Shown here piece after piece: positions 1-64,000 of a stretch of DNA of 64,000 bases. The position numbers were made by a program, and so were the translations under genes. Position 1 is the first letter of the stretch; the number at the start of each line of letters is the position of its first letter. Under the pieces are notes generated by a model. The model worked only from the letters and a program-made list of their open reading frames with translations, made no database searches and had not been told where the DNA came from. This DNA is from Chiloscyllium plagiosum (taxonomy: Eukaryota). The stretch covers positions 10,791,733 through 10,855,732 of the forward strand of contig NC_057744.1 in NCBI RefSeq assembly GCF_004010195.1, written 5' to 3'.

Positions 1-1050
1 TCTTTAGTCATCCAGTATTCCCTATACCTACCAGCCTTCCCTTTCACCCTGACAGGAATATACTTTCTCTGGATTCTTGTTATCTCATTTCTGAAGGCTT
101 CCCATTTTCCAGCCATCCCTTTTCCTGCGAACATCTGTCTCCAATCAGCTTTTGAAAGTTCTTGTCTAATACCGTCAAAATTGGCCTCTCTTTAATTTAG
201 AACTTCAACTTTTAGATCTGGTCTATCCTGTTCCATCACTATTTTAAATCTAATAGAATTATGGTCACTGGCCCCAAAGTGCTCCCCCACTGACACCTCA
301 GTCACCTGCCCTGCCTTATTTCCCAAGTGTAGGTCAAGTTTTGCACCTTCTCTAGTAGCTACATCCACATACTGAATCAGAAAATTGTCTTGAACACACT
401 TAAGAAATTCCTCTCCATCTAAACCCTTAACACTATGACACTCCCAGTCGATGTTTGGAAAGTTAAAATCCCCTACCATAACCACCCTATTATTCTTACA
501 GATAGCTGAGATCTCCTTACAAGTTTGTTTTTCAATTTCCCTCTGACTATTGGGGGGATTATAATACAATCCCAATAAGGTGATCATCCCTTTCTTATTT
601 CACAGTTCCACCCAAATAACTTCCCTGGATGTATTTCTGGGAATATCCTCCCTCAGCACAGCTGTAATGCTATCCCTTATCAAAAATGCCACTCCCCCTC
701 CTCTCTTGCCTCCCTTTCTATCCTTCTGTGGACATTAAGCTGCCAATCCTGCCCATCCCTGAGCCATGTTTCTGTAATTGCTATGATATCCCAGTCCCAT
801 GTTGCTAACCGCGCCCTGAGTTCATCTGCCTTCCCTGTTAGGCCCCTTGCATTGAAATAAATGCAGTTTAATTTATTAGTCCGACCTTGTCCTTGCCTGC
901 CCTGACTGTTTGACTCACTTCTGTTCTCAGCTGTACCCGTCTCAGATCGATCTCTTTCCTCACTATCTCCCTGGGTCTCACCCCCCCACCTTACTAGTTT
1001 AGATCCTCCCAAGCAGTTCTAGAAAATTTCCCTGCCAGTATAGTAGTCCC
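1..1050 (-). mobile_element. CR1/HER1-type LINE fragment (ORF2 AP-endonuclease region)
   Basis: ORFs 680..1012 (YFNARGL, AITETWL) and 192..587 (GDFNFP, LDL, SDHN). Confidence 0.9.
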
Positions 1051-1384
1051 CTTCCAATTTAGGTGCAATCTTAATTAACCCTTTTCAAAGCCACCTTGCT
1101 ATTCATCCTTCCAGCATAGTCCACCATCCTGTTACTGCTTCTTTCGGGTTTTTATCATTTTACCAAGAAAATGCCTATCTGCACATAGTAAATGAGAAGT
1201 TATTTACATTCCTCCTTGCCTAGAGAGGTGGCTTGTGTTGTGATGCAGTTTCAAAACCAGAACAGAACTCATACCACTGGTCATTCTTCATGTTATGAAC
1301 CGAGACAGAGACTATCTGACCACAGAAGGTATCACAGGCACCATTCTGTTCTCAACTGAGAGTCACAGACAATGATGACTGGAC

Positions 1385-2890
1385 CTTTGTTTCAGAAAGA
1401 TTGTAAGGAATAACTGGGGAACTACAGACCTGTGAGTCTGACTTCGATTGTGGGTAAGTTGTTGCAGGTGATTATAAAAAATAGGATTTATGGACATATA
1501 GAGAGGCAGACATTGATTAGGGATAGCTAGCATGGTTTTGTGTGAGGAAAATCATGTCTCACAAATTTTAATGAGATTTTTGAGAAAGTTACCAAAAAGG
1601 TTGACGATGGCAGAGTGGTAGATGTTGTTTATTTGGATTTCAGTAAAGTTTCCGCATGGTAGACTAATTAGTAGCGTTAGGTCACATGAGATTCAGCGTG
1701 AGCTTGCCAATTCGATACATAAGTGGCTTAACAGCAGAGACACAGAGTAATGGTGGAGGGTTGCTTTTCGGACTGGAGGCCTGTGACCAGCAATGTTCCG
1801 CTGGGATCAGTACTGAGTCCTGGAGATTTTAAGCCTGCAGATGCTGGAAGTCAGAGTCGATAAAAAGTGGAGCTGGAAAGACACAGCAGCTCAGGCAGCA
1901 TCGAAGGAACAGGCAAGTCGATGTTTCTGGTTTTATTTGTCATTTACATCAATGATTTGATGTAAATATAGGAGGCACGGTTAATAAGTTTTGCAAATGA
2001 CACCAGAATTGGTGGCATAGTAGACAATGAAAAATGTTTCCTAAGATTACAAAGGGATCTTGATCAAATGGGTTAATAGGCTGAAAAATGGCAGATGGAG
2101 TTCTATCCGGATAAATGAAAGGTATGGCATTTTGGAAAAAACAAACAGGGATAGAATCTATACAATTCATGGTCGAGCCTCCGATAGGGTTGAAGAACAG
2201 AAGGACCTAGGCATTCAGGTACATAATTCTTTAGGTTTGGATCACATATAGACATGGTGGTTAAAAAGGCGTTTGGCACGTTTGCCTTCATTGCTCAGTC
2301 CTTTGAGTGTAGGAGTTGGGACATTATGTTGAAGTTGTGGTGAGGCCTCTTTTGGAATACTATATCCAGTCCTGGTTACCCAGTAATAGGAAGCATATTA
2401 TTAAGGTGGAGAGGGCTCAGAAGATATTCACCAGACCGGTATAGAGAGTTGAAGTTATAAGGAAAGGCTGGATAAGTGGGGACTTTTTTTACTGGGGTGT
2501 AGGAGGTTGAGAGGCGACTGATAGAAGTTTAACAAATAATATGTACAGATTGAGTTAATGGTAGTTGTCTTTTCCCTAAGATGTGAAATTTCAAGACTAG
2601 GGAGCACATTTTTAAGGTGAGAGGAGAGAGCTTCTAAAAAGACATGAGCAGCAATTTTTTTTTTAACGGAGGGTGGTTTGCACATGGAATGAACGTCCTG
2701 AGGAAGTGCTGGATGTGGGTATAATTAGAATATTTGAAAGACATTTGAAGAAGTACATGGATAGGAAAGGTTTGGAGGGATTTGGACCAGGAGTGGGCAG
2801 GTGGGACTGGTTTAGATTGAGATGATGTTTGGCATGGACTGGTTGGACCGAAGCGTCTGTTTCCGTGCTATATGATTCTACGACTCTAGA
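1385..2890 (+). mobile_element. Decayed CR1 LINE, RT region to 3' tail, interrupted by a Penelope-like fragment at about 1825-1930
   Basis: Remnants of NYRPVSLT, SQHGF and FADDT-like motifs with frameshifts. CR1 3' tail ending ...gtgctatatgattctacgactcta. Confidence 0.85.
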
Positions 2891-2939
2891 GAATCATTTA
2901 CACATTGCTTTTCTTACCCACTAGTTCTCTCAAACTGCT

Positions 2940-3395
2940 TTACAAATGGTGGCTTCCTTTGAGATATAGTACTTGAATGAAAGACAGCAATTTGTCCACA
3001 GCAAGGTCATAGAGATGTACAGCATGGAAACAGACCCTTGGTCCAACTCGTCCAAGCCACCAGAAATCCCAATCTGACCTAGTCCCATTTGTCAGCATTG
3101 GCCCAAATCCCTCTAAATCCTCCCTCAAACAGTACTGTGATAATGCCCAGGCAACTGAAATATTAATTTGAGGGATGAATTTTTGGCCAGGACATCACGG
3201 GTTGTTTTTTTTAAAACCGTCCACCTGAGCAGACTAATAGGGCCTCAGTTTAACATTCAAATGACAGCCCTGCGATCAGCTCAGCACTCCTTCAATACTG
3301 TACTAGACTGTCAGATTGGATTTGTGCTGAAACGCTGCAGCGGAATTTGAATCAGGAAATTTCTGATCCAAAGCCAAGTGTCCCACCCCCTGAGC
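2940..3395 (-). mobile_element. DeuSINE/SacSINE-like SINE with a CR1 3' tail inserted at about 3005-3125
   Basis: Reverse strand reads tRNA-like head, then a Deu-like core (ctcaggtggac...tgtcctggccaaaaattcatccctcaa). Similar remnants at about 24530-24700, 36020-36230 and 51340-51480. Confidence 0.55.
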
Positions 3396-3801
3396 AACAT
3401 CTAACACGCCACACAGTTTCTGACAAATGCAATCAGGAGCAGCATCCCTGATCTGTTTACCCATTCCCATGAGCAAAGACAGGTTTTCAGCAGTGATCTG
3501 CTCAATCAGCGTAGTCCCCCGATTTATAGCAGGAATTTGGTCCTTGACTCAAGAGAGCCATCCTATGGTTAAAAAGCACACTGCAGCACAAATTAAATTA
3601 AATGCGCTCTACAAAATGATCCAACTTCATAATCCTGGTGGTGATTAAAATCAGTTCATACACATTCCATCATGTTCCTTTCTGCAATGCAACCATTCCC
3701 AATACATTAGTACATGGATTATTGTAACCATTACACAGGATTGTCAGAAAAATTGGAAACAAACACAATGCTGGATAAACTCTAGTAGCATCTGTGGGGA
3801 G

Positions 3802-6233
3802 TCACAGAGTCATCAAGATGAACAGCATGGAAACAGACCCTTCAGTCCAACCTGTCCACGCCAACCAGATATCCCAACCCAATCTAGTCCCACCTGCCAG
3901 CACCAGGCCCATATCCCACCAAACCCTTCCTATTAATATACCCATCCAGATGCCTCTTAAATGTTGCAATTGTACCAGCCTCCACTGCACCCTCTGGCAG
4001 CTCATTCCATGAATGCACCACCCTCTGCATGAAAAAGCGGCCCCTTAGGACTCTTTTATATCTTTCTCCTCTCACCCTAAACCTATGCCCTCTAGTTCTG
4101 GACTCCCCCACCCCAGGGAAAAGACTTTGTCTATTTATCCTATCCATTCCCCTCATAATTTTGTAAACCTCAGCCTCCGACGCTTCAGGGAAAACAGCCC
4201 CAGCCTGTTCAGCCTCTCCCTACAGCTCAAATCCTCCAACCCTGGCAACATCCTTGTAAACCTTTTCTGAACCCTTTCAAGTTTCACATCTTTTCGATAG
4301 AAAGGAGACCAGAATTGCACACAATATTCCAACAGTGGCCTAACCGATGTACTGTACAGCCGCAACATGACCTCACAACTCCTGTACTCAATACTCTGAC
4401 CAATAAAGGAAAGCATACCAAATATCTTCTTCACTATCCTATCTACCTGCGACTCCACTTTCAAGGAGCTATGAACCTGCACTCCAAGGTCTCTTTGTTC
4501 AGTAACACTCCTTAGGACCTTAACATTAAGTGTATAAGTATAAAGTTTTGCTTTCCCAAAATGCAGCACCTCGCATTTATCTGAATTAAACTCCATCTGC
4601 CGCTTCTCAGCCCATTGGCCATCTGGTCCAGATCCTGTTGTAATCGGAGGTAACCCCTCTTCACTGTCCACTGCAGCTCCAATTTTGGTGTCATCTGCAA
4701 ACTTACTAACTGTACCTATTATACTCGCATCCAAATCATTTATGTAAATGACAAAAAGTAGAGGACCCAGCACCAATCCTTGTGGCACTCCACTGGTCAC
4801 ACACCTCCAGTCTGAAAGACAACCCTCCACCACCACCCTCTGTCATCTACCTTTGAGCTAGTTCTGTATCCAAATGGCTAATTCTCTCTGTATTCCATGA
4901 GATCTAACCTTGCTAATCATTCTCCCATGGGGAATCTTGTCAAACACCTTAGTGAAGTCCATATAGATCACATCTATTGCTTTGCCCTCATCAATCTTCT
5001 TTGTTACTTCTTCAAAAAACTCAATCAAGTTTGTGAGACATGATTTCCCACACACAAAACCATGTTGACTATCCCGAATCAGTCCTTGCCTTTTCAAATA
5101 CATACACATCCCGTCTCTCAGGATTCCCTCCAACAACTTGCCCACCACCGAGGTCAGGCTCACTGGTCTATAGTTCTCTGGCTTGTCTTTACCGCCCTTC
5201 TTAAACAGTGGCGCCACGTTTGCTAACCTCCAGTCTTCCGGCACCTCACCTGTGACTATCGATGATACAAATATCTCAGCAAGAGGCCCAGCAATCACTT
5301 CTCTAGCTTCCCACAGAGTTCTCGGGTACACCTGATTAGGTCTTGGGGACTTATTCACCTTTAACTGTTTCAGGACATCCAGCACTTCCTCCTCTGTAAT
5401 CTGGACATTTTGCAAGATGTCACCATCTATTTCCCTTCCATCTATTATCTTCCATATCCTTTTCCAAAGTAAATACTGATGCAAAATATTCATTTAGTAT
5501 CTCCCCCATTTTCTGTGGCTCCACACAAAGGCCACTTTGCTGATCTTTGAGGGGCCCTATTCTCTCCCTAGTTACTCTTTTGTCCTTAACATATTTGTAA
5601 AAACTCTTTGGATTCTCCTTAATTCTATTTGCCAAAGCTATCTCATGGCCCCGTTTTGCCCTCCTGATTTCCCTCTTAAGTATACTCCTACTGCCTTTAT
5701 ACTCTTCTAAGGATTCACTCTGTCTATCCTGTCTTTACCTGACATATGCTTCCTTCTTTTTCTTAACCAAACCCTCAATTTCTTTAGTCATCCAGCATTN
5801 NNNNNNNNNNCACCTGCCCTGCCTTATTTCCCAGGAGTAGGTCAAGTTTTGCACCTTCTCTAGTAGGTATATCCACATACTGAATCAGAAAATTGCCTTG
5901 TACAGACTTAAGAAATTCCTCTCCATCTAAACCCTTAACACTATGGCAGTCCCAGTCTATGTTTGGAAAGTTAAAATCCCCTATCATAACTACCCTATTA
6001 TTCTTACAGATAGCTGAGATCTCCTTACAAGTTTGTTTCTCAATTTCCCTCTGACTATTGGGGGGTCTATAATACAATCCCAATCAGGTGATCATCCCTT
6101 TCTTATTTCTCAGTTCCACCCAAATAACTTCCCTGGATGTATTTCCGGGAATATCCTCCCTCAGCACAGCTTATCAAAATTGCCACTCCCCCTCCTCTCT
6201 TGCCTCCCTTTCTATCCTTCCCGTAGCATTTGT
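3802..6233 (-). mobile_element. Young 5'-truncated CR1 LINE (endonuclease, RT, 3' tail), frameshifted, containing an N gap
   Basis: ORFs 5784..6083, 4858..5493 (NYRPVSLTS, SQHGF), 4153..4836 (SGVPQG, KFADDTK) and 3884..4156. Confidence 0.95.
5800..5810. other. Assembly gap (11 N)
   Basis: Run of n in the sequence. Confidence 0.99.
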
Positions 6234-6296
6234 AGTTTCGCACAGTTAGTGATGATTCGTCCTCAGAACCACACTGGACTCAGAAAGCTAACCTAC

Positions 6297-6327
<31 letters not shown>

Positions 6328-7905
6328 TCCCCCCCCCCCCCAACTCCCGACAGTTTCTGCAAGTCTTGCTGAGTTTCTCCAGTATTCTCAGTGCTCAGAT
6401 TTCCAGCAACCATAGTCTTTGGAAAAATTAAAAACTTCACAGATCCCAAATTCTATTTGTTACCCCAAGGTAGCAATATTAATTACTGGTTAGTGAGCTC
6501 AATGTTGGTGTTTCGTAACATGAGGGGTAAGAAATACATAAGCAATTGTACAGAAGTAACTAACAATTTTTTCCACCACCCAGGTCAGTCGACAGAATCA
6601 AAGTTAAATATCCTGTGGGATTCATCAACAAAAGTATCAACATTTGGGTATATCACCAACACCAATTTGGTGAGAATTATGCTCAAATGATTCTTGCTCC
6701 ATTAAAAGTTTCATTTGCAGATTGCAGATGTGATAAGAAAATGATCTCAAACCACTGCACTATCCAGCCTGAATAAATGAGACTAAAAACTCAAAACATT
6801 TCCATCATTATTCAAGTTTACTTAATTGAAATTACTGGGTAATAAAGGAAAACAAAGAACGATGTATTAGAAATATACAAGCAAAATAAAACAGATCGAC
6901 ATGACTCCCTTGATGTTTAATCCCCTCCCTCTCTAACCTTTCCCTGACCTTGACTCTTTGATTTCACTCATTCCTGCCCATTTTCTTAAAGCCTATCACA
7001 CTTCCATCTCTCTTCAATTCTGAAGAGGATTCATGTCAGGTGTGAAAATTCAACTTCCTTTCTCTTTCCACAGATGTTGAGTTGCTGATTTCAAAACAGC
7101 GATTCAAACAAAATAGTTTGTGTTATTTATTTAACATAGTTGTATTAAATTGCATTTTTTTTTTTTACAGAGAATTAGAAATCCAGTGAGAAGATTCCCA
7201 ACACATTCAATCTGTTATTGCGAATTTCATGGATTATTGTAACCATTACACAGGATTGTCAGAAAAATTGGAAACAAACACAATGCTGGATAAACTCTAG
7301 TAGCATCTGTGGGGAGAGGAGCAGAGTTTTGCACAGTTAGTGATGATTTGTCCTCAGAACCATACTGGATTCGAAAAGCTAACTTGATCTTTCTCTCTCT
7401 CTCTCTCTCCACAGTTTCAGCTAGCTTTGCTGAGTTTCTCCAGCATTCTCAGTTTTCAGATTTCCAACACCCATAGTCTTTGGAAAAATTAAAAACTTCA
7501 CAAACCCCTAATTCTACAGATTTGGCTTCACTTCATTTTTGTTCTGGTTCTCGTTTTATTTTAAAATGATGATTGAATGAAGCTTACAACATAATAACAG
7601 AAATGGCCGCAACTAATCAAAATTCAAACATTTCTGATTTTGGTCTCCTGCTTGATTGACCTTAATTTGAAATGGTAACACAAAGCAAGGGTCAAAATAG
7701 TTAGGACACACTCAATTAAGCTCCTTAAAGAATACAATGTCAAAACTGAGCTATCATGACTTTGTATACACCAAAGCCAAACTCACTGTGGCTCTGGTAA
7801 GAGACATCTCTCAATTGGTGCACATTGCTGTTTTTAATATTTGACCATATTTTGTAAAGAAACTTTCCACAAACACACACCAAATGCACACAGCCAAAAG
7901 CTTAC

Positions 7906-8011
7906 CATAAATGTCAGGTCCGTGTGGGGTAAAAACGTTGTAAATAATTATTCTCAGGGGGGTAACCACCAACTTCCCATAGTAATAACTGTCCACCACA
8001 ACAAGGGGGAG
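7906..8011 (-). CDS. ALG9: ALG9 coding exon 8 (LPLVVVDSYYYGKLVVTPLRIIIYNVFTPHGPDIYG); downstream exons lie beyond the window start
   Basis: DSYYYGK...YNVFTPHGPD.YG motif. 106 nt, CAG/GTAAGC boundaries. Confidence 0.96.
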
Positions 8012-8209
8012 CTGCAACACAAACAAAGATGTCCTGATTTTTTTTAGTTCTGCGTTATCTGCAGGAGATAGGATTGCTCGCGGACAGCAGGACTTCACCT
8101 TTACCACAATCTAGCAAGAACAACATTGCACACTTTGCACTGCCATCAGCCATCATAAAGGCTCTTTGCCGACTGAAAGCAGTGAGGAGGAGGAGGAAGG
8201 AAATTATAA

Positions 8210-11200
8210 GTCCATAAGACCGTAAGACAGAAGAGTGGAAATACGGCCATTCGGCCCATCGAGTCCACTCTGCCATTCAATCATGGCTGATGGACATTTA
8301 AACACCACTTACTCACACTCTTCCCGTATTACTTAATTCCTTGAAGACGTTTAATGTCCCGGCCTCCACTGCGCTCTGTGGCAATGAATTCCACAGGCCC
8401 ACCACTCTGTGAGACCTATGGGGCACTTTTTCACGCAGTGTGTGGTACGTGTATGGAATGAGCTGCCAGAGGAAGTGTGGAGGCTGGTACAATTGCAACA
8501 TTTAAAAGGCATTTAGATGGGTATATGAATAGGAAGGGTTTAAGGATATGGGTCGGGTGCTGGCAGGTGGGACTAGATTGGATTGGGATATCTGGTCGGC
8601 ATGGACGGGTTGGAACGAATGGTCTGTTTCCGTGCTGTACATCTCTTTGACTCGAGCTGAGGAAATGTCTCCTCATTTCCGTTTTAAATTGATCGCCTCT
8701 AATTCTAAGGCTGTGCCCAAGAGTCCTAGTATCTCTGCCTGACGGAAACAAATTCCCAGCATCCACCCTTTCTAAGCCATGAATTATCTTGTAAATTTCT
8801 ATTAGGTCTCCCCTCAACCTTCTAAACTCTAATGAATACAATCCCAGGATCCTTAGTCATTCATCATATGTTAGACCTACCATTCCAGCGATCATCCGTG
8901 TGAATGTCTGCTGGACACGCTCCAGTACCAGTATGAGTTTCCGGAGGTGCGAGGCCCAAAACTGGACACAGTATTCTAAATGGGGCCTAACCAGAGCTTT
9001 ATAAAATCTCAGTAGCACATGACTGCTTTTACATTCCAACCCTCTTGAAATAAATGACAACATTACATTTGCTTTCTTAACCACGGACTCAACTTGCAAG
9101 TCAACCTTTAGAGAATCCTGGACGAGCATCCCAGATCCCTTTGTACTTTGGCTTCAGGAATTTTCTCACCATTTGGAAAATAGTCTGTCCCTGTATTCTT
9201 TTTTCCGAAGTGCAAGACCTCGCATTTGCTCACACTGAATTTCATCAGCCATTTCTTGGACAACTCTCCTAAACTGTCTAAATCTTTCTGCATCCTCCCC
9301 ACCTCCTCAGAACTAGCTGCTTGTCCACCTAACTTCGTATAATCGATGAACTTCGCCAGAATGCTCACCTCAAACACCATGGGCCCTTACCTCACTCTGC
9401 AGTCTCCCGTGAGGCATCTCATCAAAGGCTTTTTGGAATTCTAGGTAGATAACATTCACTGGGTTTCCCCGGTCTAACCTACTTGTTACCTCTTCAAAGA
9501 ATTCTAACAGGTTTGTCAGGCACGACCTCCCCTTACGAAATCCATGCTGACTTGTTCTAATCCGACCCTGCACTTCCAAGAATTTAGAAATCTCATCCTT
9601 AATGATAGATTCGAGAATTTTACCTACAACCGAGGTGAGGCTAATCAGCCTATAATTTTCCATCTTTTGTCTTGATTCTTTCTTGAACAAGGAGGTTATA
9701 ACAGTGATTTTCCAATCATCTGGGACTTTCCCTGACTCCAGTGATTTTTGAAAGATTACAACCAACGCCTCCGCTATTTCTTCAGCCACCTCCCTCAGAA
9801 CTCTAGGATGTGGTCCATCGGAGTCAGGGGATTTATCAATTTTTAGACCTTTTTGCTTTTCTACCACTTTCTCTTTTGTAATGGCTACCATACTCAACTC
9901 TGCCCCTTGGGATATTACTCATGTCTTCCACTGTGAAGACTGACACAAAGTATTTATTAAGTTCTTCAGCTATTTCCTTATCTCCCATCGCGAGCCTTCC
10001 TGCATCAATTTGGAGCAGCCCAATTTCTACTTTTGCCTCTCGTTTGTTTCTGATGTACTGAAGGAAACTTTTACTATCATTTCTAATATTACTGGCTAGG
10101 TTAACTTCACATTTAATCCTCTCCTTCCTTATTTGTCTCTTTGTTATCCTCTTTGTAGTCTTCCCAATCTTCTGATCTCCCAGCGCTCTTAGCCAGTGTA
10201 TAGGCTCTCTCTTTTTCTATGATACATTTCCTGACTTCTTTTGTTATCCATGGATGTCTAATTCTCCCCCACCCCCGGATAAACTTTCTTTTCTTTGGGA
10301 TGAATCTCTGTACTGTGTCCTCAATTACACCCAGAAACTTCTGCATTTGTTGCTCTACTGTCTTCTCCACTCGGCTCTGCTTCCAATCGATTTTCGTCAG
10401 TTCCTCTCTCATGCCCTTGTAATTACCTTTATTTACCTGTAACACCATTACATCTGATTTTGTCTTCTTGCTTTCAAACTGCAGACTGAACTCTACCATA
10501 TTATGATTGCTGCTTCCTAAGTGTTCCCTTACTTTAAGATCTTTTATGAAGTCTGACTCATTACATACCACTAAGTCTAGAATAGCCTGCTCCCCTGTTG
10601 GCTCCATCACAAGCTGTTCCAAAAAGCCATCCTGTAAGCATTTCATGAATTCCCTTTCTTTGGAACAACTGGTAAGCTTTCCTTTATTGGTCAGAGTATT
10701 GAGTACAGGAGTTGGGAGGTCATGTTGCGCTGTACAGGACATTGGTTAGGCCACTGTTGGAATATTGTGTGCAATTCTGGTCTCCTTCCTATTGGAAAGA
10801 TGTTGTGAAACTTGAAAGGGTTCAGAAAAGATTTCCAAGGATGTTACCAGGGTTGGAGGATTTGAGCTATAGGGAGAGTCTGAACAGGATGGGTATATGA
10901 ATAGGAAGGGTTTGGAGGGATATGGGCCGGGTGCTGGCAGGTGGGACTAAATTGGGTTGGGATATCTGTCAGCATGGACCGGTTGGTCCGAAGGGTCTGT
11001 GTCCATGCTGTACATCTCTATGACTCTATGACTATGACTGACAACATTATTCACCCAGTCCACCTGCATATTGAAGTCCCTCATGATCACTGGGACCTTG
11101 CCTTTCTGACATGCCCTATCTATTTCCTGGTACATCTTGCGCCCCTGGTCCTGACCACTGCTGCGAGGTCTGTGCATAACTCCCATTATGGTTTTTTTGC

Positions 11201-11600
11201 CTTTGTGGTTCCTCAACACCCACTTAGACTCCACATGATCTGACTCTATGTCATTCAGTGCCATAGATTTAATTTCATTCTTAAAAAACAAGGCAACCCT
11301 GCCCCCTCTGCCCAGCTCCCTGTCTTTTCGATAAGTTGTAAATAGCTTGGATGTTTAACTACCAGCCCTGAACCCCCTGCAACCACACCCCTGTGATGCC
11401 TACCACATCATAATCATTCACGGTGATTTCTGCTGTTAATTCTTCTACTTTGTTACAAATACTATGAGCATTCAGGTAAAGCACCTTAATGCTAATTTTC
11501 TTAACCTCATGATTTCCATCACCTCTCGGGAGTATGTCCTAAGTTATCCCTCCTTTTTGTTCACTCCTAGTCTGCCTCGAACTTAAACATAAAACCTGCA
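8210..11600 (-). mobile_element. Second CR1 subfamily LINE with younger CR1 3' pieces nested in opposite orientation (about 8415-8650 and 10670-11040)
   Basis: ORFs 8857..9129, 9108..9380, 9370..9897, 10113..10742 and 10947..11291 carry RT and endonuclease motifs. Nested tails end in (TATGAC)n-like repeats. Confidence 0.9.
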
Positions 11601-11768
11601 CACATTATCCTTCTGAAAGTTTCTGGAGGAGCAGTTTGCCCACTGTCTATCCAAGAAGCTCTTTCTTGTGCGCATGAAGGAGGTGCTAACATAAAGGACA
11701 ATCTACAGTCAAAAATGGGAAAAAACCTACTTTGCAAGTACTTCTAGATTAATCTCTTTGATACCTAC

Positions 11769-11856
11769 CAGAAAGAGCAGCAAAGCCACTACTGTCCATA
11801 TAATAAAACTCTGGAACTTTCTCTTCAGTACCACCAGGTCAAATGCTATTGGTAAC
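11769..11856 (-). CDS. ALG9: ALG9 coding exon 7 (LPIAFDLVVLKRKFQSFIIWTVVALLLFL)
   Basis: Hand-translated. 88 nt, TAG/GTAGGT boundaries, LPIAFDL motif. Confidence 0.93.
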
Positions 11857-12059
11857 CTAATAAGAGGAGAAAATAAGGATCAGATTTACAAAGCATGCAC
11901 TAAAATAAGATTTAGGTGTACTAAATTTAATTCAAAAATACAGATCATAAAACTGATTTTGTCTAAAATAGACAGAGGGGTAAGGCTGAATGCACAGTAC
12001 TTTGGGAAAATACACAGGTTATTTTTAGTGGGACTAAATGCAATGGGTTTGTAAGGAGA

Positions 12060-12450
12060 CAGTAACACAGTGACAATGTTACTGTGCCAGTCATTCAGAC
12101 TAACATGCTGGAGAAGAGTTCAAATCTCTCTGCAGCTACTGGATTCAACACATTAATCAAACAATTTGGAATAAAATGTTAGACACATTAATAATAATTA
12201 TGAAACTATGGAAATTTTGCAAAAATCTTTCTGGTTCACTAATGTCCTGTATTCAGTCTGGTCTACAGGCGAGGCCAGGTGCATAGCAATCTGCCCTCAG
12301 AAATGGCTCTACAAGCCACTCCACAGCTACAACCAAACACCCTGTGGCCACATCTGCAGCTGCTCAAGAACTCCGTTCTCAAGGGTTCTTAAGGATGGAC
12401 AATAAGTGCTGCCATAGCAATCCGTCCCACCCCAAGAACAAAGTAAATTA
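12060..12450 (+). mobile_element. tRNA-derived SINE with L2-like tail (other copies at about 21165-21490, 28165-28470, 36250-36620; minus copies at about 19640-19860 and 22590-23170)
   Basis: Shared ctggttcactaatgtcctttagg...tggtctggcctacatgtgactccagacccacagcaa...gggcaattagggatgggcaataaatgctggc consensus among copies. Confidence 0.7.
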
Positions 12451-12749
12451 AAAGGCCCTTTAAAAAAAAGTAACAGGAAGCACTAAAAATATACAACAAT
12501 TCTGTCCACATCTGCAAGAAGACAAAAGGTCAGTTCATATTCTAGGGGAAGATCTTTCTTCATCCAAGTCCCCTTGCAAATATGAACTGGGTCATCTTCC
12601 ATTTCCAGTTCCAAATCAAATAGATTTTTCCTTGATCAGTCATAAAATTGTCTGCGGTGTTACAAAGAGCAAATGGCAACAATGGGACAGAGGGGAGGAA
12701 AAGGAGAGGACAATGTATTACAGTCGGTTTCACCCACATGAACAGATAG

Positions 12750-13040
12750 AACCTTACAATCCCTGCAGTGTGGAAGCAAACCATTTAGTCCACACCAACT
12801 AACTGAAAAGCATCCTACCCACACCTATCTCATCCCTGTAACCCTGCGTATCCCACGGCTAATCCACCTTGCCTGCACATCCCCGGACACTACGGTTCAA
12901 TTTAGCGTGGCTAATCCACCTAGCCTGTACATCTTTGCATTGTAAAGGGAGGAAACCAGTGGAAACCCAAGCAGACATGGGGAGAATGCACCCGGGTCCC
13001 TGGTGCTGTGAGGCAGCAGTGCTAACCACTGAGCAACCGT
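12750..13040 (-). mobile_element. HE1/V-SINE copy (others at about 17405-17650, 22810-23040, 60140-60330 on minus; 45065-45345 on plus)
   Basis: tRNA head tcagtggttagcactgctgcctcacag, V-domain gtgggtttcc...aaagatgtgcagg, CR1-like tail. Confidence 0.85.
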
Positions 13041-14168
13041 GACGCCTTAGATAGGCCAAGTATTTCAAGTTGGAGACTTCCAATTAACACATCATTTTAC
13101 AAGAAACATTGGAGTCCAAATAAAATCATTCAAAAGTATTATCATTTTGTTACTGCTCAACTCTTCCACTTCTTTGTTTCAACCTGGACGCTGGAGGCAA
13201 CAGAGACAGACTGAGGTAAGACAGTGCACAGGGATCAAATTAATACCATGACGAACATTTGTAAATGTTCACTTGCATCTTTGCAACAATTAGATTTTCC
13301 AAATTAGTGCTTCACCCTCCCACGTTCCCCCCAATAATGTTTAATTTTTATTCCTTGGCATTTCCATCTTTAACTAACCTTGAGTTCACTGGTGGTTGGA
13401 CCATTGTAATGTACACCTGCAGAAGTAATTCCTTTATTACTCAGTATTAAAGGTGACACTTGTTGTGTGACTTGCACACAGGATTTGCAAGGCCTTGCCT
13501 CCAAGGGCGGTGGAAGATTCAATGCTGATACTGAAAACAGGATTGGATAAATAGATGAAGGGGCAAAAAAACCTATTTACCCCTTTTCCATGTTTCTGTC
13601 CCTGGTCAGAGCTGCCTTTCTCTGCTCCCATTCACTGTTTATTAAGTTCATTAGATCTTGGAGCTGAATTAGGCCATTTGGCCCATCGAGTCTGCTCCCC
13701 CATTCGATCAGGGCTGATATGCTCCTTACCCCCATTTTCCAGCCTTCTCTCCATATCCCTTCAACCCATTACCAATTAAAAATCTGTCTAACTCCTCCTT
13801 AAATTTACTTAAAGTCCCAGCATCCATCGCACTTTGGGGGTAGCAAAATTCCACAGATGAACTTTTCCTCGTTGTCCAACAGGACAAACCTCAGATGGTA
13901 GAGCAATTTCTGGCTCGCTAAAAACTATATGATCCATAGTTTCAAAAGAGGAAAAATAAGAGACTTTCTTCAGAGTAAAGGGGAAAGACCTGGATGAACT
14001 AAATAGTTCTAATAAAAAGCCAGTACAGGCATGATGGCCCAATGGACCCCAAGTACGCTGTGCCATTCTATGGTTAAAGTAATTCCACAAGGATTGGTAG
14101 CTTCAAGTCAGACAAGTAGAACATGGCTGCTTCAGAGTATCTTGGTGAGATGTTCTTGATGTTCTTAC

Positions 14169-14304
14169 CCAAGAGCTGCACTGAAGGGCCATCCCAAAAT
14201 GGCTCCGGCTGCTACTCCCAGTATAGCCACAGCATTCTTATCCGTAAACCAGCCAGTCATTGCAATTAGAGTTGTGTTCATGCAGAAGCTACTGGGCAGA
14301 AATG
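14169..14304 (-). CDS. ALG9: ALG9 coding exon 6 (AFLPSSFCMNTTLIAMTGW...GWPFSAALG)
   Basis: FLPSSFCM and GWPF motifs in ORF 14165..14350. 136 nt, CAG/GTAAGA boundaries. Confidence 0.96.
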
Positions 14305-14869
14305 CTGAAAGTGAGGGAGAGAGAAAACAAGAAGGCATAAAAAAAATCAATCATCTTAACACTTCACTGTTCACGACTGTCAAAGGAAAAAGCTAACAAC
14401 ATGAAGGGGAATCTAAACTGCAGGCCAATCAGAGCAATCAGGCTCCTAATCCCCAAACACCTTCACCTTCTTGTTCCTTGACATTTTTATGACCGGTTTG
14501 CCTCGTTAGAACTTTGCAGTTTGGAATGGTCCTCCGTAGCCTCAGAAACGTGCAAGCCCCAAATCACAACCCTTGGTATCAGTGACTGGAGATGTCTGCA
14601 AATAAGCAAGAACATGGAACAGAATCTTACCAGCCACTGAACGCTGCACTCATTGGCAAGAAAGTTGGGAAAACAATGCGAGGTCAGCCATTGGGAGATT
14701 CCTGACCCACAACAGAAACCATGGGTAGATGTCATCCTCAAATTGGCCAACAATTCCCCAGTGAAATACTGAGTAAGAAGTTGAGTTTTGGTTTGTTTCT
14801 TTCAGCACAACTCTTGGTCTTACATGTAACTTCATGCTCTCATTCCCACAAATGCAAGTCTTTACTCAC

Positions 14870-14958
14870 CAGCTGCTGAGCAGAACATCCCAGTACTCAA
14901 AACCATGAACGCCAGCATTAACCGCCCAACATGGAGCCCAAACTTCTTGCAAACAGCT
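14870..14958 (-). CDS. ALG9: ALG9 coding exon 5 (AVCKKFGLHVGRLMLAFMVLSTGMFCSAA)
   Basis: Hand-translated. 89 nt, TAG/GTGAGT boundaries. Confidence 0.95.
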
Positions 14959-15301
14959 CTAGAATATAATCAGCATGAACACTTTCATTGATACATTATA
15001 TTAAAACAATTAAAATGTTTTAAACCAAAACCTTTAAATATGCAGCAAGTCTGTCAGCACCCGGAAACCAGAGGTTAATACTCCGCATGCTGAATATTTG
15101 AGAGTTCTGACAGTCTATGTTCAAAACATTACATCTTTTCCGCATGAGCACCCAATTACCTGCTGGTTATTTTCCTGGATTAACCACTGGATATTTTTCC
15201 AGCATTCCCTTTTCTTTCTGGCAACTTTCCAGCAGTATCAATTCCTATGTAAATATCAAAACAGGAAAGCCATAGACTGATAGATAAATGCATCAACTTA
15301 C

Positions 15302-15372
15302 TTGTAGAAGTACAACTCGCAAATGCAGCAGAAAAAGGCTAAGAGACATCGTAAGAAGTAGAAGACAAGTAC
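15302..15372 (-). CDS. ALG9: ALG9 coding exon 4 (VLVFYFLRCLLAFFCCICELYFYK)
   Basis: Hand-translated, not in the ORF track. 71 nt, CAG/GTAAGT boundaries, frame-compatible. Confidence 0.95.
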
Positions 15373-15519
15373 CTGGGAAAAGAAGACCCTCCATGTTAAA
15401 GCAAATAAGTTGCAAGGTCAAACATCAACCACTAAACTAAAACCATAAAAATCAGTCTCTGCTGTACTTTAACGTCACATTCAGAGTAATGTAACCAAGG
15501 GCAATTCTATAAACTCCCC

Positions 15520-15920
15520 AAAATAAAGCAAAGAACTGCAGATGCTGGAAATCTGAAACCAAAACAGAAATTGCTGGAGAAACTCAACAAGGTTAAAATT
15601 TCAAATCCAGTGACCCATCTGCACAAAATAAAAGCAAATTACTGCGGATGCTGGAATCTGAAATCAAAAGAGAAAATGCTGGAAAATCTCAGCAGGTCTG
15701 GCAGCATCCGTAAGGAGAGAAAAGAGCTGATGTTTCGAGTCTAACTGACCCTTTGTCAAAGCTCTTTTCTCTCCTTACAGATGCTGCCAGAGCGGCTGAG
15801 ATTTTCCAGCATTTTCTCTTTTGGGGACCTTTCTGCACAACTGCTCAGAAATGTTAATTCTGCTTTCTCTACACAAGTGCTGCCAGAACTGCTGAGTTTC
15901 TCCAGCAATTTCTGTTTAAC
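15520..15920. mobile_element. Nested Penelope-like terminal palindromes (young one 15627-15825 inside an older one)
   Basis: ctgcagatgctggaaatctg-type ends. Inner arms 15665-15728 and 15760-15823. Flanking near-duplication GACC(CA/TT)TCTGCACAA. Confidence 0.75.
15722..15766 (-). ncRNA. Minimal type I hammerhead ribozyme motif, U3-A8 variant
   Basis: Minus strand: stem I, UUGACAA, A, GGGUC-AGUUA-GACUC, GAAA, CA, UC, stem I'. Activity unknown. Confidence 0.55.
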
Positions 15921-15999
15921 CATCCTTTAAGTTTCTGTGCTGTTTACATCCATGTTCGGATGCCCTTAATTAGCTGTGACCTCAGTAATATTACAGATA

Positions 16000-16480
16000 A
16001 ATCTTACTTGAGGAATGATATACTGGCTTTGGAGGCGGTGCAGAGGAGGTTCACCAGGTTGATGCTGGAGGTGAGGGGGTTACCCGATGAGGAGAGGTTG
16101 AGCCGCCTGGGCCTATACTCACTAGAATTTAGAAGAATGAGAGGGGATCTTATAGAAACTTATAAAATTACGATAGGGATGGATAAGGTAGGGGCAGGCA
16201 AGTTGTTTCTGCTGGTGGGTGAGACTAGAACTAGGGGACATGGTCTCAAGATTAGGGGGAGTAGATTTCGGACAGAGATGAGGAGGAACTGCTTTTCCCA
16301 GACAGTAGTGAATCTATGGAATTCTCTGCCCAAGGAAGCAGTAAGGAAACAGTAGAGGCAGCTTCATTAAATTTACTCAAGACACAGTTGGATGAGTTTT
16401 TGCATGGTGGGGGAAATAAGGGTTATGGGGACAATACAGGTAGGAGGAGCTGAGACAATGGATAGATCAGCCATGATCTT
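16000..16480 (+). mobile_element. CR1 3' fragment
   Basis: ORF 15960..16355 (LEAVQRRFTR, RGDLIETYK, RTRGH, VNLWNSLP). Confidence 0.88.
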
Positions 16481-17659
16481 AATGAGCCATAATAGGGAAA
16501 GGGAGATTGTGCCGAACCTTAAGGAGCATGGGATCTAATCTTTAAAAAGCTATTTAGTTTCCAAAAGCAAGGCATGACACACAAATGGACTGCAAAGTAT
16601 TTTTGGCTGCACTAATTAGTTAAGAGGAAGGTACGTTTGCTATAGTTTGTTTGTATTAACTGACTATTCATTACTGTAAGTAAGGGATGAACATGTTTAA
16701 AGTTGGTAGATCTTTAATTTTGAGCCAAGATTACAGTGCTTCTGTTTTCTGCCATTTAAGCAATGTGTTCTCTCCTGGCTTGAAGAGGAACACAGTTTAA
16801 ACCAAAAGCACAGGACAGCAATTTCTGTATCAATATGATTACAAATGTGAAACTGAATTTAAAAATGTTGTTTTACAATGTCACCTTCAATTTAATGTGA
16901 AACAGAATGTCCTGGAATGGGGTATCGTGAAATCTCACTCTGTTTAGAGGTAGAGCTGAATGATTTGGTTAATATGAGAAAAGGGCCGATAGCTAATAGA
17001 AAATCACGTGATATCTTTTCTGCCAAGATATACCTGTGTTGCTGGTCTTTCTGGACTGGGGTTGAATGACTTAGAGGGGAAGACTAAAATAGCTACTGTT
17101 TTATTTTAGGTGTTGAGTAATATAATGAAGAAACAGATTCTCTCCGGATTCTGGTTCAAGGGATGGGACCTGTGGAGGTTAAGAACCCAGGAGGTACTGA
17201 AATGACTCTTATTGCTGGGAATCAGATTGAAAGTCCTTTTATCCAAACTCTGAGTATCCTCAAAGGACAGTGGAAGACAAGTGTCACAAGGAGGCGGGAG
17301 CCTGTTGTCAAGCTTTGGTTAGCATCAAATTAACGTTCAAGTCTACTTATTTACCAAAAGCATGACTTACAGATGTGTCAAATAGTTTGACAACATTACT
17401 TACTTTAGATTTTTAGATTAGATTCCCTACAGTACGGAAACAAGCCCTTCGGCCCACCTAGTCCACGCCGACACTCCGAAGAGTAACCCACCCAGACCCG
17501 CTTCCCTCTGACTAATGCACCTAACACTATGGGCAATTTAGCATGACCAATTCACCTGACCTGCACATCTTTGGACTGTGGAAGGAAACCGGAGCACCCG
17601 GAGGAAACCCACGCAGGCATGGGGAGAATGTACAAACTCCACACAGACTATACTTAAGA

Positions 17660-18990
17660 AGTCATAGACTCAATACAGAAGAACAGCACAGAAACAGACC
17701 CTTCGGTCCAACTTGTCCATGCTGACCAGATATCCTGAACTAATCTCTCGTTTCATTTTCCAGCAATTGGCCCATATCCCTCTAAACCCTTCCTATTAAA
17801 TACCCATCCAGATGCCTTTTACATGCTGTAATGGTACCAGCCTCCACCACTTCCTCTGGCAGCTCATTCCATAAACACACCACGCTCTGCATGGAGAAGT
17901 TGCCCCTTAAGTCTCTTTTATATCTTTACAATATATCTCTCACCCTAAACCTATGCCCTTTAGTTGTGGACTCCCCCAACCCAAGGAAAAGACCTTGTCT
18001 ATTTATCCTATCCATGCCCCTCATGATTTTATAAACCTCTGTAAGGTCACCTCTCAGCCTCTGATGCTCCAGTGAAAATAGCCCCATGGTAAATCTCCCC
18101 ATAGGTAAATCTTTTCTGAACCATTTTAAGTTTCACAACATCCTACCGATAGGTAGGAGACCACAACTGCATGCAATATTCCAAAAGTGGCCAAACCAAT
18201 GTCCTGTACAGCCGCAACAATGCTCTGACCAATAAAGGAAAGCATACCAAACGCCTTCCTCACTATCCTATCTACCTGCGACTCCATTTTCAAGGAAATA
18301 TGAACCTGCACTCCAAAGTCGCTTCGTTCAGCAACACTCCCTCAGACCTTACCATTGTGTATAAGTCCTGCTCTGATTTGCTTTAACAAAATTCAGCACC
18401 TCGCAATTATCTAAATTAAACTCCATCAGCCACTCCTCAGCCCATTGGCCCATCTGGTCACGATCCTGTTGTAATCTGAGGTAACCTTATTCGCTGTCCA
18501 CTACACCTCCAATTTTGGTGTCATCTGCAAACTTATTAACTATACCTTGTGTTCACATTCAAATCATTTATAAAAATGATGAAATGTAGTGATCCCAGCA
18601 CCGATTCTTGTGGCACTCCACTGGTCACAGGCCTCCAGTTTGAAAAGCAGCCCTTCACCACCACCCTCTGTCTTCTACCATTGAGCCAGTTCTGTATCTA
18701 AATGGCTAGTTCTCCCTGTATTCTATGTGATCTCACCCTGCTAACCAGTGTCCCATGAGGAACCTTACTGAAGACCACATAGATCACATCCACCACTCTG
18801 CCCTCATCAATCCTCTTTGTTACTTCTTCAAAAAACTCAAACAAGTTTGTGAGACATGATTTCCCAAGCACAAAGCCATGTTGACTATCTTTAATCAGTC
18901 CTTGCCTTTCCAAACACATGGAAATCCTGTCCCCCAGGATCTCCTCCAACAACTTGCCCGACGTCAGGCTCACTAGTCTATAGTTCCCTG
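17660..18990 (-). mobile_element. CR1 LINE RT to 3' fragment
   Basis: ORFs 18698..18973 and 18126..18311. Highly similar to 3802-5190. Confidence 0.9.
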
Positions 18991-19745
18991 TCTTTTTTAA
19001 TTAGTTAGTTTCTGTAATTTGCTTATATTGACTATTAGGTCATATTTATACATCATATTATATTGATTTTTGTTTATTTGGTATAGTACAAGCCTTAAAT
19101 ATGAAATCTTGCTTTGCAATTCTTCCAGTTGATGGGAACTTGTAATTTATTTTAAAATTATCAGTCTCTACTTGGATTGTAATAATAACTAATAGATAGT
19201 AATAAATGGAATAAAATAAAATTCTGGTTATGTCTCAGCTGGAGCTGTTTCCAGACACCACAGTTTAGGAAGGATGTCAAGATTTGCATCAGAGATTTCT
19301 GAGAAATATATCCAGCATTAGGTACTTCATGTAAAGTCTTTTTTAAATCACTAACCATCCCAGAAAATTGAACCACTGAAGTCCTTGGGGTGTAGGAACA
19401 CCCACTGCCCTGTTAGGAAGGGAGCTGTGGGATTTAGACCAGTAACAGTGAAGGGACTGCTCTCTAGTCCCACATCTGGATGGTGTGAGACTCATAGAGG
19501 AGATACCACATTGACCATTGTTGTTTCTGATGCCTATTCCAATGCCGATATCAGTTTCGTTCCTTCAGACTTTGTACAGGCTTTTATACAACTGCTCAAC
19601 TGGGTAATCATGAACCAGATGAGATTTTAACAACAATCAACATGGTTACACAGTCAGACTAGTTTTTAATCCCAGATTTTTTTTGAATTCAAATTTCATC
19701 ATTTACCACACCAGCATTTGGGCCCCTGGGATTCTAGATTACTAG

Positions 19746-19824
19746 GATTCCTGATGAAGGGCTTATGCTTGAAACATCGATTCTCCTGCTCCTTGGATAC
19801 TGCTTGACCTGTTATGCTTTTCCA
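19746..19824 (+). mobile_element. Short Penelope-like insertion beginning at a hammerhead motif (CUGAUGA 19751-19757), flanked by a GATTCTAG(A)TTTACTAG duplication
   Basis: ctgatga-a-gggc-ttat-gctt-gaaa-ca-tc. Direct repeats at about 19730-19745 and 19825-19840. Confidence 0.65.
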
Positions 19825-21499
19825 GATTCTAGTTTACTAGCCCAGTGATATTCCCGCTTTGCCGCTGCATTTTTCCTGTGAACAGACTAAAGAAGCTGGA
19901 GTAGCTCTCCTTAGAACAGAAAAGGTTAATGACGTTTAATAATGATGTTCTATACTATGGAATTTGAGAAAACAAATAAGGAAAAACTGTTTCCATTAGG
20001 AGGGTCAATAACCAGACACTCAAATTTAAGATAATTAAGAAACCAGACAGGAGTTTTTTTTTGTCTTTCCACAGCAGATTGTTATGGTCTGGTATCAATA
20101 GACAATGGACAATAGGTGCAGGAGTAGGCCATTCTGCCCTTCGAGCCTGCACCACCATTCAATATGATCATGGCTGATCATCCTTATTCAGTATCCTGTT
20201 CCTGCCTTATCTCCATAACCCTTGATTCCACTATCCTTGAGAGCTCTATCCAACTCTTTCTTAAATGAATCCAGAGACTGGGTCTCCACTGCCCTCTGGG
20301 GCAGAGCATTCCACACACCCACCACTCTCTGGGTGAAGAAGTTTTTCACTGCAGAAAAGAAGCTGAAAACAGATTCAATAATCATTTCAAAAGGGAACTG
20401 TCTGCTGGAAAGAAAATAAATGCAAAGATCTGAGGAAAGAACTGCGACGGTACGACTGGTTTTCCAAAATGAAGACAAAAGTCTGCTGCAAGAAACCGTG
20501 ATTTCAGAAACATAAGAACATGCACGAGCAGGAATATGCCATCTGGCCTGTCAAGCCTGCCCCACATTCAGTAAGATCGTGGCTGATCTTTTTGTGGACT
20601 CAGCTCCACTTACCCACTCGCACACTATAACCCTCAATTCCTTTCCTGTTCTATCTTTGCTAGTTTTGGCTAGTTTCCGGAGGATGCAAACACCAGATCC
20701 TAACATCATTCTGAGACATTATTAATGCTAGGCCCTGGTGTGGAGCCTGATTAAACCGCTGCTAAGGACATGAAGAGTGAATCATGTAGTGTCAGCGAAA
20801 AGCAAGACTCCATCTGAGGGACATGAGTGAACCAGTTGTACTCCCAACAATCTTGCAACTGTCAAGCTCATTTCTGTCCTGGTGCTGTCCAAATATATTT
20901 CATTCTCTCCCACAATTCATCACAATGGAATGTGAACGTGTAATCTCTAGGATTGTGAATATATCCATAAATATGTACAGTGCTGGGGAAGCCAACTCTA
21001 ACAGAGTTTGGGCTGGTGATGGGTTATAGGAATATAACTGGAGTTCCAAGTCTGATCAAAATGCAACACCACCAGCTAGAATCTGCTCTCTGTTGTCAAA
21101 GAGCCTGACAGCATGATCTGGCTAGATTTATAGGTGCTAAGTAATCATTGGGAGGAGGCTGAGAGATAGGGGTAACATCACCAGACTAACAATCCAGAGT
21201 CTTTGATATCCTTAAAAGCACCATGACAGATGGTGAAATTTGAATTTTAGTGTGAAATTAAAAGATAGTTTAGTTCTAATTGTGACAATTTAAAGATTGC
21301 CATGAAAATTTCACCTAGCTCCACTAAAGTCTTTTAAGGAAGAAAATCTGCCACCCTCACCTGGTCTGGCCTACAAGTGAATCTTAACTGCCCTCTGAAA
21401 TGAGCTATCCAAGTCAAGGGCAGTAGAAGGTGGGTAATAAATGCTGGCGCAGATGGTAACGCCTTACATCCCATGAAAGTATTCTTAAAAATTCAATGT

Positions 21500-22205
21500 A
21501 ACTATCAATGAGGGGAGTACTGGAGCAGAGGGACTTGGGGATTCATATGCATGATTCTCTGAAGGTGGCCAGCCAAGGTAAAACTGTTGTTAAAAAGGCT
21601 TATAGGATCCATGGGTTTATAAACAGAGGCAAAGAGTATAAAAGCAAGGAAGGGATGCTACACCTCTACAAATCTGGGCACCTTATTTAAAGGAAGGAGA
21701 TCAAATCCCTGGAGAGGGATCAAGGAGATTTACTAGAATAATACCAGGAATAAAAGATTTTAGATACAAAGAAATAGAAGAAAAATTAGATTTATTCTGC
21801 ATGGAGAAGAGAAGATTACGTGGTGACCTTTCTGAGGTATTCAAAATAATGAATGATTTTTTCAGGATAAAGAGGATATTCTGTTTCCACGAGTTGGTTT
21901 ATCAGTAACTGGGGATCATAATTTCAAGATTGTCAGCAAGGGAGCTATACGTGAGATGAGGAGAAACTCCTTTATCCAGGGAGTTGTTAAGCTTTGGAAA
22001 GTGCTGCCTGGGAAAGTGGTAGAGACAACTCCATGGGAGTTCTTAAAAAAGACAGCTGAATATATATTTAGAAGTGATTAATTTAGAGGGCTACAGAGAG
22101 AGGGCAGAAAGAGTGGGATTGGCTGGGTAGCTCTTTCGAGAACCGGTACAAACACAATGGATCGAATGGCCTCCTTCTGCACTGTAAAGTTCTATAATTC
22201 TATGC
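21500..22205 (+). mobile_element. Old CR1 3' fragment
   Basis: ORF 21508..21690 (QRDLG.HMHDSLK) and a CR1-type tail. Confidence 0.75.
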
Positions 22206-23296
22206 CCTGGCATTCATAAAACCCACAGCCTGCACCTACAGGAAAGATGAAATAATTAAAATGAATAGTGGAATACGGACATGAAGTTACACTTCAGTTG
22301 TACTAAGTGAAATTCCCACTAATCCGGGAGTCCGCATAGCTGCTCGAAGGGTCTGCACTCACTAATCAATGTGCAGAGTCATTGACGTCTGGTTCGGGAA
22401 GTTGCTACCATGTACAGATCTAAAGAGGTCCACACAGCATCAGGAAAGATGAGAGAGGACATTGGCACTAACTTCTAGTTAGACCCCTTATAATGGACCG
22501 TGCGCCATTTAGGCAACACAGCTCACATGAAATACATTACCATTGAGCACAGATCTGCCACAATGATATTGGGGCCTAAATATATCTTTTATTTATTCAC
22601 AGAATGTAGGCTTTACAGGCTAGGCCAACATGTATTACCCTCTGGGCAATTAGGGAATGGGCAACAACCACATCGCTGTGGGTCTGGAGTCACATGCAGG
22701 TTTGACTGGGTGAAGATAGCAGTGTCCGTCCCTGGAGGCTATTGGTGAACGAGATACGTTTTTCCAACAATCGACAATAGTTCCACAGTCATTACTGGAC
22801 TTTTTTTCTAGAATTAGAATCAGAATTCCTACAGGCCATTCGGCCCAGCAAGTCCACACTGACTCTCCGAAGAGTAACCCATCCAGACCCATTCCCCTAC
22901 ATTTACCCCTGACTAATGCACCTAACCTACAGATCCCTGAACACTATGGGCAATTTAACACAGCCAATTCACCTGACCTGCATATCTTTAGATTGTGGAA
23001 GGAAACCTGAGCACCTGGAGGAAACTCATGCAGACAGAGGGAAACTTTCAACTACCGATTTTTGTTGAATTCAAATTGCACCATCTGTTATTGGTGGGAT
23101 TCGAACCTGGGTCCCCAAATTATTACCAGGTTCTCTAAATTAATTGTCTAGCAATAATAAGGACTAGTTTGCGGCATAGTCTGATATTGCCTTGACCATC
23201 GAAGAGGTGAAATGACATATTTAATTCCGAATGCTCCTCAGACCCACTGTTGGTTGAGCAGCAATAAATTGGCACACTTGAATTAAAAAAAAGCAC

Positions 23297-23431
23297 CTTG
23301 TTGGTTTGCAGAACTCTTGCATGGAACCAAGCAGGTAAAACATGTAGCCAAAGATAAGCGTAGGAGCGAATGGCATATGCTGGAGAATATTCCCAGGTCT
23401 GGAATCCCGTTCCATATAGCAAAAAGTGTGT
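23297..23431 (-). CDS. ALG9: ALG9 coding exon 3 (THFLLYGTGFQTWEYSPAYAIRSYAY...LQTNK)
   Basis: QTWEYSP.YAIRSY motif. 135 nt, AG/GT boundaries, phase 0-0. Confidence 0.97.
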
Positions 23432-24142
23432 CTGTGAACAAAGAAATGGGACGTGAGTGACCTGGTTAATCATCTCCTCTCCCCTCCCTTCTTAAAACTT
23501 GGCTATTGTTTAAAAAAAAAGCACAATGTAAAATAACTCATTGCACATTAAATAGTGATCCTGTTACAATGCAATTTTAGTGTGTTTTAGTCAATATTCA
23601 GTCACAGTATTACTAAGCATTCTTTCCTGGCAGTCTACCCCCTTATTCCATATATTTACTTTTGCCACAGATCACCACTGATTCAGCCAGGACAGGCAAA
23701 TGCTCTTTTCCATCCATGTACTTTTTCTGTCCTTTCTCCCCTCACTCCAGCAAAGTGCTTTGACTGTTAGGGTCACTGGTTGGGAACAGGGATCATCTGC
23801 GAAGTCAAAATGGTCTAACCTACATCTTCAGGCAGTTTACATAATGCACCAAAGCAGGGGGTGAAGGCAGGAGAGAGCTCACCCTCAAGGGACTGTTCAG
23901 TAAACATCTATCTCACCAGAGGAAAGCTGCATTAAACACTGAGCAATTGCACACTGCAATTAACTGAGGCAAAAGTAATTTCTACACTTTAAATGGTTTC
24001 TGCAATCAAGTTACAGTGATAAAGAAAAACTCAAGTTTGTTTTTACTTTAGTATCACATCTTTTAGCACTACTAAACATACAAGTAACTAACTTAAAACA
24101 GCTTTCACACAGCAATTGTAAAACTCAGATTCCAAAACTTAC

Positions 24143-24281
24143 AGGTTCCCAATAGTTGAACGTTTCATCGCAGTCTGAAATGTTACTGAGTAATGCTGCG
24201 CAGAACCGTGCAGAGATGAGACATTTAAAGGCTGTAGAACCCTCGGGTGCCCACACTTGTCCTGCTTTAGCACCTGATTGC
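24143..24281 (-). CDS. ALG9: ALG9 coding exon 2 (QSGAKAGQVWAPEGSTAFKCLISARFCAALLSNISDCDETFNYWEP)
   Basis: GT22-family DCDETFNYWEP signature. 139 nt, TAG acceptor and GTAAGT donor. Confidence 0.97.
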
Positions 24282-27200
24282 CTAGAAAGGGGCAAATATC
24301 GATGGTAAGGGGAAATAAAGTGGGCTGGGCACAAGCTAAGAGATAAAAGGAATGGCAGGATTTGGTACAGTACATAGAAGAGTAAACTATTAGAAAAGTA
24401 ACAAGACCACTTTATATCAATATATTTTCTTATCATACTAAAATGACTCAAAATACTTAAACAGATGGACTGCTTATTGCAACGTAGATTTTTTTTTAAA
24501 ATGAAGCACATAACCAATCCATTTATTTTTAGTCACGTTGTTTCAAGGGATAAATGTCGGTTAGGGTGACTTCCCTGGCCATCTTCAAATTATGTTGGGA
24601 TCTCAACAAATGTAGCAGCCTCACTTTAACAATGCATCCAAAGGACAGTGTCTCCAATCACATAACCACACTTTTAGTCACTTGGTGGGACTGAAATCCA
24701 CATTGCTGAAAAAAAGAGACATTCAGTTGAGGCTTCTCATCTTGTGTTCATCAGGAAAGACACAAAAGTTGCAAATTTCAAAGCAAACAGCAAGTTATAC
24801 TGCACGAGAATTATGGTGCTGATTGGTTGCCACGTGGACTCTGATGTAACATTATTGGCCCCTTTGTAGATTTGGTATTCTTGCATCTGTCCTGACGAGT
24901 GCAGGATGAAAACCTTCAGTATTTCTTTACTCTAGCAACATTTGTGCTTCTATGTGTCACATCAGTCATTCATCTGTAATCCAGCAAATCGTGATTAGAA
25001 TCCATTGTCATAACTGTCATTCACAAAGGTACTACATGAGGTTTGCCAAATGTCTCAAGTCAGTGAAAGCTTTTCACCTTTGTTCAAGTGCAGTTATCCT
25101 CTATTTCTTCATCACAAATTGCAGACACTCATTTACAAATCAAAAACTCATACTGATAAAAACCTCAAGTAACCAGCCACACAAATCACTAAACTGTGAA
25201 GGTCTGAAACACCCAGGATTCATAAGTTGGTATTGACAAATGAATTTTTCTTCCTATCTTGAAAGTAAGAGAGGTTTCACACTGCGCTAGTAAATGGATC
25301 ACTGACAGCAATAAACAAAATTTCATATCTCTCCACTTGAGCTCACTCCACAGAATGGATACAGAGACAAGGCTGACTTGGTAAACCGACTAATATAGAG
25401 AAAAAGCACTATGTTGTTATAGTTAGTGTCAGAAGAAAACATAGCCTCTCGTTTTACACCACTGAAAACTGTTTTTAATTCCTACTCTGCTTCCATTCTT
25501 TAAACCAGTTTTGAATCCCAATTTCTGCTACTCGCATCAAATACTTACCCTTGAGGATCTCTGATTGTAATTAGCAGAGTACAGACTGTAGTCATTTAAC
25601 CCAGACTCTCAAACCCCAAAAAGCAAAGTCTATTAGACTTGAATTGGGCAGCATTAGCTGAACAATTTATAACATATTAATAGCTACGCTAACAACTATT
25701 TTAATATAGCCAATTAAGCTTGTAATGTTTATGTTTGTTAGAAGCTACATACATTCATCCACAGGGACCCATTGTCTGCAAACCAAAGGAATACCTTGAT
25801 AATGTGCAACAGTTTTGGATTAGACGTGAACTTGGAGAGCCCCTACAGTTCCCCATTACATTCCCCATGGAATCATATCGGCCAATCAGAGCCAACTAAC
25901 AAACTAATTAGCACAGTTTCCTCTTGGAGCATAAATTGTTATGATCCTTTGAAATTTGCCATTCTTACACCTGTCCTGATACTTGCAAGACAAAAAGATT
26001 CATCTACAAATTTCTCTTTGGTGATTTTCCTTTTAATTTGCCATTCATGTTAAATGTGTCGGGGCATTCAGAAAATATTCGAACAGGTCTTTTTCAGCAA
26101 TACAATTGAACACAACAATGATGCAAGAGGAAGAAATCTGTTAATATTGCTCTTTAGCCCTTTAGGCTGCAAGAGATTGAAGCAAGTTTGTATTTCCTCA
26201 TGAAAAATGACAAACAGTGACAAACAAGGCTATTGCAAACCTCTCCAGGTGGAAGTACATGAGACAAACAACTGGGAAGGTTTCACTATCTTAAAAGGAA
26301 AGTTGTGTTGTATCACAGTGCTGCAAATGAACAAACTTTTCACTTTGAAACTGCCATTTTAACCAGTATACCTACTAAATAGAACTATTATCAAGGAACA
26401 TAACAGCATTACATTACCCTTACTACAAACGGGAATAACTGACCCCATCTGAACAGGCCTGTGGCGTTTTCAGGTTGTGACTAACTCCCTACTTACAATA
26501 CAACTTACATAGTTACTTATCCTTCTCCTCTACTGCACCTACCACCACTTGTATGATAGATGAATGTTCCCAGAAAACTTAATTAACCATTTTCCCTTGC
26601 TTATTTCCTAGCTATTCAAACAATTTCATTGCACAGAAACCCTGAACATCACTCTTCCTGTATCAGAATCCAGCATCAGTCCATTTAACTCATGTAAATA
26701 TTTGCTTTCCACAATAAATCACAGCTAGCTTTCTGATGATTGGTGCTTTCCAAGCAAATTCAGTCTGAAAACTATCAGGAATGTTAATCTGAACCTGCAG
26801 TCGGATGGTTATTGTGCAGCAAGAAGCAGAGGGCTTGGGGGTGCGGTTGGAGGTGGGAGGGAGTGCTGTGAAGAAACCCGATAATTGATTCAGGCTACTT
26901 AAAGGATACATTCAAATAGGAATGGCAACACATAACTCAAGTAAAGGCCATAGGCCCAGAGGACTGAACAGCTATTCTTTGGTAGAGAATTTTAACCTGA
27001 GGGTCACCACCGCTCAGGCGAGGGGAGAGGTTCACAAGGAAAGTGTGGGAATTGAACACATGCTGTTGGTATCACTCTGCATTGCAAACCAGCCATTCAG
27101 CCATCTGAGCTGACCAACAATATAATGCCAACAAACATGTCACATTTACATTTCTTTGTTTTTTTGTACAGGAGCCACCCCTGTTGGAATTGAACATGAA

Positions 27201-27429
27201 GGCTGATATTCTGTACAAAGCAAGCTCCCACGCACAGAAAAATGACAGTGACACTTTTGTTTGATCAGTCCCTTCCCGGAGGGGCTGACTCAATCTGACA
27301 GCATAATTCCACAGGGACTAGCCATCCTTGATCCTTTAATTTAAGGGAGCAAAGTGGGGTGGGAGATCTGGAGCCAATACCAGGAGCTGATATTCCTCGC
27401 TCCTGTCCTTGGAGGATGCTGAAGCCAAT

Positions 27430-27825
27430 GGTCAGGTTCTGCCCAAATAAAACAAGATGGTGCAACACAGATTGAGGAGGACACTTCCATCCTAGGACAA
27501 GCCAAACAGAGACATGCACAAGAATTCCTAGGAGCATGGCATTCCAACCGGAACTCTATCAACAAACACATTGACCTGGACCCCATTTACCACCCCCTGA
27601 GAAAAATAACCAGAAATGACATCAGCACAGGAAATGACATCAGCAACCCAAGGAAACCCAAATATATAAATGGAAAGCAAGAAACATCAGCAGTGCTTCG
27701 TCTGGAGGCTCATTGAAGATGTTACTAAGTATGTTGATGAAACATCTGAAAATGAACCTTCCAACTCAGTGAGCAAACCTACATCCAGAACCTCAACCTG
27801 AGCTACAAATCTTCTCAAAACCTGA
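27430..27825 (+). mobile_element. Penelope-like element 3' fragment (GIY-YIG endonuclease C-terminus plus 3' end with a degenerate hammerhead at about 27712-27750)
   Basis: Translates to ILGQAKQRHAQEFLGAWHSNRNSINKHIDLDPIYHPLRK, typical of Penelope/Poseidon ORF ends. Confidence 0.75.
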
Positions 27826-29759
27826 TTCAGAAATTCCAAACATTTACTATTCCACATTTGCAAGTTCTGGCTATTTCAATGACAATAAGTTGGAACCATT
27901 TTTCACCACCTTTACCATACTTACTCTATTGTCCCTTTTTAAGTCTAATCTGCCTTGAATTATTTGAAGTCTTGGCCTGATTCATCATTTTCAGTTGTAC
28001 CCATCACATGCCAATGATCAGTCTAGTAACATACAGACCTAAATTTAAACAGATCCCAAGTATAAACTAAAGGGCAGTAATTGCATAAAATTACATGATA
28101 AGTGCCACAGAAAGAGGCCCTTCAGCCTAACCAGCCTGTGATGGGGGAGGGGGGAGTGCGTTGATAGCCTAATGGTTTGATTGCTGGACTATTAGTCTGG
28201 GTACCCGGCTTCGAATCCCAGCATGGCAGATGGGGAAATTTGAATTCAATAATAACCTGGGATTAAAAAATCTAATGATGACCATGAATCCATTAATCAG
28301 AAAAACTACCTGGTTCACACATGTCATTTCAGAATGGAAACTGCCATCCTTAGCTGGTCTGGCTCACATGTGACTCCTGACCCACAGCAACAAGGTTGAC
28401 TCTGGGCAATTAGGGATAGACAGTACATACTAACCTAACCAGCAATGCCCTCATCTGTGAACGAACGAAACAAAATTATCCTCCACTCAAGCCTCCTCTC
28501 AACTTTTCTTGTCTAAATCAACCAATGTAATCATCTGAGTCTCTCTCTCTCCCTCATATCCTGTCTAGTCTTCCCTTCATTACATCCAAGCTCCTTGCTT
28601 CAACAACCCTCTGTGCTCTATTCTCATTACCCTTTGGGTAAGAAGTCTTTTACTGAATTCCTATTGGGTTCTTGAGGACTATCGAGTATTGATGGCATCT
28701 GTTTATATTCCCCCTCCCCCCATAAAAAGAAACATTCTCTCTGTATTCTCTCTATCAGAAAGTTCCATAATTTTTAAAGAACTCTATTAGGTCTCCGCTG
28801 AACTTTTTCTTTTAAACAGAGATGAGAACCAATCCAGCTCTAACTGAATATAATAAGTGAGATTATCACAGATCTGTGTCTTAGGTTGTCTGTGTCCCAG
28901 CAAATAAGCAGGAAAACCTCCTCTAGTCTTCTAACTCCTCCACCCAATGCTAATCGTTCACCAAAATCTTCGAGGTATTGGAGGTTAGCAGAATGAGACA
29001 TGCCTTTTTTTTTAAATAAATAAGATTCGAGGAAGTAGATTCTTAGAGGATGTCTCCTTCATCGGGGTGCACTAAAAACTAGAACTAAGGGACATCATTT
29101 CAAAACGTGAGGTCTCCCATTTGAATGAAATATTGAGAAATGCCTCGGAGTCATTCGTCTCTGGGTTACACTAACAGAGCGAGCACCGCGGGCTGCGTCA
29201 ATAAATCTAATTCGAAGCTGATTTTAAATTCCGAATCACAGAATTGTTAATAACAAAGAGGAGGTGATTCAGTCTATCATGCTATTTGTTCTATGATCCA
29301 GTGCCAATCTCCTGCCTTTCAGCATACCCTTAACACACAATTTCTACTCAAATAATCATCCAAAGCCCCCTCTTAAATGCCTCAACCGAACCTGCCGCCA
29401 CCACATTTCCAGGCAGTGCACGACTCGATGTGTATTTTTTTTCCACACAACATTACCTATTTTGCATATCACTTTAAATTGACGACGGAATGAATGGCTG
29501 GAAGGTGGAAGTAAGGTTAAGCTCGGATCTTGTCGAAAAACGGTGTAGGTTCGACGGGGGCCAAATGGCCTGCATTTCTTATGTATTGTAAGTTTTTTTT
29601 AAAAACAAATGCAGAATTTAAAAGGAAAGCACTCGCCTAGGTGAGCAGGGTCCGTCAGAATGAAATGTCCCTGGACTGAGTGAGTAACAACGGAATGGAT
29701 ACATTGTAACAATGAATTGTAACATATATGTATGAATGAATGTAGCAATGTGGATGCAC

Positions 29760-30220
29760 AGGCGCAGTGCAGTTGGCCCGGGAGTTGGGGAAGAGTGCCG
29801 GCCGCCGGCCCTCCGGGAGCAGCTCCGTGACAAATCCCAGGGGGATGGGGGAAACAGGGCGATCGCTGAACGCTGCCGGGGTCGTGCAGCCGGTAACAGC
29901 GGGCCAGGTCAGCCTCGGTCCAGCTACTCACCCCTCCCTGCTCTCTGCGCCTCTCTCCTCCGCTTTGCTCTCCCCTCGGGCCAGCCGGCTGCTCTCTCCC
30001 CCGGGAAGGAGGCTCCCGTCCTGCGACTGCCTGCTGGAGGCTGCCCCTCTGCCGCTGGCTCGGTGCCTCAGCTTCGAGGCCATTGCCTGTCAACCGGGAC
30101 CTATGGTGACCGGCGAGGCTCAGCCCGTCCCTCTTATGGGAAGCAAAGAGGCTCAAAATGCACGCTCGGTGCAGTCGCGTTACAAAAACTGTTGCTGCAT
30201 CTTCGGAAAACTAAGTGTGA
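29760..30220. promoter_or_regulatory. CpG/GC-rich island at the ALG9 promoter and exon 1
   Basis: Abrupt rise in GC and CpG against an AT-rich, CpG-depleted background, spanning the ALG9 start codon. Confidence 0.75.
29932..30083 (-). CDS. ALG9: ALG9 alpha-1,2-mannosyltransferase, coding exon 1 (MASKLRHRASGRGAASS...GAESREG)
   Basis: ATG at 30083 in a GC/CpG-rich island. 152 nt ending at a GG|GTGAGT donor (phase 2), in frame with exon 2. N-terminus resembles the MASRGARQR start of human ALG9. Confidence 0.85.
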
Positions 30221-32086
30221 GCCCCCTGTTGCAAAATTTCCCAGGCCCCTCCTTGATCACTGAACCACTTACAAAAATAAGTTCTGCTGTCAAAAATACG
30301 CGCAGAATACTTAACATCTGCCCATCTCAAATCTTTGTAGATAAATTAGACACTAAAACAGAAATGGCTGGAAAAGCTCAGCCCTGGAGTTCTTTAGGTT
30401 TTTAACTTTGTATGTAGTTGTTTTACTCTTGCATTTTCCTTTTACCTGGAGAAAGGAAACTGCATGTCCTATCTTGCATTGTTGTTTCGAAGACTATGCA
30501 GCTGGAGCGATTAAATTACCGGAGCATGGTCAGAGACATGCAGCACGGCAATTTCGCTTTTCTGGATGATGAACACATAGTACTACACCGTGTATCTTAA
30601 ATAGTTCGTCACTTCTGTACACGCTTTCCTGTCAATATAATTGCAGCTCTGTTATAAATATTTACTGTTGTAATTAAGAGCTGTTTCAAATTTACCCGGG
30701 ATCTCAAAATCATGGCATTGCCTCAAAACTTTAAGACCGACAAAAGTTCATAAAAACAGTACGGTCTAAGTGATCGATTCTAATCATTTTACATGTTTCC
30801 CCTCTGTGCAGTACCCTTTTAATTGCAGCCAACTTGGTGTTGCCTGCATCCTGAAAAAGCATGGGCTCTGTGCCGTCAACTATAATCACTTTTTAAAAAA
30901 GTGACATCTGCAGCAACCTCCGCTTTAGAGCCTACACGGATGCCGATGGGCCGATTGGACTTATTCTGTGCCATCAAAATTCTGTTATTCAAGTGCCCTT
31001 TACTTTCCCAGGTCTGAGCTAACATATCTATTTCAGAAGTATTTTTTCTTCCACATCTCGTATAATGCATTAATTGCTGTATTTAGTTGCCTTCTAAAAG
31101 TACCGCTAGAATCTAAATACCTTCAACTTCTGTAAGAATTTCTGTTCAAAATCAGGTCTGATATTTTTCTCAAAACACTCTTATTAAATTCATTCAACAA
31201 AACCTTTCTCCTATAAATGTTCTGAAATTGTCTACTAACATGCTCTGCACAATTTCGCTGCCTTTTGTTTTCCTTCATAGCCTTTTTCAAAGATGGGTTT
31301 AGTATTAACTACTGTCTAGTTGTCCAGCACCATTCAGAATTCCCTCCAAAATGAAGAGGGTCATGTCCAGATTCACAAGTGTGAAGCCCTCCTATCCCTA
31401 CTAATTTGTATTCCTTTACGCTCCTTGGCAGTGTCATAGAGTCATAGAGCTGTACAGCATGGTAACAGACCCTTCGATCCAACTCATCCATGACAATCAG
31501 ATATCCTAAATTAATTTTGTCTCATTTGCCAGCATTTGGCCTATATCCCTCTAAACTTTTCCTATACATGTACTCATCCACAGTGATCACACTGTCTCAA
31601 ATTCCTACTTCTTTGTACATGCAGCACCAACAATCACCTCATTCCCCTGGTCCCTCCAAACCAAGTTTCTGTCATGCAGAGGCTGTTCCTAATCTCCTCC
31701 AAGAACATCACTCTGGCCCTCTATGCCTCATCTCCTAAATTATTGATTTCCTGCAGGACCCCTGCTCCTGAATCAGTCATCACATTATTAATGTATGCTA
31801 CTTTAGACTTCCTTAATTTGATCTCAATATCTATACCCGTTTAGGGTGACAGACTCAACACCCTCATTCTGAACATTGATTCTGTACAAAATTATTTCCT
31901 TATCTTTGTAAAAGATACCCTCTCCCCTTCATTCTGTCACAAATAACACCCAGAGAACAGGAAGTGATGTACATAAATACAAGCAGTTAGCTGTTAACTT
32001 TAGAGGGAGATGGAACATGCTGAATCTGTAATGTGAAGTTCAACTGATCCTATTAACTTTTAAGAACTGGCATGAAGTTTGAGTAA

Positions 32087-32212
32087 GGAGAAAATGAGGA
32101 CTGCAGATGCTGGAGATCAGAGCTTAAAAATGTGTTGCTGGAAAAGCGCAGCAGGTCAGGCAGCATCAAAGGAACAGGAGAATTGACGTTTCAAGCATAA
32201 GCCCTTCTTCTG
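32087..32212 (-). mobile_element. Penelope-like terminal fragment with a 15-bp target-site duplication ATGAAGTTTGAGTAA
   Basis: Direct repeats at 32072-32086 and 32213-32227. Same family as 50065-50279. Truncated inside the hammerhead core. Confidence 0.8.
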
Positions 32213-33388
32213 ATGAAGTTTGAGTAATCAAACTCTATGATCTTTAATTCCTGAGGCCTGACTATCTTGATTCCAAGTCAGTAACGTGATAAATATGGTG
32301 TAACTGTCCTATTGTTAAAGGAACTGAATGAGTGAAAACCTGCAAGTTGGGGTTCTAGTTAAAATTGTTAAGTTTGTACCAAACATGCCATGTGGGCGGG
32401 TTGCTTGGAAACCAAGTATCTGGTGATGAAGTTATTATCTCACTAGTCATGTGAGGGCTGAAGAACAGAACGAGCTGTGCAACATGTTCAAAACAAAAAG
32501 CTGCCAAGAGACAACAGGTCAAACAGTAAACGTCAAGAAGGCAGGTTCTACCAGTCTGGATCCAATCGTGTGGGTAGCAAGCACTGAGTGTGTGGACAGA
32601 CATGTTAGCAAGCTATTCCAGGAACAGATTAAAGTGTTAATGTATTAAAACATACAGCCCAGAGGACACTAAACCATGGAGTCTGCGCACCTCTTGATTA
32701 GATCAAAGCAAAACTAATTCCAATGCCATGGATTTTTTTTCACTTCAAATATTTATCTAGCGCTTTCCGTAGAATATGCAATGGCCTCTGCTTCAACTAG
32801 CTTTCGAAGTTAGTGCCTCCAAATAAACCTGTCGGACTATAACCTGGTACTGTGATTTTTAACAAGCTAAAGCTTCAACAGCTCTCTGGGTAAAAGAGAT
32901 GTCACCTAACTGCTCTCCTCACTACCACTTCCATTATCTGCATGTACATTGTTGCTTCAATGCATAACATGCACTCAAGCTTTTTAAACATTTCCTCTGC
33001 AACAAAATCCTTTTGCATTGCTTTATCTTGTGTTGCAATTGATCACTCTGGTCATCTGTCACCACACTAAAAGTCAAACTATATTCTAAAAGGTTATATG
33101 ATTCAGTTAATCAGTGAGCTATTTGTAACAGGGAGTTATTCTCGATACTACGACAGTTTATGACATATCCTGTTGTTTGTGTGAAATTTTTAATCTCGTT
33201 CACCTGAACTGTGAAAGACATTTAGCAGTACAGTGAAGGATTTGCAAACCAATTTTGGGTTACATTTGGACAGCACTTTGAATTAATTAACACAAACATG
33301 GCACATTACTGGGGTGGGGTTAGTTAAAATGAAAGAAGTTTGAGGTGATGAATTAATGGACCAATAAGCATATTGTAAACAATGGTGT

Positions 33389-33394
33389 TTTATT
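33389..33394 (-). promoter_or_regulatory. Candidate FDXACB1 polyadenylation signal AATAAA
   Basis: TTTATT on the + strand about 110 nt past the stop codon. Confidence 0.5.
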
Positions 33395-33502
33395 GTTCAA
33401 ATTGTAAAATCATTTATATCAACAGTTCAGTAAGCATAATGCCAATCATGCACTGCATGAGACAAAAATACACATTTCTAATATGGGTCCAAGTACTCAT
33501 TT

Positions 33503-34691
33503 TTATCTAAGAGTTACTTGAAAATGTTTCTGCAGTTCGACTCTAAGATGCAGTTGCATTTCCAATGCTTGCTGATAAGACAATGCTTTGTCACATGACT
33601 GGTACATTAGCCTATAACAGTAGCTCATACGTTTGGATTGAGTGTGCAAGAAACTGTCAATCAGCTTCATTTCTTTCACTGATTCCCTGGTTACCCGCCT
33701 TACAAGTGCATGGAGCTCCAATTCCTCTGGTTTCCCATTCTCATTGACCCAGAAGCTGATGTCATGTGAATATGTGGGTGGGTAGAGCGAGAACTCAGAA
33801 AACGGTTTGAATTCGGTTGCACTAATCTGGTCTAGGAAGCGTTCATCAAATGTCCATAGCATCCTCCAGTCGTTTATGTGGTACAGCACCATGGACAGCA
33901 GGTCAAGATTTATTGACATAACGCAGTTATTTAATTCACTGTCCTGTTTATTAGGAATGCAAACCAATTTTGCGACAGTTAGATCAGTAAATTCTGGGTG
34001 TTCCATCTGTCGAAAATGAATATTCCAGCTTTTCCCACTGCCCTCTTCTTCAAAAGTGATCGAATTTAAGGTCTTATCTATAGAGGCCACGGTGCCTGAT
34101 GCTGACTTAATGAGGAATGAAATAGCCCTCTCCACAGAGCACATAAATAGACTTAAAAAATCTGCATTCTTTTTGAAAGCACTACACAAAATCATCTCAT
34201 GGAATACTGGCATAGTTTGTGGTGTAATCAGACACTTCCTGAAAACAGTGCCACTGAGTGCATAAATTACTTCAACTCTGAAGTCCGTTTTTTGCAAAAT
34301 ATCGGCAACATATCCTGTCAGGGTAGGCCGAAGGCAGTAGCTCCTGCAATCTTCACTTGAGCCAGGGATGCCAAACTGTTTCAAGATTGCGTAGTCCACA
34401 ATCTGTCCCCTCTTGTTTCCAAAGATCTGCGTAGGAACATCAGAGCACTGCAGTTCAGCATAGTCAATATTTCTCAATCCATCCTCTTGAAGTTTGGAAC
34501 AGCTCACCCAATAAAGTTCAGCTTGACAAACTTCAGATCCTACACAGGCACCATCAGGCTGAAGGTATTGTTTTGACAGCAGAGGAAAGTTGTCCTCCAG
34601 TTCCTGTAGATTCACTGCATCTGCAATCTGCTTTCTCAACAACTCATCAATTTTCTTTACGGGATGGTGTGAACCTTCCTGAAGAAAATTC
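33503..34691 (-). CDS. FDXACB1: FDXACB1 last coding exon (PheRS-like region plus C-terminal ferredoxin-fold anticodon-binding domain)
   Basis: 379-aa ORF with CLRP, MPVFHE, DWRMLWTFD.RFL, SLYPP.Y.HDISFW and CYRL.YQSCDKAL motifs. CAG acceptor before 34691. Total CDS 1884 nt = 627 aa. Confidence 0.96.
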
Positions 34692-34839
34692 CTGCAATGA
34701 CCAAAACCTCCATTAGACCAATTTTATATAAGGTATGCATTTCTCCAGTTCTCAAACAAGGGGGTATGAGGAGGGTGGATTGGCCAACAGCAAGTAACTC
34801 GTCTCCTTCCACAGCACCTTCCAAACAGGCAACCTGACA

Positions 34840-35360
34840 CACAAGTCACTCATCCTGGAAATATATCACACTTCCTTCAGTGTTGCTGGGTCAAAACCTG
34901 AAATTCCCTTCCTAATATAAACCCTGGGGTGAGGGAGTCCAGAACTAGAGGGCATAGGTTTAGGGTGAAAGGGGAAAGATATACAAGAGACCTAAGGGGC
35001 AACTTTTTCACGCACAGGGTGGTATGTGTATGGAATGAGCTGCCAGAGGATGTGGTGGAGGCTGGTACAATTGCAACATTTAAGAGGCATTTGGATGGGT
35101 ATATGAATAGGAAGGGTTTGGAGGGATATGGGCCTAGTGCTGGCAGATGGGACTAGATTAGATTGGGATATGTGGTCAGCATAGACAGCTTGGACTGAAG
35201 GGTCTGTTTCCATGCTGTACAACTCTATGAATGTACCTACACTTCATAGATTGCAATAGTTTGAGAAGACAGCTCAGCACCACCTTCTCTAAGTCTTTTT
35301 GGATTGGGTAATAAATACTAGCTTAGCCTGCAATGCTCATATCTCCTTCAACAATATTTT
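34840..35360 (+). mobile_element. L2-like 3' tail with a young CR1 3' end (about 34925-35230) inserted
   Basis: ORF 34929..35156 (SRTRGHRFRV...WNELP). The flanks join into an L2-like tail. Confidence 0.75.
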
Positions 35361-37811
35361 TTTAAGTCTCTTATGGCCGGATCATGGGTCATTCTTCACA
35401 TAGTGGACATTGGATCTCTCAAAGCAGCTTCTAAAGCATAGTAGCCAATTAACTGTGACACCAGAAGCTCTAAAAGCTCCTGTCCATCTTAAGAAATTGG
35501 AAGGCATTCAAGCATCTAAAGACATAAAGATCATCCAATAATCTGGTTTAAAGCGAAAGACACTTTCTCTGGCATGAAATTAGAGATCTTTGAAACAGCT
35601 GTAAGTTTGAGGTACGTATGCCCAAGGTGAGTACCTTGTCCTTCTCTTGGTTTTACCCTCCTCCACCTTCAGTCACAGTCTTTGAAGCCAATAGAGTTGA
35701 ATACTGCCACCTTTCTAGGGATATCAAAATAATGTTCCTTAAAATAGGAAGGCAGCATGAATGGGACGCAAATTACCAAGCGAAGGGTTCAGCCAAAATA
35801 AAATATTACCACTAAGCAAAACACTGGGATGCCAGATATCAAATGAAAACAAAAACAAAAATGTTGGAAATACTCAGTAGTCAAGCAATGTCTGTGGAGT
35901 GTCAACATTTCAGGGCAATGACCTTTCACCAGAATTTTAAAAAGGGTAGTTTTTAGTTTGGTGGCAGAAAAGTATTTGAGTCAGATAGTTGTCGTGTCAA
36001 GAATCACTGAAGTACCACATAAGCTGGCATCTCAGTGCAGCATTGCTTTAATACTGTACAGTTGGAGGAGCTGTCTCTCTGTTCAACCATTAAACTGAGT
36101 GCCCATTTGGCCCCTCTGCTAAATGTAAAATGTCACATGATACTTTTATTTTAAGTGGCATGGTGGGGGGGGGGAGTTGTTCCTGGCGTCCAAGCCAATA
36201 TTATTCCTCAGCCACCATTATTTATACAGATCATGTATACCTGCATCACAGTGGTAACTCATCTGGACAAAATGTCCAGAGCTAAAGCTCCAATGATATG
36301 GGTTTAAATCCCACCTTGGCAAATGATGAAACTTGAATTTAATAAAATCTGGAATTAAAAAGCTGGTTTAATGACAACAGTGTAACCTCTGCGATTTGTT
36401 ATAAAAATCCATCTGGTTCACTGACGTCCTTTTAGGGAACAAAATATGCCATCCTTACCTGGTCTGGCTTACATGTGACTCCAGACCCACAACAATGCAG
36501 TTGACTTTTCATAACTCTCTAAATTAGCCAAGGAAGCCATTCAATTTGAGGATAATTAGGGATGGGTAACAAATGCCGGCCTTGCCAACAATGCCCACAC
36601 ATTCCATGCTAGAATAAAAAACAAAATCTTATCGCTGTTCATGTGACCTTCAAGTGTGGAATTTGATCACACATTCCCTGAAGTGGGTATGAAATATGCA
36701 CCATTTTGTACTTTAATGCCTTTTGGATTACAACCTCCTTTTTATGTGTGTTTGATAGTTATGATAGATGAAAGGTTAATTCCAAATGAATACTTAGGAC
36801 ATATGCCATTTGTAATTGGAATTGAATTTAAGTCACACTGTAATATAAATTGTCAGTGTGAATTGCAAAAGAAGGTGAGATGCCCACACTGTTACCAATG
36901 GTGATCAAAGGATAGGCTTTGAAATGAACAGTTGACTTTACAGCTAAAACTGAATGCGTATAAAAGTAACTAAGTGGATAAATGGTCAAACAGGAAAAGG
37001 TCAACAATATTTAGGTTTTCAGGACATTTGTTTTTGAGTTCTGATCATGGGACATTTGTCGTTTTGAGAAATGTTCAAACTACTACAGCAGTGGGGAAAG
37101 AAATTTTTTTTAAAACTCATTTGAAGGTGCTCTTTGCACAGATTTTAAAAAAGACAGACAGAAGAAACACCTGTGCTCTTAGTGCAGTGGAAAGAGAGAA
37201 ACATCTTAAGTAGAATTACACCAGTCTGCATCTGTTAAGTGTCGCTTAAGTTCCCTTGATAAATTGTCCAAATAACATTGTATTAAGAGTCTCCTCTCCT
37301 AAATGTATTGTCTAGTCTCAAAACTTCTTACAATTAGGACACTGGCTACACTTTTAAAGTAATTCATTGGTTCTGAATCGTATATGCATCTCAAATGATC
37401 TCTCTCACTCCAACTTTGATCTAACAGTCACAGTCCAGGCTCAGAGTAAAGCAAAGTCCATTTAGTTGAAATAGTAGAAGATTATGAAGTACTGTATACC
37501 AGCAAGACTGCTGTCTTCCAGAAGAAAATGACCTGGAATCAGGGGAGCTCTCTGATCATAATCACACCTTTTTGGGACAGACACATTATCATCACTCACT
37601 ATTTGAACAACATCCAACATAAAATCATAATAATGAAGTTAAGATTAGTGATTATTCTTGGGAACAATACTTAAATAAAAAGAGGAAGTGAAGGTACAGT
37701 GTACCAAGAAAATGACAGCATATATAAATTGGACATTTAAAATGAATGCTTTGAATCCTTCTAACACATTTGTTCAATGTTTGCACAATGCTTTTCCACA
37801 GCCTCCCTTTT

Positions 37812-38301
37812 TAGATAACATCTGAAATATATATCTGTTTGGAGCAAGCCATAAGACTGTCATACCCTCTCAGGAAATTATCTATTTAAGGTTTTTGAGC
37901 TCTTTGTGCTTATTCCATCTCGAGTCAACATAACACATTTTAAAAAAGAAAATAAATTATGTTACAATGAATGTTGATAAAATATGGCAGAGCTGAATAG
38001 ATTCTTGATAAGGAAGGGGTTAACAGGTTATCAGGAGTAGGCAGAATGTGGAGTAATTCGACCAACAATGAGTGGCTCAAGTAGCCAAGTGACCTCGTAA
38101 TGCTTCTAATTGGTATACTTCTATCATTTTATGATTAGATTAAAGTGAACAAAAAACCAGTACGATAGTATAGATAACATCTGAAATATATATCTGTTTG
38201 GAGCAAGCCATAAGACTGTCATACCCTCTCAGGAAATTATCTATTTAAGGTTTTTGAGCTCTTTGTGCTTATTCCATCTCGAGTCAACATAACACATTTT
38301 A
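37812..38301. repeat. Perfect 131-bp direct repeat (37812-37942 and 38171-38301)
   Basis: TAGATAACATCTG...AACACATTTTA is identical in both copies by eye. Confidence 0.92.
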
Positions 38302-38734
38302 GACCAAAATGAAATAAAGAAATAGTGTGACATTTGAGTCAAAGCTTTTCATCTCCGACTGCTTAATGTAAGTAATTCCAGCCTTGTGGACCAACTTAAA
38401 CTTGAAATATGGTGGAGATTTGAAACACAAACAGAAAGTGCAGAAAAAAACTCAACAGCTCAACCAGAGAGAAACAGAATAAACTTAAAGTTTTTTTTTG
38501 TGAATTGCTGTTGAGTTTTTTGTTTTTATTGTGGGTGAATTGCCCTCTATTATTTTAATGGGAGAATTACCCTATCTGTATTGTTAAGAATGCACAGCAG
38601 AGCTTTGCGAGTTAATGTCCTTTGGTCTTAATAATGTCACCATCTCAGTAAATATTTTAACAATAACACAGCTGGCACTGTTAGGCAGTGTCTGATAAGC
38701 TATATTTTGGTGCCTTGTAATTCTCTTACTCCAC

Positions 38735-38893
38735 CTGTTAATCTTTTCAACAAGTTCCTCAGGGATATGGCAGAACAAGCGCTCACTCCCAATAATGGTT
38801 TCCATGACAACTGGCTTCATCTCGCTGAAGGGGAGGCTTCTCGTGAACACGTGAGTCAGAGCTTGGTCAACATGGAAAGGCTTATCTTGACTC
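38735..38893 (-). CDS. FDXACB1: FDXACB1 coding exon 4 (SQDKPFHVDQALTHVFTRSLPF...EELVEKINR)
   Basis: RSQDK.FHV...HVFTRSLPF motif in ORF 38584..38916. 159 nt, CAG acceptor, GTGGAG donor. Confidence 0.92.
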
Positions 38894-39029
38894 CTGGAAT
38901 ATATTTTAAAAATCAATTTAACACCTTCAATAAAGGAAAGAGTGTAATCGAAGCAATTTGAGAAATTTGCACCTGAATGGGAACTTCAAAGACAACACTT
39001 TGGCAGCACAGCAGGAAATTGGTGAGATT

Positions 39030-40600
39030 TTGATTCATTCACAGGATGTGATTGGTGCTGGCTGAGCCAGTATTTATTACCCATCCTGAATTGCCCACTG
39101 CAGTCAGTGAGATGTAGGTACATCCACAGTGCAGTTAGGAAGGGAGTTCCAGCATTTTGATCCAGTGAAAGAGAGAGAACGGCGATTATATTTACAAGTA
39201 AGGATGGTGTGTGGCTTGGAGAGGAACTTACATTTGGTGACACTCCCATGCACCTGCTGCCCTTGTTCTTCGAGGTGATAGAGGTCCAATTTATGGAAGA
39301 AGCCTTTGTGTTTTGCTATAGTGCATCTTGTAGATTATGAACACTGCCGCTAGTGTGAATTGGTAGTGGAGAGAATAACTGCTGAAGGTGTTAGTTAGAG
39401 TTCCAGTCAATTGGGCTGCTTTATCCTAGATGGTTGGACTCTCTCGTTGGAGAGGGTCATAGAGTCATGGAAATATACAGCACGGAAACAGACCCTTCAG
39501 TCCAACTAGTCCATGCTGACCAGATATCCCAACCTAATCTAGTCCCATTTGCCAACACTTGGCCCATATCCCCCTAAACCCTTCCTGTTCATTTACCCAC
39601 CAAATGCTTTTTAAATGCTGTAATTATACCAGTGTTCATCACTTCCTCTGGCAGCTCATTCCATAAATGCACCACCCTCTGTGTCAAAAGTTGCCCCTTA
39701 GGTCCCTTTTATATCTCTTATTTCCTCTCCCCCCCACACTAAACATATGCCCTCTAGTTCTGGGTTCCCCACCCCAGGGAAAAGATCTTGTCTATTTACT
39801 GTATCCAGGGTCATTCCAGGGACTTACTAGTGAGGCATGAATATTACCTGCTTTTATCAACTCAAGCCTAAATCCTGTTCGGGTCTTGCTACATTTGAAT
39901 ATGGACTTCTTCAGTATCTGAGGAGTTGGGAATGGCACTGAACAATGTATAGTCATTAGCAAACATTCCCACTTCTGACCTGATGATAAAGGGAAGGCCA
40001 TTGATAAAGAAGCTGAAGATTGTGGGCCTAGGACTCTAATCTGAAGAACTCCCCACTATTGACTGTTGTGGTATTGTCCCTACATCTGGACCAGAAGGTC
40101 TGAATTCAAGTCCCACCTGCTCCAAAAGTGTGTAATAACATGTCTGAAGTTGGTAGGTTCAAAGTACCTACCATGTGGAACTCCTGCAGAGATGTCCTAG
40201 GGCTGAGACGACTAACCTCAAACAACCACAAACATCCTCCTTTTTGTGCTATATATGACTCTAATCAGCAGAGAATATCTCCCAATTCCCATTGACTCCA
40301 GTTTCAGTTGAAGTCCTCGATGCCACACTTGATCAAAAGCTGACTTGATGTTGAGAGCAGTCACCCTCACTACCCCTCTCAAGTGCACCTCATTTGTCCA
40401 TGTTTGGGCCAAAAACCTAATGAATTAGGATCGAAGTGGGCCTACAGGAACCCAGACTGGTTAGTGATCAGATTATTGTTGAGTAAGTGCCACTGGATAG
40501 CACTGTAAATGACCCCTTTCATCACTGCTGCTGATTGTTTTATTACTCTGTTCTCAATGATTGGTCAGGTCAGATTTGTCCTACTTTTTGTGAACAGGAT
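39030..40600 (-). mobile_element. Decayed L2-like (CR1-group) LINE with a CR1 tail (about 39455-39800) and a short SINE (about 40065-40155) nested
   Basis: RT remnant VRVTALNIKSAFDQVWHRGL (40218..40412). 3' tail shared with the SINE family at 36250-36620. Confidence 0.7.
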
Positions 40601-40760
40601 GTATTTCATTAATGTATTAAAATGAACAACATTTTCTGAAGATGTCTGCTCCAGGACCTATACTTCATTTTCCAGACATCAGGAGGAAAGGAAAATGGCA
40701 TGCAGATCCAACTACATGAAAAATATGTTGCGAATTGCATGAATCCTGCTAGTAACCTAC

Positions 40761-40964
40761 CTATATCCAGTGCTGGTGTAGCCATAATACTGTGAGCAGT
40801 CAAACATCTGCACTTTACTTAAAATGAACCCAGCTCTTGCAGCCATAGCAACGATTTGCCAGCTGTTATGCCATGCTCTCATTGGCTGATCAGCAGCAGT
40901 CCCTCCCTGTCCCTTACACAGGGTAACATGAACATCACCTTTGGCAGTCAGAACATCGGCGCAA
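40761..40964 (-). CDS. FDXACB1: FDXACB1 coding exon 3 (CADVLTAKGDVHVTLCKGQGGTAADQPMRAWHNSWQIVAMAA...GYTSTGY)
   Basis: Hand-translated. GQGGT and WHNSWQ motifs. 204 nt, AG/GTAGGT boundaries. Confidence 0.95.
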
Positions 40965-41148
40965 CTGAAAAGAAAGCCACAATGGCATTATTCCTGTTAT
41001 CAGCAGAGTGAATAATATTAAGCTGAGGATGGTGCAAAGAAGCAGGAAGCTAAATGTCCACAGCTCCCGCTGAACTACTTTGCAGCCAGTGAAACACTGA
41101 GTACAGAAGTGGACATTGTCAACTTCCACACGTAATTTCAGAACTCAC

Positions 41149-41305
41149 CTCAGAAAAAAATTAGCCAGCAGCTCTCTGTTCTTCTTCACGCCAGCCTTTC
41201 TGCCACAGTGCGGGAAATTGAAGATAATCCTGTCAAACTGCCTACTTTTCAAGCAGGGACATTCCTGGAGCTTGGTGCAATCCACTTGAAAGTAGACTTC
41301 TGCTC
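41149..41305 (-). CDS. FDXACB1: FDXACB1 coding exon 2 (AEVYFQVDCTKL...FDRIIFNFPHCGRKAGVKKNRELLANFFL)
   Basis: Hand-translated. VDCT and FNFPHCG motifs. 157 nt, AG/GTGAGT boundaries. Confidence 0.95.
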
Positions 41306-42009
41306 CTGAAGGACAATAGCCAAGGATTAAGAAGCTATTGCTAATAATTTCCGTATGGTATGTGGCAGATTTAGAGCATCACAAAAAGCAGTTTCATCAC
41401 TATCCAAATTGGAAACGATATGTTTGCCCAGAACATATCATTAAAGTACAAAACTGAACATCACAAATATGCCATTTTATACAGCAGCCAGCTCTAAGTT
41501 TACAACCTATAAGTATATTAAATTAGCAGAACAGTCAGGTGACAGTCACTGTTCTGGCCTTGCATGCCACCTCTGGTAGGATGTTCCAATATGAGATGTG
41601 CTCCCACTTGTCACAGGTTCCCAGCAACAGCTGTAACTTCAGCTACAGAGCCAACATGTAGTTCACCACAAGTAACTCAGAGATACTTCAAAAACGTTCT
41701 AAAATCTTTTTACTTTTTTTACTTACTCAATGTAACATGCTGGAATTTGAAGTTTAAATAATGACAAACACTGATCTGTTTGTTATGTTTAAATGAATGG
41801 CACTAAAACTACTATTTTAAACTCAACAATGTCCTATTTCCGCAACTGTCAGCAGAAATGTCCAAGCATTTTGATTGTCCCTGTGTTGGTATGTGTTTCA
41901 GTGATGAAATAAAGATCAAATCCTTCTTGAGACTCACTTAACCACTAGGTTGTCTGAGAATTAGAGCAATGTTAGATGGTCCACCAACCAAACTACAATA
42001 TCCATATTT

Positions 42010-42460
42010 TTAACCAACCTTGTCAGACATGTTATTACACATGTCTCGGGTAGCTGAGACTTGAACCTGGGCTTCCTAGCCCAGACAATATGGACACTAC
42101 CACTTCATCACCAGAGCACCAACCTGCATTTTTTAAAAAAAAATTAACTTTTTTTTTCTAATCAACTTATTCAGAGATGTTATTTCACATCTCTGGAGCA
42201 GGTGGGACTTGAACCTGGGCATCACGGTCCAGGGCCCAGGATAGGGACACTACCACTGTACCACAAGTGCCCCAACCTGCAATGTATTCTGCTGGTGAAT
42301 GAAAGGAGGCATCTGTGAGTGAATCAATTTAAGTAGGAAAACGTATGAGCCCATTTAGTCTGGTGGAATTATACAGTGGTAATATCCCTAACTTTTGAGC
42401 AAGGAGGGCTGTAGGTTCATGTCTCACCTGCTCCAAATGGGTGTGCTAAAATCTCAGATA
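42010..42460. mobile_element. Cluster of short tRNA-derived SINEs: two tandem minus copies and one inverted plus copy
   Basis: Repeated acttgaacctggg...gacactaccact...caacctgca with A/B-box-like motifs. Another copy at about 59910-60015. Confidence 0.6.
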
Positions 42461-43358
42461 TGAATGTGACAAAAATGACAGATCTAAATGAAGGCATCAC
42501 AATAAAACTCAAGGTACATAGAATTCTCAATCCATCAGCTAAAAACCGAACATCTCTTTTACAATCAGATTACGTAAGGTCTTTAAGCTTCATTGGTACA
42601 AATATCAAAAACATTCAAATCAAACTGGCCATTGTTTACAACAAGTCTCAATTCTCTGTATGTGGAACACAGCAGAGAAACAGTCAGTAGTGACAGAAAA
42701 TGCTGCAAATACTCACCAGGCCGAGCAGTGGAGAGAGAAAAAGAGTTAACATTTCAGATTAATGACCTTTCATCAGAACATTCAAACTGTAACACGTTCT
42801 AACCAAATACAGAGGTATGGTTGCAAAAGAATGAAAATGATGATAGCAAGAAAGTGTGGTATTAGAAAAAAAAAAGAAATGGATGGAGAGGTGGTGCTAG
42901 TTACCCCACCAGAATCAATTACAATAGCTTCTGGGCAGTTTCAAAGCTGACATTATTATCGATTTGAATTGGAAATTAGTTCTTTAAGAACTAGTATGGA
43001 AGTACGAAGTATTCACTTCCTACTCTTCTGTAGATCCAAAATGAATAACTATCGCTATATTACTTTCCACTTAAGCATCTCTTCTTGTGAAAATTAATTT
43101 GGATGAGAGATGCTACCAAACATTAACCAGTCTCTGAATCTGAAGAAGGGTCATATAGGACTCTAAACATTAAACATGTTTCTCTCTCCTCAAACACTGC
43201 CAGATCTGCTGAGTTTCTCCAGCACTTTGGAGAAAAAGAATTGGTTGATATAAAAACAAAGTTGTTACGCGCTTCAATTTTTGTTTCAAATTTAAATTTT
43301 TCTTCTATCATACTGCGATCAAAATGACCCCTCTTACCCGTCAGTATTGCCTACTCAC

Positions 43359-43533
43359 CTTTCTCTAACAGTTTGGCAATATTTTTGGTTGTATTTTCAT
43401 GCTTCGATATTTCCTTTTCACTTTCATAGCAGGTTGCAATGATTTGAGTGCCTCTGTCCACACATTCACACAACGCAGAAGCAAAGGAGAAGTTCCCCTC
43501 GGCTACAAGCAAGGTGCTACCTTCTTGTCTCAT
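43359..43533 (-). CDS. FDXACB1: FDXACB1 coding exon 1 (MRQEGSTLLVAEGNFSFASAL..., Bmt5/DUF2431-like methyltransferase domain)
   Basis: LLV.EGNFSFA motif. ATG at 43533, with a TCTCCTCAG acceptor 12 nt upstream implying a 5' UTR exon. 175 nt, GTGAGT donor. Confidence 0.9.
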
Positions 43534-44264
43534 TTTGTGAAAAAGCTGAGGAGACAATGAACAGTAAACTTTTCAAAAGCCTTCTGTAATAAATTAAAAG
43601 CCTTACAAATTCAAACCTGTCTGTCCATCATTAATCAGCCTCCCAAGTTGTAATGGAATCTTTACTTCCCATTCATATCTTTCAGCGGCATTTGGTTTTC
43701 AAATCCCCCTACCATCTTTCCAAATTCTCTCAGAATTTTCGTGAGCCTCCCAACCCTGCGCTTCCCTGAAACTCAAAAACTCCTGATTCAATTGCTCTAC
43801 TACTGGTTGTCCCAGTCACCACGCAGACAGGTCTGTGCACAGCTGCTATGGCCACAAAACGTAAATCATTATGACCTGACACCAATCCGAGTGCACAGAC
43901 CCTCAGAGCAGTTGCACAGCTGCCCACCTTTGAGGGAATGTTGCTGTTTGATGTAGCTTTAGCTGCTGAGGCCCTACACTGCAGAATTCCCTTCCGAAAT
44001 CTCTCCAAGCTCTCTTACCCCCACCAAGGTACTCCTTAAAAGGTGCCTTTTTGACACAAGTTTTGGGCACTGCCCCTAATATCTCATTCTATGGCCAGTT
44101 TGCACTACATCTGCACATTATTGCCAATGATCAATAGGTCAAGAATGCAATTGTTCAGTCTTTTGAAGATCCAAGGAACAAACCTAAGACCCTAAGTAAA
44201 AGTCATCTTTGAATGATGGGGCAGTCAACAATGATAAAGTGCCTTCATACGTTTCAAGACTTTA

Positions 44265-45020
44265 TGAGCCAAAGTAGGCCCTTCAGCCAATTGAGTTTGT
44301 TCTGTTATTTAATGACATCAAAGCTGGTCTGATAATTCTCAACCTTTTCCCCATAATCCTGGATTCCCCATTGATTAAAAATCTGTCTATCACAACCATG
44401 AAAAGACTTAATGACCCAGCCTTCACAGCCCTCTGCAGTAAAGAATTCCACTGATTTCCCATCCTCTGAGACAAGAAATTTCTCCTTGTTTTTCATAAAT
44501 GGATAACCCTTTACTCTGACATTATGCCCTCTGGTCCTAGACTCTCCCACAAGGGGAAACAACCTCTCTGATTCTATCCTGTCAAATAGAGTCATAGAGA
44601 TGTACAGCATGGAAACAGACCCTTCGGTCCAACCTGTCCATGCTGACCAGATATCCCAACCCAATCTAGTCCCACCTGCCAGCACTTGGTCCATATCCCC
44701 CCAAACCCTTACTATTCATATATCCATCCAAATGCCTCTTAAATGTTGCAATTGTACCAGCCTCCACCACTTCCTCTGGCAGCTCATTCCACACACGTAC
44801 CACCCTCCTTGCCTTTCCAAATACATGTACATCCTGTCCCTCAGTATTCCCTCCAATTCTCCTAAGAGTCTTGTATGTTTCAATAGGTTACCTCTGTTTC
44901 TTTTAAACTCCACTGAATACAGGACCAACCTACTCAACATCTTCAAAGACAGTCCCCTACAATCGACCTATTGACCCTTCTCTGGACGGCATGCAAAGCC
45001 AATATGTATTTTCTTAACCA
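44265..45020 (-). mobile_element. CR1 3' fragments, nested
   Basis: ORFs 44283..44474, 44305..44694 and 44716..44946 carry CR1 C-terminal motifs. Confidence 0.8.
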
Positions 45021-45539
45021 AGGGGATACAGTGAACCGGCTATAAGATCCTAGCTGTTTCATGGGGTGGCACAGTGGCTCTAGCACTGCTGCCTCACAAC
45101 ATCACGGTCCTCGGTTCAATCCTAGCGTTGGGTGACTGTGTTGAATTTGCACATGTCCCCTTGTCTGTGTGGGTCCCCTCCGGGTGCTTCCGTTTGGTCT
45201 CACACTCCAAAGATGTGCAGGCTAAGTGGGTTAGCCATGGAAATTCAGGCTCACAGGGATGGGGTCTGGGTGGGATACTCTTCGGAGGGTTGGCGTGGAC
45301 TGGACGGGCTGAATGGCCTGCTTCCACGCTGTAAGGGATTCTATGACTTACTGTGTAAATGGCACTGCTGAAATGAAGGCTGTTGTTGCACAGTACGGCC
45401 GTCAGGCTGGTTAGTGTTGCACATTTCCCAATGCCAGGGCAGCTTGGAGCTCACTCAGATCAGCGGGTGCAACAAAGGTTTCTCATGAAAAAACTGCATC
45501 CTCTGCCTTGCCTCAAATGATTGCCCTGTTTTGTGCAGT

Positions 45540-45870
45540 ATGCTGCTTCTGCAAATCCCATCCCGGGCTCCGCACAGCTCCGGAGAATTGCACTTCCCCC
45601 TCCCCGGCCCAGCGGCCTGCCCGCTCTCCTCAACCCACCCAGAGCGGGGCGGATGCAGCTTTCAATGCAGCTCCCAGGCCCGCAGCTTCCGCGCTACCAG
45701 CGAGAGACAGCCCCAAGCCCAATGCGGGAGCGCTCAGTCCCCAGGATAGCTCTGGGAACCCAGCTCCTGCCCGACTCGCTGCCACCGACCTGCTCGCTGC
45801 AAACACAGCGACAGCGGCCTGGTGTGGTGAAGCTACTAAAGAACAAATGCTAAACACACCGCCTTTCTTC
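45540..45870. promoter_or_regulatory. GC/CpG-rich island, probable FDXACB1 promoter and non-coding first exon
   Basis: GC-rich patch about 2 kb upstream of FDXACB1 coding exon 1, which starts with a splice acceptor. Candidate minus-strand donors at about 45351 (GTAAGT) and 45454 (GTGAGC). Confidence 0.55.
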
Positions 45871-45994
45871 CCTTTCTGTCATTTTAAACCAGTTTAATCA
45901 TATATTTCTTTCCTTTAACACTTCCATCCTGCATGCTAATTATCAATTCTATCATTTCAAGCTCTTGTTAACACCCGGGTCTGGTTAGAATTTT

Positions 45995-46420
45995 AGGGGA
46001 GGGTCTAGGTGGGGATGAGGGAAGGATCCGAGAGGATCTGGAAGGAGATTAGGGGAAGATCTGGATGGGGATGAGGAGAGAGTCTGGATGGGGATGAGGG
46101 GAGGGTCTGGATGGGGATGAGGGGAGGGTCTGGATGGAGATGAGGAGAGAATCTGGATGGAGATGAGGAGAGAGTCTGGATGGAGATGAGGAGAGAGTCT
46201 GGATGGGAATGAGGAGAGAGTCTGGATGGAGATATGGGGAGAGTCTGGATGGAGATGAGGGGAGGATCTGGATGGCGATGAGGAGAGAGTCTGAATGGGG
46301 ATGAGTTGAGAGTCTGGATGGAGATCAGGGGAGGGTCTAGATGTGGATCAGGCAGGATCTGGATGGGGATCAGGAGGGGGGGGTCACAATGGAGATTGTG
46401 GGAGGATCTGGATGGAGATT
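45995..46420 (+). repeat. 23-bp G/A-rich minisatellite (TCTGGATGG[G/A]GATGAGG[G/A]GAG[A/G]G), about 18 copies
   Basis: TCTGG recurs at 46083, 46106, 46129 and onward (period 23). Edges are degenerate. Confidence 0.92.
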
Positions 46421-46429
46421 AGGGTCTTT

Positions 46430-47870
46430 CCCATGCATCCTATTCAAAAAAGGAGGGAAGGAGAAAGCAGGAAACGACAGACCAATCAGTTTAATATCTG
46501 TCATTGGGAAATTGTTAGAATCCATTAAGGAAGTAAGAACAGGACATTTGGAAAGTCCATCAGAGTCAGCATGGTTTATGAGCAGTAATCATATATGACT
46601 AATTTGCTAGAGTTATTCAAAGATGTAACAAACAAAGTGGATAGTGTGGATCCTATAGATGTAGTATATTTAAAGGTATTTGATAAGGTGCTGCCCAAAA
46701 GGTTAATGCACAAAGTAAGATCACTTGGGGTTAGCGGTAATTTATTAGCTTGGTTAGAGGATTGGCTAACCTTCAGAAAGCAGAAAATTGTGATAAATGG
46801 CACTTTCTCTGGTTGGCAAGATGCAACTAGTGGGGTGCCACAGGATTCAGGCCTTGGGCTCAACTAGTCACAATCTGTGTTAATGACTTGGATTAAGGCA
46901 TAGAAAGTACTGTAACCAAATGTGCAGATGACACTAAATTAGGTGGGAAAGGAAGTTGCAATAAAGAAATTAAAAATGTACAATTGGAAAAGGATAAGGT
47001 CGGTGAATGGGCCAAAATTTAGCAGATGGGGTTTGACATGAATAATTATAAGGTTACCCATTTTGGTCGGAAGAATAAAAAGACAACTTTTTTTTAATCT
47101 AAATGGAGAGAAACTTCAGTGCACTTTGGTGCAGAGGGAACTAAGTGTCCTCACCAAGAATTGCAGCAGTCCAGTATGCAGGTTCAGCAGGTACTAAGGA
47201 AGGCAAATGGAAATTTGGCATTCATTGCTAAAGGAATAGAGTGTAGGGAAGAGCAATATAGGAAAACATTGCCACAACTTGAATACTCTGAATTGCTGCA
47301 ACTGTACAAGGCGTTAATGAGACCACACCTTGCATGCAGTTTTGGTCCCCTTGCTTGAGGAAGGATGTAGTTGCACTGAGTGCAGTTTAAAGGAGGTTGA
47401 CTAGATTGATTCCAGTGGTGAGAGTTTTGTCTTATGAAGAGAAATTAAGCAATTTAAGCCAATACTCTCTGGAGTTTAGAACAATGAGAGGAGATCTAAT
47501 TGAGGGATATAAGATGCTAAAGGGGATTGACAAAGTAAACATAGAAAGGATGTGTCCTCTTGTGGAGCAATCTAAAATAAGAGGTTTTAGTTTTAGGATA
47601 AGCGGTAGCAAGCATAAAACAGAAGAGGAGAAATCACTTCTCTCGAAGGGTCATGAATCTGTGAAAGTCACTACCCCAGAGGGTGGGGAGTGCCAGGACG
47701 TTGAGTAAATTTAAGAAGGAGATAAACAGATCTTTAGTTACTAACAGGATAGAGGGTTATGCAGGGTGGGCAGGAAAATGGAGCTGAGACCAAAATGAGA
47801 TCAGCCATGTTCATATTGAATGGCAGATCAGGCTTGAGGGGGCAGAATTGTCTACTCCTGCTTCTTATGC
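46430..47870 (+). mobile_element. Decayed CR1 LINE RT to 3' end
   Basis: ORFs with RPISLISVIGKLLES, TNLLELF, SGVPQ and RGDLIE motifs. Confidence 0.88.
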
Positions 47871-49034
47871 TCAATCGTACTGCACAGTTCAATTTTCTCA
47901 GCATGAAATCTCTGATCAAATCAAAGTACTATTCACAACAACTGGACAAAAGCCTGGATGCTGCTTTGGGATGAGTATGTCTGACAAATCCTTGCTCTAA
48001 TGTCAGAGTTTGTTTTGAGTAAGCTCACAGAGATTCACACCGAATACAGCTTGCTGTTTAAGCTAATAGACATGTCAAGAGCATTTGCTAGTGTAATACG
48101 TAAACTAGTTTCTACTAAATTTAATGCTTGTGACAGTTCTCTTACCTGAAACTTATAGAAACATGCAGTACAAAATGAAGCCTTTCTGCCCCCGTGCCTG
48201 AGTTGGCTGTCTTAAACAGCTATTGTGCTTTCCCTCACCTCCTGATTTTCCTCTGTAATCCTGTCATTTCCTTAACTGATGTAGCCATCTAACTCCCTTT
48301 CAAAATTGGTATTGAAACAGCTTCTATCCCCTTTCCAGGTGGTGATTTTTAGATTGCATCAACTCTCTGGAAACTTTCTAAACCCTTTGCAACTCTCCTG
48401 AAGTGTGATGATCACAATTGTCCAAAATACTCCAGCTGAAGCCTGAACTATGTTTCATAACATTTCAGCATAATTTCTTTGCTTTAATATTCTATGTTTT
48501 TATTTATACAAACTTTATCGATGTTTGAATTGTTTAATTTAGTTCATAATTTTACAGGAAAAATGTTGCGTTACAGCTCACACTGATAGGACAAGGGAAT
48601 TCTTTTCATTCTCAAAGTCTCAATGACAAATTTTGAAGTCGGATTTACTGAGCACAGCAAAAGCAAAAAAAAAAGCTGCATATGCTGGAAATTAAAAATA
48701 AAAACAAAAGTACTGGTAGCATATTAGGCAGCATCTGTGGATAGAAGAATATTTTAAGATTAACCCTCTTTATTGGCCCACAGAGACTGCCTGACCTGCT
48801 GAGTATTGCAGCATTTTCTGTCTTCATGATAACTGAAAGTAGGGTAACGGTCCTTTTATGTTTCTACAACTATCAGTATAATAGTAAATCACAGAATGAA
48901 TCAACGTGTGTTGTAAATTGGATGATCCAGCTGAAAGGAGACTTTGTTTATGGTGTTGTGGAGTCCATAGATCATGTTTATAGGGTTATGGGTGGTTTCA
49001 CCCCCTTTTCAATTATTTGAAACATCCTTTGTTA

Positions 49035-49345
49035 TGCTTTTGATTGCACTTCAGCCCCATGCTCCTGATTTTTAGGAACTCACTGCAGAGGGGAGTGGGC
49101 AAGTCAGAAGACCAACGTATGTTCCTGCTCCTGGGCTCGGTCATGGTGTCCATTAAGGAGAACATGGAGGGGGTCATAGTTGCTGACTGCCTGCCCTTCT
49201 TCCATGGCCAAGTTCATCCCCAGACGTCCTTGGAGCGAGAACAGATAGTATCCACCAACACTCTTGATGCTTTTATACAAGGTGGGCACCAGGTTGGGGT
49301 GCGGTGAAGTGCATTATGTCCCCTTCCAACTCCATTTTGATTTAG
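49035..49345 (+). mobile_element. Tx1-like (L1 clade) LINE 3' fragment
   Basis: LHFSPMLLIF motif. Homologous to 52760-53060. Confidence 0.6.
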
Positions 49346-49678
49346 TCTCGTCCTTCTCTCCCTACTTCTCCTTCACCTTTGGTGTCATTGCAATGCCCCA
49401 GTGGGCTTTGCATGTAAATTGATTAATAATTAGAAACACAGGTGACTTAGTGGTGGTCAATAACAGTGGAAATTAACATGGGTTAGCATGTTTTCTTACT
49501 ATCAACAAATTAATGTGTTGATGGGAATAAAAAGTTCCATTGGGCATGAAAGCACTTCTGAATGTAAACAAAAAGGAGACTTTGTGTCCACAATTGGAGT
49601 TTCAGTGTGTGACTTGCTTTGCTGGCTCTGTGATGTAATTAACAATGGAATTCGGCATCAGGGCAGTCACTAAGTCCC

Positions 49679-49692
49679 ATTACCAGGGCAAC
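49679..49692. promoter_or_regulatory. Candidate RFX X-box (ATTACC-AG-GGCAAC) about 90 nt upstream of the CFAP68 ATG
   Basis: Fits RYYRYY-N2-RRNRAC with a perfect GGCAAC half-site. A forkhead motif TGTAAACA lies at 49563-49570. Confidence 0.5.
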
Positions 49693-49780
49693 CAACACCT
49701 CACACATTGTTGCTCAGGTTAGTTGCAGAGATCTCACTCAGAGAGTTGCTGTGTCCAGATTACAGTCCTCACACTTCATT

Positions 49781-49978
49781 ATGGCAGCTGATGACCAATT
49801 TTTCTCAGAGGAAGACACATGTCCAATAAACCACGGTCCATTGGAACGTTTCGATTCAGGTAACGAGTATAACCCCGATGGAGATAACCGGTATTCTCCA
49901 CAAACTCTCATAGGAAAATGGTTCGAAGAGAGGATTGGGATAAATGAAATTAGGAAACTGAAGCCTTTGACATCACAG
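49781..49978 (+). CDS. CFAP68: CFAP68/C11orf1 (ciliary microtubule inner protein) coding exon 1 (MAADDQFF...RYSPQTLIGKWFEERIGINEIRKLKPLTSQ)
   Basis: YS..TL.G.W..ER...KPL.SQ resembles C11orf1. ATG in ATTATGG context, CAG|GTAATT donor. Syntenic position between FDXACB1 and CRYAB. Confidence 0.8.
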
Positions 49979-50064
49979 GTAATTAATTTTTTTTAACCTG
50001 GCTTCCTTCCTGGTTGGAGACATATTTGTATTGGTTTGATCTGTCATTACTGATACAAATCTTA

Positions 50065-50279
50065 GAGGAGAAAGTGAGGTCTGCAGATGCTGGAGATCAG
50101 AGCTGAAAATGTGTTGCTGGAAAAGTGCAGCAGGTCAGGCAGCATCCAGGGAACAGGAGAATCGACGTTTCGGGCATAAGCCCTTTTCCTGAAGAAGGGC
50201 TTATGCCCGAAACGTCAATTCTCCTGTTCCCTGGATGCTGCCTGACCTGCTGCGCTTTTCCAGCAACACATTTTCAGCT
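50065..50279. mobile_element. Penelope-derived palindromic insertion with 90-bp arms, a central hammerhead motif and a 15-bp flanking duplication
   Basis: Arms 50096-50185 and 50195-50284 (2 mismatches). CTGATACAAATCTTA at 50050-50064 and 50280-50294. CUGAAGA-A-GGGC-UUAU-GCCC-GAAA-CG-UC at 50189-50216. Confidence 0.85.
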
Positions 50280-51899
50280 CTGATACAAATCTTATGTGAT
50301 CAAACCTGATGGGTTAGATTGACTTGAGATTTAGTATTTTGAGATCTATCCTGCACTGCTGGGAGAGTGATCCCTTCATCTGTACTGTCTATGATTTTAT
50401 TGTCTTCATGTAGGTCACTGCCTTACTTAAAGACTGACTATTGACTTGATTTGATTTATTGTCACATGTACCTAAGTACAGTGAAAATCTTTGTTTATGA
50501 GCAGCACAGGCAGATCATAGTAAGCAAGGACATACAGATCATAGGGTAAAAAAAAGAACTTGGACAGGGGCATACAGGTTACGCTGCACAGAGTGTGGGG
50601 GAGGCAAGATCAACATTAGCACTGTCTGACTCACGGATCCCAGCAAACGCCTTTAGTTACACTGTATTGTACATTATCTTGATCTCCAGGAGAGGTCATT
50701 CCATCCTCTCTTCTCTGTCTTGATAACCTGTGACTGATACCAGTGTTACATCATCTGATATTAACATACGCAGTCTCATTGTACAACAGATATTGAGGAT
50801 TAATCATTCACTTATTTTCTTTGAATTTAAAAAAAGTCCAAAAATATACTGGGAGAGGTGTGAAGTTTTTCATAAAGTAATCAAATCTTTAAATAAAGTT
50901 TCCTTTCTGATTTTTTTGGAGAATATATTGTGGGCCTATACTGTCTAAGTTTAGAAAAGTGAGAGGTAATTTAATAGAAATGTGTAAAATTCTAAAGTGG
51001 TCTGTTGCAATAGATACTGAGAGGTGGCTTCCTCTGGCTGGCTAGGCTACCCTGAAAAGGAGAAAGGGGAATAGTCTAAGCAGAAGCAGCTGATTATTTG
51101 GAATGAAAGGAGAAATATCTTTTCTCGAAACATGAATGTTTTAGTCCAGAGGATTGTGGAGGGTGTAGGGTATATTTAAGGCTGAGCTTTAGTCTCTCAG
51201 GGATTCCAGAGTTAAGGGCAGTGAGCATGAGAAAGGAACTGAGGCAGAAGATCAACTCTGATCATTTTGAGTGTCAGAGCAGACTCAAAAGGCTTGCTTC
51301 TTCTTCTTAGATCCTGATATTCTTATTTTTCTGAGGTAGCTGTTTCTCAGTGATAGCAGAGTCAGAGGATTGTGTTCAAGTATCAGAAGTCTCAGCTACT
51401 ACTCTATCGTAGTTCTGATACAGCCCAGGTGAGCAAGCTTCTCAGTTTCTTGGCTGATATTTATCCATTATGGATAGGAAGGCTAAACATAGCGATTGAT
51501 TCAAGCAGAGACTTAACAGAGTGTGGCAGAGACAGAGAGGACAACCAGCCTTCAACTCAGAGATATACTTATACCTTGAAATGGTTCAGATGTTGCGGTG
51601 GTAGTGATGTTGAAGCTGTTAGTATTCAGTATCATTCCTCCACTGAAACTGACAGTACATTTAAGAGACTGCGACGGTTGGATAAGTGAAAATCTAAAAG
51701 TCACTCTTTGTGACTGTATGGCAATCCTAAATGTGTGCTGTTGAGATCGTCCCCTACCCTGCAGAAACTTAATCAATGGGAAATCTATTGCCTATAACGT
51801 TCCACTTATTCTTAAAACCATTGTGAAAATTAAATCTTATTAAACAAAATGTAACTGGGTTAATATATATTTACTGCCAAACACTCCCAATGGTCGTAA

Positions 51900-53060
51900 A
51901 AGTCAATTATTTACAATATGCAGCTCCTGTTTATTGACCAAAAGGGTCTGCACTTCTTCCTCAGAATGCTGCCTGTCTTTTACCAAGATATCATCATGGT
52001 CGACTCACACTGGATCTTCCCACCATCAGGAGTAGAGGCTATCCTCAAGAATCCACACCTCCACCGTCATGGGTTTGAGAATTGGCAGAGGGGAGGACCA
52101 GGGCTACGAGCGGGTGACTAAAGTCAGGAATGAGCTGGGTGGGAGGGTCATAGGCTGGATCCTGCCACACGAATTGGCACATAGGGCAGCAGTGGACGTC
52201 CAGCTCATGGCTGATACCATCCATTGCCTGAAAACGGCAGTGCTTGGACCTGACACTGTGCACCAGTCGGAGGATTCTCAGGCGTCTGGTGGAATCCTGT
52301 CTTTGTGTACCCTTACTCGGACGGAATTTCATGTTGGCCCCATGATCCTGACCCTCCCTCAGGAATCTACATCCCACAACCTGAGCAGCCTCCTGATTAC
52401 ACGGAGTATGTCTTTTTGCCTTCCACAAAGGCAGTTTTTGTACAAGCTGCTGCTGCACACCATCCACCTTCACTCTTAACCTCTACCACCTGGAGACGCC
52501 ATGGTGAGTTTATTTGCCACTGGATGGCAGGGATCCATAGTGGAGAGCTCTCTACATGGGAATCCTCCTATTTTCCATCGGGAACATGGGTGGAGGGTGC
52601 TGCATGGAACTGTCCCGTATAACTGCAGATTGCAACGGTTCACAGACTACCAGCCCAACTGTTTACTTTGCAGCACTAGGAACGCTCTGGGCCATGTATA
52701 TATTGACTGTGGGGTTTGCACTCCCTTTATAGTTACTTGAAAAGTCTTTTGTTGTGTTTTGATTGCACTTCAGCCCCCTGATCTTTGAGCACCTGGTGCG
52801 AAGGGATGTGGGCAGTTCAGAGGACCAGTTATGGGTCTGTTCCTGGGCCTGGTCAGGCTGACTATAAACAGGTCTGGGCAGCGGCTGTGGTGCAGGTCAT
52901 TTCTGCTACCAGCCTACCCTTATTCGCAGTTATGTTTGACCCTGGGAGAGGGAGCATGCGGTGTCCACCAACATTCTTGATGCCTTTACACAGAGGTGGG
53001 GACTGTGGGAGTAGACTGCTTTATTTACAACTCCAATTTCATTTTGATTTCGTCCCTTTC
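51900..53060 (+). mobile_element. Tx1-like LINE ORF2 C-terminal region (zinc-knuckle)
   Basis: GWRVLHGTVPYN...CLLC...GHVYIDC in ORF 52501..52740, followed by LHFSP. Confidence 0.7.
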
Positions 53061-54217
53061 TTCTCTCCCTATTCCCCACCCTTGCTTTTTTGACATTAGC
53101 ATTGCCCTTAACAGGTTTTGCTTGTAAATAAACAATTGGCCACGCAGTATTTTTCTGGTGGTGGAAAGAATATATAATAACGTCTATTTACAGCAATGTC
53201 TTTTTTCTGTTTCATTATTTATAAATGTATACCACAGGAAATTTGGAAAAATAAATTTTAACAAGCCAATTTTATGTTAATAGAATGTCATATTTTTAAA
53301 TTATGATTTTTAAAAAGCAGCATATTTTTATACTAACATTTGTTTACCTTTTTTCAACTTCTACCTTGATCCAAATATAATCATTCACTTTGAGGGGAAT
53401 AGATACATTTAATGGTAGTTGTCATTTAAAGAAATGAAAAAAGACATAAGGGGCAATTTTTTTACACTGAGGGTGGTTTGCATGTGGAATCAATTTCCTG
53501 AGGAATTGGTGGATGTGGGTACAATTACAATGTTTAAAAGACATTTGAATTAAGTACACAAATAGGAAAGGTTTACAGGGCCAGGAGCAGGCAGGAGGGA
53601 CTAGTTTAATTTTAGATTATGTTCAGCATGGACTGGTTGGAGCAAAGGGTCTATTTCCGTGCTGTATGACTCTATGACTCTAAGAAAATGTCTTAATTCA
53701 AAGTAAAGGATAAAACACTTTTAACTTTCTACTTTGTTGTCTGTGAGAATACTTCCATGTGATTGACTGTACACAATTGCTTTTACTGCTGCTACTTGCT
53801 GAGAGATTTTCTGGATATAATATGTCAGGGGAAAGAACAAGTCCATGCCACAGAAATTGCTAGATCGTTATGGGCACTTGTCTTCTAAGTTAAGGGTAAC
53901 ATGATTATTTGCCAATGGTCAGAATATCCAGACCCATGTTAAAAATGTAGCGACAATGCTTTTTAACTAAAGCAGGAGACTTAATTTCAACTCATTTACT
54001 GGAAAGCATCCTGGTCCTCCCAATTAAAAATTGCTCAGTTCATATCACCTAATAAGCTTTTATCACTAAATTCTTACTTAACTGTGTTATTTTTGAGTAC
54101 ATAGTTTAACAGAGCAGACAATTATATTTTGATTGCACAAAAATGATGCTTTCACAGAAGTAGACGATATTAGATAAAGGCAGAAATTTTTATACATTTC
54201 ATTTCTTTTACTTGCAG

Positions 54218-54281
54218 TATGAATATTTCTATCGTACAATATATGGGGATTCATATAACAAGGAAGAGAAACGACGTGAAT
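54218..54281 (+). CDS. CFAP68: CFAP68 coding exon 2 (YEYFYRTIYGDSYNKEEKRRE)
   Basis: Polypyrimidine tract with TTGCAG acceptor and GTAAGT donor. 64 nt, resembles HYFETTYDTSYN. Frame links exons 1 and 3. Confidence 0.8.
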
Positions 54282-54999
54282 GTAAGTAATAAAGGTTTAT
54301 AAGGCAAAAATAACAGTTGGTCAAGAAAATACTTTATATCTTGATTGAAGAGATCAGTTTTATGGGTGCTAATTGAAAGGCTGTTGTATTTTGAATTTAC
54401 AATGCCGATATTTCCAAACTCTTGGATATAAATTTTATCTAATAAGTAACATCAACTTCTATACAATTGTAGAGTGCTTTGGAACAGAAGGGCATGGAAT
54501 TTGTGAATAATCACTGGAGATGGAAGGAAAGCTGCAAAAGACGAGGGGAATCAGAAGAGAGGATGGTGTGTGCAGGAATTTAACGAAAGGAAACCAGAAC
54601 CAAAGTAGGTTCAGGATGTGTCAGGAAACAATTTGAAAACAAGGATGTGAAGATGCTTGACATAGTGGGTTAAAAGAAATTAGTGGAACTTAGAGAGGAT
54701 GGGTGTGATTGGAATGCCTCATGTATTGAACTCGCTTTGCCGCTCATTAAACTTTTGCTAGGACTAAGCCTTTGCAATTAGGTAGGAAAGTTATTTTTTT
54801 TATTTCTGTAATATCTAATTGAATTTGTATTTTGCACTTGGCATTAAACTGAATCCACAGTTCAGTTCTGTAGATGGGTTTTCAGTGAAAGAGCAGTTTA
54901 ATTGACAGCCAGCTGAAACTGGATTCTCTTTAAGTGAGTTAGATTGAGTTAGGATCATCTAAAACTGAACAACTGAGCGTGACCTAACACTTGAATGCA

Positions 55000-55950
55000 A
55001 ATTTAGAATAAAGTGCCAGAATTAAGCTCTTTAGGGAGTTAAGCAGAGGAAGCAAAACAGGTATTCTGTTGCTTTTACCTACACATTTTCAGCCTCCAGG
55101 AACTGATTATTGCAATGCTACAGAGGAAGAAGCTGGTTAACCAGTGAGTATCTGGTAAGTGGTTAAAGTTTATTTCATTCCTAAGGATCAAAAGAGTAGA
55201 GCAACTGGTGCTAAGCTTAATAAAATGTATAAAAATATAATGTGAATACAACAATTCATTAGTTCCTTAAAACCCATTAAGGATGGTTGGGCAAGTGATG
55301 CATCCCAGTTACAGCATGTGGGAGTTCCTGGTTTCTGGTTTGATCCACGTTCTGTAGTGTGTGTTTGAAGTTCAAGAAGCTTTGATTCAGACTTTATGAA
55401 CCAAATGCTCAACTACACACTATTCCATTTCAGGAATGGGGAAACATGAGAACATAAGAAATAGGAGCAAGAGTAGGCCCCCTGGCCCATTGACCCTGCT
55501 CCGCCATTCAATAAAATCACAGCTGGACTCTGCGTCACTCACCCACCCACTCACTGTAACCCCTAATTCCTATACAGTGCTTTAAGAACATTCAACAAGG
55601 TAGCCTCAACTGCTTCGCTAGGCAGTGAATTCCATAGATTCACAATCCTTTGGGTGAAGAAGTTCCTCCTCAACTCAGTCCTAAATCTGCTCCCCCTTAT
55701 TCTGAGGCTATGCCTCTTCGTTCTAGCTCCCTGGAAAGTTACCTGGACTCTTTGCACCAGAGACAGTCACCCTTCTTACAGTTGGATCATCTGATCTGGT
55801 CCGTGTTTAGGCACAGGAGGATATGACTGAGTGTGGCAGGTCAGGGGATCAAGATAGCAGAAAGGCAGAAACTTCAACCTTTGTAATTGTCCATCGATTG
55901 GAGGTTCTTACAGCTTGTCTGGATGAGAGTGAGGATGACAGGGGGTAATA
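55000..55950 (+). mobile_element. Probable CR1 5'/ORF1 remnant with an antisense CR1 3' tail (about 55445-55740)
   Basis: gatggttgggcaagtgatg...agcatgtgggagttcctgg resembles a CR1 ORF1 start. ORF 55563..55757 is a CR1 C-terminus. Confidence 0.5.
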
Positions 55951-56168
55951 AGCTAACTGACCATATCATCATGTTAATAATAATAGTATAACAGAATAAT
56001 TACAGCACTTCAATGGTGTGTACAAGGTATTGTAAGCCTTACATCCAGTGGTATATATGTTGTTGCACAGTGATTATGATATACATTGTTGAAAAAAATA
56101 TGATGAAATCCAGTTTAATGAAAAGAAACATTAAACGTCACTGTGTTTGAAATGATTCTTTTCTCCAG

Positions 56169-56611
56169 CGTTTGAAACAGAGCCACATGTTTACCCTACA
56201 CACCAACCAGAATTGGACCCTCCTTATAGCAAGCAATTTCCGAAAACGAGCTACATGATAGACTACGTGGATCCTGCGCTCCTAATGTACCCTCCCTGCC
56301 CTCCGGATTTGAACAAGGTGGAGAATGAGCAATTACAATATTGTGGACCCCCGGCTCCATCAGGCACTGATGAGACAGTAGAGCAGAATCAGTTATGTGG
56401 TACTTACATCCCTTTAAATCCCACCATTGCGACAGACTTGGAGGCACAGCAAAACCAGCAGCCAGATGTTCCAGAGTTTTGTGGATATCACCTTCCTACA
56501 AAAATGCCATTAGGACTGTGCACGGCTAGGTTTTGTGAGCCATGCAAGCCTACAGTCTTAGCTTCTTCAGGACCAGGTTTGGCTGCATGTTGTTCATCCT
56601 CCACTCCCTGA
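56169..56611 (+). CDS. CFAP68: CFAP68 last coding exon (FETEPHVYPTHQPELDPP...TSYM plus a long Cys/Pro-rich tail)
   Basis: F..EPH..P.HQPELDPP motif, TTCTCCAG acceptor, TGA at 56609-56611, AATAAA at 56715-56720. Confidence 0.85.
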
Positions 56612-58563
56612 ATCAGTGATGAACATTCAATGAAGAACCAAAATGAGAAAAACTACAAGAGAATTTTAAAATGACTCTTTGTTTTCTTTTCAGAGTGAAT
56701 GGAAATGGCTCATTAATAAATAGGGAATGATATACCTGTTGTTCTTCTGTTATGAGATTTGTATAAGGTATGACCAATCTGTGCCTCAGTCCATGACCAG
56801 TTGTCAGAAACAAAAAAAACTATATCAAAATGATGTGGAAGACTATTAAACCCATGAGCCAAAACAGTAAATTAAATACCTAAGTTGCTTCATAAAATCA
56901 AAGATGTTTGGATTTCCACTGCCATTGTTCCCACAGGAATATTATAAAGGGACATAGGAATATTATAAAGGGATTCACAAACTCTTGTTAAAAACTACAT
57001 TAAACACACATGCTTTACCATTAATACCTGCTTGAGTATTTGGTCATTCTAGTTATTGGAAGACTTTTTAAAACTAATGTTTTAAAGTTAAAAGCTGACA
57101 ATTTGTTTGATTTTTATTGAGAATTTTACACAACACGCAAGAAAATTGTACTTGTTTTTGCACTTGAATAAATATTTCTTTTTTATAGCTTGGAGATGTA
57201 AGTTCATGGTGATTGTTTTAAGAATGTGCATATTTTTACAGTGAGGGTATCTGAAGGCTTGTTTTTAAAAGGTACATTGTTTTGCCAATGTTAAACCTAT
57301 AAACTCTAAACACTGATTTCTGTATTTTTGTTGCGGCTGTGATGGGATAAGTGTAGCAAACTATAGAATGTCATTGTCTTAAAATGTCTTTTTAACATTA
57401 TATTTTAGTTTTTAAGTTTTAGTTCAGTGTTGCATTTTGATTATACATCCCTCTTTAGGTAGGAGTGCAGTTGATTTAAAACAATGAACAGGTTCACAAC
57501 CATTCTGTGACTGGCGAGAGGGAGATCCAGATGTTTACATCAATGGGACTTCACACCTACAACAGTAGAATTTAAGCTGTCTTCTATCAAACGATATAGT
57601 AATTTCTCTTCAAATAACTGAAGGAGAATGCTGGAAATCTGACATACCATAAGTGGTTGTTATCTAAAAAGGGAGAAATTTGGTTAAAAAGGCTGAGGCT
57701 CTTGTACTTTCTAATTTATGAAAGCATTTTTTAAACACTGTTAGTTTTTCTAACTTCAGCAAGTAATTCTCATTTCCCATCTCTGACTGTAAAAGTCACC
57801 GTAGCTCTACCAGATCACAGAGTTGCTCACACGTGAGAGAAAAGACTGGTGATGGTTTAATGGAAGGCTCACCATGCCTCAGGTCAGGGGAGAGCCTTCC
57901 ATGGTAATCTCACTCAAAATTGGAATTGAACCCACACTGTTGGCATCATGCTGCCAGCCAGTTGAGCTATCCAATCCCCACCTGTTCTACATTTCCAATG
58001 GTCTCCATGTCAACATTCAAACATCTTAGGTGATATACCATCTGATCATTACAATGAGATTAAAGTACATATCCTCCATTTCATTAACAGTTGCTCAGAA
58101 CATTGCCTCACTTTTCAGACAAATAGACCTTGTCTTCTGAACTTTTTAAGGAAATTTCAAGTGACAATAGAACATTACATACCCAGCTATAATTTGCACA
58201 GTGGTCAGCTTCTGAAGTAAACTAAAATGTATTCCTATTAATGGTTATATCTTGTACTAAATCTATGCATGTAGTTCATTCATTAAAGATGTGCATTATT
58301 CATTAGTGGAATATTAATAAATGATTTACACAGAGATATTGTTAAATTATCTCAAAGGATGAAAAATATCTTAGCTCTGTTTAATGAACAATGTATATAA
58401 ATGCAGTTAGTTTTATGTTATTTTGTTTTGCAATTGATTGCTTAGCATTTTGCAAACCAGTAAAGCCAAAGACCAAAGTAAAGAAACACAAACTATGCAA
58501 TGGGTTCTTCATATGATTGACTTTATTTAAGTGGAAATTTCACTAAGGCAGTGAAGATAAATG

Positions 58564-58569
58564 TTTATT
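58564..58569 (-). promoter_or_regulatory. Candidate CRYAB polyadenylation signal AATAAA (second at 58522-58527)
   Basis: TTTATT on the + strand about 120 and 163 nt past the stop. Confidence 0.55.
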
Positions 58570-58689
58570 GCAGGCTAACAGATTTTAAGGAATGTGTGAT
58601 TATTTAGCAAGACAAAACAATACATTTAAAGCGAAAGGCAATACTTTAATGGCTTGAAATCATTTCACATTGAACGGAACAGAAATGAT

Positions 58690-58893
58690 CTACTTTTGCT
58701 GAGGTCCAGCAACTGCAGGCTTTTCCTCTCGGGTGATGGGCACAGATCGCTCAGGAATATCAGCCAACTTCCTGGGACCACAAATTGTAAGTACTCCATC
58801 CACTGACAGAGAGCTGGTGATCAGTGTTGGATCAACTCCTGTTGGAATCTTGTACTTTCGGTGAAATTCTCGAGAAACATAGCCATGTTCATC
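58690..58893 (-). CDS. CRYAB: alphaB-crystallin exon 3 ([22 protein letters not shown]...[21 protein letters not shown])
   Basis: Hand-translated. [15 protein letters not shown] (IXI/V-type motif) and EKPAV tail. 204 nt, TAG stop. Exon 1 is not in the window. Confidence 0.96.
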
Positions 58894-61204
58894 CTACGGA
58901 ATAAAAGATTTGACCATTAAAAACTGTGTTCAGTCAACTTTTCTATCGATTTTACAAGAAAAAAACCTGATTCCATTTTATTTTTGACTATCGCATACCA
59001 GGTCAAATAAACTATAAGACAATATACCACACAACCCAATACACAAATTAACTTTCTCATTCATCAGTAGTACAGTTCTGGAACTTTGACAATCCTTTGA
59101 AATGCAAGGTAAAAGCCATTGTGCTCCCTTTAAGTGAAACTCTTTAAATTCCTTACTGGGAGTGCAGGTATTTACCACAGAATTTAATTGTCTATAAATT
59201 CATATTCTATTAACTTTCAGTGGAATAATGTTTACAGCCATGTTAAGTTTTAAATATGGAATTTATATATCAGAATTGTGAGCTTACAGTTCAGAGTGAC
59301 ACTTTTTCAACTGGATAAATATCTTTTGCAAGTACTCAAGAATTTCAAAGTACTCAAAGTTATATAAATCCAATGCAAAAGAACATAAACTGGTAAGTGA
59401 CTGGGTGCAGGAAAGTGACTCTTGAAACATTACAGAATACCCCTCCAATACTGCATAAATATCACATTCCACTGTAAGAGCTTCAGTTTAAATGGCACCT
59501 GCTTGAATGTTAAGATTGCAAGGTACACCACACATTTTATCCCCCAAAACAATTATTTATAAAAATCATTATAACAGTGGTTCACCAACTTTTATTAATA
59601 TAAGAATAATAATACATTTCAAAAGTAATTTGTTGGCCATGAAGTACTTTGGGAAATCCTATATGAATGGTGCTATATCAATGCAAGTCTCCACAGGCCA
59701 GTAAATCATTGATTTAATATTTATTGTAGCTTAGTTAATCTCAGTAATAACACTACCACAATTATCTCCAACATCCTTTGGTCAGGGATGGAAACACTGG
59801 CAGAGTTCCTGCTCCTGGCCTCTGCACCCACACTGTAAGAATTCTATGATTCTATCCAGTGTGCCCTGTTAGGTGTACAACAGTAGCCATATTATAAAAA
59901 TGTTTTTTTGATCAACATGTTCCAAGATGCTCCATACCTCTGCAACAGATGAGAGTTGAACCTGGGTCTCCTGGCTCAGCAGTACGGATTCTACCACTGC
60001 ACCACAAGACCCCTGCAACAATGGACATTAAGTGAAGAGAGAATTAAACTCATCTGTGATGCTCAGACCAGTCAAATAACTTGCCAATTATCATTGTAAT
60101 GGCTAATGCTTGGACAATGATTGCCTTTATACAATTTTTTTTTAGATTCCCTCCTCCGAAGACTAACTCACCCAGACCCATTTCCCCTCTGACTAACGCA
60201 CCTAACACTGTGGGCAATTCAGCATGGCCAATTCAACTGACTTGCACATCTTTGGACGTGGGAGGAAACCGGAGCACCCGGAGGAAACCCACGCAGACAC
60301 TGGGAGAATGTGCAAACTCCACACAGACAGTCGTTAAATCATGAAATGTCAGATATTAACAAAGGATTCACTGTCATGGTTTTTGGTGTTATCTATAGTC
60401 CTTGGCCACATTGCAGTCTTGTAACTAAGTTCCCGGAATGATTCTATATTTAATTTTGCACAGCAAGGGCATGTGATGGCTTAGTTCAGCATAAAAGAGT
60501 GCTCGATTGCTATGTTTTAGTGGATAACATACCAGTCCTCAATTTAGACTGGCCTCTATTGGAGTATCTGTTAACTTGTTACAGGGAGCCAATTATCTTC
60601 ATCATAAATATTATACTTAACAAATTCAGGCTTTTTTTAACATTCTTGCTGGTATACTTTAGTGGTTTTATGATGGTCAGGCAATTTGAGAATGTTTCAC
60701 AAATGGATAAGGAGATGTTAAAATGTTGCTAAGTCACCTGGCATTGCTCCAGTGATAATAAATCTGGTTAATATTTTTATGCACCACTACTGCTGTGAGC
60801 AGTACCTATTAATACCGTAGTAAACAAAGTTATTAAGTTGGTCAAATTCATTCCATTAATAAAGTTGTATTTCAAGAAATTGCAAATCCTTCACTTTTGT
60901 GTAAAATTGTGGTATCTGATTTGACGTGCTTTTCTTCAATTGATTTTGAAATCTGATTATGGCTTGGTTTCAAATCCTGATGAGGGATTAGATATTGAAC
61001 GACTGCAGTTTCAGCTGTCAGCCAAATCATCAGCCAGTGAAGAAATCAATATGTAATTTAACTCTCTCTCTGCCAAAATGCAGTGCCTACAATTTACACC
61101 AGACCAGCAAAAATCCATTGAGCTCTCCCACCACTGAAGCAAGTGAGTCCAAGTACAGGACAAGTCAAAAATGAAGCAAAAATAGGGAGAAACGTAAGAA
61201 TTAC

Positions 61205-61327
61205 CTGGCGTTCTTCATGCTGAGCCTGTACTTCAACAAAGTCACCCAGAACTTTCACACGGATTTCTTCAGGAGTAAAATGTTTAACATCAAGGTGAAT
61301 AGTAAATTTATCCTTGTCCAGTCTCAA
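61205..61327 (-). CDS. CRYAB: alphaB-crystallin exon 2 ([41 protein letters not shown])
   Basis: Alpha-crystallin domain motifs LDVKHF.PEE and HEERQ. 123 nt, CAG/GTAATT boundaries. Confidence 0.96.
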
Positions 61328-63191
61328 CTGCAAGAGAGACAGAGCACAGTACATCTACTTAGAAAAGAATGAATGCCAAATTCCTAAGCTGTTTTCTTGT
61401 CATCGGTATTAGGAAGCTGATAAAATGAACTCGGATCATGAATTTCTGGAGCTCAACACTAATGACAGGAGCATCTCTTTCAAGATATCAATACAATACA
61501 TTACCATTCATAAGCCAAAATGTCAAAATAAAATTCTAGCCAATTATGTATTAGCTTTGAGTCTCAACCATCAGGGCTGCAAACTTGCATTATATGAAAA
61601 ATATATTGTCCTTTATAGCCCATCACACAATACAGGTTGTAATTAAAACACAAAGAAGGGTCACTGAACCCAAAATATTAACTCTGCTTTCTTTCCACAG
61701 ATGCTGCCAGACCTACTGGGTTTTCCTAGCAATTTCTGTTTTTGTGTCTCATTTCCAGCATCTGCAGTTCTTTTTTTTGTTTTAAACTTGGGCTGAGATT
61801 ATTAAAATACCTGAATAATCTTATGTGAATGTTCCATATTTAATAAAACCTCTACTGCTATATTAGATGACAAGCAACTAAACACTAGTCCCTTCAAGTT
61901 GCACTAACTAATCAATCTTTTACTTAACCTTTTTCTTAAATGTACTTCCCAGTGTGAATTATGATAGTTTCCTTCTCCATTTCAGCAATGTAAAACACCT
62001 CTCCATCAAGTAAAATAATCTTGTCTATTGACTTTTGAACCTACAAATTTTATATATGAGTTAATACTCCCAATGCAGAACTTGGAGGAGTACAATGGAG
62101 GTGCGTAACAGATGTTTGGGTTTGTAGGAACATCAGCTGGTGTTATTGCTTTCTGTGCCAGAACTCCTGAGATGCATTCCTAACGTGTGAATTACTGTTT
62201 AGGGATGGGTAACTTATACGATATACTCCACATGTTAAAGTAAACATTCAATCCTCCCACCATCAGCACATGAAATCTAGAGGACGCTTATTCAATTTAA
62301 TCCTAAGACTGCCAACTATTAGAAAGAATTCCTGATCTAATAGCACTGTGAAAGTGTATTAAGTGCATAGAGTGCAGTGTAAAGAAAGAAGATTTGTCTT
62401 TTTCCCAAATGCATCTAGAAATGCTCAATAAATGCTGGCCTTGCTTATGATTCCCATAGTCCAAAATGAATACAATGAAGCAATGGATTATCGAAAATGA
62501 TATGAGAAATCTCAACAAGATCGCAGGGTATAAATGCAGATAATTGAAAGAGAAATTTAAAATACATATACAATTTTATTAAAGTGCAATGAGTATTTAT
62601 AAAAATCATTGTATAGGCTAATGGAAAAAAATATTGTGGTTATAGAAAATGCAATTATGTGCTGTGAAAACAAGTTATACATATTTGAGCCAATTATTGT
62701 TTTTTTTTGACATTAGAGATGGCTTACCAAGTTTCTACACCATTGGTAGAGGGAGTTGATGTTTAAAGTGGTGGATAGGGTGCCAACTGAGCAAACAGCA
62801 TTTACCTGGATAATCCAGGCATGAAGTGAGTATCCAAGCAGCCTCAATGTGTGCCTAGTAGATGATGGCAAGGCTTTAGGAATTTGGGAACTGAACTGCT
62901 GGTGGCTCAAGAAACTATTGCATTTTTGTCCAGGTTGAGTTACTAGTCAATTTGAATGGTAGAAGTTTCACAGATAGTCATGTCAACAAATGGTAAGGAA
63001 AGGTAGTTAGACTCCTTTTTTGTTAAGTAGTGATTACCTAACACTTGTCTGCAAATTTAAAGTGACACTTGTTGACTCAAGCAGAAGGTTATGAAAAGAA
63101 TATTTCTAGCATTAAGCACTGAAAGATGCGATCCAGCTTTCCTAATTCTGAGCTGTTTTATGACATAGATTCACAAGAATATTTTCAGAGG

Positions 63192-63651
63192 TATCAAATG
63201 TGATTCCAGGTAAATGATGAAAAAGAGGTGATCAGACTTACTGGAGAGTAACCAAGGCATGCATAGAGAAAGTCAGAAGTCACATGACACCAGGCTATAG
63301 TTCTACAGGTTTATTTGAAATCACAAGCTTTCAGAGCGCTGCTCCTTCATCAGGTGAAGTGCTCTGAAAACTTATGATTTCAAATTAACCTGTTGGACTA
63401 TAACCTGGTGCTACTGTGACTTATCAAATGTGATTCCAGGTAAATGATGAAAAAGAGGTGATCAGACTTACTGGAGATTAACCAAGGCATGCATAGAGAA
63501 AGTCAGAAGTCACATGACACCAGGCTATAGTTTTACAGGTTTATTTGAAATCACAAGCTTTCAGAGCGCTGCTCCTTCATCAGGTCAAGTGCTCTGAAAA
63601 CTTATGATTTCAAATTAACCTGTTGGACTATAACCTGGTGCTACTGTGACT
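63192..63651. repeat. Tandem duplication, 2 x 230 bp (3 differences), each unit containing a Penelope-derived hairpin
   Basis: TATCAAATG starts at 63192 and 63422. Confidence 0.92.
63321..63357 (-). ncRNA. Minimal type I hammerhead ribozyme motif (second copy at 63551-63587)
   Basis: Minus strand: UCAC-CUGAUGA-A-GGAGC-AGC-GCUCU-GAAA-GC-UU-GUGA. Stem I 4 bp, stem II 5 bp, palindromic AGCU helix III. Confidence 0.65.
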
Positions 63652-64000
63652 TCTGACTTTGTCCATTCTAATCGAACACCAGCACCTCGCCATCATGCAT
63701 AGAGAGAGAAGAAGCAAAATTTCAGAGGATAAGTTTCTTCCACACAATTCCTAGTAGCTGGCTGAAATATTGTACAGAAAAGTTCAAGTTTATTTTGCAA
63801 TTGCATCAAATTATTTAATTTAGATATCAGGATAATTGAGGGCACAATATCATGATTTCCATTAGCCGTAAATTGTTCCATGGAAGTTTGTTGGCCAGCT
63901 TTCAGTGGATTCTACTGGAACATTCCTTTCATAAACAACATTCTGGCTTGTAAACTCAACCCACAGATCAAGGGACAAACAAAGTCATATGAAAAGACAG

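Follow-up and report, generated by a model that had tools for sequence, protein, structure and literature searches.

A palindrome within an intron of ALG9 in Chiloscyllium plagiosum carries a hammerhead-like sequence in its loop, and the locus raises the question whether this is a ribozyme of the host transcript or the remnant of a mobile element. In the preliminary description of the window, i.e. the whole stretch of 64,000 nucleotides analyzed, the palindrome had been interpreted as a "structurally locked ribozyme" built in a housekeeping pre-mRNA.

The hairpin, its core and the host intron

By direct reading, the minus strand from 15759 to 15729 is UUGACAA-A-GGGUC-AGUUA-GACUC-GAAA-CA-UC, which confirmed the loop sequence given in the preliminary description together with the exact positions of the arms. 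The loop of 31 nt is enclosed by two inverted arms of 64 nt (15665-15728 and 15760-15823) that are 95% complementary; they begin with the base preceding core position 3 (15760) and with the base that follows the predicted cut (15728). The hairpin has a minimum free energy of -122.1 kcal/mol (z -16.8), and none of 200 shuffled sequences was equally stable. In this fold, helices I and II are paired with probabilities of 0.9-1.0, helix II lies within the loop and the hammerhead core is unpaired.

Based on the sequence, the family alignment and an architecture as described in PMC4209133, we annotate 15729..15759 (minus strand) as a minimal type I hammerhead core. U3 is located at 15759, A8 at 15754 and an extra A at 15752. 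Helix II comprises 15751-15747 and 15741-15737 and is followed by G12-A14 (15736-15734), the helix III half ACAU (15733-15730) and C17 (15729), with the predicted cut at 15729/15728. The core contains YUGANRA, the extra base after position 9, G10.1-C11.1, GAAA and NUH, and positions 3 and 8 form a Watson-Crick pair, here U3-A8. The palindromic segment 15.1-16.1 that would build helix III in a dimer is absent from the window copy (ACAU), whereas it is present in the family (ACGU). Two checks had been proposed at the outset: folding confirmed the hairpin with helices I and II, and the search with hammerhead covariance models had the opposite outcome, as the Rfam scan returned no hammerhead model at E<=10 and only microRNA-hairpin look-alikes under the gathering score.

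The ALG9 exons are found on the minus strand at 30083-29932 (a candidate first exon, in a CpG-rich stretch), 24281-24143, 23431-23297, 15372-15302 and 14958-14870, and exon 23431-23297 matches ALG9 of PDB 9s6s (E 2e-20). As had been stated, the exon matches place the element in the third ALG9 intron (15373..23296, minus strand), in sense orientation and 255 nt upstream of the exon-4 acceptor. Public contigs of related organisms end within the repeat and are swamped by other repeat copies, and none of them spans the insertion site.

A Penelope-like family with a U3-A8 core

We found at least 2,092 exact matches of the core pattern in the 3.56-Gb genome compared to none for the reversed control, so the core is not a product of chance. 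The downstream 32-mer of the unit has at least 2,939 exact matches. In the 30 loci read, the family unit consists of AGCT, the core, CGTC, AGCT and then about 65 or about 101 bases. It follows from this layout that the native helix I is AGCU/AGCU, i.e. 4 bp long, and that the palindrome ACGU makes up the native helix III half. One copy (L024) reaches further upstream and includes the end of a reading frame for an endonuclease.

Long copies were sought by homology of the upstream ORF and UTR only, blind to the core, which gave 40 near-full-length matches, 30 of which were read. Their ORFs are broken and contain RT motifs, a CxxxxCxxC linker and GIY-YIG, all identified by eye; Pfam matches of the long-copy proteins to GIY-YIG (E 8e-4) and RVT_1 (E 0.07) were both under the cut-off, and one of three proteins had no match. 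Within the 3.6-kb loci read around the 3' end of these 30 copies, the hammerhead core follows the EN stop and the 3' UTR. The family thus combines an ORF for RT with a GIY-YIG domain at the C terminus, a hammerhead downstream of the ORF, inverted 5' truncation and a tail of 30-40 bp, the window copy itself being without an ORF. Judged by these sequence features, the parent is an EN+ Penelope-like element (PLE), and the assignment to a Penelope-type minimal hammerhead made in the preliminary description is borne out by RT and GIY-YIG copies that end in the same unit. The parent probably belongs to the Neptune clade, a placement read from a single feature, the CxxxxCxxC linker between RT and EN; a Zn-finger-like RT-EN linker is said to mark Neptune and Nematis, and one-sided tails of 30-40 bp are described for PLEs (PMC8557442).

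Of the 30 long copies, 29 have U at position 3 and all have A at position 8. In sister families that share helix II, C3-G8 is retained (386 matches; among 100 listed, none has the loop of the U3-A8 family), and mixed cores are rarer, with 161 matches for C3-A8 and 49 for U3-G8. The claim that U3-A8 is a compensatory pair is therefore upheld, and the contrary expectation, that the family consensus would expose U3 and A8 as independent random mutations, does not apply, since both are family-wide. In a 22-row alignment with 17 distinct rows, pair 3-8 is CG in 12, UA in 4 and other in 1 of these, and covariation is also seen for one helix I pair (UA 9, CG 5), the invariance of the core columns being partly by construction because the rows were picked by core patterns. 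On this sequence evidence, the 3-8 covariation is real, but it amounts to one evolutionary event in one lineage. As a clean natural case of a compensatory tertiary 3-8 swap that became fixed in a vertebrate retroelement active in the past, the family lends support to selection acting on the ribozyme fold of Penelope elements.

Other origins of the variant core were considered. A C3-A8 intermediate subfamily was not supported, as 16 of the 21 matches read by eye (161 in total) take their C from the flank or the inverted arm and 5 are point mutants. A locus-specific double mutation of a C3-G8 core was rejected in view of the genome copies and of U3 and A8 in the long copies. The search for further U3-A8 families with N7 other than C yielded mostly point mutants of the Penelope U3-A8 family and apparent decayed copies of another family.

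The family comparison also accounts for the helix III half of the window copy. G occupies position 16.2 (the equivalent of 15731) in 22 of the 27 long copies that have a base there, and among 109 sampled arms the helix III end is most often CGTC (58), followed by TGTC (21) and CATC (17). The substitution G16.2>A at 15731 (minus strand) is thus of the CpG type and breaks the ACGU dimer palindrome, in agreement with the earlier suggestion that ACAU is a CpG-decayed ACGU. Both CpG sites together with UUGA-AA are kept in only 18 of 103 sampled arms (junction-broken arms included), which indicates that the family copies decay freely.

Like the metazoan PLE minimal hammerhead ribozymes (min-HHRs) described in PMC4209133, the core is of type I with a short helix I, an extra base between 9 and 10.1, and G10.1-C11.1. 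About 1,300 U3-A8 min-HHRs are reported from Cercyon Penelope elements of Schistosoma mansoni (Cervera and De la Pena 2014, PMC4209133), and our family shares with them ACGU in place of helix III, the U3-A8 pair, mostly single dispersed copies and opposite-strand pairs. In contrast, the vertebrate rows in Fig. S3 of that paper all begin with CUGA and include no cartilaginous fish, whereas here a vertebrate host carries UUGA; the window copy further differs from the min-HHRs described there by its broken palindrome and its 64-bp closing stem. Several natural hammerheads with the same change from C3-G8 to U3-A8 are reported to be active in vitro (Perreault et al. 2011, PMC3088659); unlike the window copy as a monomer, these have a helix III. 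Short dispersed PLE-derived hammerhead copies in vertebrates, a chondrichthyan included, are described as non-LTR retrozymes or solo pLTR monomers (Li et al. 2026, bioRxiv 10.64898/2026.07.22.740005). The window feature resembles these, but retrozymes are head-to-tail tandems and it has a single core, an inverted arm and no head-to-tail tandem unit.

Overall, this is a known motif in a known insertion structure, new only as a vertebrate family with the published U3-A8 core. The paper by Lunse, Weinberg and Breaker (RNA Biol), reportedly on dimer cleavage of Penelope hammerhead variants, and the supplements of the 2026 preprint lay outside the literature searched, in which we found no published shark U3-A8 Penelope hammerhead; either may list such variants.

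Inverted copies, their junctions and their template

At the window locus, the 3' terminal repeat (pLTR) end of the Penelope-like element is present as a forward copy at 15628..15763 (minus strand), comprising AGCT, the core and 101 nt downstream. It is 97.8% identical to the family majority, with three substitutions (15731, 15709 and 15664) in 136 positions. A second copy, inverted and 5'-truncated, occupies 15760..15825 (plus strand) and runs from the base after the cut to about +64/+66; it has 2 substitutions in 64 positions, and its junction recurs elsewhere. The two copies have the 4 nt AGCT at 15760-15763 in common. A one-sided "tail" of about 37 nt (15628..15664, minus strand) is found at one insertion end only. 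The element is flanked by a 15-bp repeat, putatively a target-site duplication, whose unstranded copies at 15612..15626 and 15826..15840 are identical in 13 of 15 positions. In total, the window copy has 5 substitutions in 200 nt, similar to the family median identity of 97.8%. We also observed that the family has two acceptor-like tracts, each a run of pyrimidines followed by CAG, past the cut site; the first of these is without AG in the window copy through the substitution at 15709, and the second (15672-15658, minus strand) is intact, in sense orientation and about 285 nt upstream of the exon-4 acceptor.

To describe the insertions, we used the first 96 distinct arms, from 88 loci, among the 2,939 matches of the downstream anchor. 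An inverted arm is present in 41 of the 88 insertions; among these 41, a long outer end is paired with a short one in 38. The stem runs only as far as the short outer end, which accounts for its length near 64 bp. The inner junctions are scattered, the commonest being head to head at the first AGCT. The junction type of the window has 19 exact genome copies, of which 15 have stems of 60-69 bp and 12 an intact ACGU, compared to 7 and 6 junctions at two sites outside the ribozyme where the microhomology is the 3-nt AGC. Its exact register is explained by AGCT being a 4-nt palindromic microhomology.

By its sequence, the hairpin is accordingly the standard Penelope "inverted copy plus one-sided tail". 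The preliminary description was correct in placing the junction at stem I, as it falls on the AGCT of helix I. Its central idea of a structurally locked ribozyme was not supported, since the native helix I has 4 bp and the 64-bp stem belongs to the common inverted build. As in the PLE insertions described by Craig et al. (2021, PMC8557442), there is an inverted partial copy at the 5' end, a tail of about 37 nt and a GIY-YIG at the C terminus; unlike in those PLEs, the unit measures only 100-135 nt, with most copies sharing a single start base. The sharpness of the 5' ends and the combination of one long and one short end bear on the mechanism of Penelope integration, the architecture itself being already published.

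The young element was inserted in the dead hammerhead core of an older, decayed stub of a sister Penelope family (C3-G8 type), and both are of the inverted build. Repeats and alignment place the forward part of the older stub at 15519..15626 (minus strand), and repeats place its remainder with the inverted arm at 15826..15917 (plus strand). The copy at locus L078 likewise adjoins the start of the hammerhead of another family. Insertion into pre-existing PLE ends may possibly reflect a preference, or chance given the density of PLE ends. Further decayed Penelope stubs with C3-G8-type hammerhead remnants lie in the window at 43140-43228 and 61650-61783 (both plus strand), along with about a dozen more partial Penelope matches.

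The starts of the 96 sampled arms are informative with respect to the template. Relative to U3, 55 arms start at -4 to -1, 6 at -8 to -5, 12 further upstream and 23 downstream, with one at the cut site. In the parent copies, TATAAATA (TATA box) begins 31 nt upstream of -4. Two sister copies have a TATA-like box and, at the same place, TCAGTT or TCAGCT, which we take to be initiator-like. Starts that lie 4 nt before the core and 31 nt below a TATA box make it likely that the copies stem from uncut RNA, and we infer from these sequences that the short copies derive from uncut RNA starting at helix I. Furthermore, 19 of 43 short copies have G directly before AGCT, compared to a background of 21-22% (p about 0.001, uncorrected, with rows that are not independent); this excess, not confirmed among the TSD-bounded copies, might be a weak sign of a cap-derived base. 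A 3' splice site (TTTTAG/CT) in place of a transcription start is disfavored, as the AG is kept in 32 of the 96 arms and a common upstream exon is absent. Four of the 12 arms reaching above the short-copy start (L040, L041, L044 and L117) have their ends between -40 and -46, slightly upstream of the TATA box, possibly at a second preferred stop.

These results suggest that the feature is, very probably, a retrotransposed Penelope stub with a family-wide U3-A8 min-HHR, in which a forward and an inverted partial copy are joined at AGCT, and which resides in ALG9 intron 3 as a likely neutral, non-cleaving passenger. Family membership, the parent ORF, the copy numbers, the junction class and the substitutions are direct readings, from which we infer the mechanism. 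The parent would be transcribed from a TATA/initiator promoter, the first base of the RNA being the first base of helix I. At a nicked target, reverse transcription of the uncut RNA of 100-135 nt would proceed from both target strands, giving one end with and one without the tail. The AGCT at a cDNA end could then pair with the second AGCT, located immediately beyond the cut site, on the other cDNA or by folding back, and this annealing would close the core in a 64-bp stem. Cleavage by the parent hammerhead would require a dimer formed through the ACGU palindrome, which the window copy would have lost after insertion.

Alternatively, the inverted arm might have been copied from RNA already cut by the U3-A8 hammerhead, in which case the 19 junctions would document germ-line cleavage at the DNA level. 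The inner arm end indeed falls on +1, and the 19 copies exceed those at the two control sites. Moreover, 4 of the 46 U6 loci read (48 scored; L223, L240, L250 (two), L257) have U6 attached immediately after the predicted cut of other Penelope families, which suggests that cuts of this kind take place in this genome. However, the same junction is expected from the AGCT microhomology, which at 4 nt exceeds the 3-nt controls, and only a single one of the 96 arms starts at the cut site. U6 fused to the cut site of the U3-A8 family was found neither among exact genome matches (0) nor at the U6 loci read (0 of 46), which carries little weight because the family is small. We therefore consider a cut template unlikely. 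The same doubt applies to the fuller scenario in which helix I supplies the first base of the transcript, a capped leader of 35 nt would be lost on cleavage, and the 19 hairpins would join cDNA of uncut RNA to cDNA of U3-A8-cut RNA. If true, it would provide a genomic record of a variant-core min-HHR cutting in a vertebrate germ line, and ready-made natural substrates.

U6 chimeras are common in this genome. Many U6 copies run straight into the start of one abundant short repeat (L221, L228, L229, L233, L238, L241-L248, L251, L254, L261), and others are followed by LINE-like or tRNA-like sequence (L224).

Predicted activity and consequences for ALG9

For the window copy as a monomer, the computed structure forms helices I and II and gives helix III a pair probability of 0.0, i.e. 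there is no hammerhead fold; this and the lack of an Rfam match distinguish it from a canonical monomer-active hammerhead. Compared to two monomers, the dimer fold costs +10.8 kcal/mol for the window copy, with or without the long stem, and +4.7 kcal/mol for ACGU copies, in energies that contain no tertiary contacts, Mg2+ or proteins. A dimer would require pairing of ACGU and a strand swap of helix I between the cores, for which the unwinding of 64 bp would pose a further kinetic barrier. After the loss of ACGU, the window copy is predicted to be unable to form helix III. Even for min-HHRs in general, PMC4209133 reports no in vitro cleavage of single units and weak cleavage of dimers, and 8 of 9 Xenopus dimers tested did not cleave (Li et al. 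2026, bioRxiv 10.64898/2026.07.22.740005).

With a dead ribozyme, the 64-bp duplex or the acceptor-like tract at 15672-15658 might still slightly alter the processing of intron 3, by A-to-I editing or as a cryptic acceptor. Long intronic duplexes are ADAR substrates, the hairpin is very stable and close to exon 4 (255 nt), and the tract provides pyrimidines followed by CAG in sense orientation. Yet such hairpins are common in this genome, and the contigs of two presumed RNA runs cover exons 4 and 5 only, with no additional exonic coverage separable from repeat copies, which renders such an effect distinctly improbable.

Finally, it is hardly credible that the 64-bp stem pre-organizes an active or reactivatable ribozyme that cuts the ALG9 pre-mRNA and affects its processing: although the element lies in sense in intron 3, helices I and II are well formed (0.9-1.0), conserved intronic hammerheads occur in amniotes (PMC6155905) and U3-A8 cores can be active (PMC3088659), the monomer has no helix III, the palindrome is broken, the divergence is at a neutral level, the same structure exists at 18 other places in the genome, loop II is without a loop-loop tertiary partner, the 64-bp stem is open-ended, and min-HHRs are weak even as dimers (PMC4209133). 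With the amniote intronic hammerheads (RECK and others, PMC6155905) the window element shares the sense position in an intron; those are described as conserved and canonical, whereas it is a young copy of a repeat, with decay at the rate of its family. As one decayed copy among thousands, likely without a role for ALG9, the locus itself is of little weight.

Elsewhere in the material, contig C13 contains two intron-free Glyco_transf_22 open frames at 55842206-55843489 and 55881113-55882402, ~39 kb apart, which possibly represent a tandem duplication.
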